The position numbers and the translations under genes were made by a program. A stretch of 64,000 nucleotides of DNA from Candidatus Sulfomarinibacteraceae bacterium (lineage in GTDB: Bacteria > Acidobacteriota > Thermoanaerobaculia > Thermoanaerobaculales > Sulfomarinibacteraceae). The notes under the pieces were generated by a model. That model saw only the letters and a list, made by a program, of their open reading frames with translations, did not search any database and had not been told where the DNA came from. Below, piece by piece: positions 1 through 64,000 of this stretch. The stretch lies in assembly GCA_963796455.1 (NCBI GenBank), contig CAWCLO010000006.1:156087-220086 (forward strand), read 5' to 3'. The stretch's first letter is position 1; the number at the start of each line of letters is the position of its first letter.

Positions 1-483
1 TCGGTGGCCGAGCACACCGGCGGTTTCAGCCTGCCATTCTTCGACGATCTCGAGGCCGGCACCGGCAACTGGCTTGCTGCAGCCTGGGCACCGTCCACCG
101 ACAACCCCCACGACGGAACGTGGTCGGCACAGTCCACACCGCAAGGCGCGACTCTTGACCGCATGGAACACGTCATGGAGCTTGCCGGTGAACTCGACCT
201 GTCAGCGGCTATCGACCCACAGCTCACCTACTGGGTACGCGGCGGCGTGAGCGACAACGGCAGCATCCGCGTCCGGATCTCCGTCAACGGCGGCGTCACA
301 TGGACCGACGTCCCGGGCACACCGCTCGGCGAGTACTGGAGCGGTGATTGGACCCGCATCCAGGCATCTCTGGCAGCCTACCTCCAGAGCGGCGTCAGAA
401 TCCGTTTCGTTGTCACCCAGGGCTCCTACGGCGGCGCCACCAATGTCTTCATCGATGACGTCTCCATCGAGGAAATGCCCGAA
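1..483. repeat. Copy 1 of a perfect 483-bp intragenic direct repeat (period 1182 bp)
   Basis: Line-by-line comparison shows bases 1-483 identical to 1183-1665. First mismatch is 484 (A) vs 1666 (G). The repeat touches the window edge. Confidence 0.95.
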
Positions 484-3400
484 ACCGTGTACCTCGGAAT
501 CCCGACTCCGCACCTCAAGTCGGTGGACCTGTCCTGGGACGAGAGCACCCTCGGCGACTTCGACCGCTACGAGGTCTATCGGTCCACGGCCGCCAACGTC
601 ACCACCGGCAGCACCCTCGTGGCCACCTTCGACACCGAAAGCGAAACCACGTTCACCGACACCGGTCTGTCCATCGGCGCCTCTTACTACTACCGCGTCT
701 TCGTCTTCAATTCGCGCAATGTGGCCACCCCTTCCAACGAACGCTCCACCACGACCGTGCCCCTCACCTTCCCCTTCACCGACCCCATGGAAAACCTCGA
801 TAACTGGGATGCCACCGGTACATGGGGGCCCGACGGCGCCGACCCGTACGAGGGATCGTTCTCACTCAACGACTCCCCCGGAGACAACTCCGCTTACAGT
901 GTCACCACCTACCTCCTCACCGCCATCGATCTCTCGGGCTCCACCTGGCCTGTCCTTCGCTTCCAGGACCGCCTTGGCCTCGCCAACGACTGGGGCTATC
1001 TCGAGGTCTCAACCAACGGTACCTCCTGGTCCAGGGTCTACAGCGTCACCGGGGCCCGCGCCGCGTGGTCCGAACAATCAATCGACCTGTCGCCCTGGAA
1101 GACATCCAACAACCTCAGAATTCGATTCGCCGTGGGCACCGGCGGCTCCATCGCCGGCGACGGCTGGTACATCGACGATCTCTCGGTGGCCGAGCACACC
1201 GGCGGTTTCAGCCTGCCATTCTTCGACGATCTCGAGGCCGGCACCGGCAACTGGCTTGCTGCAGCCTGGGCACCGTCCACCGACAACCCCCACGACGGAA
1301 CGTGGTCGGCACAGTCCACACCGCAAGGCGCGACTCTTGACCGCATGGAACACGTCATGGAGCTTGCCGGTGAACTCGACCTGTCAGCGGCTATCGACCC
1401 ACAGCTCACCTACTGGGTACGCGGCGGCGTGAGCGACAACGGCAGCATCCGCGTCCGGATCTCCGTCAACGGCGGCGTCACATGGACCGACGTCCCGGGC
1501 ACACCGCTCGGCGAGTACTGGAGCGGTGATTGGACCCGCATCCAGGCATCTCTGGCAGCCTACCTCCAGAGCGGCGTCAGAATCCGTTTCGTTGTCACCC
1601 AGGGCTCCTACGGCGGCGCCACCAATGTCTTCATCGATGACGTCTCCATCGAGGAAATGCCCGAAGTCGTGACCCTGGCCACCCCCGATCAGATCACTAT
1701 CTCTTCCATGCGGCTACAATGGAACGACCTCAATGACCCCGACTTCAAGGCGTACGCGATCTACCGTTCGCCGACCTCAACCGTCGACACGAATTCCGAG
1801 CTCATTACCACTATTACCGAGCAGGCAACGACCGAGTTCGTCGACACCGGCCTCCAGGCCCGCACCTCCTATTACTATCGGGTCTACTTCGTCGACACAG
1901 CCGACGTCCACGCTCCCTCCAACAGCACTTCCGCCATGACCTTCGGTGTGACCGTGCCGTTTCACGACGATTTCGAATCCGACAGTGGGGTCTGGACCTT
2001 CACCGGCGAGTGGGGCCGCGTCACCGATGCCGGTGTCGGAAACTCCATGAGCCTCGGCGACTCGCCCGGTGATTTCACATCCAACGTGGACACCTGGGCC
2101 GTCACCGGAGTCGATCTTTCGGGCACAACGTGGCCCGTGGTGGCATTCGACGAACGTTTTGATTTTGCGGGTCACTGGGGCCGCTTCGAGGTCTCATCGA
2201 ACGGCGGTGCCAACTGGACCGTTCTCCACGGCGCCACGACAAGCCATACCGGGTGGGTCCAACGACGGTTCGACCTCTCGCCGTGGCGCGGCCAGGCGCA
2301 GGTGTGGATCCGCTACTTCGTCGACGCCAACAGCGGCGTGCCAGCCGACGGCTGGCATATCGACAACCTCTATATCGGTGAGAACCTCATCGAAGGGTCA
2401 TCGAGCTATCCCTTCTTCGACGGATTCGAAGACGGCGACGGGAACTGGCTCCAAGGCGGGTGGACGCTGATAGACGACAACCCGTACGAAGGCTCGACGA
2501 GCATCCTCGACACGCCTGCGAGCCGCCTCGGCAATTCCGAGCTGTGGCTGACCTACGGCAGCGAGCTCGACCTGTCATCGGCCACCGATCCCCTGCTGAC
2601 CTTCCAGGTGCGGGGCAACCTCCCCTATCGAACCAACTTCCGGGTTGAGGTCTCCACCGACGGCGGCAAAGCATGGCAAGACCTCCCGTCACTGCAAATC
2701 AACTACTACTGGGGTCCGAGCCCCTGGGTGCGAATGCAGACATCGCTGGCCGGCTATCTGGTCACGAATCTGAGGCTGCGCTTCCGAGGGCTCGGCAGCT
2801 ATGGTGGCGACGAAAATATTTTCCTCGACAACATCGCGGTGGGCGAACAGACGCCTGGCGCGCCTACCCTCAGTGCTCCAGCCTGGGGCGGAGACGAGCC
2901 CACCGTGAGGCCCACCCTGATCGTGAAAAACGCCATCGATTACCAGAGCGATCTCATGAACTACGAGTACCAGGTCTTTGATGACTCGGAGCTCACCAAT
3001 ATCGTCGCCGACGTGCCGGCGGTCGCGGGCGGCAGCGACACCACCTCCTGGCCTGTCGACGAAGACCTCCTCCCCGACACCCAGTACTGGTGGCGCTGCC
3101 GGGCCACCGACGATTCGGACCACACCGGTCCGTGGATGGAGACCGCCACCTTCTTCGTCCAACTCGAGGATCATCCACCGACAGTTCCGGTTCTGCTCGC
3201 TCCGGCCGATGGGGGTGAACTGGCGGATCTTACCGGCCGTTTGACCTGGCTCGAATCCACCGATCCGGACGAGGACAGCGGTGACTACGTCGCGAGCTAT
3301 CGGGTCCAGATCGATGACGATCCCGCCTTCGGCTCGATCGACGTCGACGTGACCGGAATCACGGTCTCGACCAAGGCCACGGGCGCACTCAGCGTTGCGC

Positions 3401-4230
3401 TTTCCGACCTCACGGGCTCCGACAGCCTCGTCACCGGAACCCTCTACCACTGGCGGGTCAACGCCAAGGACAGCCACGGCGTGGCCTCGGATTGGTCGGC
3501 CGGTCCGACTCGCTTCATCTTCGGCTCCGACGAACAGGCGCCGACCTGTGCAATCAGCTCCCCAGCCGACGATGCCACCGTGACCGGAACCCCGATCACT
3601 ATCACCGGCACCGCCAGCGACGATATCTCGGGACCGGACATCATCGAGATTTCAACCGACGGCGGCTCCACCTGGACCCAGGCGGTCGGCTCGGATTCGT
3701 GGACCCACCAGTGGTGGCCGGCTCTCAGCGGCGACTACGAACTGAGCTGCCGCGCCACCGACCTCGCCGAGAACGCGGGAACGACATCGACTCCCATCAC
3801 GGTCCACGCCGATCTCGACCGGACGATGTCCTTCGGCGAGGGAAGCGCGGAGATCAACGAGGACGTCGGGAGCTACAATGTGACCGTCACCCTGAGCGCG
3901 GCCCGAGCGACCGAGGTCACCGCAGAGTTACTCGTCACCGGAAGCGCCTCCTCGGGGTCGGACTTCGACGAACCTCCCCAGACGATCCGCTTCTTTCCCG
4001 GCCAGACCACTCTCGTCTTTCCGGTGTCGATCACCGATGACGACGAATTCGAGGGCGACGAAACGATTCAGTTGACCCTCGGCAGCACCAATGTCCCCGA
4101 CATCACGATCGGCGCGGTCGGGGTTGTCACCCTGACCATCCTCGACAACGATGTGGCCCCCGATCCGTTCATATTCAGCAACGGCTTCGAGGATGGAGAC
4201 CTTGCGGCCTGGACCGCCCACGTCCCCTGA
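1..4230 (+). CDS. Giant secreted/cell-surface modular protein, 5'-partial (MAM-like beta-sandwich modules, FN3 modules, Ig-like Big domain, C-terminal Calx-beta-like domain)
   Basis: ORF 4..4230 stays open in frame to base 1. Repeated ~160-aa modules run FFDDxExGxGNW...IDDVSIEE. FN3-like segments (LSWDES..YEVYRS..YYYRVFVF). Big-like APTCAISSPADDATVTG..ITGTASD. Calx-beta-like GEGSAEINEDVG...ITDDDEFEGDETIQL. A strong terminator follows. Confidence 0.8.
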   Translation, partial: SVAEHTGGFSLPFFDDLEAGTGNWLAAAWAPSTDNPHDGTWSAQSTPQGATLDRMEHVMELAGELDLSAAIDPQLTYWVRGGVSDNGSIRVRISVNGGVTWTDVPGTPLGEYWSGDWTRIQASLAAYLQSGVRIRFVVTQGSYGGATNVFIDDVSIEEMPETVYLGIPTPHLKSVDLSWDESTLGDFDRYEVYRSTAANVTTGSTLVATFDTESETTFTDTGLSIGASYYYRVFVFNSRNVATPSNERSTTTVPLTFPFTDPMENLDNWDATGTWGPDGADPYEGSFSLNDSPGDNSAYSVTTYLLTAIDLSGSTWPVLRFQDRLGLANDWGYLEVSTNGTSWSRVYSVTGARAAWSEQSIDLSPWKTSNNLRIRFAVGTGGSIAGDGWYIDDLSVAEHTGGFSLPFFDDLEAGTGNWLAAAWAPSTDNPHDGTWSAQSTPQGATLDRMEHVMELAGELDLSAAIDPQLTYWVRGGVSDNGSIRVRISVNGGVTWTDVPGTPLGEYWSGDWTRIQASLAAYLQSGVRIRFVVTQGSYGGATNVFIDDVSIEEMPEVVTLATPDQITISSMRLQWNDLNDPDFKAYAIYRSPTSTVDTNSELITTITEQATTEFVDTGLQARTSYYYRVYFVDTADVHAPSNSTSAMTFGVTVPFHDDFESDSGVWTFTGEWGRVTDAGVGNSMSLGDSPGDFTSNVDTWAVTGVDLSGTTWPVVAFDERFDFAGHWGRFEVSSNGGANWTVLHGATTSHTGWVQRRFDLSPWRGQAQVWIRYFVDANSGVPADGWHIDNLYIGENLIEGSSSYPFFDGFEDGDGNWLQGGWTLIDDNPYEGSTSILDTPASRLGNSELWLTYGSELDLSSATDPLLTFQVRGNLPYRTNFRVEVSTDGGKAWQDLPSLQINYYWGPSPWVRMQTSLAGYLVTNLRLRFRGLGSYGGDENIFLDNIAVGEQTPGAPTLSAPAWGGDEPTVRPTLIVKNAIDYQSDLMNYEYQVFDDSELTNIVADVPAVAGGSDTTSWPVDEDLLPDTQYWWRCRATDDSDHTGPWMETATFFVQLEDHPPTVPVLLAPADGGELADLTGRLTWLESTDPDEDSGDYVASYRVQIDDDPAFGSIDVDVTGITVSTKATGALSVALSDLTGSDSLVTGTLYHWRVNAKDSHGVASDWSAGPTRFIFGSDEQAPTCAISSPADDATVTGTPITITGTASDDISGPDIIEISTDGGSTWTQAVGSDSWTHQWWPALSGDYELSCRATDLAENAGTTSTPITVHADLDRTMSFGEGSAEINEDVGSYNVTVTLSAARATEVTAELLVTGSASSGSDFDEPPQTIRFFPGQTTLVFPVSITDDDEFEGDETIQLTLGSTNVPDITIGAVGVVTLTILDNDVAPDPFIFSNGFEDGDLAAWTAHVP
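1183..1665. repeat. Copy 2 of the perfect 483-bp intragenic direct repeat
   Basis: Identical to 1-483. Encodes a second identical MAM-like module (AEHTGGFSLPFFDDLEAGTGNW...IDDVSIEEMPE). Confidence 0.95.
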
Positions 4231-4258
4231 TTCGTCATTCTCATTGAGATCGTCCGCC

Positions 4259-4299
4259 GCCCCGCGTCCTACTCGGACGCGGGGCTCTTTGTTGTTTTT
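4259..4299 (+). terminator. Rho-independent terminator of the giant surface-protein gene
   Basis: 11-bp stem GCCCCGCGTCC / GGACGCGGGGC with loop TACTC, followed by T-rich tail TCTTTGTTGTTTTT, 29 nt after the stop. Confidence 0.8.
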
Positions 4300-4320
4300 G
4301 GAGACGGACGTGTATACAAT
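4292..4320 (+). promoter_or_regulatory. Candidate sigma70-like promoter for the FAD oxidase gene
   Basis: TTGTTT (4292-4297), 17-nt spacer, TACAAT (4315-4320), about 120 nt upstream of the start. By-eye match only. Confidence 0.25.
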
Positions 4321-4436
4321 ACGACAGAGAAAGAATCTCAGTCTAACAATTTGTTTACGCGAACTCGGCAACGATTCCTTGGACGTTGCGGCCCACCACA
4401 GGATGAGCCTGGGTTCGGTGGCGCCTCGAATCATGA

Positions 4437-5813
4437 ATGGAGATGAAAATGAACTTTGACGAACTTGCAGCCGGCCTCCGAGGTGAACTGGTCACACCAA
4501 ACTCCCCTGACTATCACGATGTCCGGGCTGTTTACAACGCGATGATCGACAAGAAACCTGCGGCCATGGCCCGTTGTGTAGATGCGGCCGATGTCCAGAC
4601 CTGCGTCAACTTTGCACGAGAAAACGGCATTCCATTGGCCATCCGCAGCGGCGGCCACAACGCGGGAGGCCTCGGCTCTGTGGATGACGGCCTGGTGATC
4701 GATCTATCACCCATGCGCGGCATCAGGGTCGATGCAAAAAACAAAACGGTACGTGTCCAGGGCGGCTGCCGGTGGGGGGATGTGGATCACGCCGCCCACC
4801 CCTACGGCCTTGCAGTTCCGGCCGGGATCATCTCGACCACCGGTTGCGGAGGGCTCACCCTCGGCGGCGGAGTCGGCCACCTGACGAGAAATTTCGGTCT
4901 GACCATCGACAACCTCCTCGAGGCCGATGTCGTCCTCGCCGATGGCTCGATGGTGGTTGCCAGCGCCGACGAGAACCCGGATCTCTTCTGGGCCTTGTGT
5001 GGCGGCGGCGGCAACTTCGGAGTCGTGACATCTTTCTTATTCCGCGGCAACCCGGTTAACACCATCTTCGGTGGACCGACACTGTGGAGCCTCGACCGCA
5101 CCGAGGAGATCATGAAGTGGTACCGCGAATTCATCCTCTCCGCACCCGAGGAACTCACCGGATTCTTCGCATTTCTCACCGTTCCGCCCGGACCACCCTT
5201 TCCGGAACACCTCCACCTCAAAAAGATGTGCGGGGTCGTCTGGTGCTATTCAGGTGACATGGCCAAAGCGGAGGAGCTCTTTGCGCCAGTTCGTGCACTC
5301 GAACCGGATCTCTACGGCGTCCAGGAGATGCCCTTCCCGATGCTCAACTCGGCCTTCGACCCGATCTACCCGCCCGGCCACCAGTGGTATTGGCGGGCCG
5401 ACTTTTTCACCGAGATCACCGACGAAGCAATCATCGAGCACGCCAAATGGGGAGCCGACATGCCGACCATGCAGAGCTCGATGCACCTCTACCCGATCGA
5501 CGGTGCTGCCCATCGGGTCGGGGCCGAGGACACGGCCTGGAGCTATCGCGAGGCCAACTGGGCGGGGGTCATCGTCGGCGTCGATCCCGATCCGGCCAAC
5601 AAAGACCTGATCCGCGACTGGGCGGTCGGATACTGGGATGCGATCCACCCTTCCTCCTCCGGCGGCGCCTACATCAATTTCATGATGGAAGAGGGCCAGG
5701 AGAGAGTGCGGGCGAGCTACCGGGGCAACTACGAACGCCTGGCCCAGGTCAAAGCAAAGTACGACCCGAACAACTTTTTCAAGGTCAACCAGAACATTCA
5801 CCCGAAGGGTTAG
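4437..5813 (+). CDS. FAD-linked oxidase, berberine-bridge-enzyme-like (FAD_binding_4 + BBE C-terminal)
   Basis: N-terminal FAD-binding pattern (AIRSGGHNAGG, GGLTLGGGVGHL). C-terminal YINFMMEE...YDPNNFFKVNQNI typical of BBE-type oxidases. ATGs at 4437/4443/4449; GGAG lies 7 nt before 4449. Confidence 0.9.
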   Translation: MEMKMNFDELAAGLRGELVTPNSPDYHDVRAVYNAMIDKKPAAMARCVDAADVQTCVNFARENGIPLAIRSGGHNAGGLGSVDDGLVIDLSPMRGIRVDAKNKTVRVQGGCRWGDVDHAAHPYGLAVPAGIISTTGCGGLTLGGGVGHLTRNFGLTIDNLLEADVVLADGSMVVASADENPDLFWALCGGGGNFGVVTSFLFRGNPVNTIFGGPTLWSLDRTEEIMKWYREFILSAPEELTGFFAFLTVPPGPPFPEHLHLKKMCGVVWCYSGDMAKAEELFAPVRALEPDLYGVQEMPFPMLNSAFDPIYPPGHQWYWRADFFTEITDEAIIEHAKWGADMPTMQSSMHLYPIDGAAHRVGAEDTAWSYREANWAGVIVGVDPDPANKDLIRDWAVGYWDAIHPSSSGGAYINFMMEEGQERVRASYRGNYERLAQVKAKYDPNNFFKVNQNIHPKG

Positions 5814-5900
5814 GGACCTTCGCCTGCAGCGTCCAAAGAGGCACGGAGAATCAAGCAGTCCCGTGAAAGTGCCCACCTGACAACATGAGGTTTACAGGTT

Positions 5901-6055
5901 GGTTGTTGGCATATCCGGTTCGCGGTTTCCCCGTGTCCGCGTCCGCGTCCGTGCCCGAATTGCAGCGGCAGCGACAGTGTCCAGGGGCAGCGCCAGGGAT
6001 CAGGGGCGGGGAACAGCGATCAGTATTCAGCAATCAGCGGCAGCGATCAGATCCG
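5901..6055 (+). repeat. CAGNNNN heptamer-array element, copy A1 (reads CAG units on plus strand)
   Basis: Starts 88 nt after the FAD-oxidase stop. ~45-nt head GGTTGTTGGCATATCCGGTTCGCGGTTTCCCCGTGTCCGCGTCCG, then degenerate 7-nt units (CAGGGAT, CAGCGAT, CAGTATT, CAGCAAT, CAGCGAT, CAGATCC). Homologous to 54351..54522 on the minus strand. Confidence 0.8.
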
Positions 6056-6120
6056 TGCGAGACCTGGCGATTGCTCCACCAGATTTCTTGAACTGAGCGT
6101 TTTGTGCCATCCGTACTGGG

Positions 6121-6270
6121 GAGGCTGTCGCTGAAGACGGCCGCTGATGACTGAACGCTGACGCTGAGTACTGTTCGCTGACGCTGTCTGCTGTTCGCCG
6201 TCGCTGTCCCTGATCGTTATCCGAGACGTTGTCTTGGACACGAGTGATCCTGCATCCTGCATCCTGCATC
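6121..6270 (-). repeat. CAGNNNN heptamer-array element, copy A2 (reads CAG units on minus strand)
   Basis: On the minus strand it starts 54 nt after the thioredoxin-like stop with (GATGCAG)x3 (plus-strand CCTGCAT x3 at 6249-6269). Units that follow: CAGCGAA, CAGTACT, CAGCGT, CAGCGTT, CAGTCAT. Motif content is the reverse complement of copy A1. Confidence 0.7.
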
Positions 6271-6323
6271 GAGTATCGGGCGAGTGGGTGGCTCTCCGGC
6301 GTTTCGACGCCTCGGAGTGGGCT

Positions 6324-6899
6324 CTACGCCGCTTCCGTCTCGTCGGTTTCCGGCTCGACCTCCAGCACCTCGATCGCCTCGACCGCCGTCGCAATCACCG
6401 CAACCATCTCGTCAAATTCGGACCGTTCGAATCCCTGCGACTGGAAGAGGATCGTGCCGTTCGGCCCGATGACCACGTTGCGCGGGATGAAGCGCGAGGC
6501 GTACTGGCTGTAGGCGATCATCTCGGGGTCGCCGGCGACCGGAAAACTGTAATCGTGCTGATCCATGAAGGGCTGCAGGACCGTCTTATCTTCTTCGCGC
6601 CCGATTACGACCAGGGCGAAACGATCTTTGTCGAATCGCTGCCAGATTTCTGCGTCGAGGTGGGGCAGTTCTTCGCGACACGGCGGACACCAGGTGGCAA
6701 AGAAATTGACCAGAACCACCTTGCCCCTGTGGGCTTCGAGATTGAAGGTCTCACCCTCCAGGGTCACCAGTTCGAAGGACGGCGCTGTTTGGCCGATGAC
6801 CGTGATGGTGGTTTCTTCGGGTGTGAGCTCGGGTTCGCCCGCACAGGCAGATATTAGAAGAGCGACGAAGAGAATAGTGGCATTCTTGAGAATTTGCAT
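6324..6899 (-). CDS. TlpA/ResA-like thiol-disulfide oxidoreductase lipoprotein (thioredoxin fold)
   Basis: Lipobox LLISAC, active site WCPPC, redoxin-like context FFATWCPPCREELPHL. ATG at 6899 is preceded by GGAGGGG; the ORF track extends to a GTG at 6911. Confidence 0.9.
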   Translation of the reverse strand: MQILKNATILFVALLISACAGEPELTPEETTITVIGQTAPSFELVTLEGETFNLEAHRGKVVLVNFFATWCPPCREELPHLDAEIWQRFDKDRFALVVIGREEDKTVLQPFMDQHDYSFPVAGDPEMIAYSQYASRFIPRNVVIGPNGTILFQSQGFERSEFDEMVAVIATAVEAIEVLEVEPETDETEAA

Positions 6900-7234
6900 T
6901 GGCCCCTCCACAGAGGCGGAGACCGAAGCCCCGGCCCGCTGCGAAGTTTAGCACCCACGCTATCGCTACCTTCGACCCAAGGGTTTTTGATCGGCTTGAC
7001 GCAACCGCGATCGGGACTCATATTGAATGTCAGCTCAACCAATAACTCGGCGCAAGATTGCGGGTCCTCTCCGGGATCTTCGTGACTCCAGGAACCGGGG
7101 TAACGTGCCCGCGTTTTTCTGCCCAAACAGAAAGGAGAGCCTTGGGATCTATGACCACTGATCGCCGTCGACCTCGTCGAAAATCCCTTTCATCCACATC
7201 ACTTGATCGTAATGCCCAAGAAAGAGAGGAAGGA

Positions 7235-8944
7235 ATGAAGCATCGCTGTTCCGCACCCGACTTTCGACTCGGATCCGTTCTTTTGACTCTTTGTCTTTGC
7301 GCGCTGATCGCACCTCCGGTTTTCGGCCAGTCCATGGCATCGGAACCGACGACACCCTCGATCGACACCGATCTGATCGACAAGGCCGCCGGGAAGAGTG
7401 TCATGAGCCGGATCGACCCCGATTTCATCGGCCCCTATGACTTTTCAGCTCAGACCCGCCAGAAGGCGATTCACACCGGCCCCGGTTTCGAGGGCTTTGG
7501 ATTTGACGACAACGCCATCGAGAACGGGGGCCCACTCTTCATTCCGCCCGATCCGATCGGCGCCGCCGGTAAGAGCCGGGTGATCGCGGTCGTCAACACC
7601 ATGATCGAGGCACACACCAAGGGCGGCAAGCTCAAGTGGCGGGATTCTCTGGCCGGCTTCTTCAGCCCGCTCAACCCGCTGAGCTTCACCTTCGATCCCA
7701 AGATCGTCTACGACCAGTACGAGGATCGATTCGTCGTCGTGACCCTCGAGAGAGTGGCCAGCGGAAATCCGATCGACCCGGGGAACGTCTCGCGCATCCT
7801 CGTCGCGGTCTCCAAGAACGGCAACCCCAAAGGCCCCACCGCCGCCGATTGGCACTACACCGCTATCGACTCGAAGGTCCTCTTCGGGGGATTCGTCGAG
7901 CTGTGGGCGGACTACCCCGGTTTCGAGGTGGATGAGGAGGCGATCTATATCACGGTCAACCTCTTCGCCTTTCCTTTCTACGCAGGCTACGGCGGCATGA
8001 ATCTGTGGATCATCGACAAGGGGACCGGGACCGGCGGGTTCTACGACGGCGGCGCCGCCTCGGCGGGACAATACGATCCTGTCTCCGCAACCGGGGGCTT
8101 CGGCTCGACGTTGATGCCGGCACAGGTCTACGGAGAGGGCGGTGTCGACGGCCCCGGCTCGACCCTCGGCACCTTTCTCGTTTCCTACTCCGGGCTCACC
8201 TTTGGCGGCCCCGGAGCGCCGGAGGCGCTTCAGGTCATCACCGTCGACGACCCGCTGGGAACCGCTGGCGGCCCTTACTTCAACCTGGAGTTCGTGACCG
8301 TCGGAGACATCGAGGACGTCGGAGGCATCTACGGGTTCCCGGACCTGCCCGACGCACCCCAGATGGGAACGGCGGCTCTGATCGAGGTCAACGACCGGCG
8401 GACGCTCGATGCCGTGTGGCGCGATGATTCCCTGTGGGTCACCACCACCATCATTCCGAACATCGGTGTCGACACCGGGGAAACAACCGCCCACTGGTTC
8501 CAGCTGGACACCTCAGCCGGACCCAACGCGATCGTCCTCACCGACGGCGGTGACATCGGCGGCGAGGATCTCGCGGTCGGCACCACCACCTTCTTCCCGT
8601 CGGTGGCCGTCAACCGCGACGGGGACGCCATGTTCGGTTTTGCGGCATCTGCCGACTCGATTTACGCCGGGGCCTATGTCACCGGGCGCGAGGCAGGCGA
8701 TCCGCTGACCACCGTCCAGGAAACCGAGGTCGTCAAGGCCGGGGAGGACTGGTATATCCGAACCTTTGGTGGCGGCCGAAACCGCTGGGGAGACTACAGC
8801 GGTATCGCGCTCGATCCGACCAACGAAGATTTCGTTTGGGTATTCAACCAGTTTGCCGACCAACGCGGCACTCCCACGAGCGGAGGCGAGGACGGCCGCT
8901 GGGGGACCTATTGGATGCGAGCCAAGTTCAAGGGCCGCAGATAG
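7235..8944 (+). CDS. Secreted hypothetical protein (possible beta-propeller fold)
   Basis: ORF 7058..8944; internal ATG at 7235 preceded by AGAGAGGAAGGA. Signal peptide MKHRCSAPDFRLGSVLLTLCLCALIAPPVFGQS. No catalytic motif recognised. Terminator follows. Confidence 0.7.
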   Translation: MKHRCSAPDFRLGSVLLTLCLCALIAPPVFGQSMASEPTTPSIDTDLIDKAAGKSVMSRIDPDFIGPYDFSAQTRQKAIHTGPGFEGFGFDDNAIENGGPLFIPPDPIGAAGKSRVIAVVNTMIEAHTKGGKLKWRDSLAGFFSPLNPLSFTFDPKIVYDQYEDRFVVVTLERVASGNPIDPGNVSRILVAVSKNGNPKGPTAADWHYTAIDSKVLFGGFVELWADYPGFEVDEEAIYITVNLFAFPFYAGYGGMNLWIIDKGTGTGGFYDGGAASAGQYDPVSATGGFGSTLMPAQVYGEGGVDGPGSTLGTFLVSYSGLTFGGPGAPEALQVITVDDPLGTAGGPYFNLEFVTVGDIEDVGGIYGFPDLPDAPQMGTAALIEVNDRRTLDAVWRDDSLWVTTTIIPNIGVDTGETTAHWFQLDTSAGPNAIVLTDGGDIGGEDLAVGTTTFFPSVAVNRDGDAMFGFAASADSIYAGAYVTGREAGDPLTTVQETEVVKAGEDWYIRTFGGGRNRWGDYSGIALDPTNEDFVWVFNQFADQRGTPTSGGEDGRWGTYWMRAKFKGRR

Positions 8945-8959
8945 TCTCTCGAAATACGC

Positions 8960-8985
8960 GGGCGCCTTCGGGCGCCCCTTTTTTT
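8960..8985 (+). terminator. Rho-independent terminator
   Basis: GGGCGCC-TTCG-GGCGCCC hairpin followed by C and T7, 16 nt after the stop at 8944. Confidence 0.8.
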
Positions 8986-9081
8986 ATCGACTGGCCGACC
9001 CTCCTCATCCCTTGACACCTCCCGACCGCCCCTTCACATTGAGGACGCATTGAATCGACCACGACATTTCGAGGAGGCCCC

Positions 9082-10824
9082 ATGAAAGACACGAGCATCA
9101 GTTTTATGCGGTCTCTCTGCGCCGGAGAGATCGAAGAGAACGTGATCTTCCCCTTCCCCACTTTGAGCGACGACGAACGCGATCTGCTGCGTCCGGTCGT
9201 CGAGTCGGTCGACGACCTCCTATCGGGCCACACCGAGGATTTTCGCGCCTGGGACGTCGCCGGTGAAATGCCTGCAGAGTTCGTGCAGGAGCTGCGCGAT
9301 TTCGGGCTCTTCGGGTTGATCGTTCCGGAGGCGGAAGGAGGCCTCGGTCTCGGCAATATGGCCTATTCTCGGACCGTCCAACAGGTCGCCCGCCACGACG
9401 CCTCGGTGGCGGTGACCATCGGCGCCCACTCATCGATCGGCATGCGAGGTCTCAAGCTCTACGGCACCGATGAGCAAAAGGCGAAGTACTACGAAAGACT
9501 CGCCACCGGCGAGCTGATCGCGGCCTTCTGTCTCACCGAGCCCGAAGCCGGCAGCGATGCGGCGTCGATCAAAACCCACGCCGACGAACACGACGATCAC
9601 TTTCTGCTCAACGGATCCAAATTGTGGGTGACCAACGGCGGTATCGCCGATTTCTTCACCGTTTTTGCAAAAACTGGTGAAAAGGACTCCCGTTCTCGCC
9701 TCAGCGCGTTCATCGTTACTCGAGACATGCCCGGTGTTTCGGTTGGCGCCCACGAAGACAAAATGGGAATTCGTGCCAGCTCGACGTGTTCGGTCTACTT
9801 CGAGGACGTCAAGATACCCAAGGAAAATCTTCTCGGCCCACTCCACAGTGGTTTCAAGGTGGCGATGAACATCCTCAACAACGGCCGATCCGGACTCGCG
9901 GGCGGCTGCGTGGGTGGCATGAAGACCCTGATTGCACTCGCTGCAAAATACGCTATGGACCGCCACCAATTCGGCCAGCCGATCGGCAGCTTCGGCCTCA
10001 TCAAGCAAAAGATCGGCCACATGGTGGTCGATTGTTATGCCACTGAAAGTGCCGTTCAAATGGTCGCCGCTCTGGCCGATCAGGAGTACGACGACTTTTC
10101 GGTCGAGGCTGCAATCACCAAGATCTTTGCCACCGAGTCTCTGTGGCGTTCAGCGGACGAGGCCCTCCAAACCGCCGGCGGCACCGGATACATGCGCGAA
10201 TACCCCTATGAGCGCGTGGTCCGTGACAGCCGGATCAATCGACTCTACGAAGGAACAAACGATATCCTCCGTCTCTATGTCGCCCTGACCGCCCTCAACG
10301 ATGTCGGCCAACGGCTCAAAGAAATGGCAGGTTCGCTGCGCGGCATTTTTGACGATCCCATCAAAGGGTTTGGCCTGCTCTATGAATACGCCAAGAATCG
10401 CGCCACCTGGGCGACAGGCCTCTCGGTGGCCGGCCCCGGTATGTCGAAGGCCCATGTCGAACTGAGGGCGGAGGCCGACGTCTTCGAAGACACCGCTCGA
10501 GACCTCGCGGCAATGGTCGATCGACTGTTGCGCAAGCACGGTAAGGACATCATCGGCAAACAGTTCGCCACTCGAAGGCTTGCCGATGTCATGATCGATC
10601 TTTTTGTCCTCGGATGCGTCATCAGCAGGGTGACGGCGGCGATCGAGGCAAATGGGCCCGATGAGGCGGCCGAGGAGATCGAGATCGCTCGGGTGTTCGC
10701 CGCCAAGGTCCGGGGACGAGCCCGCCGGAACTTCCGTAAGATCGACAACAACGATGACGAGCTCATCAAGAACCTCGCGGAGGCCGCCTACGAGCGCGGC
10801 GGTTATGGCTGGGACGTTCTGTGA
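9082..10824 (+). CDS. Acyl-CoA dehydrogenase, long (VLCAD/ACAD9-like, ~580 aa with C-terminal extension)
   Basis: Full-length ACAD pattern (FCLTEPEAGSDA, LNGSKLWVTNGG, YEGTNDILRLYVAL). GAGGAGG RBS 5 nt before the ATG. Confidence 0.9.
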   Translation: MKDTSISFMRSLCAGEIEENVIFPFPTLSDDERDLLRPVVESVDDLLSGHTEDFRAWDVAGEMPAEFVQELRDFGLFGLIVPEAEGGLGLGNMAYSRTVQQVARHDASVAVTIGAHSSIGMRGLKLYGTDEQKAKYYERLATGELIAAFCLTEPEAGSDAASIKTHADEHDDHFLLNGSKLWVTNGGIADFFTVFAKTGEKDSRSRLSAFIVTRDMPGVSVGAHEDKMGIRASSTCSVYFEDVKIPKENLLGPLHSGFKVAMNILNNGRSGLAGGCVGGMKTLIALAAKYAMDRHQFGQPIGSFGLIKQKIGHMVVDCYATESAVQMVAALADQEYDDFSVEAAITKIFATESLWRSADEALQTAGGTGYMREYPYERVVRDSRINRLYEGTNDILRLYVALTALNDVGQRLKEMAGSLRGIFDDPIKGFGLLYEYAKNRATWATGLSVAGPGMSKAHVELRAEADVFEDTARDLAAMVDRLLRKHGKDIIGKQFATRRLADVMIDLFVLGCVISRVTAAIEANGPDEAAEEIEIARVFAAKVRGRARRNFRKIDNNDDELIKNLAEAAYERGGYGWDVL

Positions 10825-11666
10825 AAAACCGCACCATCGCACTCGTCTTTTCGGTTTTCCTGGTTGGCGCCACGGCCGCTGAGGATCCCAAGCACACCGC
10901 GGCTGCAATCGACAGTTACAAAACCGCCTGGTCGGGTGCGATCGACATGGTGACCCCTGGCGGCTATCTCTATGAAGAACTGCGGCGCTGCGCCGGCTGC
11001 CACGAGACCGCCAAGGACGGCCAGGGCCGGTCCACACACCGCAACGCCATCGGCATCACCGGCGAGTCCGAAGCACCGGAAATAACCGGCAAGGGGTGGC
11101 TGAGCGGGGGTCACGGACGGAGCCAGGATCCCGAGATCGTCTCGAATACCCACTGCGCCTGGTGCCACGCACCGAGCCAACCCGGGGTCACCGCCGACAT
11201 CGCGGCCGCCAAACCGATTGATGGCGGCCGGGTCGGGGTCAGCTGCATCGCCTGTCACGCCTCAGAGGCCGTCAATGACGAGTTCGGCTCCTACCAGGCA
11301 AACTTCCGACCGGGAGGCGACCGGGACAGCTTGGTGGATTTTGTTCCACGAAGCTCTGAGAGCGGGGTCGAGACCAACGGCCAGTGTCTCTTCTGTCATC
11401 TTCGGCAGCACGAGTTCACGGTAGAACACCACGGCGCCATGGTGGCCGGCGGCGACCTGCTGTGCATCGACTGCCACATGGCGGTCTACAACATCACCGA
11501 TTCGGGACGCGCGGAGCGATACCACAACATGAGGGTGGCGGAAAACCGTGACGCCGCAACCTGTCGGCCGTGCCACCACTTCAAACCCGATGAAATGGCC
11601 GAGAAATGCAAACAGCTGGTGCCCGATCAGGCTTCGACCGTGCACGCCGTACCGGCCTTCGAGTAA
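10821..11666 (+). CDS. Periplasmic hexahaem c-type cytochrome
   Basis: Signal peptide MKNRTIALVFSVFLVGATAAED. Six CxxCH motifs (CAGCH, CAWCH, CIACH, CLFCH, CIDCH, CRPCH). GTG start overlaps the ACAD stop (GTGA). Confidence 0.8.
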   Translation: MKNRTIALVFSVFLVGATAAEDPKHTAAAIDSYKTAWSGAIDMVTPGGYLYEELRRCAGCHETAKDGQGRSTHRNAIGITGESEAPEITGKGWLSGGHGRSQDPEIVSNTHCAWCHAPSQPGVTADIAAAKPIDGGRVGVSCIACHASEAVNDEFGSYQANFRPGGDRDSLVDFVPRSSESGVETNGQCLFCHLRQHEFTVEHHGAMVAGGDLLCIDCHMAVYNITDSGRAERYHNMRVAENRDAATCRPCHHFKPDEMAEKCKQLVPDQASTVHAVPAFE

Positions 11667-11819
11667 GCACCGCGGGCGCAGCCGCCGGGAATGCAGAAAA
11701 ACCCATCGCAGTTTGTATCTGTCAGAGCCCAGCAATCCGAGACCTGAAGACGCGCAAAGCCAAAGAACCTCTCCTTCTCGCGCGCTCGAAGTGTCTCTCG
11801 ACATGCCCTTGGAGACCAC

Positions 11820-12437
11820 ATGAAGCTCTACTATCACCCGATTTCCGACAACTGCCGCCGGGTTTTGGCGACCATCTATGAACTCGATCGCGAAGACGTG
11901 GAACTCGAGGTCGTCGACCTCTTCAAAGGAGAGCACCAGACGCCCGAATTTCTGGCCCTCAATCCGAACGGCAAGGTTCCGGTTCTCGTCGACGGCGAGG
12001 TCTCGATGTGGGAGTCGATTGCCATCATGCAATACCTGTCTGGGGAAAGCAACCTTTGGCCTCAGAGCAAGTTACGCTACGACATCATCCGCTGGCAGGT
12101 CTGGTCGGTCGCCCATTTCGGATCAGCCATCGACAAGATCGTCTTCGAACGCTTGATCAAAAAGACCATGGGAATCGGTATGCCCAACGAGGGAACGGTC
12201 GAAGCGGCGGTCGCCGATTTCAAACGCTATGCCGCGGTTCTCAACGGCCACCTCGAAGGGCGCGATTGGTTGGTTGGCGACAACATCACCCTGGCTGATC
12301 TTTCGGTGGCAGCCAAGTTGACATACGCTCCCGCAGTGGCCGTTTCGATCGGCCCCTTCGACAACATCGATCGCTGGTACGGTGCGATCGAAGCGCGGGA
12401 TTCGTGGCAGAAATCTGCGCCGCCCGACATGAGCTGA
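11820..12437 (+). CDS. Glutathione S-transferase family protein
   Basis: N-terminal thioredoxin-like GST pattern (MKLYYHPIS.NCRRV...NPNGKVPVLVDGE..WESIAIMQYL) and a C-terminal alpha domain. Confidence 0.9.
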   Translation: MKLYYHPISDNCRRVLATIYELDREDVELEVVDLFKGEHQTPEFLALNPNGKVPVLVDGEVSMWESIAIMQYLSGESNLWPQSKLRYDIIRWQVWSVAHFGSAIDKIVFERLIKKTMGIGMPNEGTVEAAVADFKRYAAVLNGHLEGRDWLVGDNITLADLSVAAKLTYAPAVAVSIGPFDNIDRWYGAIEARDSWQKSAPPDMS

Positions 12438-12458
12438 AAAAAATCGCCGCATCGATAC

Positions 12459-12482
12459 TGTGACAATGGCTCCAGTGTCACA
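12459..12482. promoter_or_regulatory. Perfect inverted repeat TGTGACA-N10-TGTCACA (candidate operator or weak hairpin)
   Basis: Seen directly. Lies 22 nt after the GST stop and 48 nt before the dipeptidase ATG. Confidence 0.25.
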
Positions 12483-12529
12483 CCACTCGAAGCGGGGAAC
12501 GGGTAAACTCCTTCGTCGAAGGAGGGACC

Positions 12530-13762
12530 ATGAAATCCAAATTGACCCTTATTGCGGCCTTGGTGCCGTTTGCACTGCTTGCCGGATGTCAACCACAGGC
12601 CACACCCACTGAACCGACGACGCCTGTCGAGGTCGACTATCAAGCAGAGGCGAATCGCCTCGCCCAGGAACTCCTGATCATCGACACTCATATCGATGTC
12701 CCCTACCGGTTGCACGACAACCCGGAAGATGTCTCCGTCAGAACCGAGGGCGGCCACTTCGATCTCGTGCGAGCAAGAGAGGGTGGACTGGACGCGGCCT
12801 TCATGTCGATTTACGTGCCGGCGGAACTCCAGAACAACGGTGGCGCCAAGGAGCTTGCCGACGAGCTCATCGACCTCGTCGAGGAGATGGAGGCCACCGC
12901 ACCGGATGGCTTCGCCATCGCCCGGACAGTTGCTGAGATTCGGGAGAACTTTGACCGCAAGGTCTTCTCACTTCCCATGGGCATCGAGAACGGCGGAGCA
13001 ATCGAAGATGACCTCTCAGCGCTGCAGCATTTCTACGACCGGGGAGTACGGTATGTGACCCTGACCCATTCCGAATCCAATCTGATCTGCGACTCGTCCT
13101 ACGCCGAGGAACGCACATGGAACGGCCTCAGCCCCTTTGGTGAGGAAGTCGTCGCCGAAATGAACCGTCTTGGCATCATGGTCGACATCTCCCACGTGAC
13201 GGATGAGACCTTCTACGACGTGATCGAAATGACCGACGTTCCGGTCATCGCATCCCATTCCTGCCTGCGGACTTTCACACCCGGCTTCGAACGCAATATG
13301 GACGACGAAATGGTCAAGGCCCTGGCCGCAAACGGCGGGGTCATCCAGATTGCCTTTGGTTCCGGCTTCCTCGCCGAAGAGGCCCAGAAACAGTCGATGG
13401 AACTGTGGGCAACCATGCGTCAATTCATGACCGAAAACGATGTCGCCATGGGCAGCGACGAGTTTCGCGCCCGGATCAAGCAATTCTACGAAGAAAACCC
13501 CAAGGCCACTGCGACCATCTCCGACCTCGCCGACCACATCGACCATGTGGTGAAGCTGGTTGGAATCGACCACGTCGGTCTCGGTTCGGATTATGACGGC
13601 GTTTCCGACCTGCCGGCCGGGCTCGAGGATGTTTCCGGCTTCCCGAATCTGCTCGAAGAACTGCTCCGACGCGGCTACACCGAAGAGGACCTGCGGAAAG
13701 TCTGCGGTGAGAATCTGCTGCGGGTCTGGTCCGAAGTCGAACAAGCCGCCGCCACCAGTTGA
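12530..13762 (+). CDS. Membrane dipeptidase (peptidase M19, renal-dipeptidase family) lipoprotein
   Basis: Lipobox LLAGC. M19 motifs IIDTHIDVPYR, GIENGG, VRYVTLTHS, SHSCLR, IDHVGLGSDYDG. GAAGGAGGG RBS. Confidence 0.9.
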   Translation: MKSKLTLIAALVPFALLAGCQPQATPTEPTTPVEVDYQAEANRLAQELLIIDTHIDVPYRLHDNPEDVSVRTEGGHFDLVRAREGGLDAAFMSIYVPAELQNNGGAKELADELIDLVEEMEATAPDGFAIARTVAEIRENFDRKVFSLPMGIENGGAIEDDLSALQHFYDRGVRYVTLTHSESNLICDSSYAEERTWNGLSPFGEEVVAEMNRLGIMVDISHVTDETFYDVIEMTDVPVIASHSCLRTFTPGFERNMDDEMVKALAANGGVIQIAFGSGFLAEEAQKQSMELWATMRQFMTENDVAMGSDEFRARIKQFYEENPKATATISDLADHIDHVVKLVGIDHVGLGSDYDGVSDLPAGLEDVSGFPNLLEELLRRGYTEEDLRKVCGENLLRVWSEVEQAAATS

Positions 13763-13781
13763 TAGGAAGGGAAAAACAACC

Positions 13782-14261
13782 ATGAAGACACAACAAGTAC
13801 TTTCGATCGCCGCCGTTCTGGCGCTCGCCCTCGGTTGCGGGGGTGCGCCGACCGAAACTGCCGCCCCGCCCGAGACTGCAGCGGAGAATGTTCCGGCGCC
13901 CGAACCAGTGGTCGAGGCTCGAAACGACCAGGTCTTTGTCTGCAGCTGCGGTGAAGATTGTGACTGCAACACCATCGCCGTCGCCGAGGGCACATGTACC
14001 TGCGGCACCGAATTGGCCGCGGCCCACGTGGTCAAGGTCAAAGGAGATGATGCGCTGCTCTGCACCTGTGCTTCGGAATGCATCTGCGAGATCGACGCCG
14101 AAGACGAGAACAAATGCTCCTGTGGAGCAGATCTGCGCACAGTCAGCCTCGTCGGTACCGGACTGTATTTCTGCAGGTGCGGCGGCGAGTGCACGTGCAA
14201 TTTCGTGTCGTCAGAACCCGGTACATGCACCTGTGGAATGGAGCTCATCACCAGCTCCTGA
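13782..14261 (+). CDS. Cysteine-rich triple-repeat lipoprotein (18 Cys; putative metal-binding)
   Basis: Internal ATG of ORF 13560..14261, 20 nt after the dipeptidase stop. Lipobox LALGC. Three repeats of C-x-C-x3-C-x-C-x7/8-C-x-C-G-x-(E/D)-L. Confidence 0.75.
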   Translation: MKTQQVLSIAAVLALALGCGGAPTETAAPPETAAENVPAPEPVVEARNDQVFVCSCGEDCDCNTIAVAEGTCTCGTELAAAHVVKVKGDDALLCTCASECICEIDAEDENKCSCGADLRTVSLVGTGLYFCRCGGECTCNFVSSEPGTCTCGMELITSS

Positions 14262-14307
14262 ACATACCCGGCGAACCTGATTCCGCGCCAACCGACGGAG
14301 GTGGCTC

Positions 14308-16059
14308 ATGAACCGCGTGCTTTTCGAAAGAACCGCGTGCTTGGCCCTGGTGTGTTGCAGCCTCTTGCTTTCTTTCGCTTGTACCGAGCAAAGCACTGAG
14401 ATTGCCGACCTGATGATCACCAACGGCCGGGTCTACTCGCTCGCGTGGAGTGAGCCCGGGACCGATGGTTCGATCGCAGGTGATGCCCCGCACGACCAGA
14501 ACGGATGGCACCCGGACGCCGAGGCGGTGGCCGTCAAAGACGGACGGATTCTGTTTGTCGGATCGGTGAAAGCGGCCGAACGCTATCTCGACTCCACCAC
14601 CACGGTCCTCGATGTGGCCGGAGCGACCGTGATCCCCGGTTTTGTGGATTCGCACGCCCATATCCAGGAACTCGGTCGCGAGGAGGTTCAGGTGAACCTC
14701 GTTGGAGTGGCCGACGAGGAGGAGGCCATTGCACGGGTCGTCGCGGCTTCAGCCGAAACCCCGCCCGACGAGTGGATCATCGGTTGGGGTTGGGATGAGG
14801 GCGAGTGGGCAAATCATTATCCCACCGGCGACGCCTTGAGCCGGGCCTTCCCCGACAACCCCGTCGTGTTGAAGAGTCTTCACGGCTTCGCCGTCTGGGC
14901 CAATCATCAGGCCCTGGCCGCGGCCGGAATTCACCGCGGCACTCCCGACCGTGACGGCGGCCGGATCCTACGCGATGCCAAGGGCAACCCCACCGGAGTG
15001 CTCATCGACCGTGCCACGACCCTCCTGACCTCCGCGATCCCAGAGACAACCGACCACCAGATGAAGGCCTTTGTGCTCGCCGGCCTCCAGACAATGGCGC
15101 GAGACGGCTATGTCGCGGTGCACCAGGCAGGAGCTGACACCCAGGTCATGCGCGCCTTCGAAGAACTCGAGGCTGAAGGCTTACTGCCGGTCAGGGTCTA
15201 TGCCATGTTGAGCCTCAGAGACGAGGCGCTCTGCCGCCGTTGGATCGAGATTGGGCCGACCACCGGCACGATGCTGACGACCCGTTCGGTCAAGGCCTAC
15301 TACGACGCGGCCCTTGGGTCGCGCGGCGCACGAATGCTCGATGACTATTCCGATCGGTCCGGGCACCGGGGTGTCGCCGGATCGGATTACGGCTTTGATC
15401 AGAATCTCGCGGCTGAAATGATGCGGGCCGGTTTTCAGATCGGGATTCACGCCATCGGCGATGCCGGCAACCGTGAGACCCTCGATTTCCTCGAAATTGT
15501 GATCGCTGCCGACCCATCAACCCTTGACGCTCGACATCGCATCGAGCACGCCCAGGTGGTCCACCCCGACGATTTTGCACGTTTCAAAGCGGCAGGTCTT
15601 ATCGCTGCCATGCAGCCTCCGCACTGCGTCGAGGACATGTCGTGGGCGGAAGACCGCCTCGGGCCCGATCGGGTCCGCGGCGCCTATGCCTGGCGAACCA
15701 TGCGGCTCGCCGGTGTTCCGCTGACCTTTTCGGCCGACCTCGCGGGCTCCGACCACGACATCTTCTACGGTCTGCACGCAGCCGTGACCCGGCGCGACAA
15801 GAACCGGCAACCTCCCGAAGGGTGGTACCCGGAAGAGGCCATGACCCCTGAGGAAGCGCTTCGGGGTTACACCTCCTGGAGCGCTCTGGCTGCCGCGTGG
15901 GATGCGGAAACCGGCACTCTCGAAACGGGCCGGTGGGCGGATCTCACCGTGATCGACATCGACCCGCTGGCTGTCGGCGAAACGGATCCCGGAGGGCTTC
16001 TGGACGGCAGGGTCCTGGCCACAATCGTTGCCGGGGATCTCGTCCACAATACCTTCTGA
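14308..16059 (+). CDS. Amidohydrolase family (Amidohydro_3 / YtcJ-like metal-dependent hydrolase) lipoprotein
   Basis: Signal/lipobox LLLSFAC. VIPGFVDSHAHI metal-binding start and C-terminal GTLE.GKWADL-type ending (GTLETGRWADLTVID). GGAGGTG RBS. Confidence 0.9.
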   Translation: MNRVLFERTACLALVCCSLLLSFACTEQSTEIADLMITNGRVYSLAWSEPGTDGSIAGDAPHDQNGWHPDAEAVAVKDGRILFVGSVKAAERYLDSTTTVLDVAGATVIPGFVDSHAHIQELGREEVQVNLVGVADEEEAIARVVAASAETPPDEWIIGWGWDEGEWANHYPTGDALSRAFPDNPVVLKSLHGFAVWANHQALAAAGIHRGTPDRDGGRILRDAKGNPTGVLIDRATTLLTSAIPETTDHQMKAFVLAGLQTMARDGYVAVHQAGADTQVMRAFEELEAEGLLPVRVYAMLSLRDEALCRRWIEIGPTTGTMLTTRSVKAYYDAALGSRGARMLDDYSDRSGHRGVAGSDYGFDQNLAAEMMRAGFQIGIHAIGDAGNRETLDFLEIVIAADPSTLDARHRIEHAQVVHPDDFARFKAAGLIAAMQPPHCVEDMSWAEDRLGPDRVRGAYAWRTMRLAGVPLTFSADLAGSDHDIFYGLHAAVTRRDKNRQPPEGWYPEEAMTPEEALRGYTSWSALAAAWDAETGTLETGRWADLTVIDIDPLAVGETDPGGLLDGRVLATIVAGDLVHNTF

Positions 16060-16217
16060 CTGGACCATTCTGGCGCAGTGTCCCGCGGCCCTGGGTTCAT
16101 CGCTTCATTCCGTTACAAGGTGTTCGGCACAAACCTCAACCGAAGGTGGCACATTTATTGCGATTTGCTCCATCGATCGCGCAAGGTTTCGGGTTGCGCG
16201 GCCTGGAGGAACCCATC

Positions 16218-17078
16218 ATGGCGGTTGAAATTCGACGCGATCGGAAAATCGAGTCCGCCGGCCACGGGCGTCGCATGACACATCTGTTTCTCGATTCGGC
16301 CCTCAGCCTCGCATTTGGAGTCGTGGTCTGGTTTTTCATTGCTTACGTCGCCGTGTCGGCCGGCTTTTCCAGCGATCCGATTCTGACGCAGGGATTTGTT
16401 CTTTTTCTGGTGACGTTCGGGCTGTACTTCTTAGTTTTCGAAAGCGTCTTCAACCGCACACCGGCCAAGTTCTTGACCGGGACCGTTGTCGTGACGGACG
16501 ATTTTCAAAAACCTACCTTTTTACAGATTCTCGGTCGGACCCTCAGCCGCTTCGTCCCTGTTGATGCTTTGACCTTCATGGGCAGTGAAGCCTCGGGCTG
16601 GCATGATCGTTGGTCGGGGACCCGGGTCGTCATCAAATCGTCCCTCGATTCCGAAGCGGCGCTTGCTCCAGAAAATGGCCACGTATCGGCCATCGATCGC
16701 CAGACGAAAGCCATCGCCACCCAGGGCCTGCAGGAAAATGTCCTCGAGAGAGATTTTGTCGTAATCCTTGCCGACGGCTGCCAATCGAATTGGCTCGATC
16801 GGCAGACCCTCGAGGACTGGTTCGAGGCAGGGCGCGTCAAAGGCTCTACCTACGTCTATGCCCGGGAGATCGGCGACTGGCAGTTGCTGCGGGACCTGGC
16901 CGGTTTCTCCTGCAGAATCACCCAACAGGTGGCCGATGTTTTTGGCGAACCTTCCTCCACAGTCAGAGAGCCCGCGAATATCTATCAGACCGCGAAAATC
17001 GAAACCGGAGCCGATTCAACCGCAGAAGGACCCGGCGACGACCTTCCCCTCTCCGATCTCGTGAAGAACACAGGTTAG
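16218..17078 (+). CDS. RDD-family membrane protein with C-terminal GYF_2-like domain
   Basis: Internal ATG (GGAGGA RBS) of ORF 15897..17078. Two TM helices flank an RDD-like core (FESVFNRTPAKFLTGTVVV). C-terminal WLDRQTLEDWFEAGRVKGSTYVYAREIGDWQLLRD. Confidence 0.65.
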   Translation: MAVEIRRDRKIESAGHGRRMTHLFLDSALSLAFGVVVWFFIAYVAVSAGFSSDPILTQGFVLFLVTFGLYFLVFESVFNRTPAKFLTGTVVVTDDFQKPTFLQILGRTLSRFVPVDALTFMGSEASGWHDRWSGTRVVIKSSLDSEAALAPENGHVSAIDRQTKAIATQGLQENVLERDFVVILADGCQSNWLDRQTLEDWFEAGRVKGSTYVYAREIGDWQLLRDLAGFSCRITQQVADVFGEPSSTVREPANIYQTAKIETGADSTAEGPGDDLPLSDLVKNTG

Positions 17079-17105
17079 CCCCTTTTCGCCTCGATCCATG
17101 GCACT

Positions 17106-17600
17106 ATGGGGCCTCGTCGAGAGGAGGCCCGCTTGAAGACCGCCGAAGATATCGTCAAAGAAAAAACCAGTGAGACCGTCACCGTCACCCGGACCCAGAC
17201 AGCCCGCGAGGCGATCGATCTGATGAACGCCAACCGAATTGGCGCCATTCTCGTCAACGACGGCGATGAAATGATCGGGATCTGGACCGAACGGGATTTT
17301 CTCCGCAATGCCGGAGATTCCTCATTTAACGTCCAGACCTCTACGGTCGGTGAGTTCATGACCTCACCCCTTCACTTCGCGCCCCACGACGCCACGTTGA
17401 CCCAGCTCGAGGAGATGTTCCTCGGTCTGTATGTCCGGCACCTGCCGGTTCAAAAGGGGGGACAGTTCATCGGTCTGGTGTCGATCGGCGATGTGATGCG
17501 CGCCACGTTGCTCGAAAAGGACGACCAGATCAAACAGCTCAACAAGCTGGCGAGTTGGCAGTTCTACGAAAATTGGGGCTGGGACCGGGAAAAGAAATAA
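17106..17600 (+). CDS. CBS domain pair protein
   Basis: Two CBS-like repeats (TVTRTQTAREAIDLMNANRIGAILV; HFAPHDATLTQLEEMFLGLYVRHLPV). Alternative TTG start near 17136 sits behind GAGAGGAGG. Confidence 0.85.
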   Translation: MGPRREEARLKTAEDIVKEKTSETVTVTRTQTAREAIDLMNANRIGAILVNDGDEMIGIWTERDFLRNAGDSSFNVQTSTVGEFMTSPLHFAPHDATLTQLEEMFLGLYVRHLPVQKGGQFIGLVSIGDVMRATLLEKDDQIKQLNKLASWQFYENWGWDREKK

Positions 17601-17601
17601 C

Positions 17602-17632
17602 AAAAAAGGGGTGGATCCGTTTGGATCCACCC
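17602..17632 (-). terminator. Rho-independent terminator (minus strand), possibly bidirectional
   Basis: GGGTGGATCC-GTTT-GGATCCACCC hairpin. On the minus strand it is followed by TTTTTTG. Sits between convergent stops at 17600 and 17680. Confidence 0.65.
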
Positions 17633-17679
17633 GTCCCCATCGTCCGGGCGAGAACAAACCCGCCCTTCCTCAAAAATGT

Positions 17680-18399
17680 CTACTTGGCGACGTAGGCGGT
17701 CAAGGTTGAATCGATCACACCATCCGCTTTTTTGGCGGCGGCCCCCTCTTCGGACTCAAGGAACGCCATCATCGCCCCCATGTCGGCGACATCGACCAGG
17801 ATGCCGACCTGTGTCGGGTTGTCGGGATTCTGGAAGGTCGTGACGCTCGGCACACCGGAAGCGGCAAACATTTCCTGTCGGCTGTTGCTGCTATGCCATG
17901 CATCAAGCCAATGATCCCCGTCCTCGACATCGTGGGTCATGAACATCAATTGACCAGCCGGCGCCGGCGGGTTGTCGCTGTTCCAGATGTCGTTGGTGAT
18001 CAGCCATTTTCCGCCGATCTTCTTCCAGGTCTCGATGTACTTCCCGCTATCGACGACCGATCCGTCGGGCGCGTTGAGCGTGTAAACGCCGGCACGGTAT
18101 CCGAGATCTCCGGACTCGAAGGCCTCGGTCGTGGGCAGCGAACCGGTCAGACCCGCCGCGATCATCGCACCGAAATCAGCCCGGACCGCGTCGCGCCCCA
18201 TGGCGGCAGGCGCATTGGGCGGCATGACCCGGCAGTCCTCGGCATAGAGGGCGGCGATGGCTTCCACATCCCCAGAGTTCAGGGAAGCTTCCCATTGTTT
18301 GGCGAGGTCGGCGATCTCCGAGCTGTTCTGCGACCCCTGCGGCGCGCACGCTGCTAGAAACATCACCATCAAAAGCACTGCATACTCGATCTTTTTCAT
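17680..18399 (-). CDS. Lipoprotein with N-terminal SnoaL/DUF4440-like (NTF2 fold) domain
   Basis: Lipobox FLAAC. WEASLNSGDVEAIAALYAEDCRVMPPNAP...GKYIETWKKIGGKWLITNDIWN is typical of DUF4440. C-terminal half unassigned. Confidence 0.75.
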   Translation of the reverse strand: MKKIEYAVLLMVMFLAACAPQGSQNSSEIADLAKQWEASLNSGDVEAIAALYAEDCRVMPPNAPAAMGRDAVRADFGAMIAAGLTGSLPTTEAFESGDLGYRAGVYTLNAPDGSVVDSGKYIETWKKIGGKWLITNDIWNSDNPPAPAGQLMFMTHDVEDGDHWLDAWHSSNSRQEMFAASGVPSVTTFQNPDNPTQVGILVDVADMGAMMAFLESEEGAAAKKADGVIDSTLTAYVAK

Positions 18400-18572
18400 G
18401 AATTCCCCCGTTCGGTTCTTTGCCGTTCCGTAGACAGCCCGGCATCAATTGTCTTTTTATTTTGAGACTCGGTACAAAAAAGATAGTCGCCGATCGAGCG
18501 CTTGTCAAGTCAATGCAATGACCTTCTGAATCCCCCTGCCCCGATATCCGTACTACCTCTGGAGGGGGAACC

Positions 18573-19127
18573 GTGGAGAAGCTCAACCCGTCACGCATCA
18601 TCACAACCATCGCCGTCGTCGTGCTGGTCGTTGGCGCAGCTCTTTTCTATTTCTTCCGAACGACCCTCACGTCGGAGGGGCTTTACAACGTTCAACAGGC
18701 GATCGGCATGAACCCGTCACCTCCCGAACGCCACATCGTGGCGGAAGGTTTCAACGGGTGGGCGGTGCTGCAATACGGTGTCGAGGGAGCACCCGAACTC
18801 GTGACCGCCGACAACGTGATCGTCATTGAGTACCCCCCGTCGGGCCGCCTTCAGACATCGACACCACCGGCCGATAACAATGGTCTCCTGCACAAGGGAT
18901 ACTATGAAAAACACGGGGATTCGGTGGTGCCGCTCGAGCGCCTCAGCTCCATCTGGGGCGAGTACACGTTGACGCGAATGATCGACGACGAGGGGGAAGT
19001 CCACGGCCGCTCAGTCGGATTCTTCGTCGGCAGCCTGTCGGAATTCAGAGACAACCCCCGCCCGGGCCGGAGGTCGAGGTCGAGGTCGAGGTCGAGGAGA
19101 TTCAGTCCACGCCTGTGCCCGACGTGA
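18573..19127 (+). CDS. Hypothetical N-terminally anchored protein with RS-repeat tail
   Basis: GTG start behind GGAGGGGG. One TM helix (IITTIAVVVLVVGAALFYFF). C-terminal RRSRSRSRSRR is encoded by a hexamer repeat. The 3' end overlaps the convergent gene by 26 nt. Confidence 0.55.
   Translation: MEKLNPSRIITTIAVVVLVVGAALFYFFRTTLTSEGLYNVQQAIGMNPSPPERHIVAEGFNGWAVLQYGVEGAPELVTADNVIVIEYPPSGRLQTSTPPADNNGLLHKGYYEKHGDSVVPLERLSSIWGEYTLTRMIDDEGEVHGRSVGFFVGSLSEFRDNPRPGRRSRSRSRSRRFSPRLCPT
19071..19097. repeat. Tandem hexamer (AGGTCG)x4 + AGG
   Basis: Seen directly. Encodes RSRSRSRS in 18573..19127 and ends 4 nt from the stop of the convergent gene (19102). Confidence 0.9.
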
Positions 19128-20202
19128 CTGCGGGTTCGACCTGATCGACGATCAGCCGAAGATTGTCTTCCGATCTCAAAAGCGCTTCGAGCAATCGGAG
19201 CTGCGCGCGGGTGCGGCGCAGATTGTGTTCCTTGTCTTCCACAGGGTAGTAGCGATCACCGTCGAGAAAATCCGCCAGAAAACGCAGCGCCTGCTCGTAG
19301 GTGATGACGATGGCTCCATCGACCAACTTCGATCGTTCATGAGCCGTCAACCACCCTGATGAACCATCTACATAGCCTGCGGCCAGCTCGCGAAAAACAT
19401 CGTCGCGAACACCGATCCGCCCTAAATCGGCTTCATCCTCGGGGAGGCCGCTGACCGCCGAACGCACCAGATCGCCGAAATCGTGAGCCGCTCGACCCGG
19501 CATCACCGTGTCGAGATCGACCACGCACAGAGCCTCCCCCGTTTCTTCGTCCACCAACACATTGTCGAGCTTGGCATCGTTGTGGACCCAACGGATCAAT
19601 CCGCCGTCAAGGGGCAGCCGGACGGCAAGTGAAGCAAGATCGAGTAACCGACGGCACTCGAACCGACACGATTCGAATCGCTCCCCCCTTGAAGCGGCCC
19701 TTTCCCGAAGAGCATCGAGACGGGCCGGTGTGTCGTGAAACCCAGGGAGAATCTCCCTCGGTTCACGCCCGACACCGTCGGCGACGAGACCCGGAAACCG
19801 CCCCAGAGCCCGCGCCGCGGAACGAATCTCTGCAGGCTTCGAGGCGTCGGGGGGCCGCGATTCCGGCACCTGAACCGACACCCGCCAGACCGCACCATCA
19901 TCATCACGAAACCACGGTCTCTCATGCGGGCCCGCGAGATAGATCAGCCGGTGGCGCGGTTCGTCATCGCCGAGAAGGTGGAGGGCGCTGTCCACCCTTG
20001 AAGCGGCGGCCGCGGCATTTTCGGCCATCGCCTCGGGTTCGGGAAACACACGGGCATTCAACTGTTGAAGGAGCCGGCCCTGATCACCGATTTGGACCAA
20101 CCAGCTGGAGTGAATCAGACCCGAACCGAAGGATTCAATTCTTCCAGCGAAGGCCTCGATGCCAAAGGCCTCGGCGGCCCGACGAAGTGCCCGGTAGTCC
20201 AC
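19102..20202 (-). CDS. Phosphotransferase of the APH/choline-kinase fold (NahK-like sugar or small-molecule kinase)
   Basis: Brenner/catalytic region VHNDAKLDNVLVDEETGEALCVVDLDTVMPG. GTG start. Confidence 0.8.
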   Translation of the reverse strand: MDYRALRRAAEAFGIEAFAGRIESFGSGLIHSSWLVQIGDQGRLLQQLNARVFPEPEAMAENAAAAASRVDSALHLLGDDEPRHRLIYLAGPHERPWFRDDDGAVWRVSVQVPESRPPDASKPAEIRSAARALGRFPGLVADGVGREPREILPGFHDTPARLDALRERAASRGERFESCRFECRRLLDLASLAVRLPLDGGLIRWVHNDAKLDNVLVDEETGEALCVVDLDTVMPGRAAHDFGDLVRSAVSGLPEDEADLGRIGVRDDVFRELAAGYVDGSSGWLTAHERSKLVDGAIVITYEQALRFLADFLDGDRYYPVEDKEHNLRRTRAQLRLLEALLRSEDNLRLIVDQVEPAVTSGTGVD

Positions 20203-20226
20203 AAATCACATTGTGACATCGCCGCC

Positions 20227-20255
20227 AAAAAAAGGGGCCGCCCGAAGGCGGCCCC
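20227..20255 (-). terminator. Rho-independent terminator of the TonB-dependent receptor gene
   Basis: GGGGCCGCC-TTCG-GGCGGCCCC hairpin followed by T7 on the minus strand, 42 nt downstream of the receptor stop. Confidence 0.8.
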
Positions 20256-20296
20256 ACCCAAGGTGGTACCGATCACCTGTGCCTGTTGGTGATGGT

Positions 20297-23200
20297 TCAG
20301 AATTCGAACTTGAGGGTCAGGCGGAGCTCACGCGGCGCCTGATATGCATTGTCGAGGCCGTAGCGGACATCCAGAGCCTCCGGACCGAGCGACGCCAGAA
20401 GCGCTGCATAGCTGTAACCGCTATGCACATCGTCGGCGGTGATTGGAGCATCCTGGGTGGCAGTCTTGTTCGCAGTGTCGAAAGCACGGTGTCCTGGTCA
20501 AACAGGTTGAGCACGGTCAGACCGACGGTGAAGCCCATTCCGTCGCCAAAGGTGAAGGTGTAGAAGAGCGAGAGGTCGGTCTGGGTGAGCCATGCGGTGC
20601 CGGCCCAGATCGCCGCGCCCGTAGGGATAGAACTCGTTGCCGATGGGAACGGTTCCGTAGGTGGTGAGAGGGGTTCCACTGCCGATGTACTGGTTGACAC
20701 CGACGTTGAAGCCGATCGGGAAGCTGTAGAGGAACTGCGCCCCGAGCTGATGGGTCCGGTCCGTCGGCAGCTCGCCGTAGACGTGCTTTCCATCCTCATC
20801 GTAATAACCGAAGACCGAGTCGTAGAGACGGCTGACGTTTGGCGAACGACGGGCTCCGGTCTCGGTTGTGAACCGGGGGCTGTAGACGCTGTTCATCTCG
20901 TCCGAGTTGGCGAGACCAGAGTAGTTGCCGTAGAGGCGGCTGAGGGTGTAATAGGCCCGCAGCGACCAGTTGTCGGCAAAACGCTTATCGAAGGTCAACT
21001 CGAGCGCGTCGTATTCACGCTGCGGTTTCGGGAAGTAGAGACCCTCGTCGGTCGGACCGGCGGTGATGCCCTCTCCCGGGTTGCCGATGACATAGACCTC
21101 ACCGATGCCGGGATAGAGGAAACCGATGTCCTCGATCGAACGGGTGATCTCTTTGTGGACGATCCGGGCTCCGAGCTGAATGTCGGAGTTCAGCTGGTGG
21201 TCCACGCCGATTTGGTACTCGTAGTTCTCCATCGGTTTGATGTCGGGATCGACCAGCGGCACGCCGATGGCTTGCCACTCCGCCGGATCGGCGGCGTTGT
21301 GACGGCGGTCGACCGCCTCGACGAAGGTACCGGCGCCGCAATCGGGGCGATCGTTGATCGTGTTGTCACCTACGCGGCAACCGGTGGCGGTATTGAGCCC
21401 AGGATCAGCGATATCGAATGTATAGACAAAATCGACCCACTTGTTGCCACCAAACGAACCGCGCGGCATCTCGTACTTGGTCACATCGTAGTATTTGCCC
21501 AGCGAACCATAGAGCTTCCACTTGGCGTTGTTCTGGATGTCCCAGGCAAAACCGAGACGCGGGGCGATCTTCTCGCCGAAGTTGAACTCGATCGCCGGAT
21601 CGGGGCCGGTGGCGCCGAAGTTCGGGATCGCCTCATGCTCGGAACGGATGCCGAGGTTGAGGGTCAGGTTGGGCAGCACACTCCATGCATCCTGGATGAA
21701 GAGCGCCTCGTTGTTGGTTTCGACATTTCCGAATTCCGAGATTCGATAGATCCGGAAATAGCCGTAATCCCCGCTCACGCTTTCGGAAGAGGTCGTGGTG
21801 TAAGAACGGTCCCAATAGTAACGAACGCGATCTGAGTTGTAGCCCGAGAGCACGTCGTTGGCGATCTTCTCATTCTGGTAACCGAACTTGAGCGAGTGGT
21901 CGCCCGCACCCTGGAAGTACGCCGTGGCGTCGAGCGCGACCGCGGTCCGCTCGTAGATGTCACGGATATCAACGCCGGTCTGCAGGTTATCGCTCAACCA
22001 GCCGGCTCCCTGTTGCCACTGTGCTGGAATCTCGGGATGACGGTCGACAAATCCCGAAATGCTGGTGGTGTCGTAGTTGTGGATGAGGTCGAACAGAGGG
22101 ACGCCGGTGTCCTCGCTATTGGTCTTGTAGTAACCCACGCGGCCGCTAACGACGAAGTTGTCGCTCGCGATCCAGTCGGCGTTCAAATAATAGGTCTCAC
22201 GTTCGCCTTTTTCGCCGAGCGGCGCATAGTTGTCCTGATCCGGTAGGTCCGCACGACCATCGGGGTTGGGGAGCAGGCCATCGGTCTCGTAGGGCGAGAG
22301 GTTGAGACCGCCCTTCAACAGCAGCGCGCTCGAGATATTGGCCGTCAGGTTGGCCGTCAAATAGTCGACCTGGAAGTCCGACTTGTAGGTCTGGGGGTCG
22401 AAGCTCACCCAGTCGACATAACGCTCGGTGGTGCGGATGCCGGGCATATAGGACGCAAAGAACCACAAGCGATCGCGAAGGATCGGGCCGCCGATCGAGA
22501 AGCCCGGGTCCCAGCGAGTTTCGTCGTCCTTCTTGTAGGTCTCGTGACCGGCCTGGGTCGGATCGTCGAGGTCGTACTCGATCTCCGGCCGCTGCGCGCC
22601 GTTCCACGAGTTGTCTTCGTAGTCGACGAAGAGCGAGCCGTGGAACTCGTTCGAGCCCGATCTGGTCACGGCGTTGACCACGCCGCCCATGGCGCCGCCG
22701 AACTCGGCCATATAACCCGCTGACTTGACCTGGACCTCTTCCATCATCTCGGCACGGATCGGCACCGAGCTTTCGCCGATCTGGGGGATCGGTGGTATCG
22801 AGGCCGTCGATGATGAAGCGGTTTTCGAGACCAGAGGCGCCATCGATCATGATGCCGCCGCCCTGGTCGTTCTGCGCCGCGCCGGCCGCAAAACTCACCA
22901 CGTCGGTGAAGTCACGACCGCGTGGAAGGTGGTCGATCTCCCACTCGCGGACGCTGAGCTCGGTCTGGCTCTCGGTGAAGTCGATGGAAACCGTGTCGGC
23001 ATAAACGTTGATCTCCTCCGAAAAGGCCTGTTGCAGTGAGAAGTTGACGGTGGTTGCCTGACCGAGCGCCACGTTGACCGCGGTTTCGGCGGGTTGGAAG
23101 CCCTCGAAGGTCGTGGCGACCGTGTACTGGCCCGGGGCCAGCCGCGGAAAGCGGTAACGCCCGTCATCGCCGGAGACGGTCGACACCGTTCCGACCCCTC

Positions 23201-23360
23201 CGGTTGCGTTGACGATGGCGCCGGCAATCGGCGAACCATACTCGTCTCCGACCAGGCCTTTGATTCCGCCGGTCGTCTCCTGCGCCGACAATCCTCCAGC
23301 GAAGATCACGGCCACCGCGACAATTATCCATAGCACCCGAGACACACTCGAATTTTTCAT
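20297..23360 (-). pseudogene. TonB-dependent receptor with N-terminal carboxypeptidase-regulatory-like domain; three frame breaks (pseudogene or indel errors)
   Basis: N-terminus in ORF 22197..23474 from ATG 23360 (AGGAGG RBS, signal peptide, CarboxypepD_reg GGIKGLV..DDGRYRFPRLAPGQYTV, plug). Barrel in ORF 20498..22843. ...TDLSLFYTFTFGDGMGFTVGLTVLNLFDQDTV is in a third frame. Canonical end RELRLTLKFEF-stop at 20297. Breaks near 22783-22787 (G5 run), ~20608 and ~20481-20483 (A3 run). Confidence 0.85.
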
Positions 23361-23574
23361 ACCGCTACCTCCTTTTCCTTCCACGGGAGACGAAGGCCCG
23401 TTCTGTCCGACGCCTGACGACCCGATCGAGCCGAAACCGGTCGGACGACATTCGTTCCCTGGGAAGAACCGCACGAGTGGATGTAAAAACGCGCAGCCAG
23501 GGTCAGGAGGGTGGGGATGGGGCCACGGACACGGACGCTTTATGCGGAATCGGTCGCGTCAGAAACGACGCCGA

Positions 23575-26011
23575 CTACCAGTTTGGCGACACGGCTTCGG
23601 TCGCCCAATCATCCGAAGCCTCAGCGTTCTCGGGTTGTTGGTCGAGGCGTCGACGAACCTTGTCGGCAATCACCTCGAACTCCGGGAGGCCGCGCAGGGG
23701 GTCGAGGCCGGTTTCTTTGAAGAAGTCATTGTGTGCAAAACCGAGATCGAGCGCCTGTTGGAGCCGGCGCAGGGCCTCTTTGGTCTCACCCTGGCGAGCG
23801 AGATTGCACGCGAAATTGTAAAGCGTGAATTCGAAATCCGGAAAATTCTCGATGATCTCGCTCTCCGCCGTCACCACCTCTTCGAACAGCTCGCGCGCCC
23901 CATCCAGATCGTCGGTGTGGAGTTTGACCGTTGCAGCGATATCCAGGGCGAGGTAGTAGGAACGATCTCTGGGGCCCCCGAGGTCTTTCAGGATGGCCAC
24001 ACCCTGCTCGACCAGGGGAAGCGCCTCTTCGCTCTCACCGAGCCAATCCAGCGTACGACGCGTAATTGACGAGGGTCCTGACCTTTGTATACGAATCCGG
24101 GCCGGAGAATCCTCCCCGCACCATCTCGGTTTGCTCGAGGAGCGTTTTCGCCAACTCGAGGTCCCCGCATGCCACCGCCAGCGCGCTGCATGCGGAGAGG
24201 GCGCTCTCGATGTCGGGGTTTCCCAAGCCGTTTCCATCCATCGTCACATGACCGACTCGTTCACTCATCTCCAGCGCTTGCTCGCGGTCTTCCGTCAGAA
24301 AGTAGGCGATGGCGAGTCGTTCGAGACTCATGATGATGTCTGGGTGGCCCGCCGGGAGCACCTCGTCTCGAATGGTAAGAGCCTCAACATGGGTGAGTAG
24401 GGCCCGCTCGTCCATCTCGAGATCGAAATACAGATCCCCGAGATGGGAAAGACTCGTTGCATAGTCCGGGTGGATGGGTCCGAGATGGCGGCGCCGAATC
24501 GCGGCCCGACTCCTCGAGCAGCTCTCGCGCCTGATCGAACTCGCCCAGGCCGCCGTAGGAGACACCGAGAGCCATCAGGACCCGGGCCCGAGCAAGCGGC
24601 TCATTGGCGAGCTTGATCCGGGGGTGCTGCAACCCGCGGTCGAGGATTTCACGCGGACTCGTGGTCTGCCCCAGCCGCGAGGCGGGCTCAGATCGATGAT
24701 GGTGGTTTCGATGAACTCGGCGACAGGGGTCGAGGTCTCAGCTTCTCTTCGCGCCCGGTTCATCCCCAAGGTCGTGCCGAGGATCGCGGCCAACAGCGCC
24801 GCGACCACCAGGGTTCCGGCGGCAACCGCGAGGCGGTTCCTGCGGACGTACTTCCCCAGTCGATAGAGCACACTCGGCGGCCCCGCCGCCACCGGCCGGT
24901 GGCGTATATGTCGCGCGATGTCTTCGGGAAATTCCGCCGGTGATCCGTAGCGTCGCGAACGGTCCTTGTCGAGGACTTTGAGGACGATCCAGTCGAGGTC
25001 GCCCTGGAGCTGCTTCATGAGCGCTGCCGGTATCCATCGCCGTTCCGCGCAGCGCGCCGTGCGGCGCGACCCGCAGGCGGCTCACCCAGCGTCGCTCGGC
25101 GTGGGCGGCTCCACCTCGCGGATGATCCGCTGGATCTCGTCGAAGCCGGCCTCCCGGAGCGTCTCTTCGCGGTCGAACGGCGGTGCGCCGGTGAGCAGCT
25201 CGTAGAGGAGCACGCCCAGCGAGTAGACGTCGCGTGCGCGTATCGACGTCGACGCTCGCTCAGCTCGGCCTGCTCCGGGCTCATGTAGTCCGGGGTGCCG
25301 ATCAGCTGGCCGAGCTCGGTGTAGAGCGTGCTGCTCCGTCAGCGGCGGTGCGATCGCCTTGGCGATGCCGAAGTCGATGACCTTCGGGACCGGCGTCGCC
25401 GTCCTGCAGCGTGACCAGGATGTTGCGAGGGTTTCAGGTCGCGGTGGATCACGCCCTTCTGGTGGGCGTGCTGGACCCCGCGCAGACTGCGAGAACAGAC
25501 TCCAGCCGCTCGTGCAGACCGAAGCCGGTGGTCGTCGCAGTACTCGGTGATGCGGCAGCCCTCCACAAACTCCATCGCGAAGTATGGACGGCCATGCTCG
25601 GTCGCGCCGGCGTCGAAGACCATGGCGATGTTCGGGTGGTCCATCAGCGCCAGGGCCTGGCGTTCGATCTCGAAGCGGCGACAGCACCTGCCGGGTGTCC
25701 ATCCCCCACTTGACGAGTTTGAGCGCCACCCTGCGTTGGACCGGCGACTCCTGCTGCTGCTTCCCAGACCTCGCCCATCCCGCCCTCGCCCAGGCGGCGC
25801 ACGACACGAAAATCTCCGATCATCGTCGGGTTTGCTGCCGTCTGTTCGGCTCGTTCAGCTCATCGTCGAGAGTCAACAGGTATTCCACCTCGCGCCGAAG
25901 ATCCGCGTCGGGATCGCAGGATTTTTCAAGAAACTCCGCCCGCTCGCTTCCCGCCAGTCCCTTGGCGCAGGAGAAGATCTTCTTCGCCCGTTGGTGGTTC
26001 TCGGTCGTCAT
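23575..26011 (-). pseudogene. Ser/Thr protein kinase with TM segment and C-terminal TPR repeats; at least 10 frame breaks
   Basis: Pieces lie in ORFs 25820..26065, 25082..25807, 25339..25644, 25015..25284, 24575..25018, 24384..24632, 24035..24565 and 23575..24237. Stitched, they read [63 protein letters not shown], then TPR. The ATG overlaps the sigma-factor stop (ATGA). Confidence 0.8.
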
Positions 26012-26662
26012 TCTTCCGGCTCTCCCACCAGTTCCCGAAAGAGCCAGACTCGCGCATGGAGCCAATCGTTGTTGACCGTTCGTGGCGAGACCTCGAGGAC
26101 ATGGGCAATCTGCTCGATCGTCAGACCGCCGAAGAACCGCATGGTCACGACAGCGGCCTGCCGTTGGTCGAGTTCGGCCAGTTTGTCGACCGCTCGGTTG
26201 AGCGATAACAACTGGTCGTAATCGAAGAGTTCACGGCCGGGGCTGGTCAGCGCGGCCGTCAGCGCGACACGCTCCCAGGATCTCCCCCTCTTGACCGCCG
26301 CCCGGTCGCGGGCATGATTGATCAGGAGGCGTCGCATGACCCGTGCTCCCACGGCCAGGAAGTGGGTCCGCCCCTTCCGACGTGGCGCGGGTCTGATCCA
26401 CCAGCTTGAGGTAAGCCTCGTGAACCAATGCAGTCGGCTGCAAGGTGTGGCCCGGATTCTCGCGGCTCATGAACTTGCCCGCGATCCTTCGCATCTCGTC
26501 GTAAACATAGGGAAAGAGATCTTCGGCCGACGGAGAATCGGTGCCGTCGGCCTCGGCGTAGCGTTCGACACAATCCGTAACGATCTTTCGCGTAGCGGCG
26601 TTCGTTTCAATTTCGAACGGCACCAGATTTTCGTCGTCGCGAGATGGTCCAGAGTCCGTCAT
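26008..26662 (-). pseudogene. ECF sigma factor of the kinase-associated type (TIGR02999-like); one frame break
   Basis: Region 2 (HTLQPTALVHEAYLKLVDQ) is in ORF 26231..26938. After a shift near 26375-26400 the frame continues as GRTHFLAVGARVMRRLLINHARDR...RQAAVVTMRFFGGLTIEQIAHVLEVSPRTVNNDW (region 4) in ORF 26008..26352. Start at 26662 is tentative. Confidence 0.75.
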
Positions 26663-26906
26663 GGTCTCACCAACAGACCGAATGGTATCAGGTTGCGCCA
26701 TTTCCTGAAAAACGGGGCGAGCATAGACGAGGTCTCGGGTGCTCATGAGAACACACCCACCGGACCCCTGAAAATAGCACCTGAGTCGATCGTCGTGCCG
26801 TACGCACTGGAAGAAAAAAGGCATGGCGTAGGTCTCCCTTTCTTTGACGCACGAAAAGGAGGGGAAACACGCAACCTTCGCCGCCGGCGTCAACAGGGGA
26901 TATGTG

Positions 26907-28853
26907 ATGATCATGAATAACGATTTACCGAATATCATCCGTCAACTCTTCTCGCTGTTCGCCGTGTTCACGGCGATGCTCTGCTCTTTCATATCCTCCG
27001 CTTCCGAGATCCACGATCAGATCCCGGGCGAGAACCCCCAGGCGATCCGGTCGCTCCTCGCTGCCGACCCGGACCTCGTCAACCAACGCGATGAAAACGG
27101 CCGGACACCACTCCACATCGCCTGTCGAGGCGACCACCCGGAAACCGTCAAGCTCCTGGTCTCGGCGGGGGCCGATGTCAACGCCGCCGACGACTACCAG
27201 AGCAGACCGATTCACTTCCTCGCCTACCGGAATCTCGTTGCATCGATGCGGGTGTTGCTCGACAACAAGGCCGACATCAACGTGCAGAACCACGGCATGA
27301 ATACACCCCTCCACTATGCGGCGTTGGCCGATCACGAGGCGGCGGCAGCTCTTCTGGTGGCTGCAGGTGCCGGTCTCGAGATCACCGACGACTATGGACG
27401 CACCCCATTGATTGTGTGCGCCAGGGAGGACGGTGGCGCCGGGACCGCCAAGATCCTGCTCGAAGCCGGCGCCGATGTCTCGGCGAAAGACATCCACGAT
27501 GACGACGCGCTGATGCTCGCTGCCTGGCGGGGCAAAAAAGACGTGGTCGATCTCCTGCTCGACGCCGGGGGCGCCGTTCCCAAAAAGGGCCCCGATTCTC
27601 GGACCCTCTTCCGGTACGCAGCAGAAAACGGGCTGACGAGACTATTCAAAAACCTCGTGACGGCCGGGGGAGACCCGGTATTCATTCTTGACAGCGGCGG
27701 CACCCTGGCTCATCTGGCGGCCGCCGGCGGTTCGCTCGAAATCCTCAGGGGACTCGCCGCCCGTGGTTTGGACATCGACGCTCGGGACGACAACGGGTGG
27801 ACCCCGCTCCACTATGCGGCCCGCGACGGACGGGTCGAGTGCGTACGGTGGTTGTGCGGGGAGAAAACCGAGATCGACGCCCGCACCCTTCAAGGCCAGA
27901 CGGCCTACAACATCGCTCTCGAACGCGGGATGTCTCAGACTGTGGAGACCTTGAGAGCGGCCGGTGCCGATATGGGGCCCATGCAATTTCCAGAAATTCG
28001 GGGGCCTTATCTCGGTCTGAAACCGCCGGGCGGAACCCCCAGAGTATTTGCCCGGGGAATCGTTTCCTCGGTGTGGAGCCTGCACAGCTCAGTTGCATTT
28101 TCTCCCGACGGCCGCACCGCACTCTGGTCGCCCATGGAGGGTTGGCCGGGTGAGGTCTACTCGAGGAGCAATATCATGATGCTGCGCATGCAAGGCGACC
28201 GATGGGCTCCACCCGAGTGGGCGCCATTCACCAGTGAGGATCGCGGCGATGTGGCCTTTTTCGCGCCGGACGGTAGCCGCATCTATTTCCTTTCGCGCCG
28301 AACGCTCCCCGATGAGGAGCCGTCCCAACGGGAACGGATCTGGTTCGCCGATCGCGCCGGGGACACCTGGGGCCCGGCGCAACTGGTCGACCCGATCGTC
28401 AACGACTACCCGCAGCACTGGCAGTTTTCGGTGGATGCAGCTCATACCATCTATTTCACGGCGGATCTTCCTGAGGGCCGGGGAGGCGGCGATATCTACC
28501 GGGCGACCCATGTCGACGGCAACTGGCAGCAACCGGTGAACCTCGGTTCGAGTATCAACTCCGACAAGGATGAGTCCACTCCGTTCATTGCGCCCGACGG
28601 CAGCTATCTCCTGTTCCAACGCGAGGGAGATCTCTTATTGAGCTTCCGCGCCGAATCCGGCTCGTGGACCACGCCGCAGGGCCTCGGAGCGGAGATCAAC
28701 TCGACTGATCGAGAGCTCTGTCCGCTGGCCCCGCCCGACGGGAAATACCTCTTCTTTCTCCGCTATCGCGGCGGACGGACACAGGCCTGGTGGGTCGCCG
28801 CCGATTTCATCACCGACCTGCGGCCGCAGCCTGCGGCCGCGCACGAGGAATAA
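26907..28853 (+). CDS. Secreted ankyrin-repeat protein fused to a TolB-like (PD40) beta-propeller
   Basis: Signal peptide after MIMNNDLPN. About 8 ankyrin repeats (GRTPLHIACRGDHPETVKLLVSAGADVNAAD etc.). C-terminal PD40-type repeats (FSPDGRTALWS, FFAPDGSRIYFLS, PFIAPDGSYLLFQ, LAPPDGKYLFFLR). Confidence 0.8.
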   Translation: MIMNNDLPNIIRQLFSLFAVFTAMLCSFISSASEIHDQIPGENPQAIRSLLAADPDLVNQRDENGRTPLHIACRGDHPETVKLLVSAGADVNAADDYQSRPIHFLAYRNLVASMRVLLDNKADINVQNHGMNTPLHYAALADHEAAAALLVAAGAGLEITDDYGRTPLIVCAREDGGAGTAKILLEAGADVSAKDIHDDDALMLAAWRGKKDVVDLLLDAGGAVPKKGPDSRTLFRYAAENGLTRLFKNLVTAGGDPVFILDSGGTLAHLAAAGGSLEILRGLAARGLDIDARDDNGWTPLHYAARDGRVECVRWLCGEKTEIDARTLQGQTAYNIALERGMSQTVETLRAAGADMGPMQFPEIRGPYLGLKPPGGTPRVFARGIVSSVWSLHSSVAFSPDGRTALWSPMEGWPGEVYSRSNIMMLRMQGDRWAPPEWAPFTSEDRGDVAFFAPDGSRIYFLSRRTLPDEEPSQRERIWFADRAGDTWGPAQLVDPIVNDYPQHWQFSVDAAHTIYFTADLPEGRGGGDIYRATHVDGNWQQPVNLGSSINSDKDESTPFIAPDGSYLLFQREGDLLLSFRAESGSWTTPQGLGAEINSTDRELCPLAPPDGKYLFFLRYRGGRTQAWWVAADFITDLRPQPAAAHEE

Positions 28854-28869
28854 AGCGAGAAACAACTCC

Positions 28870-29307
28870 ATGAAGATCCGGCGCACCATCGAAAAAGAGC
28901 TCGGGCCCGGCGAGATCTTCGCGCTGATCAATACCCAGGGCCACGGGGACCACACATACGGCAACCAGGTGTTTCGAGATGTCCCGATCATCGCGCACTC
29001 GAGCGTTGTGGCGACCATCGTCGACGCCGAAGGGCGCCGGGCGCAGACTGCGGCGAAGCTCGAAATGGTCCTTGCCCGTCTGGAGGACCGCCTCGACGGG
29101 GTGGAGGCTGACAGCGCGGGTTCGGAGCAGCTGCAAGCGAAAATCAGGTATTACGAGGCGATGCACCTCGGTCTCACCGACGGATTCGTGCTGACCCCAC
29201 CGACCCGGCCGACCTCTGCCGGCGGTTCTTACTCGCCGGCTTCGAGCCGCTTGAGGACCTGGATCGCGTTGTCGAAGGTCGGGTCGATCTCGAGCGCCTT
29301 GCGATAG
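28870..29307 (+). pseudogene. Remnant of an MBL-fold metallo-hydrolase gene (both ends missing)
   Basis: ALINTQGHGDHTYGNQVFRDVPIIAHS aligns with WVINTHSHFDHTGGNQVFSDATI of the full gene starting at 63662. It lacks the ~65 N-terminal residues. The 3' part runs into the convergent gene ending at 29229. Confidence 0.5.
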
Positions 29308-30650
29308 GCCGCAATTCCCTTTTCGCGGTCCCCGTTGGAAAGGTAGGACTCACCCAGGCTGTCCCAGGTATTTGCATCATCGGGAAACCGTTGCGTATTG
29401 AGTTCGAAGACCGCAATGGCTGCCGCAACCTCGCCCTCACCCAAAAACTCATAGCCGAGCATGTTGAGGTCGCTGCTCGAGCGAAGTCGGTAGCCCTTTT
29501 CTTCGAGGAATCCCCCGATGTCGGCCGGAGCCGGATCGAGACCGCCACCCTTCAACGCTCCGTATACGGCCTGTCCGATGGGCTGTTGCGGCGGTTCATA
29601 GCTCTCACCGAAAACGATCGCCTCGATCGTTCGCGCGGGCCCCATGGCGGCACCGGTGTAATTGGAGAGCACGATGATTGTGACCTCGTCTTCAAGGAAG
29701 CGCAGAAACATGGCGCTGACGCCGGCGGTGCCACCGCCATGAAAAATGGCGCGGCGACCATTGCGCTCGCGGATCTGCCATGTGTAGCCATAGTTGTCGA
29801 GATTCGGGGTGTACATTTTTGCCTTCGACTCATTGCTGATGAGGGTCTCGCCACGAAGTGCGCGATCGAACTTGAGCAGATCCAGCACCGTCGTCTCGAT
29901 ACCGCCATCCGCACAGGCGGGTGGAGCCTGGCAAACGGCTGCGGTGAATTTCCCTGAAAGACCTTTTGTGTAGCCGGTGGCCCGATTCGGCACGACCTCG
30001 TCCCAGAAGTTGATTCCCGTGGAGGTCATTCCGGTTGGACCGAGAATATTTTTCTGCAGATACTCCTCATACTGCAGGCCGCTGACTTTTTCGATCACCA
30101 AACCGAGGACCACGACGCCGGAATTTGAGTACGCGAATTCAGACCCGGGCTCATCGAAACGCAGTTCCTGGTCATAGACCAGGGGCAGGAAATCATCGAT
30201 TTCGCGGAGCCGCGCCATCTGCGTCCTGAATCCGGGGTGCGCCATGTAGTTCGAGAGTCCCGAGGTGTGCGACAGGAGGTGGTGAATCGTGATCCCATCC
30301 CCATAAGGAAACTCCGGGAGGTACCGGGTGACCGGCGCCTCGAGTTCGACCTTGCCCGCCTCCACGAGCTGCATGATGGCCGTACCGGTCAGGGTCTTGC
30401 CGATGGATCCGATGTTGAAGCGGGTTTCCAGAATATTGGCGACACCATGATCTTTGTTGGCTTCCCCGAAGGCGGCGGCATAGATCACATCGCCCTGTCG
30501 TGCCACCAACACAGTGCCCGAGAACAGGTCGAGCTCCGCGTACTCGCCCATAACTCGATCGATCGACTCGACCACCTCCACAGCCTGTAAACATCCCGCG
30601 GCGAAGATCGAGACGACGACCAGAACGAAAGAAACCTGCAAACGTTTCAT
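29229..30650 (-). CDS. Beta-lactamase-fold serine hydrolase (class C/PBP-like) with C-terminal TPR repeats
   Basis: Signal/lipobox IFAAGC. SxxK motif SIGKTLTG, YSN motif (FAYSNSG). C-terminal TPR (ANTWDSLGESYLSNGDREKGIAAYRKALEIDPTF). Confidence 0.85.
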   Translation of the reverse strand: MKRLQVSFVLVVVSIFAAGCLQAVEVVESIDRVMGEYAELDLFSGTVLVARQGDVIYAAAFGEANKDHGVANILETRFNIGSIGKTLTGTAIMQLVEAGKVELEAPVTRYLPEFPYGDGITIHHLLSHTSGLSNYMAHPGFRTQMARLREIDDFLPLVYDQELRFDEPGSEFAYSNSGVVVLGLVIEKVSGLQYEEYLQKNILGPTGMTSTGINFWDEVVPNRATGYTKGLSGKFTAAVCQAPPACADGGIETTVLDLLKFDRALRGETLISNESKAKMYTPNLDNYGYTWQIRERNGRRAIFHGGGTAGVSAMFLRFLEDEVTIIVLSNYTGAAMGPARTIEAIVFGESYEPPQQPIGQAVYGALKGGGLDPAPADIGGFLEEKGYRLRSSSDLNMLGYEFLGEGEVAAAIAVFELNTQRFPDDANTWDSLGESYLSNGDREKGIAAYRKALEIDPTFDNAIQVLKRLEAGE

Positions 30651-30778
30651 GACAATCCCCCACCATCGTTTGGCGATCATTGTGACTTCAGGTACGAGCC
30701 GCACGACGCAAAGGTTATCGCAGCGCACCGCACCGCTGTAGAATGGCGCCGCGTCGCATGAGCGACGCGGGGGGGAAA

Positions 30779-32906
30779 ATGAAACGACAGCTTCTCTCGA
30801 TAACCCTGTCCGGTCTCACGACGATCGCCCTACTGGGTTGCGGTTATGTCGAAGACACCTCGACCGCCATCGCCTATCCGCCAACCGAGCGCGGCGATGT
30901 TGTCGACACCTATTTCGGTGTGGAGGTTGCCGACCCCTATCGGTGGCTCGAGGATCTCGATGGCGAGTCGGTGGCTGCCTGGGTCAAGGCCCAGAACGAC
31001 ATCTCCTTCCCCTTCCTCGAGGCGATCCCACAACGCGAAGCGATCAAACAACGTCTGACCGAACTGTGGAATTACGAGCGCTATGGGATACCGAAGAAAG
31101 AGGGCGCCAGGTACTTCTTCGCCCGCAACGACGGCCTCCAGGATCAGAGCGTGCTCTATGTCTCCGAATCCCTCGAAGGTGAGCCCCGGGTCCTGATCGA
31201 CCCCAATACCTTTTCCGATGATGCCACGATCGCCCTGTCTTCCTGGGTGCCGAGCCCCGATGGAAAGTGGATCGCCTATTCCACCTCCGACGGCGGAACC
31301 GATTGGAAGACCTGGCACATCCGCAACGTGGACACCGGAGAGGACCTTGCGGACTCGATCAACCGCTGCAAATTCACCGGCGTCTCGTGGTCAAAAAACA
31401 GCGGCGGCTTTTTCTACAGCCGCTACCCGGCCGGCGAGGATGGCAGGGGCGACGGTTCGAAAACCACCTCGGTCTATTTCCACACCAAGGGCACGTCACA
31501 GGAAGATGACGAGCACATCTACACCATTCCCGGCGGCACGAAAAAGAACCCCTACGCGACGGTCACCGACGATGGCAATTATCTGGTCGTGACCAATCGT
31601 TATGGCTATGACGCCAACGAAGTCTTTTATCTTCGCCTCGGCTCCGGCCAGACCGATCACACAGCCATTTTCGATCAATGGGACGCGCGCTACAACTTTG
31701 TCGGCAACGACGGAGAAACTTTTTTCTTCTGGACCAACAGGGATGCGCCACGGGGACGCGTGATCGCCGTTGATCTTGGAGCAGGAGCAGGCTCCCTCCG
31801 TGAGGTCGTGCCCGAGGCCGAGGAAACTCTGAGCTCGGTCTCCTTTGTCGGCCGACACCTCATCGGACAATACTTGCGGGACGCCCACAGCCTGATCCGG
31901 GTTTTTGCAGAGGATGGAGCCCTCGTCCGCGAGGCGGCGCTCCCGGGCATGGGCACTGCGCGCGGTTTTTCCGGCCGCGGCGACGACACCGAGACCTTCT
32001 TTTCCTACACCGATTTCACGACACCGACCGCGATCTTCCGATACACGGTGGACAGCGACGAGAGCAAGCTCTTCGCCCGCTCCCAGCCCCCGGTCGATCT
32101 CACCGGTTATGAGGCCAAACAGGTTTTCTTCGAATCGAAGGACGGCACCCGGGTGCCCATGTTCATCGTCCATCGCAAGGGACTGGCTCTCGACGGGCAG
32201 AATCCAACTCTGCTCTATGGATATGGCGGATTCAACAGCTCGCGAGACTCCGTCCTACCGCTCGACGCGGATGGTGTGGCTCGAGATGGGAGGCGTGCTG
32301 GTCATCGCCAACATCCGCGGCGGCGGCGAGTACGGCAAGGCTTGGCACGTAGCCGGCACCAAGCTGCAGAAACAGAACGTCTTCGATGACTTCATCGCGG
32401 CGGCCGAGTGGCTGATCGCCAACGGCTATACCTCGACCCCGAAACTGGCCGTCCAGGGGGGCAGCAATGGCGGCCTCCTGGTCGGCGCCGTCATCACCCA
32501 ACGTCCTGATCTCTTTGGTGCGGCGCTGCCTGCCGTCGGGGTGCTCGACATGCTGCGCTACCACCTGCCCAGTGCCAATGCCCGACAGTGGTCGTCGGAC
32601 TACGGTCTTTCGGAAAACGAGGACGAGTTCCGGGCACAGCTCGCCTACTCGCCCTATCACAACACGGTCGAGGGCACCTGTTACCCGCCTACACTGATCA
32701 CCACCGCTGACCACGACGACCGGGTGGTTCCGTGGCACAGTTTCAAGTTCGGAGCGGCGCTGCAGAACGCCCAGGCATGCGACAACCCGATCCTGATCCG
32801 GGTCGAAACCCGGGCCGGTCACGGCTCCGGCAAACCCACCTGGATGCAGATCGAGGCGATCGCGGACCAGTGGGCGTTTCTGGCAAAGGCATTGCACCTT
32901 GAATAA
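30779..32906 (+). pseudogene. Prolyl oligopeptidase (S9A) lipoprotein; one frame break (pseudogene or indel error)
   Basis: N-terminal propeller in ORF 30743..32389 (DPYRWLEDLD, lipobox LLGC). Catalytic domain in ORF 31905..32906 ([21 protein letters not shown]). Frame changes at ~32238-32246, between YGYGGFNSS and [17 protein letters not shown]. Confidence 0.85.
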
Positions 32907-32927
32907 TTCAAAGATCGGCCGGCGATC

Positions 32928-34062
32928 ATGACTGCGACCGGAAAAAACACCGTCGACTGCCCGCATCGCGTCCCGTGTGGCGCCTGCTCACTGCTGCGAA
33001 AGCCCTACCCGGAGCAGCTCAAACAAAAGCGACGGTGGCTCGGCGAAGCCCTCGACAAAGAACTCACCATTCAGACCGAGCAGGTGCTTCTGACCCTCGA
33101 GTCGCCTCTGATCGAGGGCTATCGAAACCGGGCCAAGATGGCGATCTCCACCGATCGCGACAGGCGATCCAGTCTCGGGTATTTCCAACGGCGCAGCCGG
33201 GAGGTGGTGGACGCACCCGATTGCGGCGTGCTGGTCCCGGAGTTGCTCCAGACCACCCGGAGTCTCCGCCGCTTGATGAATTCATCCACCCGATTTCCCT
33301 TCGTACTCCGGCATGTCGACCTCCGCTGCGGCAGCGATCCTCGACAACAGCACCTGACCCTCGTCATCAAGTCGGAGACCCTGCCAAAGATCCCTCTCGA
33401 GGCCATCGTGAATGCCTGCCCCAACGTGGCCGGGATCGCCGTCAACCTCAACCCCAAAGGAGGTCCCCAGGTCATCAAGGGCCGGATTGATCCCCTGTGG
33501 GGCGAACGCGAGGTCTGGGTCCGATCCGCAGGCCTCGAATTGAGAGTCTCCCCAGGTTCGTTTTTCCAGGTGAATCTGGGCCTTTTGGAGAAGATCCACT
33601 CGCGGATGGCGGAGTTTCTCGGAGAAGGCAAACTGCTCTTCGACCTGTACGCCGGTGTCGGAACCCATGCCCTTGCCCTGCGTCAACAGTTCCGGCGCAT
33701 CCTCTGCGTCGAGGGCGTCCGCAGCGCAACGGCGGATGCCAAAGCGGCGGTCAAATTGGGCCGGGTGGAAAATGTCGAGATCCTGGCCAATCCGATCCGC
33801 CGCGCACTGCACCGGCTCCGTTCCGAAAAACCCGACGCCGTGATCCTCAACCCTTCCGCTGCCGGCGCCGAAGAATTGGCCCTTGAAATGATCGTCGAGT
33901 CAACGGCGACGCTCGGTGGCCTATCTCTCCTGCGACCCCGAGACCCTTGCCCGCGATCTCGCCATCCTCGTCAAGGGCGGTTTCAAACTGGTCACGGTCC
34001 AGGCCGTCGACATGATGCCGCAGACCCGGCAGGTGGAATCGCTGACACTCTTGCGTCGCTGA
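32928..34062 (+). pseudogene. SAM-dependent RNA (uracil-5)-methyltransferase, TrmA/RlmD family; one frame break near the 3' end
   Basis: Cys cluster CPHRVPCGACSL, SAM motif LFDLYAGVGTHAL. After ~33915-33920 the correct frame reads [48 protein letters not shown]-stop (34060-34062). Confidence 0.8.
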
Positions 34063-34152
34063 CCACGGCGTCCGTCGGCAAAGCTCCCCGATGACGTTAC
34101 CGGTAAAAGCCGCCATCGGTTGACCGTCACATGAGCCGACGAGAATCGCTGT

Positions 34153-35336
34153 CTATCTCGTGCTCCACGTCCCGCTGCACGAATAAGCCTCGCCCCAGGC
34201 GGTGGCCACGTTCTTGATTTCACCGCTGCCGGTGAGAGCGTTGCCGGAAGCCGATGGGTTGACGTGCCCCGTCATCACGATGGTGTCCATCGATGTGACC
34301 GAGATCTCGCCGGCGGCATTGACCGTTCCCTCCGCGATTCGGGTGAAATTATCGAAGTACAAAAGACCTTCGGCCTTGGGCACTTTGACGGTCAGGTCGA
34401 AATTCCCGGTCGTCGTCACTGCCCCGATCGGCTGGCATTTCCACTGGTAATCACCCTTCAAGGTGTACTCCCCGCTGCCCAAATGACCACTGCCGGTCGA
34501 TGGTGAAGCCACGGTGCTCGGCGGTTGGTTCGGAACCACAGGCGGTGGTGGTGGCGGGGCGGTCGTCGGTGGTGACGGCTGCGATTGCGTTTGGCCCGCA
34601 GGTGGAGACACCGGCGCGTCGGTCCCACCGGGCTGTGGATCGCCGATCGTGGCCAACGCCGACTCCAGCTGTCGTCGCAGCTCCGGATCCTTGATCTGAC
34701 TCATATCGATCTTGCCCACCATCGATCCCGATTCCTCCGGTTGCGGCGTCGGCACGGGAGTGGGAACGGCCCGGATGGTCGGCGTTGGTGTTGGTGGTGG
34801 CGGCGGCGGCTGATTCCTCGGCGGGTTTCCCGGAGGGTTCCCAGGAGGGTTCCCAGGAGGGTCCTTCCGGGAGGCAACACGAGAGGAGCCGGCGGCATGG
34901 CGCAGCGCAGTTGCCCCCTGTCGTTGGGCAAACACTGCATGCCGGCGCCACAGATGGCGGTTCCACAGCATTCCGCGGGCGGCACCGCACAGCGCGAGCC
35001 ACCGGCGCAGTTCATGCAGACCATGCCAGCACCGCAGATCGCCGAACCACAGCACACTGCCGGACGAACTGCACAGCGTGAACCACCGGCGCAGTTCATA
35101 CAGATCATGTTGTCGCCGCAAACGGCGTCGCCACAACACACCGCTGGCGGCACAGCGCACTCGGGGCCACGCGCACAAACGATGCATTGCATGTTCGGGC
35201 CGCAATCGTCGGAGCCCGGTCGACAGTCGTCTGCCCACAAGACCGTTGGTTGGATCAACGCGTAACCTGAAATGATCAACACACAGACCGCAAACCCGAG
35301 AGAGTACCGAGGCCTCGAGAACGTTTGTTCATTCAT
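34153..35336 (-). pseudogene. Secreted protein: Cys-rich 31-aa repeats x3, Pro-rich linker, C-terminal beta-rich domain; one frame break
   Basis: ATG 35336 (GGGGAGAG RBS) with signal/TM segment. Repeats have the form CCGxAxCGxxMxCxNCAGGSRCAVxPA, in ORF 34701..35444. The linker KDPPGNPPGNPPGNPPRNQPPPPPPTPTPT and the rest are in ORF 34153..35238. Shift near 34870-34900. Confidence 0.6.
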
Positions 35337-35356
35337 CTTCAACTCTCCCCGCCGGA

Positions 35357-36496
35357 TCACGGCGCCGTTCGAAACATGGAGTATCCGCTGTGAGCAAACC
35401 AAGGGTCGCTCTTTTGGCTGCGATCGCAAGCCGCCACTCGCCAAATGTAGTAGATGTTCGCCACCAGCCCATTGGCCTGTGTCAGAGTGTAGTAATCACC
35501 CGGGGCCCAGTCGGCAACCATCGGCGTCCACTGCTGGGTGGCCGCATTCCACCACCAGATCTCGATCCAGAAAGCGAGCGGATCTCCGTCCGGGTCACCG
35601 TTGTTCTGCCACGAAAGCTGGATGGCCCCCTCATATCGCAACGGAAACGGAGATTCCCACCCTCCGGGAGAAACGGTAGGTGCATTCGGAGGTCGATTGA
35701 CGGCTGGAGGTGCAACGGTCGGTTGCGGCGGCGGTGGCGAGACCTGGCCACCGCAGTCGGTGCAGGCGTAGACTCGTGCGTCCTTCCCGACAACAATCGG
35801 CTGTCCACCCTCGGATACCGACACCCGGGCCGCGCCCTGCGGTGGTCGGTGCCGCCGCCACTGGTTTCCGTCGTGGCTCCAGAGATTGCCGCCCGTGTCG
35901 GCCACCCACACGTGGCCGCGGCCGTCGATGTCGAGATCGCCGACTTTCGGCCCGCCGCTCACCTCCAGGTTCGTCCACTTGCCGTTGGTGATGCGGTGGG
36001 GCCCACCGCCGTTCCCGATGGCCGCCATGACACCGGCGGCGTTGCTCTCGATCCCCAGACCGTAGCCGATTTTGGCGTTCTTCCATCCCTGGCCGTCGAA
36101 GTAGTGAAAGTGCCTGCCACCCCCCAAGGAGGCCCACGGCCGGTTCTGGGCGTCCACCGAGATCCTCGAGGCAGTGGCGCCGGGGATCTCGTTCCAGCCC
36201 GAGCCGTTGCTCTTGTAAATTTTCCAGCCCGAGGGCCCCGCGACCACCGGTTTCTGATCCGGTCCGACATCGATGACCGTGGCCCCGGTCAATGGCGTTG
36301 CGTGCGGCTGCCAACCAGAGCTGGTGGCAAAATAGATCCGATTGTCCTCCCCCACGACCCATACCGTGGTCCCGGAGATGGATACGTCCTTGGCCTTGAT
36401 ACCGATGTCGTTCCACTGCTCGGCGCCGGACGGATCCGCAGACAGAATCAAAACCACGAATACAACGAGAAGAACCATAGGATGTAACCGTTTCAT
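35357..36496 (-). CDS. Secreted tectonin-like (TECPR) beta-propeller protein with C-terminal FN3-like domain
   Basis: ATG 36496 (GGCAGGAGGA RBS) and signal peptide. Repeated W..I.G.a..ISv....vWvv.....iy units (e.g. WNDIGIKAKDVSISGTTVWVVGEDNRIYFATSSGW). 20-nt gap to the downstream Cys-rich gene. Confidence 0.75.
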   Translation of the reverse strand: MKRLHPMVLLVVFVVLILSADPSGAEQWNDIGIKAKDVSISGTTVWVVGEDNRIYFATSSGWQPHATPLTGATVIDVGPDQKPVVAGPSGWKIYKSNGSGWNEIPGATASRISVDAQNRPWASLGGGRHFHYFDGQGWKNAKIGYGLGIESNAAGVMAAIGNGGGPHRITNGKWTNLEVSGGPKVGDLDIDGRGHVWVADTGGNLWSHDGNQWRRHRPPQGAARVSVSEGGQPIVVGKDARVYACTDCGGQVSPPPPQPTVAPPAVNRPPNAPTVSPGGWESPFPLRYEGAIQLSWQNNGDPDGDPLAFWIEIWWWNAATQQWTPMVADWAPGDYYTLTQANGLVANIYYIWRVAACDRSQKSDPWFAHSGYSMFRTAP

Positions 36497-36599
36497 TGTC
36501 CTGTCCTCCTGCCGTTCATTTCTGTGCCTGTGGCGCAATTCTACACGACGCAAAATCGTTTGTGCGATTGAGAATCGATTTAAATCTAAGCAATCAATC

Positions 36600-36627
36600 T
36601 TGCAACAATGTCGAATCATCGTAGAAT
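36600..36627 (+). promoter_or_regulatory. Candidate sigma70-like promoter
   Basis: TTGCAA (36600-36605), 16-nt spacer, TAGAAT (36622-36627), 26 nt before the ATG at 36653 with a GAGGAGG RBS. Palindrome GATTTAAATC at 36577-36586 lies just upstream. Confidence 0.4.
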
Positions 36628-36652
36628 CGGCGCACACAAAGAGGAGGTCGCA

Positions 36653-38077
36653 ATGGAAACGCTACCCGGCAATGGGGTCGATGCGCTACCCGGTCTTGGA
36701 GCCTTCTTCGGACTCAGCCTGCTCTGCGGATTGGTGCTCTACATCTACTTCTGCTTCATGCTGATGAAGATCGCCAACCGAACTCAAACTCCCGATGGGT
36801 GGATGGCGTGGATCCCGATTCTCAACTTCGTTCTGATGTGCCGGATCGCCGGCCGCCCGAGCTGGTGGGTGATTCTGATGCTCATTCCGTTCGTCAATCT
36901 GATCGCCTTCATCGTGATCTGGATGGGCATCGCCGTGGCCTGCGGCAAGGACAGTTGGATCGGGTTGCTCATCATCGTTCCAGTCGTCGGACTCTTGATG
37001 CCCGCCTACCTGGCGTTCTCGGGCGGCCTGGGAGTTGCGCCATCTGCCAGACCAAAGGCCCCCGTCGCTTCGCCTCCCGCACGCAGTGCCACCGGCTGTG
37101 CGGCTTGCGGCGCCGGCGTCGATCCCGGCGACTCCTTCTGTGGCAGCTGCGGCCAAGCGATACCGCAGACGGTCCCCGCCGCGCCCTCCACACCATCATC
37201 GGGGCCGAGGTTGGTCCTGGCTTTGGTCGCCGTGGCGGCGATTGTGGGCATGGCTGCCATCGGTTTTCTCGGCTACCGCATGCTGAGCAGAGCGGCCGCC
37301 AGCGCCGCCTCCGGGTTCGAGCTGGAGAATCCCACGGCCGATAACAAGTCTCGGATCCGGAGCCCTCCTCCCGCAACGAGGCGGACGGCGACGTCCACCA
37401 CTACGGATCGCTCAACGAGGCCGTGCAGGCCGATGCCCAACCGACGGATCAGCGGATCACGAAACCTTCCAGGTCACCGAGGACGATTCCTACGAAGGCG
37501 CAGCGCCGCCCATTGGTGTGCAGAGTTCCACCGTCGATCTCGGCTCCGGGGTCGAGACCGGGCAAGGCGCCCCGCTGGTTTACCGAGAATCCAGTGGCGC
37601 ATCGTTAGGCACCAATGACGAACTGATCGCTGCGGCCATCGAAGGTCCGGTCGATAGGGTCCTGGATCTGATCGGCCGCGGGGCCAACGTCAACGCCCGG
37701 ACGAGACCGGACAGATTCCCCTGGTGATGGCCGTCCTCGGAGGTGACCCCGACATCGTCGGCACGCTCGCAGCCGCGGGCGCCGACCTCAACGCAACAGA
37801 CTCCGAAGGGCGGACTGCTCTCCACTACGCCATTGACCCGTTCATCACCGATATCCTGCTGACCTCAGGGGCTGATGCCAACGCCCGGGACCGCAACGGC
37901 ATCACCCCGCTGATGGAAGCGGCCGATGCAGGCGAGGCGGAGACGGTCGGGATGCTTCTGGATTACGGCGCAAATCCAGGCGCAAGGGATTCGTCGGGCA
38001 GATCCGCGATGTCGATCGCCCGCGAAAATGGTTTCGACGATATCGAGCAGCTTCTCGAGAACGCGGGTGGGATGTAG
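36653..38077 (+). pseudogene. Mosaic membrane protein: DUF5684-like TM domain, zinc ribbon, TM helix, acidic linker, ankyrin repeats; needs three -1 frame corrections
   Basis: Frame 2 covers METLPG..WMAWIPILNFVLMCRIAGRPSWWVILMLIPFVNLIAFIV, CAACGAGVDPGDSFCGSCG and a TM helix. It then switches frame at ~37345, ~37461 and ~37699 into NDELIAAAIEG..GANVNAR(D)ETGQIPLVMAVLGGDPDIV..GRTALHYA..GITPLMEAADAGEAE. Each switch equals a 1-nt deletion. Confidence 0.6.
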
Positions 38078-38079
38078 GG

Positions 38080-41000
38080 TCAGTCTTTTCGCGCGAAGAT
38101 CCAGCTGAAACGGAACTCGTAATCGGTTCCCGTTTTCGGATCGTCGAGGGAACGTACGATATCCGCCGGGGAGTTGATAAAGCTTTCCCTCGGCGAGAAG
38201 AGTTGAACCTCCGAAAGCAACCCCGCCTCTCTTGATTTCAAGGTCAGAGAACGAAACCCTGACGGTTTCAAAGGGATGTCCGCCAGCATCGGGTCTGAAA
38301 CAGGCATGAGCGCAACGCTCTTCACCGTCAGGTAGTACTCCCCGTCAAAGCGGCGGATGCTGAACTTCGCCGGCAAACCAGGAGAACGAATCAACTTACC
38401 AAGGGCCGGCGCAACCTCCTCGACACCCTTGATCAATTCGCCGCCCAACTCCTCCATGAATTTCTGGTCCTCTTGCGCCTCTCGTTTTTGGCTGCGCTCG
38501 TGATCGGTGGCCGTGGGCAAGCGACGGATTCTGGCCCTCTCCTGATCCACCTGCTCGTTATAGATGCTCCTGACCTGGACCATGCTTTTGGTGAGGTAGA
38601 GGCCGTGCGTCTCGCGGACGAAACCCGACCAGTCGCCGACAAAGGGATCGCGATTCGGGACCGGTGCCGGGTGACTTTCATTGCCGAACTCGTCGATAAC
38701 GCTCACCGTGAAGACGTAGTCGTCGGTCGAAGGCATGCCGGGGTCGTAGTCGTAAGACTCCAGTCTCGTTCGATCGACCCGGCTGAACGCAGAGTTCGGC
38801 TGCCCCGCAAGCTTCCGAAAGACCTGATACTCGCGCCAGACCTCTGGATAATTTTTGAGGGCGACCTCGTCCCACTCGACCTGCCAGGTATTTGCGGGCG
38901 TTTGCCAGTACCGAACGTTTTCCGGGGGGACCAAAAGCCACCGCTGGACATTTACTCCGCGAACCGACTCCTCCAGTGAACGGTTGACCGCCACTACCGT
39001 GACGCAGTCGGGATGAGATTCTTGACCGACCTGGTCGATCACCAGGATCGGCAGTTTGTCCGGCGCCAGGGGGATCTTTTCCATCGGATCCGGGCGGCCG
39101 GGATAGGGTGCGAATCCGATGCATTCATCCTTCCCCATATACAGCGCCAGGTCCGGCGAGACAGGCTCGTTGCTTTCGAATCGAACCACCAGCTTCGCTT
39201 TTTGGGTTTCGGGAAACTCCCCCACGCTCATGTAGACAGCTTCAGCGGAAAGATGCGGCAGGTGGCGGCGCCCGTGTTTTTCTTCAACCCCGAACTCGTG
39301 TGACGCCCACGGATTGACAAAATGCCAGGAGGTACCGGGTAACCCGATTGAGACGTTGATGAACTTCTTATCGGTCAGAGAAAGCGCCTCCATCAGAACC
39401 GGCTGAAAGGCGCCAGTGTGGTATCCCGGGACCATACCTGGAGATCGCCCATGCCCCTTCCAGAACTCGTTGTGGAAAAAATCCAGTGCGAATTCCGTAA
39501 ACAGATCGGCCAGACCCCGATTGCCACCCTTCAAAGTTTTTCTACCCGCCGCATCGAGATCCTCGAGCTCGACGAAATGACCCAACCAGCTTTCAGCCGC
39601 AGCCACGAGAAACTTCAACCCGGCTCGCGTGCCGAAGCCCTGGTCCAACCACCGCGGAAAAACGAAGTACGGGTCGATGACCAATCCACCCGCGTCCATC
39701 GGCCACTGAGGGATGACGCCACCTTTCACTACCGACGTCGGCAAAAGCCGTTTCAGTGGCCGTCCCTGATCCTCCCAGTAATGGAAGGCGACGTAGGCGG
39801 CCATGAGATCGATGAACCATCCCGAATAACGGGCCGTGAGCGCGCTGAAATGCTCGTCGAGCGCTACGTTTGTAAGTTCGCGCGCCGCGGCGTAGCGGAT
39901 GATCTCGTCGGCTGGGACCCGCGCCCTCGCGGCGAGACTAATCAGCTCCGACGAGACGAACAACGGTCCGCCGAGTTGCGTGGCTCCAAACCAATGTCCG
40001 ATGCCCTGAACGAATACGTCGTGCCGGATGATTTTGACCACCGGCACATCGAGACCCATCTTGTTGAAACCCGTCAGACAGTCCTCCAGCAGTTCTCCGA
40101 GATACCGCACGTAGAGTGGATGGCCGTCCGGGGTGTTTTTGCCACCAAACGTAACGCCGGCCTCACGAAAAGCCTTGTCGTCCGGGACGGCATGTTTCCC
40201 GGTCGTCACATAGTGGATCTTGAAGTTTCCTCTCGGTGTTTCGTACTCGAGTCCAGAGGTAACCCACCACGCCGCTGAGTAGACCTGTGCGCGACCCGTG
40301 CTGGTCCCCGCGACCGCTCCCACCGCCGCAAGACCGGCCACACCCACCGGCCACGCGACACTTGTACCAGCACCAGCAGCAGCAGCCAGGTTGAGCGTGC
40401 TGCCCGCAATCTGCGGGACCAGGGCAGGGGTTGGGATAGCCGCAATGGGGGCGGCGACGCTTGCATGCGGGAGTTCGGCGGTGATGGTTTTTTTCTCGCG
40501 ATCGATCCGCGACGGGAACGCCACCCAGCGGCCGTTTTCCCAGCATGCGATAGCCGGCAGATCCCCATCGCTCAGCCCTTCATAGGGCAAGGTCAAGGTC
40601 ACCGGTCGTTGAAAGGTGTAGTGCTCCCGGTCACCGATGCGGAGGTCCACCGCCGGTCCGGCGAATGGTGCCGCCATCTCGTCCGAGACCCTGAGCAACG
40701 GGGTCATCGATATCTCTGTGGCGATACCGATGGCGCCGGGTGGGACCTTGAGAGATGCAGTTTCTGAAAATGCCAACTCGGCGCCGCTCGCGGGCTCGTA
40801 GTGTGTCGCGACCCGGCCGAAATCGAAGTCGACCCGTTCACCCGGAGGTTGGGGCTCGGACCGCTCACCGGTCGTCGACTGCTCCTCGGCCCACCGCGCC
40901 CACGCTTCCGGATTGTCCACCAGCGTGATGTGCGGTTCGTACCGCGGCCCCCGCCAGAACGCCATCCGGTCGAACCATTTCGGATTGATCCACAGGACCA

Positions 41001-41094
41001 GTACGAGCTCCACCAGAAGTACGACTGTCAGGCAGAATGATCGAGAAGCAACCGAGGCAGCCGAGGTTCGATTGCTTGCCGTGGGGGCGTTCAT
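38080..41094 (-). CDS. Large (1004 aa) N-terminally membrane-anchored hypothetical protein
   Basis: ATG 41094 behind AAGGGGGTG. TM helix FCLTVVLLVELVLVLWI. No HExxH or other catalytic motif found. FN3-like stretch (VRYWQTPANTWQVEWDE...YVFTVSVIDEFGNES). Charged helix ERARIRRLPTATDHERSQKREAQEDQKFMEE. Intact 3-kb frame. Confidence 0.7.
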   Translation of the reverse strand: MNAPTASNRTSAASVASRSFCLTVVLLVELVLVLWINPKWFDRMAFWRGPRYEPHITLVDNPEAWARWAEEQSTTGERSEPQPPGERVDFDFGRVATHYEPASGAELAFSETASLKVPPGAIGIATEISMTPLLRVSDEMAAPFAGPAVDLRIGDREHYTFQRPVTLTLPYEGLSDGDLPAIACWENGRWVAFPSRIDREKKTITAELPHASVAAPIAAIPTPALVPQIAGSTLNLAAAAGAGTSVAWPVGVAGLAAVGAVAGTSTGRAQVYSAAWWVTSGLEYETPRGNFKIHYVTTGKHAVPDDKAFREAGVTFGGKNTPDGHPLYVRYLGELLEDCLTGFNKMGLDVPVVKIIRHDVFVQGIGHWFGATQLGGPLFVSSELISLAARARVPADEIIRYAAARELTNVALDEHFSALTARYSGWFIDLMAAYVAFHYWEDQGRPLKRLLPTSVVKGGVIPQWPMDAGGLVIDPYFVFPRWLDQGFGTRAGLKFLVAAAESWLGHFVELEDLDAAGRKTLKGGNRGLADLFTEFALDFFHNEFWKGHGRSPGMVPGYHTGAFQPVLMEALSLTDKKFINVSIGLPGTSWHFVNPWASHEFGVEEKHGRRHLPHLSAEAVYMSVGEFPETQKAKLVVRFESNEPVSPDLALYMGKDECIGFAPYPGRPDPMEKIPLAPDKLPILVIDQVGQESHPDCVTVVAVNRSLEESVRGVNVQRWLLVPPENVRYWQTPANTWQVEWDEVALKNYPEVWREYQVFRKLAGQPNSAFSRVDRTRLESYDYDPGMPSTDDYVFTVSVIDEFGNESHPAPVPNRDPFVGDWSGFVRETHGLYLTKSMVQVRSIYNEQVDQERARIRRLPTATDHERSQKREAQEDQKFMEELGGELIKGVEEVAPALGKLIRSPGLPAKFSIRRFDGEYYLTVKSVALMPVSDPMLADIPLKPSGFRSLTLKSREAGLLSEVQLFSPRESFINSPADIVRSLDDPKTGTDYEFRFSWIFARKD

Positions 41095-41171
41095 GACAGC
41101 ACCCCCTTCATGGTGAGCACAATGAGCACGAAAAGAGCAAAGTCGATGGCCAACCAGGTCTGGAGGCCGAT

Positions 41172-41796
41172 TCAGGGCCACCCTCCGCGACCGACCCGGC
41201 CGCCGGCGTCAGCAATCCGCCGAGCCCCCATGTGCGCCTCGACAAAACCGACAACCCAGGGGATGACGAGCGGGCTGAAGACCAACAGCAGGAATCCAAG
41301 GAAAGGCTTTCCGTTGTATGACTGACCGGCCCCCGGAACCAGGATCCCCGAGAATAACGCCACCACCGGGCTGTGGCGGCGCGCTCCGGGTGCCAGTTCG
41401 ACGACCGGTGGAGGAGCCTCTTTTCTTGGCGTCGGCGCGGCTTGTTTCTTCGGAGGCGGGGTCATCTTTGGTTTCGGCTTGGGGGGCTGTTTTGACTCGA
41501 CACGGGCATCCGACGAAGAGGAACCGCAGGAACTGCAAAACCGGGCGTCCGAATCGAGCTTGGTTCCGCACGATCCACAGACCAGAGTCTGGATCGGCAA
41601 CGGCCCGGCCTCGAGAATCCTCTCGGCTCCGCATTTGGAACAGAATCTCTTGCCCTTTGGAATCTCAGCGCCGCAATCGCTGCAGGTGGGCCTCGGTGAC
41701 CTTGGGGCAGGCCTTTCCGAGAGCCCCCCCACACGTGGTGCAGAAACGCGTTTCCAGTCGGTTTCGGTGCCCACACTCGCCGCAGGTAGTACTCAT
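41172..41796 (-). pseudogene. Triple zinc-ribbon protein with C-terminal TM domain; frame broken at a 7-nt homopolymer
   Basis: ATG 41796 behind AAAGGAGG. Zinc ribbons CGECG..FCTTCG / CSDCG..FCSKCG / CGSCG..FCSSCG. Removing one base from C7 (41724-41730, G7 on the coding strand) gives one continuous 207-aa ORF ending at 41172. Confidence 0.7.
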
Positions 41797-41828
41797 CGAC
41801 CTGCGCCTCCTTTGGCTGATTGAGCGAG

Positions 41829-41858
41829 ATTGTACAGGCACCGGATCTTTTTTGGGAA
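41829..41858 (-). promoter_or_regulatory. Candidate sigma70-like promoter for the zinc-ribbon / 1004-aa gene pair
   Basis: On the minus strand: TTCCCA, 18-nt spacer, TACAAT, about 30 nt upstream of the ATG at 41796. Confidence 0.3.
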
Positions 41859-41916
41859 TACGTTGTCTCAATACGCTGAGTGATTATCAGGACGAGACGC
41901 AACAGGCGATCGTGAT

Positions 41917-42429
41917 TCAGGGACCGGTGTTCCCGTCGTCCGTCACATCCACCGCCACCGCGTAGCAGAGTTCACGATCCGGATCCACGATCGCGGTCCA
42001 CTCGAAAACTATGTAGCTTCCATCAGCAGCCAGGTGTCGATTTCGAAATCCCCGGGTCTGCTCGCCGGCCACCAGCTGTTCCATCACGTACATGGTCTCG
42101 AGGTGGTCTGCCGGATGTACGCGATCCAAAAACGAGCTCTCGAGAATTTCCTGCTCCGAGTAGCCGAGGGTGTCGCAGAGCTTTTGGTTGACCCGCAGAA
42201 ATCTACCTTCGACCAGGTCCGCGATCACGAACATCACCAGCGTCTGGTCAAAAAAGCCCTCGATGATTTGTGCTGCCTCGGGCACAAGGGCTGCGTCCTC
42301 GACGCGAATGCCGAGTAGTTTTTCCAACTCGATCACCCGTGCTCGAAGAGCTCGGACATCATCAGTGAGGATGGGGTCGATAATCTGGGCCTTTCTCTCC
42401 TCGGGCCGAAGTTCGTTTACTTTACCCAA
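41917..42429 (-). CDS. PAS domain protein with N-terminal coiled segment
   Basis: PAS core FFDQTLVMFVIADLVEGRFLRVNQKLCDTLGYSEQEILESSFLDRVHPAD...FRNRHLAADGSYIVFEWTA. TTG start with no clear RBS. Confidence 0.7.
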   Translation of the reverse strand: MGKVNELRPEERKAQIIDPILTDDVRALRARVIELEKLLGIRVEDAALVPEAAQIIEGFFDQTLVMFVIADLVEGRFLRVNQKLCDTLGYSEQEILESSFLDRVHPADHLETMYVMEQLVAGEQTRGFRNRHLAADGSYIVFEWTAIVDPDRELCYAVAVDVTDDGNTGP

Positions 42430-42621
42430 TGTATGTTCTGAAATCCACTATTGGGAGTTGGATGCCAATCAACTTCAGTATTCGAGTCAAAACGAATCTG
42501 ATGCCGGACTTTTCATAGGGTCCCAGGTGGAAACTTCGGGGGTGCTAGAATCTGAGTCACACTATCAGACTCATCGCGACTCACAGCAATAGCCGGGGGG
42601 GTTCCGGCAGAAGGAGCAAAG

Positions 42622-45600
42622 ATGTCGAAACAACGATTTGTTATCGTTCTTGCCGTTCTTTCAATGATTGCCGCTGCACCCGGGCTCGGGGCCCAGGACC
42701 TGATCATCACCGGTGTGATCGACGGCCCGCTCAGCGGAGGAATTCCGAAGGCAGTCGAATTCTACGCCGTGAATGCCATTCCCGATCTCTCGATCTACGG
42801 CTTCGGTTCGGCCAACAACGGTGGCGCGGGTGGAGTCCAAGAGTTCACATTCCCTTCATTGAGTGTCAGTTCCGAGGCCTTCATCTATGTCGCAAGCGAA
42901 ACGACTGGATTCACCACGTTTTTTGGATTTGGACCGGACTCCACGAGCAGCGCCGCAAACATCAACGGTGACGACGCCATTGAGCTTTTCCAGAACGGAT
43001 CGGTGGTCGACGTTTTCGGAGAGGTCGGCGTCGACGGAACCGGACAACCCTGGGAGTACACGGACGGCTGGGCCTACAGGGTTGATGGAACGGGCCCCGA
43101 TGGAACGACGTTTGTCCTTGGTAACTGGTCGTTCAGCGGGCCCAATGCACTCGATGGTGAGACCACCAACGACACGGCCGCAGTACCATTCCCGATCGGC
43201 ACATATGTTGCCGGGTCTCCTCCCCCGCCCGCCGCACCGGATCTGCTCTTGACTGAACTCGTTGTCACCCCGACCGGTGGCGAGTTCATCGAGATCCACA
43301 ATCCCACAGCACAGAACATCGATCTGTCGGATGTTTATCTGACCGACGCCACCTTTGCCGGCGGCAACACCTTCTACTACAACATCGTGACCGGCAGTAA
43401 TGCCGGCGGCGGCGGATTCGGGGATTTCCACGCCCGCTTCCCCGATGGCTCCTCCATCGGCCCCGGTGCCTACCAGACTGTGTCGCTCGCCGGCTCTGAT
43501 GACTTCTTCGCAGAGTTCAGCAGCAATCCCGACTACGAACTTTATGAGGACGGAACACCGGACGCCATTCCCGACATGCGTGAAGCCCTGCCAGGGTCGA
43601 TCAACGGCCAGGGCGGTCTGACCAACAACGGCGAAGTGGTCATCCTCTATACCTGGGATGGACTGTCCGATCTGGTGGCCGATATCGACTATGCGGTATG
43701 GGGCGACAAGGCGGAAGCCGTCGACAAGACCGGAATCTCCATCGACGGGCCCGACGCCGATTCCGACACCTCGACCTATTTGGACGACACGGCCATCCCG
43801 TCGCAAGACGTTGTTGATGTGGGAGGTCATGCGATTGGAACATCCTTCCAGCGGGTCGATCTCGCCGAAGGTACCGAGACCCAGACCGGCGGCAACGGTC
43901 TCACCGGTTCCGACGAGACCTCTGAAAACCTCTCGGCAACCTGGTCCACGGACACGACTCCCACCCCGGGCGGTGCCTATGTCCCGCCGACCCCGCCGAC
44001 CGTATGGATCATCAACGAGATCCACGCTGACCCGGCGGGCGATATCAGCGGCGACGCCAACAATGACGGCGAACGCGATGGCTCTGATGACGAGTTCGTC
44101 GAGATCATCAATGTCAGTGGTTCGGTGGCGGACATCTCCGGTTGGACCCTCGCCGACGGCTTCGGCGTCCGTCACGTCTTCCCGGCTGGAACGATCGTCG
44201 AGAACCAATGCGGCGTCGTGGTTTTTGGCGGCGGCGTCCCGACCGGACCCTTCGGCGGAGTCGTTGTGCAAACGGCATCGGGTGGATCATTGGGTTTCAA
44301 TAACTCGGGCGACACCGTCACACTCAACAATGGATCGGCCGATGTCGCCGTCGCTTCCTACGGTGGCGAAGGCAGCGACAACCAATCCCTGACCCTCGAC
44401 CCCGATCTCACCGGCGCACCCTGGACCAAGCACAGCATCGCCACCGGCTCCGGCGGCTCGCTCTTTTCGCCCGGAACCCTGGTTGACGGCTCACAATTCG
44501 GCGGCTGTCCCTTCGTGGGGGTCGAGTATCGCGAGATCTTCGAGATCCAGGGCAACGGTCTCGTTTCACCCTATGTGGGTCAGACGGTGTTGACCGAGGA
44601 CAACGCGGTCACCGCCCTGGCCCCCGATGGTTTCTTCATGCAGACTCCGGCAGGCCGAAGCGATGGCGATGTGGACACCTCCGACGGCATTTTCGTTTTC
44701 ACCGCCGGCGCGCCGACCGTGGCGGTCGGTGACCGGGTCGATGTCACCGGTGTGGTGGCCGAATTTTTCTTTTTCACCGAGCTCAACTCGCCGACGGTGA
44801 CCATCGTGGGTGCCGGTTCGGTGCCCGGCGCGGTCGCATTCAATGCAGCTGTTCCGACACCCGATCCGGCCTTCCCATCGTGCGCCATCGAGTTCGAGTG
44901 CTACGAGGGCATGAAGATCGACGTGGCCAATGGGACGGTCACCGGCCCCAACCAGCGTTTTGGCACCGATCCCATCGCGGAAGCCCACATCGTCACCTAC
45001 TCCGAACGCGCCTTCCGTGAGCCCGGCGTCGAGTTCCCGGGACTCGGGATGCCACCCATCCCGACCTGGGACAGCAACCCGGAGGTATTTGAACTCGATC
45101 CCGACAAACTGGGTCTGCCGAACCAGATCCTGCCGGGAGGTTCCACCTTCTCGGCCACCGGTGTGCTCGGCTACGAGTTCGGCGGCTATGAATTGTGGCC
45201 CACCGAACTCACAGTCGATCCGGTCACTCTGCCCCGGATGGTCTGGCCGCGCGAAATCGGAGAGTTCACGGTTGGAAGCCTCAATCTCTACCGGCTCTTT
45301 GACGACGTCGACGACCCCATCGACGATCAGGGACGAAATGATGCGGTGGTCTCCACCGCCGAGTACACGACCCGTTTGGTGAAGCTTTCGGCCCACATCC
45401 GCTTGGTGCTTGATGCACCGGATGTTTTGGCAGTTCAAGAAGCAGAAAAACTCGGCGTCCTCGAGGATCTGGCGGACCAGATCGCATTCGACGATCCGAG
45501 CATCTCCTACCGCGCCTATCTCGTTGAGGGCAATGACGTCGGGACGATCGACATCGGTTTCATGGTCCGTGATGGTGTCAACGTCGACACCATCACCCAA

Positions 45601-46527
45601 CTCGGCAAGGACGAGATCTTTACCTTTGATGGATCGCTACTCCACGACCGTCCGCCCCTGCTCCTCGAGGGCAGCTGTCAGCTCGAATTCGGTACATCGC
45701 CGATCGCGGTACTCGGTGTTCACAATCGATCCCTGAGCGGGATCGACGATCCATCGGACGGCGAACGGGTCCGGCTGAAACGCTACACACAGGCGGAGTC
45801 CATCGCGATGATGGTGCAGGACCTCCAGATCACCGACCCCGACATTCCGTTGGCCGTGGTCGGAGATTTCAACGCCTTTGAGTTCACCGATGGTTATGTG
45901 GATTCGGTGGGTATCATCAAGGGTGACTTCGTGCCGGCTGAAAGCCTGATCTGCTCAACCGAACCGTGTGCGGATTTGGTGGATCCGGACCTCACAAACC
46001 AGGTGCTCAACCTGCTACCCGACGAACGCTACTCGTTCATATTCCAAGGCAGCGCCCAGGCCCTCGACCACGTGCTCACGAGCGAAGGCCTCGACCCCGA
46101 AGTCACCGCCCTCGCCTTCGGACGCGGCAACGCCGACGCAGCGGTCGAGTTGCGCAGCGACGACACCAGCGCCGCAACCCTACCGCTTCGCGCATCCGAC
46201 CACGATGGCCTGGTGCTTTACCTGCTCAAGGACGAGGATGGAGATGGGGTGCCCGACGCAAGCGACTACTGCCCCGGGACGACCGTTCCCGAATCGGTGC
46301 CCACGGTACGCCTCGGCACGAACCGATGGGCGCTGGTGGATGACGATGGGTATTTCGACACCAAGACGCCCAACAGCAAACCACCGAAGCGGTGCTACTC
46401 GCTGCAGGACACGGCAGGCTGCTCGTGTGAGCAGATCATCGAAGCCCTTCACCTCGGCAAGGGACACGAGAAGTTCGGCTGCAGCAACGGCGTGATGGAT
46501 CACTGGGTCGAAGTCGTCCAGCACTGA
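42622..46527 (+). CDS. ExeM/NucH-type extracellular endonuclease (lamin-tail domains + endonuclease/exonuclease/phosphatase domain)
   Basis: Signal peptide. Two LTD-like modules (LLLTELVVTPTGGEFIEIHNPT; WIINEIHADPAGD...DEFVEIINVSG). EEP motifs (FTVGSLNLYRLFD ... ASDHDGLVLYL). C-terminal DEDGDGVPDASDYCPG Ca-binding-like motif. GAAGGAG RBS. Confidence 0.9.
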   Translation: MSKQRFVIVLAVLSMIAAAPGLGAQDLIITGVIDGPLSGGIPKAVEFYAVNAIPDLSIYGFGSANNGGAGGVQEFTFPSLSVSSEAFIYVASETTGFTTFFGFGPDSTSSAANINGDDAIELFQNGSVVDVFGEVGVDGTGQPWEYTDGWAYRVDGTGPDGTTFVLGNWSFSGPNALDGETTNDTAAVPFPIGTYVAGSPPPPAAPDLLLTELVVTPTGGEFIEIHNPTAQNIDLSDVYLTDATFAGGNTFYYNIVTGSNAGGGGFGDFHARFPDGSSIGPGAYQTVSLAGSDDFFAEFSSNPDYELYEDGTPDAIPDMREALPGSINGQGGLTNNGEVVILYTWDGLSDLVADIDYAVWGDKAEAVDKTGISIDGPDADSDTSTYLDDTAIPSQDVVDVGGHAIGTSFQRVDLAEGTETQTGGNGLTGSDETSENLSATWSTDTTPTPGGAYVPPTPPTVWIINEIHADPAGDISGDANNDGERDGSDDEFVEIINVSGSVADISGWTLADGFGVRHVFPAGTIVENQCGVVVFGGGVPTGPFGGVVVQTASGGSLGFNNSGDTVTLNNGSADVAVASYGGEGSDNQSLTLDPDLTGAPWTKHSIATGSGGSLFSPGTLVDGSQFGGCPFVGVEYREIFEIQGNGLVSPYVGQTVLTEDNAVTALAPDGFFMQTPAGRSDGDVDTSDGIFVFTAGAPTVAVGDRVDVTGVVAEFFFFTELNSPTVTIVGAGSVPGAVAFNAAVPTPDPAFPSCAIEFECYEGMKIDVANGTVTGPNQRFGTDPIAEAHIVTYSERAFREPGVEFPGLGMPPIPTWDSNPEVFELDPDKLGLPNQILPGGSTFSATGVLGYEFGGYELWPTELTVDPVTLPRMVWPREIGEFTVGSLNLYRLFDDVDDPIDDQGRNDAVVSTAEYTTRLVKLSAHIRLVLDAPDVLAVQEAEKLGVLEDLADQIAFDDPSISYRAYLVEGNDVGTIDIGFMVRDGVNVDTITQLGKDEIFTFDGSLLHDRPPLLLEGSCQLEFGTSPIAVLGVHNRSLSGIDDPSDGERVRLKRYTQAESIAMMVQDLQITDPDIPLAVVGDFNAFEFTDGYVDSVGIIKGDFVPAESLICSTEPCADLVDPDLTNQVLNLLPDERYSFIFQGSAQALDHVLTSEGLDPEVTALAFGRGNADAAVELRSDDTSAATLPLRASDHDGLVLYLLKDEDGDGVPDASDYCPGTTVPESVPTVRLGTNRWALVDDDGYFDTKTPNSKPPKRCYSLQDTAGCSCEQIIEALHLGKGHEKFGCSNGVMDHWVEVVQH

Positions 46528-46556
46528 TCGCCAAAAAACATTGCCGGCAACATTCC

Positions 46557-46590
46557 GGAGGCGCGCGATGATCGCGCGCCTCCTTTTTTT
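46557..46590 (+). terminator. Rho-independent terminator of the nuclease gene
   Basis: 13-bp perfect stem GGAGGCGCGCGAT / ATCGCGCGCCTCC followed by T7. Confidence 0.9.
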
Positions 46591-46643
46591 GCCCGATTCA
46601 GTCCTGCATCTTTTTCAATATTTCCACCGCGTTCATGTTGCCG

Positions 46644-46865
46644 GGGTCGCTCGGCATCGTGCAGCGCCTGCCAATCGACAGGATTGATCTCAAAGAGGGC
46701 CCAACGATCACCAAATGTCTGCCAGACGGATTCGAAGATCTCCTCCGGCGAAGCCTCGGTCGCTTCAACCGGGGGCAGAAAACCGGCAGGACCAAAATGA
46801 CGAAGGCCGCACAATACAAAGCCACTCTCTGCTTTGAAGACTCCCCGGTTGTTCCCGAATACCAT
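46644..46865 (-). pseudogene. Possible remnant of a peptidase-S41-like gene (N-terminal fragment only)
   Basis: EEIFESVWQTFGDRWALFEINPVDWQALHDAERP resembles the conserved N-terminal helix region of S41 tail-specific proteases. The frame then runs into the nuclease terminator with no peptidase domain. Confidence 0.3.
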
Positions 46866-47015
46866 GGTTGAAATCCACGACCGCCAGGATCCCTGCAAAC
46901 GGACTCGACATTTCGACGACACCCGTTGGATCAGTGTGATGTGGAATAATGTCCACACTCGATACAGATCGCGGCCGAAATCCGGTGACCGCGAAACAGC
47001 AGGGAGAAGTACCAG

Positions 47016-49577
47016 ATGAGCGAGGACCCGAAAGACCCACCTTCAGGCGAAGAGCGGGTGGACACCGATCAGCAGGAAGAAGATCTCGACAGGACGCTCT
47101 CGCTGGCCGAGCCCACGGAGCCTTATAACGCAGCCACACTCGGCGATGAAGACGCCGCAGGTCGAGCAACCCAAACGGTCCAACCCGAATCGATCGCGGG
47201 CTACCGGATCATCGGCAAGCTGGGTCAGGGCGGAATGGGCGTCGTGTGGGAGGCAGAACAGGAGCGGCCCACACGGCGGGTCGCCCTCAAGGTCCTGCGC
47301 CAGGACCACCAGGTCGACGAATACCACGCCCGCATGTTTCAACGCGAAGTGGAGATCCTGGCACGCCTCAAACACCCCAACATCGGTGCCATCTATGAAT
47401 CGGGCCACACCGATGACGGGCGCGACTACTTCGCCATGGAATTGGTCCGAGGCAAAACCCTTGCGGAGTGGCTCGACAGCCGCCCGCCGCTGGTCGATTC
47501 CGACGAACTCGGACTCAGGCTGCGTCTCTTTCTGACCATCAGCGATGCTGTCCACTACGCTCACCAGCGGGGAGTCATCCACCGCGACATCAAGCCCTCG
47601 AATATCGTTGTCAGCGATGAACAAAGCTCCGACAGCCACAGCGCAACCGGTTCCGGACACCCGATGGTCAAGATCCTCGACTTCGGGCTCGCCCGCCTGA
47701 CGGATGTGGATGTCCAGGCAACCGCAGTCTCCGAAATCGGGCTGATCAAGGGAACGCTGCAATACATGAGCCCCGAGCAGGCCCGGGGCGATATGGACGC
47801 CATCGACATCCGAACCGATGTCTATGCTCTCGGCGTTATTCTTTACGAGATCCTCACCACCCGCCGGCCATACGACGTTTCTCCCGCAGCGGTCGCCGAG
47901 GCGGTTCGGGTGATCTGCCAGGACGCACCAAAACCCCTTCGCCAGAGTTGGAGCGGCGCCCGCAAGCTTGATGCGGACCTCGAGACCATCGTCGGCAAGG
48001 CCCTGGAAAAGGAGGCCGACCGGCGCTACGCCTCGGCCGCCGCCATGGCCGACGACATCGAACGCCACCTGGCCTCGCAACCGATCGAGGCCCGTCCCCC
48101 AAGTGCCCTCTATCAGCTTCGGAAATTTGCCGGACGTAATCAGGCGCTGGTCGCCTTTGCCGCCGCCGCGGTGCTGACCCTGATTGTTTTTGCCGTCACC
48201 ATGACCGTTCAGGCCAAACGTATTCGCCAGGAGGCCCAACGGGCCAACCGCGAAGCGGCCGCAGCACGTGAGGTCTCGGAGTTCATGATCGGTCTTTTCG
48301 ATCGCTCGGATCCGACCCTGACGCAAGGCAATGATCTGTCGGCCCGCGATGTGCTCGATACCGGAGCTGAACGCATCGAGAAGCTCAGACACCAACCCCA
48401 GACCCAGGCCGCGTTCATGGAGACCATGGGTCGTGTCTTCACCGTTCTCGGTGATTTTGAACGCGCCGAGCCCTTGCTCGACCGGGCGGTCGACATCCGG
48501 ACCGAGTTCGCTGAAGACGATGAGATCGCACTCGCCGACAGCCTCCACCACCAGGCCAACGTGCTCGACCAGACCGGTCGCTACGATGAAGCGGAAGTCG
48601 CGATCCGACGGGCGGTGGAGATCCGCGAACGAAAGCTGGGCGACGACCCCAGCGTGGCTTCCTGTCTCAACGTTCTCGGCAACGTTCTCTGGCATCAGGG
48701 ACGTCTGGACGAGGCCGAGGTGGTGCACCGGAAGGCCCTGGCCATCCGCGAACAGGCACTGCCGGCGGATGATCCGAAGATTGCCCAAAGCCTCCACAAC
48801 CTCGGGGCGCTGCGCTACTTCGCTGCCGATTACGTCGAAGCCGAGCGTCTCTACCGCCGGTCGATCGAGATCGAAGAAGCAGCCTTCGGCCGCGACAACC
48901 ACAACCTGGCAACCAGCCTCCACACCCTCGCCATCGTCTACCAGGACCAGGACCGTTTTGAAGAGGCCCTGGACCTCGAACGGCAATCGCTTGCAATCAG
49001 GGAAAAGGTGCTCGGTCCTGACCATCCACACGTTGCTCTGAGCTTGACCACCCTCGGAAATATCTACCGCGCCACCGGCCGGGCCGAGGAAGCCGAAACA
49101 CTGATCCGTCGCGCCATCGTGATCTCCGATGCCTCCTATGGACCCGATCATGGCGAGACGTGGTGGATGCGGCGTAGTCTCGCTCGAACCTTGATCGCGC
49201 TCGAAAAATACGCGGCCACCGAAAGAGAGCTTGCGATCCTTACTGAACTCGTGAAATCTTCCGATGACCCGACGGAGGAGGCAGGGGTCCTCGAGATCTA
49301 TGGCGAACTCTATCTGGCGCAGGGTCAGTACGAGATTTCCGAGGACCACTACCGCCGCGCCATCACGATCCTGGCCGCTGACTCACCGGGAAGTCCCTGG
49401 GTCGGATACACGATGGCCGGTCTGGCGAGGGTCTACCGCGAGGCCGACCGTATCGATGAAGCCGGGACCACCTTCAACCGAGCCATCGAACTCATGGGGG
49501 CGGGCTGGGGCACCGACGATCCCGACTATCGCCGGGCGACCGAAGAACTGGCTGAATTGGAGTCAAGATCCCGGTAA
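47016..49577 (+). CDS. Ser/Thr protein kinase with TM helix and C-terminal TPR repeats (intact)
   Basis: GKLGQGGMGVVWEAEQ, VALKVL, HRDIKPSNIVV, DFGLAR, GTLQYMSPEQ, then TM ALVAFAAAAVLTLIVFAV and >8 TPR-like repeats. Confidence 0.9.
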   Translation: MSEDPKDPPSGEERVDTDQQEEDLDRTLSLAEPTEPYNAATLGDEDAAGRATQTVQPESIAGYRIIGKLGQGGMGVVWEAEQERPTRRVALKVLRQDHQVDEYHARMFQREVEILARLKHPNIGAIYESGHTDDGRDYFAMELVRGKTLAEWLDSRPPLVDSDELGLRLRLFLTISDAVHYAHQRGVIHRDIKPSNIVVSDEQSSDSHSATGSGHPMVKILDFGLARLTDVDVQATAVSEIGLIKGTLQYMSPEQARGDMDAIDIRTDVYALGVILYEILTTRRPYDVSPAAVAEAVRVICQDAPKPLRQSWSGARKLDADLETIVGKALEKEADRRYASAAAMADDIERHLASQPIEARPPSALYQLRKFAGRNQALVAFAAAAVLTLIVFAVTMTVQAKRIRQEAQRANREAAAAREVSEFMIGLFDRSDPTLTQGNDLSARDVLDTGAERIEKLRHQPQTQAAFMETMGRVFTVLGDFERAEPLLDRAVDIRTEFAEDDEIALADSLHHQANVLDQTGRYDEAEVAIRRAVEIRERKLGDDPSVASCLNVLGNVLWHQGRLDEAEVVHRKALAIREQALPADDPKIAQSLHNLGALRYFAADYVEAERLYRRSIEIEEAAFGRDNHNLATSLHTLAIVYQDQDRFEEALDLERQSLAIREKVLGPDHPHVALSLTTLGNIYRATGRAEEAETLIRRAIVISDASYGPDHGETWWMRRSLARTLIALEKYAATERELAILTELVKSSDDPTEEAGVLEIYGELYLAQGQYEISEDHYRRAITILAADSPGSPWVGYTMAGLARVYREADRIDEAGTTFNRAIELMGAGWGTDDPDYRRATEELAELESRSR

Positions 49578-49682
49578 AACAGTCGCCGCTGTTTCAATTT
49601 CAAACATCAGTGGATCTGAAAACCTGTTCAAGCGGCTCAAATCCTGGCATCGACCTTGCTCTAGTCCTCTATGGAGGCGCAG

Positions 49683-49889
49683 ATGCCCTATTGGATACAT
49701 GAAAATGGCGAAACCACCGGTCCGATGCGGGCCATAGATGTCCTCCGACGCGCAACACCCGGAGTCCAGGTCAGTGACGGCCAGGTATGGTTCCGCCTCG
49801 ATGATCCCGCCGACGACGGCAACCAGATTCCCCCCGATACCGACCACGGCGAGCCCAGATCGAATCAGGCCCACATGACGATTCGTTAG
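49683..49889 (+). CDS. Small GYF_2 (DUF4339)-like domain protein
   Basis: ATG 49683 lies 5 nt after GGAGG (ORF track starts at 49671). YWIHENGETTGPMRAIDVLRRATPGVQVSDGQVWFRLDD. Its stop overlaps the convergent RND stop. Confidence 0.5.
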   Translation: MPYWIHENGETTGPMRAIDVLRRATPGVQVSDGQVWFRLDDPADDGNQIPPDTDHGEPRSNQAHMTIR

Positions 49890-52800
49890 GTGAAACGCTG
49901 AACCCGGCCCTCTTTGCTGGTCAGAAACGAACACATCGCCGGCACAACAAAAAGTGTCAGCGCGGTTCCCACCAAAAGCCCGCCGATCACCGCAACACCC
50001 ATGGGAATGCGGCTCTCTGCGCCCGCTCCGAGACCGAGCGCAATCGGCATGATACCGAGCACTGTCGAGAGGCTGGTCATCAGGACCGGTCGAAAGCGTG
50101 ATGTCGCACCCTCGATGATGGACTCGGTCACCGAGCTTCCCGCCGCCTTACGCTGGTTCGCGAATTCGACGATCAGGATCCCGTTTTTGGTCACCAACCC
50201 AATCAACATGATCATTCCGATCTGGCTGAAGATGTTGATGGTCTGGTTGAAGTACCAGAGTGAGAACAGGGCGCCGGCGAGGGCCAGTGGAACCGTGAAC
50301 ATGATGATCAGCGGATCGCGAAAGCTCTCGAACTGGGCGGCCAGAACCAGGTAGACCAGCACCAGGGCCAGAACAAATACAAAAAGCAGACTGGTCGCGC
50401 TTTCGGCGAAATCTCGCGACTCGCCCGCGAGCGTGGATGAAAAACTGTCGTCCAGGACCCCATCCGCAATCCGCTCCATGGCGTCGATTCCATCGCCGAT
50501 GGTTTTGCCCGGCGCCAATGCGGCCGATACGGTGGCAGATTCGTATCGATCGAAACGAAAGATCTGCGGCGGACTGCTGGTCTCGGTGACCCGCACCAAT
50601 TTGTCGAGCAGGACCGGTGCCTGGCCTGGCGCGGTGACATAGAGATTGCGTAGATCGACGGTCTCGTCACGCGCGCCACGCATCACCTGGCCGATCACCT
50701 CGTACTGCTTGCCATCCATGACGAAATATCCCAGACGCTGTTCGCTCAAGGCGAACTGCAGGGTCTGGGCGATGCGCAGCGCCGAGACGCCCAGATCCTG
50801 CGCCCGTTCTCGATCGATCTCGACCCGGAGCTCCGGTTTGTCGAATTTGAGGTTGACATCGACGTAGGTGAAGGTCGGGTCAGATCGCGCGGCCGACAGG
50901 AACGGCGGAAGCACATCCTGCAGCCTCTCCATATTCGGCGCCTGGATCACGAATTGAACCGGCAGGCCCCGGCGCCGGCCAACGGCGATGGTTGGAGGCT
51001 GAGAGACGTAGGTTTGGGCATCGGTCAACCGGGCGACGTCGCGCGCCAGGGCATTGGCGATCTCAGCCTGGGTTCGTTGGCGCTGATCGGGCTCTACCAG
51101 CGTGATCCGGCCAAAGCCCGAGTTGACCGCTGAAGCCGCTCCGAAACCCGGCGCGGTGACCGTGATCGTGGTTTCCGATTCGGGCACATCCTCGGACATC
51201 AGGGTGTTGAGCCGATCCATGAACCGGTCCATATACGAAAACGTCGCACCTTCAGGGCCCCGAACCGTCAGGCTGATCTGACTCCGGTCCTCGAGTGGGG
51301 CCATCTCCCGAGGCAGCACATTGAGGAAGAGAGCCACCAGAGCAAAACACAGCAGGATGACCGGGACGGCCAACCAGCGCCGTTGAAGAAGACCCGTGAG
51401 ACTTTCCTTATAGGAAGTTGCCAACGCTTTGAAAAACGGCTCGGTCGATCGGTAGAACCATGGTTGCCGCGCTCGTTTTTTCAACAACCGGGTCGCCAGC
51501 ATAGGCGTCAGCGTCAGGGCGACGAATGAGGAGATGACCACCGCGCCCGCCAGAGTCACACCGAACTCCCTGAACAAGCGGCCGACGAGACCACCCAAAA
51601 ACAGAATCGGCATGAAAACGGCCACCAGGGCCACGGTGGTCGCAATCACTGCAAAGAAGATCTCGCGGGTTCCTTCGACACCGGCCTCCTGGGGACTGAG
51701 ACCAGCCTCGATCTTTGCGTAGATCACCTCGACAACCACGATGGCGTCGTCCACCACCAATCCGATCGCCAGCACCAGGGCCAGGAGCGTGAGCACATTG
51801 AGCGAGAATCCGGCCAGATACATGACGAAACACGAGCCGATCAGGGCCACCGGAATCACCACCACCGGGATCAAGGTGGTGCGCCAATCGCGGAGGAAGA
51901 GAAAGATCACCAGCATGACCAGACCAAATGCGATCAAAATCGTCTGACGTACCTCGGCCACCGATTTTCGGATGTATCGGCTGGAGTCGAATCCCCATCC
52001 CACTTCGATATCCGCCGGCAGGCCTCGCTGGATCACACCGACTCGGCGCTTGAATTCGTCCGCGATGGCGATGTAGTTGGCACCGGGCTGGGGCGTCACC
52101 ACCACCAGAACCATCGGGATGCCGTCGCGCTTCAAAACCGTTCGCTCGTTGCGAGGACCGAGTTCCGCCATGCCTACATCCCGCAGCCGGATGATCCGGT
52201 CACCCTCGCTCTTCAGGATCAGATCGTTGAACTCCTCCGGAGTATCGAGCCGACTCATGGTCCGAACCGGGAGCTCGACCTCGGAGCCCTCGATCCGCCC
52301 GGAGGGCAACTCGACATTCTCTCTTGAAACAGCGTCGCGGACGTCGATCGGCGAGAGGCGGAAGGCGGCGAGCTTCTGGGGATCCAACCACAGTCTCATG
52401 GCGTAGGTCTTCTCGCCCCAGATCGCGACATTCGCGACATTGGGAATCGTCTGCAACCGTTCGACAAAGGTTTCTTGCGCGATCCTACTCAGCTCGAGCA
52501 GATTCCGGCTGTCGCTGCGCACCGTGATCGCAGCGATCGGCCGTGCATCCGCATCCGCCTTCGAGACGATCGGCGGTTCAACATCCGGGGGCAGGCTGCG
52601 CATCGCCTGGGAAACCTTGTCGCGAACATCGTTGGCGGCCCGCTCGAGATCAGTGCCAAGTCCGAACTCGGTCTGAATGGTGCTGCGACCGTCGCGGCTT
52701 GTCGAAGTCAGGGTCCGAATGCCTTCGACGCCGTTGACGGCCGCCTCGAGCGGCTCGGTGATCTGCGACTCGATCACGTCAGCGGAAGCTCCCCGATAGG

Positions 52801-52948
52801 AGGTAGAAACCGAGATATTGGGCGGATCGAGGGAAGGGAACTCCCTGACACCGAGGAATGAGAGTCCGAGCAATCCAAAGAGCACGATCACAACCGACAT
52901 CACGATCGCCAGGACCGGGCGCCGGATGCTGAGGGTGTAAAGAGTCAT
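49886..52948 (-). CDS. RND efflux transporter permease (AcrB/HAE1-like)
   Basis: 1020 aa, 12-TM RND architecture. N-terminal IRRPVLAIVMSVVIVLFG and conserved AIGLVVDDAIVVVE. Confidence 0.95.
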   Translation of the reverse strand: MTLYTLSIRRPVLAIVMSVVIVLFGLLGLSFLGVREFPSLDPPNISVSTSYRGASADVIESQITEPLEAAVNGVEGIRTLTSTSRDGRSTIQTEFGLGTDLERAANDVRDKVSQAMRSLPPDVEPPIVSKADADARPIAAITVRSDSRNLLELSRIAQETFVERLQTIPNVANVAIWGEKTYAMRLWLDPQKLAAFRLSPIDVRDAVSRENVELPSGRIEGSEVELPVRTMSRLDTPEEFNDLILKSEGDRIIRLRDVGMAELGPRNERTVLKRDGIPMVLVVVTPQPGANYIAIADEFKRRVGVIQRGLPADIEVGWGFDSSRYIRKSVAEVRQTILIAFGLVMLVIFLFLRDWRTTLIPVVVIPVALIGSCFVMYLAGFSLNVLTLLALVLAIGLVVDDAIVVVEVIYAKIEAGLSPQEAGVEGTREIFFAVIATTVALVAVFMPILFLGGLVGRLFREFGVTLAGAVVISSFVALTLTPMLATRLLKKRARQPWFYRSTEPFFKALATSYKESLTGLLQRRWLAVPVILLCFALVALFLNVLPREMAPLEDRSQISLTVRGPEGATFSYMDRFMDRLNTLMSEDVPESETTITVTAPGFGAASAVNSGFGRITLVEPDQRQRTQAEIANALARDVARLTDAQTYVSQPPTIAVGRRRGLPVQFVIQAPNMERLQDVLPPFLSAARSDPTFTYVDVNLKFDKPELRVEIDRERAQDLGVSALRIAQTLQFALSEQRLGYFVMDGKQYEVIGQVMRGARDETVDLRNLYVTAPGQAPVLLDKLVRVTETSSPPQIFRFDRYESATVSAALAPGKTIGDGIDAMERIADGVLDDSFSSTLAGESRDFAESATSLLFVFVLALVLVYLVLAAQFESFRDPLIIMFTVPLALAGALFSLWYFNQTINIFSQIGMIMLIGLVTKNGILIVEFANQRKAAGSSVTESIIEGATSRFRPVLMTSLSTVLGIMPIALGLGAGAESRIPMGVAVIGGLLVGTALTLFVVPAMCSFLTSKEGRVQRFT

Positions 52949-54036
52949 GACGCCGATCCGGCCGCAGGCGGAATTTCCTCGACCTCGATTTCGAGGCCCG
53001 GCCGCATCTGCAGAATGCCGGACGTGATCACCAAATCGCCCACCGCGAGACCGCTGGTGATCTGGACCGCAGTCTCCGAACGAATACCGGTTTCGACCGA
53101 GCGCGGCTGGGCGGCACCCTTTTCATAGACAAACACCTTTTTCCCGCCGAGTTCCGGGATAACGGCGATCGATGGCACCGTCAACGCGTCCGGAATCGAA
53201 CGCAGGACGAGGTCCACATTGGCAAAGGCCCCGGGGACCAGTATGCCGTCGGGATTCGGGCATCGGGCGCGCATCCGCAGCGAGCGGGTCTGAGCATCGA
53301 CACTCGGCTCGATGGCATAGATCGTTCCTGGAAAGCTCTGTTCCGATCCCTCGACGGCGAAGGAAATCTCTTCACCCACCTGCAACAACGCAGAGTATTT
53401 CTCCGGTACGGAGAAATCCAGTTTGACCGGGTCCAGGTCGTTCAGCGAAGCAATCGTCGTCTGCGATGAGAGATAGCTCCCTGGGCTCACCCACCTCAGG
53501 CCGATGATCCCGCTGAAGGGTGCGCGGATCTCTGTTTTCAGGAGTTGCGCCTCGATCTGCTGCAGCTCGGCGCGAAGGACGTTGAGCTCGCCGAGCGCCA
53601 CGTCGTAGTTTTCGCTCGAGATGACCCCGTCGGCAAGCAGCTGTTTCTGGCGGGCCTCGGCGCGCTCGGAGAGTTCGACCCGAAAGAGGGCCCGCTGCCG
53701 ATCGGCCAGGAGCTCGGAATCGTCGATTTTCAAAAGCAGCGCTCCGGCACCGACCGGACTGCCTTCCTTGAAGTGGATCGAGGAGATCTTGCCCGAGATC
53801 TCGCTCACGATATCCACCTCCTCGTTGGCGCGAACGGTTCCGGTGGTGGCAAGCCGCTCGGTGAGGTGGATCGGGCTGACCTGATGCACACTGACCCGAA
53901 GTGGCTCCTGCAGAGGCCCGCCGGTCTCGGGAGCAGCAGTTCGGCGCATCTCCATCAACTTGGGTATCGCCAACAGGGCGAGAACAACCAGCACGACAGC
54001 AATGCCAACGCGCCTTCGTGGGATCACTCTCATCAT
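52945..54036 (-). CDS. RND efflux periplasmic adaptor (membrane fusion protein)
   Basis: TM anchor, hairpin/lipoyl/beta-barrel pattern (VSEISGKISSIHFKEGSPV.., IRAPFSGIIG). ATGA overlap with the permease gene. Confidence 0.9.
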   Translation of the reverse strand: MMRVIPRRRVGIAVVLVVLALLAIPKLMEMRRTAAPETGGPLQEPLRVSVHQVSPIHLTERLATTGTVRANEEVDIVSEISGKISSIHFKEGSPVGAGALLLKIDDSELLADRQRALFRVELSERAEARQKQLLADGVISSENYDVALGELNVLRAELQQIEAQLLKTEIRAPFSGIIGLRWVSPGSYLSSQTTIASLNDLDPVKLDFSVPEKYSALLQVGEEISFAVEGSEQSFPGTIYAIEPSVDAQTRSLRMRARCPNPDGILVPGAFANVDLVLRSIPDALTVPSIAVIPELGGKKVFVYEKGAAQPRSVETGIRSETAVQITSGLAVGDLVITSGILQMRPGLEIEVEEIPPAAGSAS

Positions 54037-54243
54037 TTCTCCGATCTTCGCGTCATGCCTCCGAACTCGAAGCGGCTCGAGGGGAGGTCTGTTTTATAGC
54101 ACGGGGCAGGAATCCTCATGACAAGCTCGATCGCGATTCCAGCTGCTTCGGGGGCTTTCGAGTGGGCAATGAGGTTGGTGTTCGTGGCGGCGTTGGACAT
54201 GGTCACCTCTGGGTCGTTCATGCCCATACCCACAAGCCGGTGT

Positions 54244-54297
54244 GGCGGCCGATGTCAAGGGTGCCCTGCACCCTGCCTGTCTTTGACATCGGCCGCC
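54244..54297. other. Strong nested hairpin (15-bp perfect stem) upstream of the RND operon
   Basis: GGCGGCCGATGTCAA (54244-54258) pairs with TTGACATCGGCCGCC (54283-54297). The loop contains an inner GGGTG/CACCC stem. No U-run on either strand. Confidence 0.7.
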
Positions 54298-54350
54298 CAC
54301 CGGCTACCCCCTTCTGTTGAACGACCCGGTGGTGGCCTCGCCGTTACGGC

Positions 54351-54522
54351 ACCTGATTGCTGCCACTGAATTCTGTCGCTGATTGCTGATCGCTGTTCCC
54401 TGTCGCTGCTATCTGGCGCTGTCGCTGTTCGCTGGCGCCTGTTCGCTGCCGCTGCCGCTGGACACTGTCGCTGCAATTCGGACGCGGACACGGGCAAATG
54501 CGAACCGAATATTCCAACATCC
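54351..54522 (-). repeat. CAGNNNN heptamer-array element, copy B
   Basis: On the minus strand it starts 14 nt after the EcsC-like stop with head GGATGTTGGAATATTCGGTTCGCATTTGCCCGTGTCCGCGTCCG (about 85% identical by eye to the 5901 head). Shared GAATTGCAGCGACAGTGTCCAG follows, then units CAGCGAA, CAGGCGC, CAGCGAA, CAGATAG, CAGCGAT, CAGCAAT. Confidence 0.8.
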
Positions 54523-54535
54523 GCCTCGTGATCGA

Positions 54536-55342
54536 TCAGGACTCGACAACTGTCCTTCTGGCCAACAACCCGTTGTATCGCTTTCTCACTTCATCCGGGC
54601 CATAGATCCGCTCGAGACGTCGAACCGTGAAGTGTCCTCGCGCCATGTCCTGGAAGTGGTCCATAAAGAGAACATTGATCCCCGCACCCCCGAGGGCGCC
54701 GACAAGAGGCACACCCTGGACCATGATTTTTTCACCGACGACGGTGTTGAACCGGGCCGCGATCTGAGCCAGCAGACGAACGATGACCGGTGCGCCGTCT
54801 TCGATGACCGATCGCTGCGCGACGTATTTCGCGGCCTCGCTGACCGCCCGCGCAAGGGCCGCCCGGACAGCGAAATAACCCGATTCGGTGGCATCGTCTT
54901 CGTTCGACGAACCACCCATGGCAAAGACCTCGAGACACGCCAGGCGCGCCGCTGGGTCAGTGAGATCTTCACCCTCGCTGCGGGCGACATCGGCGATGGA
55001 CCGCAGGATGATCGTCGTGGTGATCGGCAACTCGACGGCAAGCGCCGCCAAACCGAAGGCGCCGCCAACTCCACCGACCAGGCCTGCCGCCGCCGTGTGG
55101 CTTTTCAACCACGGTCGCCGCCGCTTTCCGCTACCCAGGGTCAACGCCGCCGTGTTGACCGCCGCGGTCAGGGATTTGTGGACGGTCTTGGTGATCTTGT
55201 CGCTGGTGTTGGTCGGCAACTTGTCCAGGACATACTCGATCGGCGTCCCGACAAGATCAGAGGCCCTGGCGATAAAGCCCGGGTTTTCCAACAACTCGAT
55301 CGCCGATTCCAGATCTTCGAGGTCTTCGTATCGCCAGTCCAT
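54536..55342 (-). CDS. EcsC-family protein
   Basis: N-terminal DLEDLESAIELLENPGFIARASDLVGTPIE and a Gly-rich amphipathic core resemble EcsC (PF12787-type) proteins. By-eye assignment. Confidence 0.7.
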   Translation of the reverse strand: MDWRYEDLEDLESAIELLENPGFIARASDLVGTPIEYVLDKLPTNTSDKITKTVHKSLTAAVNTAALTLGSGKRRRPWLKSHTAAAGLVGGVGGAFGLAALAVELPITTTIILRSIADVARSEGEDLTDPAARLACLEVFAMGGSSNEDDATESGYFAVRAALARAVSEAAKYVAQRSVIEDGAPVIVRLLAQIAARFNTVVGEKIMVQGVPLVGALGGAGINVLFMDHFQDMARGHFTVRRLERIYGPDEVRKRYNGLLARRTVVES

Positions 55343-55403
55343 TCATAGATCCTACCTGTCCCGACCCGAATCGTGTCCCACCGGGTCACGAAAACGGCAG
55401 CCC

Positions 55404-55434
55404 TTGACAGACACGCCATCACGACTCATATTAT
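55404..55434 (+). promoter_or_regulatory. Candidate sigma70-like promoter of the PadR operon
   Basis: Perfect TTGACA (55404-55409), 17-nt spacer, CATATT (55427-55432). Alternatively TATTAT at 55429-55434 with a 19-nt spacer. Confidence 0.5.
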
Positions 55435-55442
55435 GCAGAGTG

Positions 55443-55468
55443 TCGATATATCGAGAATCGATATATCG
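55443..55468. promoter_or_regulatory. Tandem palindromic operator candidate (2 x TCGATATATCGA)
   Basis: Perfect 12-bp palindrome TCGATATATCGA at 55443-55454, repeated 15 bp later (TCGATATATCG, 55458-55468). Sits immediately downstream of the -10 and 25 nt before the PadR ATG. Confidence 0.55.
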
Positions 55469-55492
55469 GATTTGAAACAGCACATCGAAACA

Positions 55493-55852
55493 ATGGAACG
55501 TTTGATGACACACGCCTTACTCGATCCGAAGAATCTGGCCCGAAGCTGCCACGAGGCGCTGATTCTAGCGACGCTGGCCGGTGGCCCGCGGCACGGCTAT
55601 CAACTCGCGCTCGAGATCGAAGAGCACAGCGAGGGATCGTTTCGCTTCAACCACGGGACCCTTTATCCGATCCTCCACAAGATGGAGTCAAACGGTTTTC
55701 TCACCGGATCCTGGGCCGAACCCACCGGCAAACGCAAACGGCGCCAATACGAGCTGACCGCATCCGGTCGAGAGCGCCTCGAACAACTGCGCAAGGCATG
55801 GACGACCTATTTCGGCGCCCTTTTCAACGTCATCGGGAGGAGCCAATCGTGA
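55493..55852 (+). CDS. PadR-family transcriptional regulator
   Basis: LILATLAGGPRHGYQLALEIEEHSEGSFRFNHGTLYPILHKMESNGFLTGSW..KRRQYELTASG is a canonical PadR winged helix. Confidence 0.9.
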   Translation: MERLMTHALLDPKNLARSCHEALILATLAGGPRHGYQLALEIEEHSEGSFRFNHGTLYPILHKMESNGFLTGSWAEPTGKRKRRQYELTASGRERLEQLRKAWTTYFGALFNVIGRSQS

Positions 55853-56580
55853 GTCGATTCAATCAATTCCTGCACCACACCGGGGAGCGCCTCACGCTTC
55901 CGAAGGCCACAAGAAGTCTGATCCTGGTCGAGATCGCATCGGATCTCGAGGATCTTTTCCAACACTATCTTCGCCAGGGCTCGAGCGAAGAAGAGGCCGC
56001 GGCCAAGGCCGAGGAAAAAGTGGACATGTCCGACGAGGCCTTGGCCGAATTGGTCCGGATCCACTCCGAAAGGCGCGGCTGGTCTGATCGTATTTCTCGT
56101 CGAGTACAGACACTTTGGGAGCGTATCGCGCTGAGTTTGATTGTCCTCTTCTTCCTTTTTCTTGCGAGCACCGGCAACGAGGTGAATCCCCTTCGGAACG
56201 CCAATGCATTTGCATGGCCGATCGGCGTGACCCTGATCCTTCTCGTGATCGTCTTTATTTTCCAGATGGTGCGGTTCTCCGACAAGGTGAACCCACGCCG
56301 TCACCGCGAAGGCCTGGCGACGCTACTTTTTCTCGGCGCCGCAAGCTTGCTTATCGGGTTCCTCGGTGTGGGTATCGAATCTTACCGGACGCTGTTTCGA
56401 ATGGCGGCCGACCCGGAAAAGGCAGGCGCGATGTTTTCCCGAGCAGTCATCGGAAATACCTCGACCCTGACGATCGCCCTTCTGGTCGCCCTGTGCGCCG
56501 GCGTCTGTTGGTTCGTTCTTGCCGGGAGGATCACCCGGCTCGAAGACAGAGCAACCAAAATGTACCTGGAGGTGAACTGA
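55849..56580 (+). CDS. PadR-associated membrane protein (HAAS / permease-prefix-like N-terminus, 4 TM)
   Basis: GTG overlaps the PadR stop (GTGA) behind GGGAGGAG. N-terminus LPKATRSLILVEIASDLEDLFQHYLRQGSSEEEAAAKAEEKVDMSDEALA, followed by four hydrophobic helices. Confidence 0.7.
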   Translation: MSRFNQFLHHTGERLTLPKATRSLILVEIASDLEDLFQHYLRQGSSEEEAAAKAEEKVDMSDEALAELVRIHSERRGWSDRISRRVQTLWERIALSLIVLFFLFLASTGNEVNPLRNANAFAWPIGVTLILLVIVFIFQMVRFSDKVNPRRHREGLATLLFLGAASLLIGFLGVGIESYRTLFRMAADPEKAGAMFSRAVIGNTSTLTIALLVALCAGVCWFVLAGRITRLEDRATKMYLEVN

Positions 56581-56975
56581 TGTCACCGTTCATCCAGATC
56601 TTCATGCAGGGCGGGATTCTGATGTTTCCGCTGCTGCTCATCTCGTTGGTTCTCCTCGGAATCATCATTCGCGCCACATGGCACCTCCTGGTCGACGGCG
56701 GTACCGATACCGCCGCCGTTGAAAACTGTCTCGACGGGTTGCTTTTCTGGGGCAGTTTCGCAGTCATCATCGGGGTGCTCGGATCGGCCATCGGTTATCA
56801 CCGGGCGATGTCCGCAATCACGGCCTATGGCGTCGTGAACCCGCGGGCAGTTTGGATCGGCACCGCCGAAGGGATGGTCTCCACCATCGCCGGGCTCCTC
56901 GTGGTGGTTATCGCCGGGATGGCATGGTTCTTACTGCGATGGCGATACCTCAGCCTCCGTCGGGTCGGAGTCTGA
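56580..56975 (+). CDS. Short MotA/TolQ/ExbB-family proton-channel-like protein (131 aa)
   Basis: ATG overlaps the previous stop (TGATG) behind GGAGGTG. Three TM helices. Family-like core GVLGSAIGYHRAMSAI...AVWIGTAEGMVSTIAGLLVVVIAG. Confidence 0.65.
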   Translation: MSPFIQIFMQGGILMFPLLLISLVLLGIIIRATWHLLVDGGTDTAAVENCLDGLLFWGSFAVIIGVLGSAIGYHRAMSAITAYGVVNPRAVWIGTAEGMVSTIAGLLVVVIAGMAWFLLRWRYLSLRRVGV

Positions 56976-57128
56976 GATCCGGCCAAAAATCGACCGCAGA
57001 TATCCCGAAATGGGCACCTTCTCTCCCGAGACCGGGAGGTGACGGCCTCTGAACTCGTCAAACATCCGGGCACGCAGGTTGCACTCCATCGACCTGAGAC
57101 GAGATTGCCGTTGAAAGGACTTCGGTTG

Positions 57129-58203
57129 ATGTACTTGTTCAAATGCTTGCTTTTTGTCATGGTCGTATTGGCTCTCACACCGTGCACAGCCTCCGCCGAG
57201 GCCGCACGATTCAGCGATGAAGTTCTGGCGGAGATCGCGGCAAAAATCAATCAGGCGCACGAGGCCGACGAGTTCTCCGGCGTCGTGCTGGTTGCGCAGG
57301 ACGGTGAGGTGTTGCTGCAAATGGCAGTCGGTTTCGCTCGCCGCGAAACAAGGGTGCCGAACAACATCGAATTCCGCTACAACATCGGTTCCATCACCAA
57401 AGTATTCACACGGGTCCTGATCACCCAACTCGACTCGGAAGGCCGACTCGACCTCCACGACACGATCGCGCACCACCTCACCGATTATCCCGACCCCGAG
57501 ATCGCCCAAAAGGTGACCATCCAGCACCTCCTCGACATGTCCTCCGGGCTCGGCGACATCTTTGGCGAACGTTACGACGCAACGCCCAAGGATGAAATCA
57601 TGACCCTCACGGACTACCTCGCGCTTTTCGCCGGCATACCACTCGAATTCGAGCCCGGCACCTCGAAACGTTACTCCAACGCCGGATATATCGTGCTCGG
57701 TCTGATCATCGAGAAACTGACCGGGTTGCCCTACCATCAGGCGGTTGCAGAACGGGTCTACAAACCGGCAGGAATGAAGTCCTCGGCGAGCTTGGCCAGG
57801 AACGGGCTCCCGGAAGACGCGGCCTTCGGCTACACCCGCGAGGGATGGATGTCGGCCATGGAGGGTGGAGAAGCACCGACCGGTGAATGGAGGGTCAACA
57901 CTGACACCCTCCCCGGCCGGGGCAGCTCCGCCGGCGGCACCTACTCCACGGCGCGCGATTTGATGGCCTTCAACTACGCGGTCGAAAAAGGCAAGCTCGG
58001 CGATGCAAGCTATTTTCGTAAGTGCGGCGGGATGCGGATTTGCCGGCGGCGCACAAGGAATCAACGCCACCCTCCTGTCCAACTGGGACACCGGCTGGAC
58101 AGTCGTCACCCTTGCCAACCTCGATCCACCCTCGGCCATGACCCTCGCGCGCTCCATAAGCGAGATCCTCGAGCCGCCGGCCGATACCGAATCGGCGCAG
58201 TGA
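57129..58203 (+). pseudogene. Beta-lactamase-fold serine hydrolase; one frame break near the 3' end
   Basis: Signal peptide, SxxK SITKVFT, YSN (RYSNAGY). The frame switches at the T4 run ~58013-58016 into ...GCGFAGGAQGINATLLSNWDTGWTVVTLANLDPPSA (ORF 58003..58203). Confidence 0.8.
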
Positions 58204-58431
58204 ACATCCCACCGATCCCGGCAGCGCTTGAGTTCTCGACCAAAGGGTTGAGTTCCCGAACCTGAACCTGCAAACAGCTTCCGATTTCAGTTTCGATGAG
58301 GCCGATAACTGGCCGTCACACCTCGAAATCTCCTGATCGATTCTTTGTCTCATTTCACCTATTTCAAATGTTATACTTGCTATAAGTGACATAGACGTCG
58401 CTCAACCGCCACCACGCTTCCTTGGAGCACC

Positions 58432-58992
58432 ATGACCGCAAAATCCCAGGATTCCGTCATCGTCGAGAGCACGCGCTACGACCTCTGTGGTGTGCACGGA
58501 GAAGGCCTTTTCGAGCCCCGCTATTACGACATCGAGACCGAGCCGCCGACCAGGGCCTGCTCGCGCGGCTATGCCTGCGGATACGCAATCAGGGAGAAGC
58601 AGCTCTTCCTCACCGAGCTCGAGATCTGGTCGGACCCCTCGCTCTGGAATCACTACCGGCGCCGAATCGCCGAGATTTTCGGCGCCTCCGTCGCCCTTGC
58701 CGGCGACCATCCATTGATCGACGTGCGACAACTCACTTTTCCGGTGCCATTCACCGGCGGTCTCTATCTCGGCAGGGGTTTCATGGAAGAGACCCACACT
58801 CACATCGGGACCCACCCGGCCCACACCTATCGCGAAGTCATCGAGCTCACCTTCGAGTCCGGGAATCTCCTGGCTTCCGCCAACAGATCCTTCGAGATGG
58901 CCGAGGTTCGCCTCCGCCAGAGCTTTGGCGAGGAGCACCGCAGAAGGCAACTTGCCAGATGGATCGACGATTCTTTTTGGACGACCTCCTGA
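58432..58992 (+). CDS. Hypothetical cytoplasmic protein (186 aa)
   Basis: GGAG lies 6 nt before the ATG. Third-position GC is high throughout. No motif recognised. The antisense ORF 58402..59208 is judged a shadow. Confidence 0.55.
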   Translation: MTAKSQDSVIVESTRYDLCGVHGEGLFEPRYYDIETEPPTRACSRGYACGYAIREKQLFLTELEIWSDPSLWNHYRRRIAEIFGASVALAGDHPLIDVRQLTFPVPFTGGLYLGRGFMEETHTHIGTHPAHTYREVIELTFESGNLLASANRSFEMAEVRLRQSFGEEHRRRQLARWIDDSFWTTS

Positions 58993-59063
58993 GCCCATCC
59001 GTTGCAACCTGAAGCTACGGAACGAGGCCGCGGCCTGTTCAACCCCACCGTCAAGGCCTTCAG

Positions 59064-60652
59064 CTATCGAGCAAGAGGTGGCGTCGATCGAGGCGCTCGT
59101 CGATGGTGGGTCGCCTGCTCGTAAGCGTATGCCAGGGCGATGAGGCGGGCTTCCGACCAGGCATCGCCAAAGAACTGAAGACCAACCGGAAGCTCCCCAC
59201 TCACCCATCCCATGGGCACCGTGATCGCAGGGAAGCCTGTACCGGGAGAGAGATCCTGGCTGTTGTCACCATGGGGCGTATTGAGGTCACCTATCAGCCG
59301 CGGGGGATTGCTCCACGTGGGATAGACCATGGCATCGAGACGATGCACTTCGAACTGATGACGGACGGCAGCGCGCAGCAATTCCCGATTCGCCAGAGAT
59401 TGGATACAGCCGGGGTTGGTCTCCGGAGGCTCTGCGACCGCCTGGCCCCGCTCCATGCGTGGTCTGATTTGAGGATGGAATTTCCGCGAGGCGATAATTT
59501 CTTCCAGCGTTTGTATAGGGCGCCGCCGAACCGAGGCTGGCCAGATACTTATTGAGGTCCCATTTGAAACGTGAGCACCAGAGACCACTTTCTCTGAGGG
59601 CTTCCATTTCCGGAATCATCACCGGATCGACGATGATCGCGCCGGCGCTTCTCCAGATCAACGAGCGCCTCTTCGAAGCGTGCGATCACCTCGAGGTCGG
59701 CGCCGTCACGATTCGACCACTGCCGCATGACCCCGATACGTGCCCCCCGCAGGGCATCGGCATCGAGAAACTCCGCATAGTCTGCTGCACGGTGCGCGGT
59801 GGCCGCGGCCGTCACCGGGTCGGCGGGATCGTGACCGGCGATGACGTCGAAAACAGCCACCGCGTCGGCAACCGTCCGCGCCATCGGTCCACCGATGTCG
59901 TGGTCGAAGTACAGCGGCACGATACCGTCGCGGCTCGTGAGCCCCATGGTCGACCGGATCCCGACCAGGGCGGTATGTGAGGACGGACCGCGGATCGAAT
60001 TGCCGGTGTCGGTCCCGAGCCCGACCGCTCCCAGACTGGCGGCGACGGAGGCCGCCGTACCGCCGCTTGAACCGGCGGGTACGCGATTGAGCGCATAAGG
60101 ATTCCGGGTGTGTCCGGGCAGTACCGAACCAACAGTTTCATAGGGCGTGAATGCAAACTCCGCCATGTTGGATTTGGCGAGAACAATCGCACCAGCCTCA
60201 CGCAGCCGTCGCACTTGGAAAGCATCATCCGGTGGTCTGGAACCGGCCAGGGAAAGAGACGCCGCGGTGGTCGGTAGATCGCCAGTGTCGTAGTTGTCTT
60301 TGACGATCACGGGAATTCCATGCAACGGCCCGATCATCCCCTTGGTTGCGAACACCTGGTCGAGTTCCTCCGCCCGGGCAAGAGCGTTGGGATTGATCGT
60401 GATGATGGCGTTGATCGAGGGCCCCTGCTTGTCGTAGGCCTCAATTCGGTCGAGGTAGAGCTGCACCAGCTCCTCTGCAGTCAGTTTCCCCGCCGACATG
60501 GCGTCATGGATATCCGAGATGGATGCCTCGACCACCTCGAAGCTCGGTCTCGCTCGTTGGCCCCCATCCGTGTCCGAGGTCTGTGCCTTCGCTTGATTCA
60601 AACCGCCGATGAACACCACGACACCCAAAAATGCAACCAGTGTTGGACGCAT
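59064..60652 (-). pseudogene. Amidase-signature (AS) family amidase, secreted; two frame breaks
   Basis: ATG 60652 behind GGAGGGGA, with signal peptide. AS motif [32 protein letters not shown]. Frame changes near ~59655 and at the G3 run ~59518-59520. C-terminus in ORF 59064..59588 (GFPAITVPMGW..GLQFFG). Confidence 0.85.
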
Positions 60653-61125
60653 CAGCCGCTCCCCTCCAGTTTGGTGGAAGAAGGGTACCAGCATGCTTTC
60701 GTTCCACGATGAAACTAATTCGCAGGTTTTCGGCGTATGCATTTCTTCTTGCTCTCGCCGCGGGCGCCTCGACACCAAGCGATTTTGAGCAGGAACCCAC
60801 CCATCGGCCTGGAAACGTTTCCAGGCCGGTTTTCTGAAAATCGTTCCCATGGAGAGCGAGCTCTCGTCTCGATCAACCGAATTCTCTCTTCACAGCTCGA
60901 TTCCAGATCTGATATGATCCCGCCGTTACAAGAATAGACAGAAAAAGGGACGGCCGCCGTTGGTATGTTCTCAGCAAACGGGTATTTATCGGAGCCAATT
61001 CAAGGCTCGGCGAAAGCTGTGTTCACGAAGGGAGGTCCGGGCCGCTACCGGGCGGCGAAGGCAGCGCTTGAGTACGGAAAAAAGCTGTTGAGTTTCAATC
61101 ATTTATTACTTTGAAGGAGGGTGAG

Positions 61126-63435
61126 ATGAAGAAAGCAACCTTTGGCGTGATCATCGGACTGTTGATCGCCGGACTGTGGGCGCCGCCCGTGGTTGAGGCG
61201 GCCGACGAAGGAGGAATGAGAGACGTCATCATTCAAACCGACGGTTCATCCGAAAAGCTGTTGGAATATATCCGGTCGGTCGGCGGTGAGGTCACGATCC
61301 GCTACCGCAACGTGAACGCATTCGCGGCAAGGGTTCCGGTCGAGGCACTCGCCAAGGTCGCAACACTCGAGGGTGTCGACCGGGTCAGCAAAGACCGGAT
61401 GATGTATATGACCGACACCGTTGCGGGTGGCAAGAATTCTTCCAACCCCGAGTCCTACGTCGTCGAAGACTCGGTCGGCCTCGTCATAGGCCCGGGCGAT
61501 CTCGATTTCACCGAACCTTTTGTGGTTCCGGACGGCTATGCCAATTTCGTCCTCACCGGGGCGATGAAAATCTGGCCCGATACTTTCGCCGGTGAGGGTT
61601 CGATCGTGGCAGTGGTCGACTCCGGGGTCGCGCCCAATGCCTGCCTGCAACACGCCGTCGTCGGTGCACCCGGGTTTCCGGACGGCTACAACGCCACCGC
61701 TGATGGCGTGCCCGCAACCAGCCCAACCAATTTCTGGCACGGGACCCATGTTGCCGGCGTGATTTCATCGGCCTGCGCCCTGGACTATTCCGCAACCCCC
61801 GATGCCGAAATTTACAAGGCCCAGGAGCCCTTCCTCGGTTGGCCTGTGGATTTCGTTCCGATCTACGGCCAGGCGCCAGGCGCCCAGATCTATCCCGTCA
61901 AGGTTTTCCCGGAAAGTGGAGCCGGTTCTCCGACATCGGTCATCCTCGACGGTCTCGATCACATCCTCACTCTGAAGAAGTCCGGAGAGATGGACATCGA
62001 CATCATCAACATGAGCCTCGGTGGTCCGACCGGGTGGGACGCCCGTGATCCCTACGACAGATTCATGAGTAAACTCAGACGTGCCGGCATGATCGTGATC
62101 ACATCTTCGGGCAACTCCGGACCGGTTCCCAACACCGTCGGTTCGCCGGGTACCGCCTTGGCCACCCTCTCGGTGGCTGCACTGGACTACGCCGAGAGCT
62201 CACGGACATTTTATGAGTGGCTCGGGCTGGCACGCTGGCCCCTGGCCCCGGGGATGGGTCTGATCATGCGACCCACCGACGAAGTCAGGATTTCGAACTT
62301 CTCTTCCCGCGGGCCCCTGAGCGATGGCACTCTGGGAAGCGAAATCGCCGCGTTGGGAAGCTGGAATTTCCACGTCGGACCGCAAAACGAATTGCGGTGG
62401 GCAGGCGGCACATCTTTTGCCGCGCCGACGGTGGCGGGTGTCGCGGCACTTCTCAATGCTTGGTGGGAGGCTGAAGGCCACAAAACCGATCCCTGGACCA
62501 TCGAAGACACCCTGTTGTTTTCCGCCAATCCGGATCTCGTGGGAGACCCGTGGAAGGACGTCAATGCCCAGGGATTCGGCGTGCTCGATGCGGTAGCGGC
62601 CTTCGAAATGCTGATTTCGGGAGAATGCATCTGGAAAGACTACCCCTACCCGGGCCCCCTGCACTCGAACGTTTTGGGCTGGGCGAACAAGGGCCAGACC
62701 CAGGTCTGGGAGAGCGACACCATCACCATCGGTCCGAACGAGCCTTTTGACGCGGTTTTTGACATCGGTATATACACCAGCAATGTCTTGATCGAAGTTT
62801 TCGACGTCGTGACTCCAGACAATTCCTCCTATGCCTACTGGGGCAATGCGCTCGAGATCCACGTCCAGAGCGCCAAACGAACCACCTATGAGCACGCGAT
62901 CGACGGCATATTCTGGTACACCTCTATCTACGGAGATGCGTTCGACATCGTCATCGACGACGGGTCATGGACTTTCTGGGATATCCCGTGGGCCGAGCAG
63001 CCAATGGAGCCTGGGTTGATGAAACTCAGCATGATCGGCGACTCGTCGAACGAAGAGGCGGTCAGCTTCAAGGTGCGCATCACCAGGGAAAATGATCGTA
63101 TGCCCTGGAAACGCGATCGCATCACCAGGCAGAAAATCAATCAGGACGACTCGATCCTCATTCCGGTCGAGATTCCGGACGGCGTGGCCAAAGCGACCTT
63201 CGATCTCGAGTGGAACCGAAACTGGAGCAGGTTCCCGACCAACGATCTCGACATGTACGTCTTTGATCCGGATGGAGCGTTGGTTTCCTTTGATGCCGCA
63301 ACCGCCAATTCGCCCGAGCGCGAGGTCGTCGAAAACCCGATGGCCGGCATGTGGTACGTACAGGTCGACGGATACGAGGTCTTCAAAAAGGACAGATTCT
63401 CCGTGTATCTGACAACGGAGGAAATCGCCCCCTGA
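61126..63435 (+). CDS. Subtilisin-like serine protease (S8) with I9-type propeptide and C-terminal pre-peptidase-like domain
   Basis: ATG 61126 behind GAAGGAGGG, with signal peptide. Catalytic D (VAVVDSGV), H (HGTHVAGV), S (GGTSFAAPTVAG). Confidence 0.9.
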   Translation: MKKATFGVIIGLLIAGLWAPPVVEAADEGGMRDVIIQTDGSSEKLLEYIRSVGGEVTIRYRNVNAFAARVPVEALAKVATLEGVDRVSKDRMMYMTDTVAGGKNSSNPESYVVEDSVGLVIGPGDLDFTEPFVVPDGYANFVLTGAMKIWPDTFAGEGSIVAVVDSGVAPNACLQHAVVGAPGFPDGYNATADGVPATSPTNFWHGTHVAGVISSACALDYSATPDAEIYKAQEPFLGWPVDFVPIYGQAPGAQIYPVKVFPESGAGSPTSVILDGLDHILTLKKSGEMDIDIINMSLGGPTGWDARDPYDRFMSKLRRAGMIVITSSGNSGPVPNTVGSPGTALATLSVAALDYAESSRTFYEWLGLARWPLAPGMGLIMRPTDEVRISNFSSRGPLSDGTLGSEIAALGSWNFHVGPQNELRWAGGTSFAAPTVAGVAALLNAWWEAEGHKTDPWTIEDTLLFSANPDLVGDPWKDVNAQGFGVLDAVAAFEMLISGECIWKDYPYPGPLHSNVLGWANKGQTQVWESDTITIGPNEPFDAVFDIGIYTSNVLIEVFDVVTPDNSSYAYWGNALEIHVQSAKRTTYEHAIDGIFWYTSIYGDAFDIVIDDGSWTFWDIPWAEQPMEPGLMKLSMIGDSSNEEAVSFKVRITRENDRMPWKRDRITRQKINQDDSILIPVEIPDGVAKATFDLEWNRNWSRFPTNDLDMYVFDPDGALVSFDAATANSPEREVVENPMAGMWYVQVDGYEVFKKDRFSVYLTTEEIAP

Positions 63436-63457
63436 GCTGATTTGAGCAATAACCCAA

Positions 63458-63490
63458 GGGGAGAGCCTTTGGCTCTCCCCTTTTTTTTCT
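63458..63490 (+). terminator. Rho-independent terminator of the S8 protease gene
   Basis: GGGGAGAGCC-TTT-GGCTCTCCCC hairpin followed by T8. Confidence 0.9.
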
Positions 63491-63661
63491 TTCTTCGGGG
63501 ATCCCAATGAACGGCGAGAGTCGCCGTCGACCGATGCTCCTGAATCGGCTCTGGAAACCGACAGCATGTACTGACGTAACTCATGTGGTAGATACCTGGA
63601 AACAGACTTGTCTCAATCAGAGAAGGACTCTGTTCGACGGGAAACAGGACCTGGAGGCCGT

Positions 63662-64000
63662 ATGAAGCCGCATACCGTGTCATTTGTCTTGACTCTTTTG
63701 CTCGCAACTGGTCCCGCCCTCTCTCAGGAACAGATGGAGCCGCCCTACCGTCTCACCCATCCAGCCGATCGCATCAGCTGCTTGAGCCCCGGTCTCGAGA
63801 CCTCGCCGATCACGATCTGCGTCATCGAGACCAATAAGGGCCTGATCGTGGTCGACACGGGTCTCTCGCCCTCCATGGCCGTGCGCACCCGCGCCCGCAT
63901 CAGCAGCGAGATCGGCCGCGACGACATCCACTGGGTGATCAACACCCACAGCCACTTCGATCACACCGGCGGCAACCAGGTCTTTTCAGACGCCACAATC
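63662..64000 (+). CDS. MBL-fold metallo-hydrolase, 3'-partial (runs off the window)
   Basis: Not in the ORF track because no stop is reached. ATG 63662 with an open frame to 64000. Signal peptide MKPHTVSFVLTLLLATGPALSQ and HxHxDH motif HSHFDH. Confidence 0.75.
   Translation, partial: MKPHTVSFVLTLLLATGPALSQEQMEPPYRLTHPADRISCLSPGLETSPITICVIETNKGLIVVDTGLSPSMAVRTRARISSEIGRDDIHWVINTHSHFDHTGGNQVFSDATI

Follow-up and report, generated by a model that had tools for sequence, protein, structure and literature searches.

The DNA analyzed here, a window of 64,000 nucleotides from a genome with a GC content of 61%, contains a 510-bp spacer bounded by the stop codons of two convergent genes, one encoding a FAD-linked oxidase (stop at 5813) and the other an AhpC-TSA/Redoxin protein (stop at 6324). 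An earlier note on this DNA had described two facing arrays of short CAG-containing units in this gap, and their presence was borne out both by counts of CAG triplets and by simulation of chance chains. Each array is part of a larger element with a head, an array, and a tail. The two elements in the spacer are referred to as A and B, and a third copy, C, is located 48 kb away. The features of the three elements and of the genes flanking the spacer are as follows.

4437..5813, plus strand: gene for a FAD-linked oxidase with FAD_binding_4 and BBE domains (ORF list; Pfam E=3e-32, 2e-15).
5823..5962, plus strand: head of element A (exact matches with C, alignments to L009/L013, TRF).
~5823-5844, plus strand: outer terminus of A, CCTGCAGCGTCCAAAGAGGCAC.
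5864-5962, plus strand: conserved type-1 head of A (head alignment).
5931-5951, plus strand: hexamer microsatellite (CCGCGT)x3.5 inside the A head (TRF).
5963..6050, plus strand: array of A, 13 CAG triplets with one 13-nt gap, in units of CAGCGN or CAGCGAT-like sequence.
6052..6098, minus strand: tail of element B ("tail-2"), adjoining the end of the A array, GGGTTCAAGAGCCGCCAGGTCATCGCAC.
6116..6215, minus strand: array of B, CAG on the minus strand and CTG on the plus strand, 6- or 7-nt spacings interrupted by two gaps of 13 nt.
6216..6296, minus strand: head of B, type 2 (TRF; similarity to L009-right).
6222-6248, minus strand: outer terminus of B, GGATCACTCGTGTCCAAGACAACGTC.
6247-6270, minus strand: perfect (GATGCAG)x3.4 preceding the B outer terminus (TRF, 100% matches).
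6294..6317, minus strand: small GC-rich stem-loop without a U tract, directly after the stop codon of the AhpC-like gene (read from the sequence).
6324..6911, minus strand: gene for the AhpC-TSA/Redoxin (thioredoxin-fold) protein (ORF list and Pfam).
54298..54337, minus strand: tail of element C ("tail-1"), GGCCACCACCGGGTCGTTCAACAGAAGGGGGTAGCCGGTG.
54345..54475, minus strand: array of C, 19 CAG triplets in unbroken succession at 6- or 7-nt spacing (TRF).
54476..54531, minus strand: 5'-truncated type-1 head of C, directly after the stop codon (54536-54538) of an EcsC-family gene.

Element A begins about 10 nt past the stop codon of the oxidase gene, and the statement that each array lies 3' of its own gene holds for this spacer. 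The stem-loop at 6294..6317, which was not reported by the terminator scan, may be the AhpC-like gene's own 3' hairpin. All three arrays in the window sit in gene-free spacers.

Across the window the background frequency of CAG is 1.6 per 100 nt, and a window scan found densities of at least 10 per 100 nt only in the A, B, and C arrays. The longest chains of CAG triplets at 6- or 7-nt spacing comprise 7+6 units in A, 8 in B, and 19 in C; chains in 200 first-order Markov simulations had a mean length of 2.8 units and a maximum of 5. Head-to-tail repetition of a unit of 5-11 nt beyond chance, the mark of long simple sequence repeats (LSSR), is therefore present, in a degenerate form that mixes two periods. 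The plus-strand array had been read as some 15 seven-nt units at 5955-6055. The array itself is real, but it consists of about 13 units at 5963-6050, and the CAG spacings (6,6,7,6,6,7,13,7,7,7,6,7) are not a uniform 7 nt. The label "heptamer" proved half right for the family as a whole, which contains 39 heptamers (CAGCGAT/AA) and 37 hexamers (CAGCGN), a ratio of 1:1, with CAG invariant across all 76 units and separated by variable spacers of 3-4 nt. As for the minus-strand array, which was said to open with a perfect (GATGCAG)x3, TRF confirmed this repeat, but about 40 nt of non-repeat sequence precede the CAG array proper. A coding repeat was ruled out by the mixed 6- and 7-nt periods and by indels that are not multiples of three, and the A, B, and C arrays are for the same reasons taken to be non-coding.

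The view that these arrays are independent local heptamer runs had to be abandoned. A 42-nt pattern in fixed register (AGCGNCAGN4CAGN10CAGCGNTCAGN3TCAG) matches A at 5989-6030, B at 6144-6185, and C at 54379-54420, while no match is expected (0 hits in 100 shuffles), and homologues are present at other loci. The same heads and tails recur beside different genes in L009 and L013/L028, which are related metagenome contigs, and the hosts of the other copies are related uncultured bacteria that are probably Acidobacteriota-like. The A head has exact matches of at least 16 nt in common with copy C and is 78-79% identical to L009 and L013 over 168-181 nt. The B head is 84% identical to the L009-right element over 77 nt, its outer part resembles the L013-right head as read from the sequences, and the best match of the B array is the distal half of that in L013-left, at 87% over 65 nt. 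Element C has an array with an orthologous copy in L009 and a tail, tail-1, that is also found after the L009-left and L013-right arrays; judging from a short similarity read by eye, tail-2 of B is likely homologous to the tails after L013-left and L009-right. Heads and tails are found in different combinations, and all heads share an outer terminus, TCACTGCTGTCCAAAACAGATCGTC. In the A/B spacer, two copies of a dispersed non-coding repeat of about 250-350 nt, with a head, an array, and a tail, thus face each other; the spacer is not one designed structure of 510 bp. The copies are old, A and C being only about 70% identical, and give no sign of recent spread.

The extra loci were collected with a pattern requiring CAGs, so the sample is biased. 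Most of the sampled arrays follow a gene closely at its 3' end and in the sense direction (A, B, L010, L011, and L016), a placement that makes an RNA-level role in 3' UTRs possible. The association with 3' regions does not extend to a general rule, however, because copies are found not only between convergent and co-oriented genes but also between divergent ones (the L013 pair and the L008 copy), and in either orientation at L012, where a CUG-sense array precedes and a CAG-sense array follows queD, an ordinary gene. The L014 and L009-right arrays are antisense. Solo copies without a partner arm are represented by C, L010, L011, and L016; pairs or flanking copies are found in the window, L013, L009, and L012. 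CAG arrays also break metagenome assemblies, with contigs L014 and L028 ending inside arrays, and gene callers put spurious ORFs on them.

The element is absent at orthologous HlyD loci (78-80% protein identity), and a relative with 84% identity has other repeats in its place at KdsC. The HlyD and KdsC flanks in relatives are rearranged or repeat-filled and lack the collinearity needed to fix insertion boundaries, and neither a target-site duplication nor a clean empty site could be read at these loci. In L003 and L007, which are syntenic relatives, the position of the A/B spacer is taken by G-rich arrays of an entirely different kind, (GGGAGAAA)n and (CAGGGGAG)n. The idea of a G-quadruplex, which would suit those arrays as well as the stretch GGGG..GGG..GGGG.GGGG in A, was rejected because it does not fit B or C. 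In broader searches, the strict head pattern gave 0 hits in metagenomes, the only match to a head pattern in genome contigs was a coding one in a Gastranaerophilales MAG, attributed to chance, and the array and head-junction patterns gave 0 hits in viral contigs. Matches of an 18-nt head pattern in viral contigs were in apparent phage coding regions and were judged to be chance. Distant blastn of both loci against a plasmid collection found no match, and an origin from tRNA or tmRNA was rejected, as the window has neither. A scan of roughly 40 proteins of the window showed no transposase or RAYT gene and no TrpBP or HutP domain.

The long imperfect palindrome that had been noted in the spacer is real, with arms that are 72-86% complementary, and the minimum-free-energy fold of the spacer contains 76 inter-arm pairs spanning 5932-6242. 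Its z-score is only about -2.6. No other pair of arrays is as dissimilar as A and B, and swapping B for the reverse complement of C lowers the folding energy from -149 to -205 kcal/mol. The A/B palindrome looks incidental, a by-product rather than a designed structure, since two copies placed tail-to-tail will always make the left half rich in CAG and the right half rich in CTG. Taken singly, the arrays show no advantage in folding over shuffled sequences (z from -0.95 to +1.7), with B at z=0.0 and A, at z=+1.7, less structured than its own shuffles. Structured RNA in the head was likewise rejected: RNAalifold on the heads gave -6.8 kcal/mol with a positive (unfavorable) covariation term and no consensus structure, and single sequences had a z-score of about 0 (-0.03 for the A head).

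Several exclusions made in the earlier note were upheld. Its statement that the spacer is not a simple terminator agrees with the count of 0 intrinsic sites in 5700-6450, and strong canonical terminators were found behind other genes in the window (4259, 8960, 17632, 46557, and 63456). No Rfam family was hit at gathering score in the whole window, and matches at E<=10 were chance-level snoRNA and miRNA matches only. CRISPR repeats are 24-48 nt long and alternate with unique spacers of similar length; the units here are 6-7 nt long and contiguous. Nor do the copies qualify as REP/BIME, as a single copy lacks a stem-loop of its own according to the array and head z-scores above. A sigma-54 or sigma-70 promoter in the head was not supported, because the hexamer spacing was unfit on manual reading and the scan found none, and no promoter or terminator delimiting an sRNA was found by the promoter/terminator scan.

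Array length varies between relatives by whole units, as slippage would have it. Alignment of C with its orthologue in L009 requires gaps of 6 and 7 nt, and the L028 array is about 26 nt longer than that of L013 even though the KdsC proteins are 98% identical, so that unit-number variation, the signature of slippage, is seen in both C/L009 and L013/L028. Perfect (CAGCGAT)x4 runs are present in L008 and L013, the perfect (GATGCAG)x3.4 of the A/B spacer is in line with slippage too, and the copy number of (CCGCGT)n differs between heads. The triplet itself is more constant. In three homologous pairs outside the ascertainment pattern (about 130 aligned positions), CAG positions were identical between homologues in 60 of 62 cases (97%), as opposed to 54 of 72 (75%) for other positions (Fisher p=4e-4), a difference to be read with the caveat that repeat alignment favors CAG matches and that concerted evolution could contribute. 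The 6- or 7-nt length of a unit is also retained inside aligned blocks. That CAG is kept while the spacers diverge suggests a putative ligand, and a sequence-specific partner probably recognizes the array.

The explanation that we favor combines these elements: a dispersed repeat, slippage, a by-product palindrome, and a sequence-specific reader of CAG. Taken as a whole, it stands about evenly between being right and being wrong. According to this model, the element would colonize intergenic spacers as non-autonomous mobile DNA or via recombination between arrays, and spacers behind convergent genes would tolerate such DNA best. Once resident, an array would gain or lose whole units by slipped-strand mispairing. 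It would be read by a sequence-specific partner, most plausibly a single-stranded RNA- or DNA-binding protein that tolerates spacers of 3-4 nt. Both convergent mRNAs lack a canonical terminator and hence probably run into the elements, and read-through transcripts of the A/B locus could fold or pair.

A more specific proposal is that the arrays are multivalent protein platforms on single-stranded RNA or ssDNA, with one CAG per subunit, which would regulate from the 3' UTR or serve as a sponge RNA. We consider it unlikely, although several observations would be accommodated. The contrast between CAG and spacer conservation (97% and 75%) and the retention of 6-versus-7 unit lengths in aligned blocks are what such a platform would require, the lone arrays are unstructured (z=+1.7 for A), and irregular 6/7 spacing is easier to reconcile with a flexible single strand than with cooperative contacts on a duplex. 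However, the conservation test covers few positions and may be biased by the alignment, and the orientation relative to transcription is mixed, with both senses at L012 and antisense arrays at L014 and L009-right. In addition, no candidate binding protein and no promoter or terminator bounding an sRNA were found in the window. A related model comes from TRAP, which binds (G/U)AG triplets with spacers of 2-3 nt, and HutP, which binds UAG with spacers of 4 nt, at sites of 3-11 triplets in the 5' leaders of specific Bacillus operons, where an antiterminator is controlled with the help of a cognate ring protein. The resemblance is one of form only, namely a repeated NAG triplet with short non-conserved spacers in unstructured sequence; here the triplet is CAG, the units number 13 or more, and the arrays are dispersed, occur in both orientations, and lie behind gene ends in the case of A/B. 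By analogy, the CAG-N3-4 arrays could be high-valency platforms for a putative oligomeric single-strand-binding protein, TRAP/HutP-like but on a larger scale, in a dispersed regulatory or sponge system, an idea that we regard as quite improbable.

Equally doubtful is selection of the spacer as a bidirectional terminator or 3'-end stabilizer, in which CAG and the facing CUG pair in read-through RNA to form a stem of about 300 nt, much as in REP/BIME. The long stem with its 76 inter-arm pairs would fit, as would the lack of a canonical terminator in this spacer when other genes in the window have strong ones, and several family members do follow a stop codon directly on the sense strand. Against this, the fold z-score is modest (about -2.6), there is no U tract, and the arms give no sign of co-adaptation, A pairing better with the unlinked C (-205 versus -149 kcal/mol). 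Solo copies (C, L010, L011, and L016) have no partner arm at all and lone arrays are unstructured (z 0 to +1.7), while pairs are also found between divergent genes (L013) and around queD (L012).

The dismissal of a MITE in the earlier note was premature given the outer terminus shared by all heads and the inverted repeats of the L013 pair. In a foldback/MITE-type element the pair would be the unit, the outer termini would be TIRs, the arrays would be subterminal transposase-binding repeats, and the solos would be decayed halves. At L013 the two termini, separated by 499 nt, are inverted repeats of 25 nt with 84% complementarity; pairs or flanking copies recur in the window, L013, L009, and L012; copies lie in unrelated intergenic loci and are missing from the orthologous loci of relatives; and heads and tails are variously combined. 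The termini of the window pair, however, match over 18 nt only (72%), and the two halves of this pair are not each other's closest relatives and have their centers arranged unlike those of L013, which implies that pairs are not copied as a single unit. The arrays at L012 flank an ordinary gene, queD, and no target-site duplication, precise empty site, or nearby transposase was identified. To our knowledge there is no bacterial precedent for subterminal arrays of 6-7 nt units. We therefore rate this reading as very unlikely. A double-stranded DNA operator or centromere-like array, on which a ribbon-helix-helix, Fur-like, or ParB-like protein polymerizes, can hardly be the answer: although presence in all intergenic contexts regardless of orientation fits a DNA-level role and the AATCAGC/GATCAGC units are loosely like the WATCACW heptads bound by omega repressor, known contiguous-repeat operators need a strict period where 6- and 7-bp steps alternate irregularly here, arrays of 13-40 units are far longer than known operators, the A/B arrays lie between gene ends without a promoter, and no such regulator or partition gene is adjacent.

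Sequence comparison with described repeats would place the A, B, and C arrays as a variant of the intergenic hexa/heptamer arrays known from Xanthomonas and cyanobacteria. STRR1-3 are near-perfect tandem heptamers of cyanobacterial genomes. The comparison with STRRs drawn in the earlier note is apt for the general class of intergenic hexa/heptamer tandem arrays but not for near-perfect heptamers, as the units here are heterogeneous and 6 or 7 nt long; both gene content and the closest named homologues indicate Acidobacteriota or Gemmatimonadota and not cyanobacteria. Arrays of the heptanucleotide TAACTGA are mostly intergenic with a sporadic phylogenetic distribution (MacGregor 2015, PMC4679880, citing Mrazek 2007), lie mainly just upstream of start codons in Beggiatoaceae, and differ between strains by indels in 7-nt steps that were attributed to polymerase slippage (PMC4679880). 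Read on the other strand, TAACTGA is TCAGTTA, also a CAG-plus-4 unit like those of A, B, and C. Both STRR and TAACTGA arrays nevertheless iterate a near-perfect single heptamer in lower-GC genomes, whereas heterogeneous 6/7-mers with a head and a tail are found here at 61% GC.

The architecture, which had been called unrecognized, was in fact already described in Xanthomonas, where heptamer arrays form 70-75 convergent opposite-strand pairs per genome near stop codons (Rehm et al. 2015, PMC4692102). Their units in Xanthomonas and Nostoc are GGGAATC / GGGGA(C/T)T, the unit number varies between related species while the single or inverted-pair type is kept, and they have no known function (PMC4692102). 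The arrays studied here are similarly genome-dispersed intergenic short-unit tandems, with A/B forming a convergent pair behind stop codons. They differ in that the Xanthomonas units are G-rich, quadruplex-capable, and preferentially four in number, while those in the window are CAGCGN(N), number 13-19 (more at some related loci), have periods of 6 and 7, and are degenerate outside CAG. The G-rich arrays of L003 and L007 are nearer to the Xanthomonas type. For Xanthomonas, no enclosing head and tail with a dispersal of their own were reported (PMC4692102).

In that respect the closest likeness is to BOX of Streptococcus pneumoniae, a dispersed intergenic, MITE-like boxA-(boxB)n-boxC element (Croucher et al. 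2011, PMC3049150) enriched downstream of genes, where insertions are tolerated (PMC3049150). Both consist of a variable tandem array between a 5' and a 3' module, with a size that follows the array. However, boxB is a 45-nt unit in few copies as compared to 13 or more units of 6-7 nt here, BOX folds tightly by pairing of boxA with boxC while a single element here gives no fold signal, and there is no sequence similarity. REP elements are imperfect palindromes of 20-40 nt that typically lie between gene ends. REP/BIME/REPIN are dispersed extragenic repeats as well, often in inverted doublets that form a long hairpin (Bertels and Rainey 2011, PMC3116915). A REP is itself palindromic, though, and the family has a cognate RAYT; here a single copy is neither palindromic nor structured, the arms are not a matched doublet, and the roughly 40 window proteins include no RAYT.

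In large GC-rich bacterial genomes, few unexplained non-coding features are as common as short hexa/heptamer arrays. The present case adds the idea that such an array can travel inside a larger head-array-tail module. The spacer also illustrates that selection need not lie behind a striking palindrome created by arrays that face each other. Should the element prove to be nothing more than selfish or neutral DNA, its description would amount to routine repeat annotation for an uncultured lineage. Conservation of the CAG triplet alone within the array points to a sequence-specific reader, and if the platform model were true, a post-transcriptional or ssDNA-level system would be common to several uncultured high-GC lineages with CAGCGN(N) arrays.

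The spacer between the oxidase gene and its convergent neighbor contains two facing CAG arrays, as the earlier note had reported, and a third array lies on the minus strand 48 kb away, behind an EcsC-family gene. The elements carrying them are called A, B, and C, respectively.

4437–5813, plus strand, FAD_binding_4/BBE oxidase gene, left of the spacer
5814–6323, spacer between the stops of the two convergent genes
5963–6050, plus strand, A array, 13 CAG triplets
6215 down to 6116, minus strand, B array of CAG triplets
6247–6270, perfect (GATGCAG)x3.4
6324–6911, minus strand, AhpC-TSA/Redoxin gene, right of the spacer
54345–54475, minus strand, third array (C)

Only these three arrays attain 10–15 CAG per 100 nt anywhere in the window, where the mean is 1.6 per 100 nt. 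Their triplets, spaced by 6 or 7 nt, form chains of 7+6 and 8 units in the spacer and one of 19 units, while the longest chain in Markov simulations of the window (n=200) had 5 units. The arrays are therefore real rather than products of chance. The 7-nt periodicity originally described was not borne out: the family as a whole has 37 hexamers (CAGCGN) and 39 heptamers (CAGCGAT, CAGCGAA, CAGTGTC, and others), irregularly mixed and without a fixed order. The minus-strand array had also been thought to open with (GATGCAG)x3; the perfect block is present at 6247–6270, but unique sequence separates it from the CAG array. Besides the arrays, the only CAG-dense spot in the window is a short CAG/ACCAGC coding repeat (including 40366–40389) in a 1033-aa ORF without a Pfam match (38080–41181, minus strand). 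Other repeats in the window are a 12-nt unit, GGGTTCCCAGGA x3.3, followed by an 84-nt unit x2 (78% match) in a region of overlapping candidate ORFs (34823–35109), and (TCGATATA)x3.4 at 55443–55468, which lies between divergent EcsC-family and PadR-family regulator genes and adjoins a promoter-like site (55404–55432, TTGACA-17-CATATT).

The heads of A and C have two exact 16-mers in common, CCCGTGTCCGCGTCCG and CAGCGACAGTGTCCAG. A search pattern of fixed length with 23 specified bases, AGCGNCAGN4CAGN10CAGCGNTCAGN3TCAG, matched A, B, and C and had 0 matches in 100 shuffles, indicating that the arrays are homologous in register rather than having arisen three times by independent slippage. In JGI metagenomes this pattern found nine loci. 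The locus on contig L009 is orthologous to C (80% identity over 371 nt, ∼96% in the downstream hairpin), L013 has another facing pair of elements, and L028 has the same right-hand element as L013 in a strain with a 98% identical KdsC protein. Judged from these copies, the element can be divided into four parts.

Part 1, outer terminus, roughly TCACTGCTGTCCAAAACAGATCGTC
Part 2, optional type-1 head insert, CCACCTGACAAC...TTGGMATATCCGGTTCGC...(CCGCGT)n...AATTGCAGCG
Part 3, CAG array
Part 4, one of two tails

Head and tail combinations differ among copies, and the B array corresponds to the distal half of L013's long left-hand array (87% over 65 nt), which suggests recombination within arrays.

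Homologous arrays differ in length by whole units. The C and L009 arrays are separated by gaps of 6 and 7 nt, the L028 array is ∼26 nt longer than that of L013, the copy number of (CCGCGT)n differs between heads, and some runs are perfect, for example (CAGCGAT)x4 and (GATGCAG)x3.4; slipped-strand mispairing would be expected to leave such traces. Conservation was assessed in ungapped blocks of three homologous pairs, leaving out the segment on which the locus search was based. In this small sample, 60/62 CAG positions were identical versus 54/72 of the others (Fisher p=4e-4). Simple homogenization is insufficient to explain this result because neighboring units retain different spacers. The pattern instead suggests that the CAG (or CTG) triplets are read by something. 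The irregular alternation of 6- and 7-nt steps speaks against cooperative binding to a DNA duplex and, in so small a sample, would better suit a protein bound to a flexible single strand.

The long imperfect palindrome noted previously does exist as a predicted stem with 76 inter-arm pairs over 5932–6242. However, its z-score is only −2.6, no two copies are less similar than A and B, replacing B with the reverse complement of the unlinked C lowers the folding energy from −149 to −205 kcal/mol, and solo copies of the element exist. We therefore conclude that the palindrome is not a hairpin with co-adapted arms but what two copies facing inward automatically produce. Neither single arrays nor heads fold better than their shuffled versions (z −0.95 to +1.7), and no conserved structure was found in the head. 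The spacer palindrome may be physically relevant all the same.

That the feature is not a simple terminator was upheld. The defining features of a terminator are missing here, and no canonical one was found in the spacer (5814–6323), whereas at least five other genes in the window are directly followed by textbook intrinsic terminators with 10–12 bp GC-rich stems and a T run (4259–4285, 8960–8977, 17609–17632, 46557–46583, and 63456–63482). The organism thus uses standard terminators, and both convergent transcripts probably run into the elements. In the window, the oxidase, AhpC-like, and EcsC genes all lack strong canonical intrinsic terminators.

Between element C and an efflux operon lies a separate, long and very stable hairpin (54211–54327, minus strand; core stem 54235–54305; −64.6 kcal/mol, z=−5.4). 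It is ∼96% identical in L009, versus 75–80% for the adjoining element, and more distant relatives lack it at their HlyD loci. Its 3' arm continues into a strong Shine-Dalgarno sequence (GAGGTGA), and a role as leader or regulatory RNA for the RND efflux genes is possible. A small ORF of 55 codons follows (54036–54200, minus strand; MSNAATNTNLIAHSKAPEAAGIAIELVMRIPAP...). Its stop and the start of the HlyD-like gene overlap (…AAATGATGAGA…), suggesting translational coupling. In L009 the N-terminal 33 residues are kept with several synonymous changes and the C-terminal part differs.

An Rfam search, which the earlier note had called for, matched no family, and a plasmid collection and viral contigs gave only chance matches. 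A REP element was rejected because the self-palindromic unit that defines it was not found. A MITE-like nature is possible. The host appears to be an uncultured bacterium and is probably Acidobacteriota-like. The feature is real and belongs to a class already known, the intergenic hexa/heptamer array. Its closest described counterpart is found in Xanthomonas, whose GGGAATC heptamer arrays form 70–75 convergent pairs per genome, differ in unit number across species, and are transcribed without a known function (PMC4692102). The TAACTGA arrays (TCAGTTA when read from the complementary strand) of Beggiatoaceae, cyanobacteria, and Bacteroidetes, and the general excess of heptamer repeats observed by Mrazek (PMC4679880), fall in the same class. 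In Geobacter metallireducens, tandem octamers and heptamers occur at paired sites, on opposite strands (PMC2700814). The arrangement of head, array, and tail is reminiscent of the modular BOX elements of pneumococci (PMC3049150), and the inverted doublet resembles REPINs (PMC3116915). What is new is the packaging of the CAG array in a dispersed head-array-tail module and the confinement of conservation within the array to the CAG triplets; how the element spreads, and any function it has, we can only infer.

Family members occur among convergent, co-oriented, and divergent neighbors.

A, B, L010, and L016: sense strand, behind convergent genes
L011: immediately 3' of a stop codon
C: sense strand, between co-oriented genes
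L012: one array on either side of an ordinary queD gene, oppositely oriented
L013 pair and L008: between divergent genes, heads outward
L014 and the right-hand L009 copy: antisense, behind a gene

In L012 (1491–2285) the queD gene (6-carboxytetrahydropterin synthase) lies between arrays of ∼170–220 nt with CAGCGY(T) units, such that one transcript would bear complementary arrays flanking it. Further CAGCGN(N) arrays with unrelated flanks were found on contigs of 58–67% GC. The arrays also break assemblies, as one end of the L028 contig (1–60) and one of the L014 contig (9151–9391) fall within CAG/CTG arrays.

The element is absent from the orthologous HlyD loci of relatives (proteins 78–80% identical), and other repeats take its place at the KdsC locus in a relative whose protein is 84% identical. 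Other repeat families were seen in the spacers of L024 (14200–14700; two copies of a ∼110-nt element with GCGACAGAATTCTGTCGC) and L029 (9400–9960; a ∼120-nt unit repeated ∼2.5 times); L029 also has a short (TCAAAAY) heptamer run immediately 5' of the KdsC start. Two relatives with a syntenic oxidase gene, L003 and L007, have a similarly mirrored spacer behind it (11387–11543 and 11370–11630, respectively). The G-rich strands of their arrays, GGGAGAAA and CAGGGGAG, fit a G-quadruplex motif on opposite strands, and in L003 a called 131-aa gene (11606–12001), perhaps spurious, separates the arrays from the AhpC-like gene. The mirrored units in L003 and L007, (GGGAGAAA)n (ATTTCGG)n ... (TCAAAAT)n (CTCCCCTG)n, some in perfect arrays, are wholly different from those of A and B, which indicates that the spacers of this clade are repeatedly colonized by short-unit arrays with fast turnover.

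Follow-up and report, generated by a model that had tools for sequence, protein, structure and literature searches.

In the FIIND (ZU5-UPA) of NLRP1 and CARD8 and in the GAIN/GPS of adhesion GPCRs, the chain cleaves itself at an H-x-S/T turn, and the downstream fragment is held non-covalently by a single hydrophobic strand. In bacteria, ZU5 self-processing has already been suggested as a general feature of surface enzymes (Zhang et al. 2012, PMC3482391). A putative metalloprotease family is defined by the NCBIfam model NF045524 (MXAN_6640_HExxH), with a HExxH followed by a Glu ~20-25 residues on; no paper on MXAN_6640 was found in the literature. Finally, small membrane proteins of the TM2 or DUF5683 type ('YozV') are often fused to double zinc ribbons. 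The locus described here shares features with each of these systems and differs from all of them.

The window, a 64,000-nucleotide stretch of a Candidatus Sulfomarinibacteraceae contig, contains two co-oriented genes at 38080-41796 (ORF analysis), confirming the two-gene unit of the original prediction. Both genes, and all features below unless stated, lie on the minus strand. The strong ribosome-binding site that had been proposed is readable in the sequence as a Shine-Dalgarno AAGGAGG (41806..41812), 9 nt 5' of the ATG at 41796. A pattern scan also recovers the candidate promoter, sigma-70-like hexamers TTCCCA-18-TACAAT (41829..41858), but such sites are no more frequent than expected by chance (2 in the region; shuffled sequence gives 0.9 +/- 1.0). 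The unit had been called an orphan, which does not hold: at E<=1e-30 an exhaustive profile search returned 79 cluster representatives, of which ~45 are full-length. Further, 15 of the 16 independent loci (L001, L002, L004-L006, L008-L011 and L014-L016 among them) have a gene for a small protein with the same three-helix module just upstream of the large gene, the two overlapping by 4 nt; L007 has the large gene without a partner. Reverse look-ups starting from the partner found the large gene downstream in all three cases (E 1e-91 to 2e-265). The pair thus recurs whichever protein is used to reach it, which bears out the idea of a conserved envelope-associated unit, and the locus is one copy of a widespread, unstudied two-gene membrane module.

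Neighbours other than the small gene, hereafter the adaptor, differ between loci. Genes of Ser/Thr-kinase-type signalling (kinase, PP2C, FHA) lie near the pair in L001 and L018. In the window, a plus-strand gene (36608..38077) is convergent with the large gene; its product combines DUF5684 with a zinc ribbon, ankyrin repeats and a membrane helix. In L011-L013 the pair is followed immediately by a homologue of this gene, the L011 copy matching at E=5e-32.

The large gene (38080..41094) is a fully open reading frame of 1004 codons, intact as first described. On its own, its product matched no Pfam, NCBIfam or PADLOC model. The AlphaFold model (pLDDT 87, pTM 0.76), read together with the family, gives a consistent domain order. 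An N-terminal membrane helix (residues 11-36; 40987..41064) is followed by a conserved juxtamembrane NPxWFDRxAFWR, a ZU5-superfamily beta-sandwich (residues ~91-220; 40435..40824) and a domain resembling the MXAN_6640 zinc peptidases, which is catalytically degenerate in the window (residues ~265-580; 39355..40302). A beta-sandwich region (581-721) and an FN3-like domain (722-832) with a conserved RWLLxxP motif come next (38599..39354), and the chain ends in a long helical hairpin (833-905) and, after a conserved DPFxGxWxG, a C-terminal beta domain (906-1004; together 38083..38598). The FN3-like stretch noticed earlier is visible in the model, as are long charged helices, in line with the charged helix noted before; the FN3 matches are weak by sequence and by fold (Foldseek).

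The earlier impression of a ZU5-like module is supported by profile searches. The window protein alone is below the reach of Pfam ZU5. However, profile A5, whose first row is window residues 88-222, matched solved structures of ankyrin-3 (E 9.4e-6), ankyrin-2 (1e-4), ankyrin-1 (9e-4) and the ZO-1 ZU5 (0.019). The family profile also matches residues 1240-1396 of the bacterial protein P0118 (5e-11), a segment that Pfam ZU5 recognises with 33.7 bits (cut-off 21). AlphaFold places an all-beta domain at 95-217 (pLDDT ~80-97). In the whole-chain Foldseek search, the ankyrin ZU5 3kbu_C was found with a TM-score of 0.60 on the target (prob 1.0), aligned to an unspecified one of the four beta domains, and GAIN domains of CD97 and BAI3 were listed as well, again without indication of the query beta domain aligned. 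H210-A211-S212 (40459..40467) lies in the turn preceding the last strand, flanked by strands 203-211 and 213-217. At this motif 39 of 40 family members have His, and all 40 have Ser or Cys; the distant relatives and outgroups carry the canonical HFS, or else HLS or HFT. Based on this pattern, the ZU5 domain is predicted to cleave itself at the H-x-S/C motif.

The bacterial ZU5 autopeptidases (PMC3482391) are alike in having an N-terminally placed ZU5 beta-sandwich with H-x-S/C ahead of an enzymatic body, and by profile homology the present domain is related to ZU5 domains that are solved or recognised by Pfam. Here, however, an N-terminal membrane helix takes the place of a signal peptide or SpvB/RHS context, HAS or HCS, not HFS, is the usual motif, and the gene has a three-helix adaptor gene as its strict, dedicated partner, with no toxin/immunity logic.

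The large protein was first described as free of HExxH and other catalytic signatures; the absence of HExxH holds for the window copy but not for its family. Of 43 members, 40 have HExxH and a downstream Glu (HELxHxxQ...WxE), and 33 of 43 relatives match NF045524 (best E 1.7e-12), all below its curated 140-bit cut-off (P0004, for instance, at 34 bits). The family is therefore better regarded as a distant sister of NF045524 than as a member. With a putative zinc metallopeptidase signature in most relatives, the large protein has enzyme ancestry, and homology to a known enzyme family, which would have told against an uncharacterised system, is thus partly found. The window protein itself gave no match to NF045524. 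Translation confirms RELTN (residues 405-409; 39868..39882) in place of HExxH, and the third-ligand Glu of WxExxAxY, ~20-25 residues downstream and present in >=90% of relatives, is Asp429 (FIDLMAAY). Other members also deviate at the HExxH site, namely the sister P0002 (YNLAW), P0072 (KDLTY) and P0074 (HDLTH). Having lost both His and the Glu, the window copy, like P0002, is best described as a pseudo-protease. Its dead domain is 52.5% identical to that of P0002, equal to the value for the whole protein, so that the fold is evidently still under constraint. Among the top whole-chain Foldseek matches there was no zincin, and none was aligned to residues 265-580; the secondary structure predicted there, helices after a few strands, is compatible with a zincin alpha/beta fold.

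The adaptor gene required the most revision. The 207-aa protein originally predicted does not correspond to a single reading frame. From the ATG at 41796 the frame meets a TGA at 41665 after 43 codons and covers zinc ribbon 1 only (piece 1, MSTTCGECGHRNRLETRFCTTCGG..., 41665..41796; Pfam DZR and Zn_Ribbon_1), which aligns to the N-terminal part of the L011 partner. Ribbons 2 and 3 are in the frame of another ORF (41774..41172), together with the Lys/Pro-rich linker, the PGAGQSYNG motif and the first two membrane helices (piece 2, 41175..41723). The two frames break at a run of seven G (41724..41730; C7 on the plus strand) and join only if it is read as G6; the adaptor so corrected matches the L011 partner over its full length (E=9e-37). 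Other G7 runs in the window have no such effect. A second lesion is an in-frame TGA (41172..41174) in a column occupied by Trp in nine and Gly in three of 12 homologues: the window reads GGWP*IGLQ, the asterisk marking the stop, where the two nearest relatives have GGWPWIGLQ or GGWPWVGLH. What had been taken for a 77-nt spacer encodes, at 41091..41171 (piece 3), a conserved third membrane helix, IGLQTWLAIDFALFVLIVLTMKGVLS, whose stop overlaps the ATG of the large gene (ATGA), an arrangement typical of the family. The adaptor membrane domain therefore has three helices and not two.

The three CxxC..CxxC ribbons and the Lys/Pro-rich linker, in contrast, are as first reported, with Zn_Ribbon_1 (53-64 bits) and DZR (43-54 bits) above Pfam cut-offs. 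In other lineages an FHA-like or a GYF domain takes the place of the ribbons, or they are simply missing, the FHA-like partner N-termini of four loci being weak matches. The three-helix module is the conserved part (HSP..PGxGQAYNGxP..LVLPW..GGRxGRGG..W..LT..GVL). Its PGxGQxYNG segment gives recurrent weak matches to the first ~30 positions of DUF5683. Nevertheless, no Pfam TM2 or DUF5683 match was above cut-off: DUF5683 gave E 3e-5 to 2e-2 and 15-25 bits against 26.7, covering only profile positions ~2-50. A few relatives are precomputed as PF05154 or PF18935, and some are labelled TM2 or YozV by JGI/Pfam. Unlike those proteins, the adaptor subfamily has a third helix and a GGRxGRGG loop and is obligately coupled to the ZU5-peptidase gene.

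Collectively, we consider it probable that the locus is a conserved two-gene inner-membrane module of a ZU5-processed ectodomain and an adaptor, with a pseudo-peptidase in the window. The adaptor would have cytoplasmic zinc ribbons followed by the three-helix membrane module, and the large gene would be translationally coupled to it through the ATGA overlap. The large protein would be a single-pass, N-in membrane protein with an extracytoplasmic body, its ZU5 domain cutting the chain between A211 and S212 so that the ectodomain would stay tied to a membrane stub only via the last ZU5 strand. The adaptor may pair with the stub in the membrane and relay signals to it from the cytoplasm, for example those of Ser/Thr kinases and FHA proteins, and this linkage could govern where the ectodomain is placed and whether it is released or active. 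In most relatives the ectodomain would be an active zinc peptidase acting on envelope or extracellular proteins. With its zinc ligands gone (RELTN, Asp429), the window-lineage protein could only be a non-catalytic binder or scaffold. Of this picture, the family with its domain order and motifs, the linkage of the genes and the lesions are observed, whereas self-cleavage, topology, complex formation and function are inferred.

One concern is that the full adaptor cannot be made from the gene as written, which counts against this explanation, as do the partnerless L007, the failure of the window protein alone to match any Pfam, NCBIfam or PADLOC model, the NF045524 scores below cut-off and the missing zincin among the Foldseek matches. 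With both a frameshift and a nonsense codon, the window copy is either being lost or mis-assembled. The locus could be a decaying relic, a dead peptidase beside a true adaptor pseudogene with neither product functional any more, which we regard as unlikely but deserving serious consideration. Besides the two adaptor lesions, at 41724-41730 and 41172-41174, and the lost zinc ligands, at least four further genes within 30.7-41.8 kb are disrupted, namely those for a prolyl oligopeptidase, a TrmA-like methyltransferase, a Cys-rich protein and the DUF5684-ankyrin protein, which is broken across three frames. The oligopeptidase frameshift is outside any homopolymer. However, a cluster of broken housekeeping-type genes would also fit a locally poor consensus. 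The pieces on either side of each adaptor lesion retain 72-78% identity with intact relatives, so that the damage must be either very recent or an assembly error. Further, the 1004-codon frame has stayed fully open, and the dead-site form is common to the window and P0002 (53% identity), its domain as conserved as the remainder, which argues that the pseudo-peptidase has been kept for a long time.

Topology is a second point of doubt. If the hydrophobic stretch after the HAS motif crossed the membrane, the peptidase-like body would be cytoplasmic, only the ZU5 domain would be outside, and the zinc-ribbon or FHA part of the adaptor could regulate the body directly. Such a peak (Kyte-Doolittle 19-residue mean 1.5-2.5) is present in ~29 of 39 members, and eukaryotic ZU5 domains are cytoplasmic. 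The charge bias around the first helix of the window protein is weak, which counts against the favoured explanation. However, the peak is missing in ~10 members of the same architecture, and AlphaFold gives there the last ZU5 strand and a low-confidence linker, with no helix. Bacterial FN3 modules are usually extracytoplasmic, and other bacterial proteins with the same type of ZU5 carry SLH, T9SS-tail, PKD or Big_2 modules, which marks them as surface proteins. A second membrane helix is accordingly improbable.

The adaptor lesions could also be regulatory interruptions: the G7 run could slip, as in phase variation or programmed frameshifting, and UGA could be read as Trp, so that full-length adaptor would be made in low, tunable amounts. 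The frame breaks exactly within a homopolymer, the UGA stands for a Trp codon and the helix downstream is preserved. Yet the other G7 runs of the window are inconsequential, no SECIS-like or stimulatory structure was found 3' of the TGA (z=0.70), neither feature occurs in any of 15 homologous partner genes, and unrelated neighbouring genes are frameshifted too, all of which makes this explanation very improbable. Least credible is a polymorphic toxin or anti-phage defence system with the ZU5 as releasing peptidase and the metallopeptidase as toxin: both roles have precedents in polymorphic toxins (PMC3482391), but PADLOC left the large protein and two relatives unmatched (its only hit being a spurious one of the zinc ribbons to Cas12f, E=0.0014), Pfam found neither RHS or filamentous domains nor a secretion leader, family members share a conserved C-terminus and not a variable cassette, and the varying neighbours beyond the adaptor include no immunity-like gene and no recurrent small downstream gene.

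The favoured reading, a membrane-anchored ectodomain with its adaptor, invites a bolder comparison, one which we put forward as decidedly unlikely. The pair may be a bacterial counterpart of devices primed by self-cleavage and released on demand, such as the FIIND of NLRP1/CARD8 and the GAIN of adhesion GPCRs, in that the window ZU5 would work alike and the cut ectodomain would sit on a stub switched by the adaptor. It should, however, be noted that the resemblance is confined to the ZU5 fold and motif; the window protein is bacterial, probably extracytoplasmic, without UPA, CARD or 7TM, and its cleavage is predicted only. If the analogy were true, the cleaved ectodomain on its membrane stub would have peptidase activity in most lineages, whereas in the clade of the window it would be a dead pseudo-peptidase that binds ligands. 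The zinc-ribbon or FHA head of the adaptor, together with Ser/Thr-kinase input, would time the removal or rearrangement of the stub, and the ectodomain would be shed or switched, amounting to inside-out control of an envelope effector. For the family as a whole, the module would be of an already-proposed kind, the ZU5-processed bacterial surface enzymes.

The 1004-aa membrane-anchored protein is encoded by an uninterrupted minus-strand frame (ATG at 41094 to the stop at 38080), intact as originally predicted, but it is not an orphan. A word-indexed protein search returned only three relatives and wrongly suggested that it was. An exhaustive HMMER search seeded with a profile of these three yielded 1169 proteins at E ≤ 0.001 and 79 cluster representatives at E ≤ 1e-30, ~45 of which are full length (900–1050 aa) with an identical layout. 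A scan of GTDB species genomes, using a 12-sequence alignment and the motif HELIHVAQ, which the window protein lacks, found seven members; they belong to Phycisphaera (Planctomycetota) and to MAGs of Acidobacteriota/Thermoanaerobaculia. As the family has no Pfam model, its members are annotated as hypothetical by pipelines.

The family is accompanied by a dedicated partner. The big protein led to 13 independent loci (L001, L002, L004–L011 and L014–L016); at 12 of these, the gene directly upstream ends in a common module of ~100 residues (HSPxxA..PGxGQAYNGxP..LVLPW..DAxxxAxRI..GGRxGRGG..W..L..W....LT..GVL), and at each of these 12 the stop codon of this adaptor gene overlaps the start of the big gene by 4 nt; L007 is the sole exception. 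Searching with the partner module gave 58 relatives, and in all three look-ups starting from the partner the next gene downstream belonged to the big-protein family (hmmsearch E 1e-91 to 2e-265) and overlapped in the same way. The conserved linkage that the original prediction had left to a gene-neighbourhood check was thus borne out from both sides. The region ahead of the module varies among loci: two or three zinc ribbons (the window, L001, L011, L015, L016 and L017), an FHA-like domain (L005, L006, L008 and L010, with weak Yop-YscD_cpl matches at E~0.007), a GYF domain among the partner relatives, or no head domain (L004, L014 and L019). Only the window and L011–L013 have, as a third neighbour, a gene combining DUF5684 with a zinc ribbon (E=5e-32). 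Two pairs lie within Ser/Thr signalling clusters. In L001 (11989–18643) the cluster comprises a zinc-ribbon–FHA–FHA–ABC transporter fusion, a kinase–zinc-ribbon protein, a PP2C phosphatase and a zinc-ribbon–VWA protein, and in L018 (1–4818) two kinases, one with a zinc ribbon, and PP2C. Another interrupted copy occurs in L017 (5456–8375 of a 222-kb ENA contig), where the big gene is split into ORFs of 323 and 645 aa with a 10-nt gap.

In the window, the adaptor gene lies on the same minus strand as the big gene and is interrupted twice. The single 207-aa triple-ribbon ORF was evidently obtained by reading through a frameshift. The frame starting at ATG 41796, preceded by AAGGAGG, encodes MSTTCGECGHRNRLETRFCTTCGGALGK and onwards and terminates at 41665 after 43 codons, while ribbons 2 and 3, the Lys/Pro linker and the membrane part belong to a second frame (ORF 41774..41172); the two fuse only if the G7 run at 41724–41730 is taken as G6. 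The frame-corrected adaptor aligns end to end with the L011 partner (E=9e-37). The stop at 41174–41172 is likewise abnormal. Past it, the same frame runs on as IGLQTWLAIDFALFVLIVLTMKGVLS and closes in tcATGA over the big-gene ATG. At the column of this TGA, 12 homologues have Trp (9) or Gly (3), and the GGWP-stop-IGLQ of the window corresponds to GGWPWVGLH and GGWPWIGLQ in its two nearest relatives (78% and 72% identical, respectively). The Trp in relatives and the conserved downstream frame therefore identify the supposed 77-nt spacer as a third membrane helix that a change from TGG to TGA separates from the rest of the adaptor. Selenocysteine insertion or other recoding at the TGA was rejected, as no structure was found, the site falls within a membrane helix and Trp occupies this position in relatives. 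An alternative genetic code was dismissed because other gene lengths in the window fit full-length profiles (for example, AcrB 2–1016 of 1021). The promoter hexamers proposed upstream are present, but not above chance (2 found versus 0.9 ± 1.0 expected).

An AlphaFold model of the big protein from a 4-sequence alignment was unusable (pLDDT 48), whereas an 84-sequence alignment gave pLDDT 87.3 and pTM 0.76. In the latter, a helix (residues 11–36) and short helices up to residue 75 are followed by a beta-sandwich (95–217), a low-confidence hydrophobic linker (221–261), an alpha/beta domain (265–580), a second beta-sandwich (581–721), an FN3-like domain (722–832), a helical hairpin (834–903) and a beta domain (907–1002). 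The earlier impression of a ZU5-like module proved apt for the first beta-sandwich. Its profile matches the solved ZU5 domains of ankyrin-3 (9.4e-6), ankyrin-2 (1e-4), ankyrin-1 (9e-4) and ZO-1 (0.019), the segment of the relative P0118 matched by the family profile is Pfam ZU5 above threshold, and an ankyrin ZU5 chain and GAIN domains are among the whole-chain Foldseek matches listed. Further, H-x-S/C lies at the end of the domain, on the turn leading into the final strand (HAS, residues 210–212, in the window), with His in 39 and Ser/Cys in all of 40 members; in more distant bacterial relatives the motif is the canonical HFS. Motifs of this type are the self-cleavage motif of ZU5, Nup98 and GPS domains, united by Zhang et al. 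(PMC3482391), who also noted such self-cleaving domains in bacterial surface enzymes. Because profile and motif agree, the big protein is assigned by sequence to the ZU5 superfamily. Sequence searches of solved structures with the whole protein or the family profile gave only sub-threshold FN3-type matches, Foldseek against viral structures just generic beta-sandwich and FN3 matches, and PADLOC no matching component model; Rfam had no match within the window. Four conserved family motifs (window residues ~20–60, 718–724 and 816–824) have no explanation: Gly-Cys just ahead of the membrane helix, NPxWFDRxAFWR right after it, RWLLxxP at the start of the FN3-like domain and DPFxGxWxG ahead of the helical hairpin.

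The original statement that the protein carries no HExxH or other catalytic signature holds for the window copy and fails for the family. HELxHxxQ, followed ~25 residues later by WxExxAxY, is found in 40 of 43 aligned members, and 33 of the 43 match NCBIfam NF045524 ('MXAN_6640 family putative metalloprotease'), all far below its cut-off (best E 1.7e-12). The window protein has RELTN (residues 405–409) and Asp429 at this site. As the HExxH, the Glu and a score at the cut-off are all lacking, it is no more than distantly related to this metalloprotease family and is predicted to be catalytically dead. Literature searches on MXAN_6640 and DUF5683 found nothing relevant. The site is also degenerate in the sister P0002 (YNLAW), in the fragment P0072 (KDLTY) and in P0074 (HDLTH), and is intact in the next relatives, P0005 and P0012. 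In a rough NJ tree the window protein groups with P0002 and P0003 (GRLLA) is placed elsewhere; this implies that the site was lost at least twice independently. A rotting gene would be one reading of such a site. The dead domain is, however, as conserved between the window protein and P0002 as the whole protein (52.5% identity), which argues for a fold under constraint and so for a putative pseudo-peptidase.

With the adaptor interrupted and the peptidase predicted inactive, the window locus is, as read from its sequence, not a clean intact system. The reading frame is also broken in at least four more genes at 30.7–41.8 kb, so that at least five disrupted genes cluster in ~11 kb compared with the rest of the window. 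A prolyl oligopeptidase gene (30743–32906, plus strand) has a frameshift near 32245, not in a homopolymer, with the propeller (PF02897) in ORF 30743..32389 and a complete catalytic domain (PF00326) in another frame (ORF 31905..32906). A TrmA/RumA-like tRNA (uracil-5) methyltransferase gene (32928–34116, plus strand) is shifted near 33925, leaving its conserved C-terminus (...DMMPQT) out of frame with the N-terminal 300 residues. A secreted Cys-rich repeat protein (34153–35444, minus strand) has an apparent frameshift at a PPGN/PPGT repeat near 34800, with signal peptide and Cys repeats in one frame and Pro-rich linker and C-terminal beta domain in another. The gene for DUF5684, a zinc ribbon, a membrane helix and ankyrin repeats (36608–38077, plus strand) occupies three frames through at least two shifts, one near 37700 between GANVNAR and DETGQIPLVMAV; in L011–L013 the gene immediately downstream of the pair is an intact homologue that lacks ankyrin repeats. 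Elsewhere in the window, more than 10 genes that were checked are full length (among them AcrB, HlyD, kinase-TPR, S8 and M19 peptidases, an amidohydrolase, a beta-lactamase-like protein and proteins of 1301 and 1408 aa). The cluster suggests either a locally poor consensus or assembly error, or real local decay; noise in a GC3 frame plot prevented the mapping of every frameshift. A stand-alone 170-aa PAS-domain protein (41917–42429, minus strand) is encoded 120 nt upstream of the adaptor on the same strand and may be co-transcribed with the pair; it was not seen beside the pair in other loci. The 1301-aa protein, encoded at 42622–46527 (plus strand), is secreted and combines two lamin-tail domains with a weak endonuclease/exonuclease/phosphatase domain. 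Eukaryote-like modules abound in the window (ankyrin, tectonin, reelin subrepeat, Calx-beta and TPR-kinase).

Positive charges precede helix 1 in relatives, which suggests an N-in orientation with the body outside, and the SLH, T9SS-tail, PKD and Big_2 modules in other proteins carrying the same ZU5 type fit a surface location. The ZU5 domain would cleave itself between A211 and S212, after which the body may be held by one strand. Approximately 29 of 39 members have a hydrophobic stretch after HAS, which has a small chance of being a second membrane crossing. Through translational coupling, the adaptor would be made in a fixed ratio to the big protein; it may sit beside the membrane stub, linking the stub to signals from the cytoplasm. 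Kinase, PP2C and FHA genes are close to the pair in L001 and L018, and a kinase-TPR gene lies 5 kb from it in the window.

Among known kinds, the big protein comes closest to ZU5-processed surface enzymes of bacteria and to the putative metalloproteases of the MXAN_6640 family. Its fixed partnership with a three-helix adaptor, the entire domain order and the retained dead-site clade appear to be new; literature searches found no paper on any of the three. In animals, self-cleavage of ZU5, GPS and FIIND domains plays a central part in cell-death and adhesion-receptor signalling, and its bacterial relatives have, to our knowledge, been described by comparative genomics only. The big-protein family would offer a compact, testable bacterial case of predicted ZU5-type self-cleavage, in which a single chain joins membrane anchor, ZU5 domain and enzyme, a dedicated, translationally coupled membrane adaptor carries a variable cytoplasmic head (zinc ribbons, FHA-like or GYF), and natural dead-enzyme variants exist.
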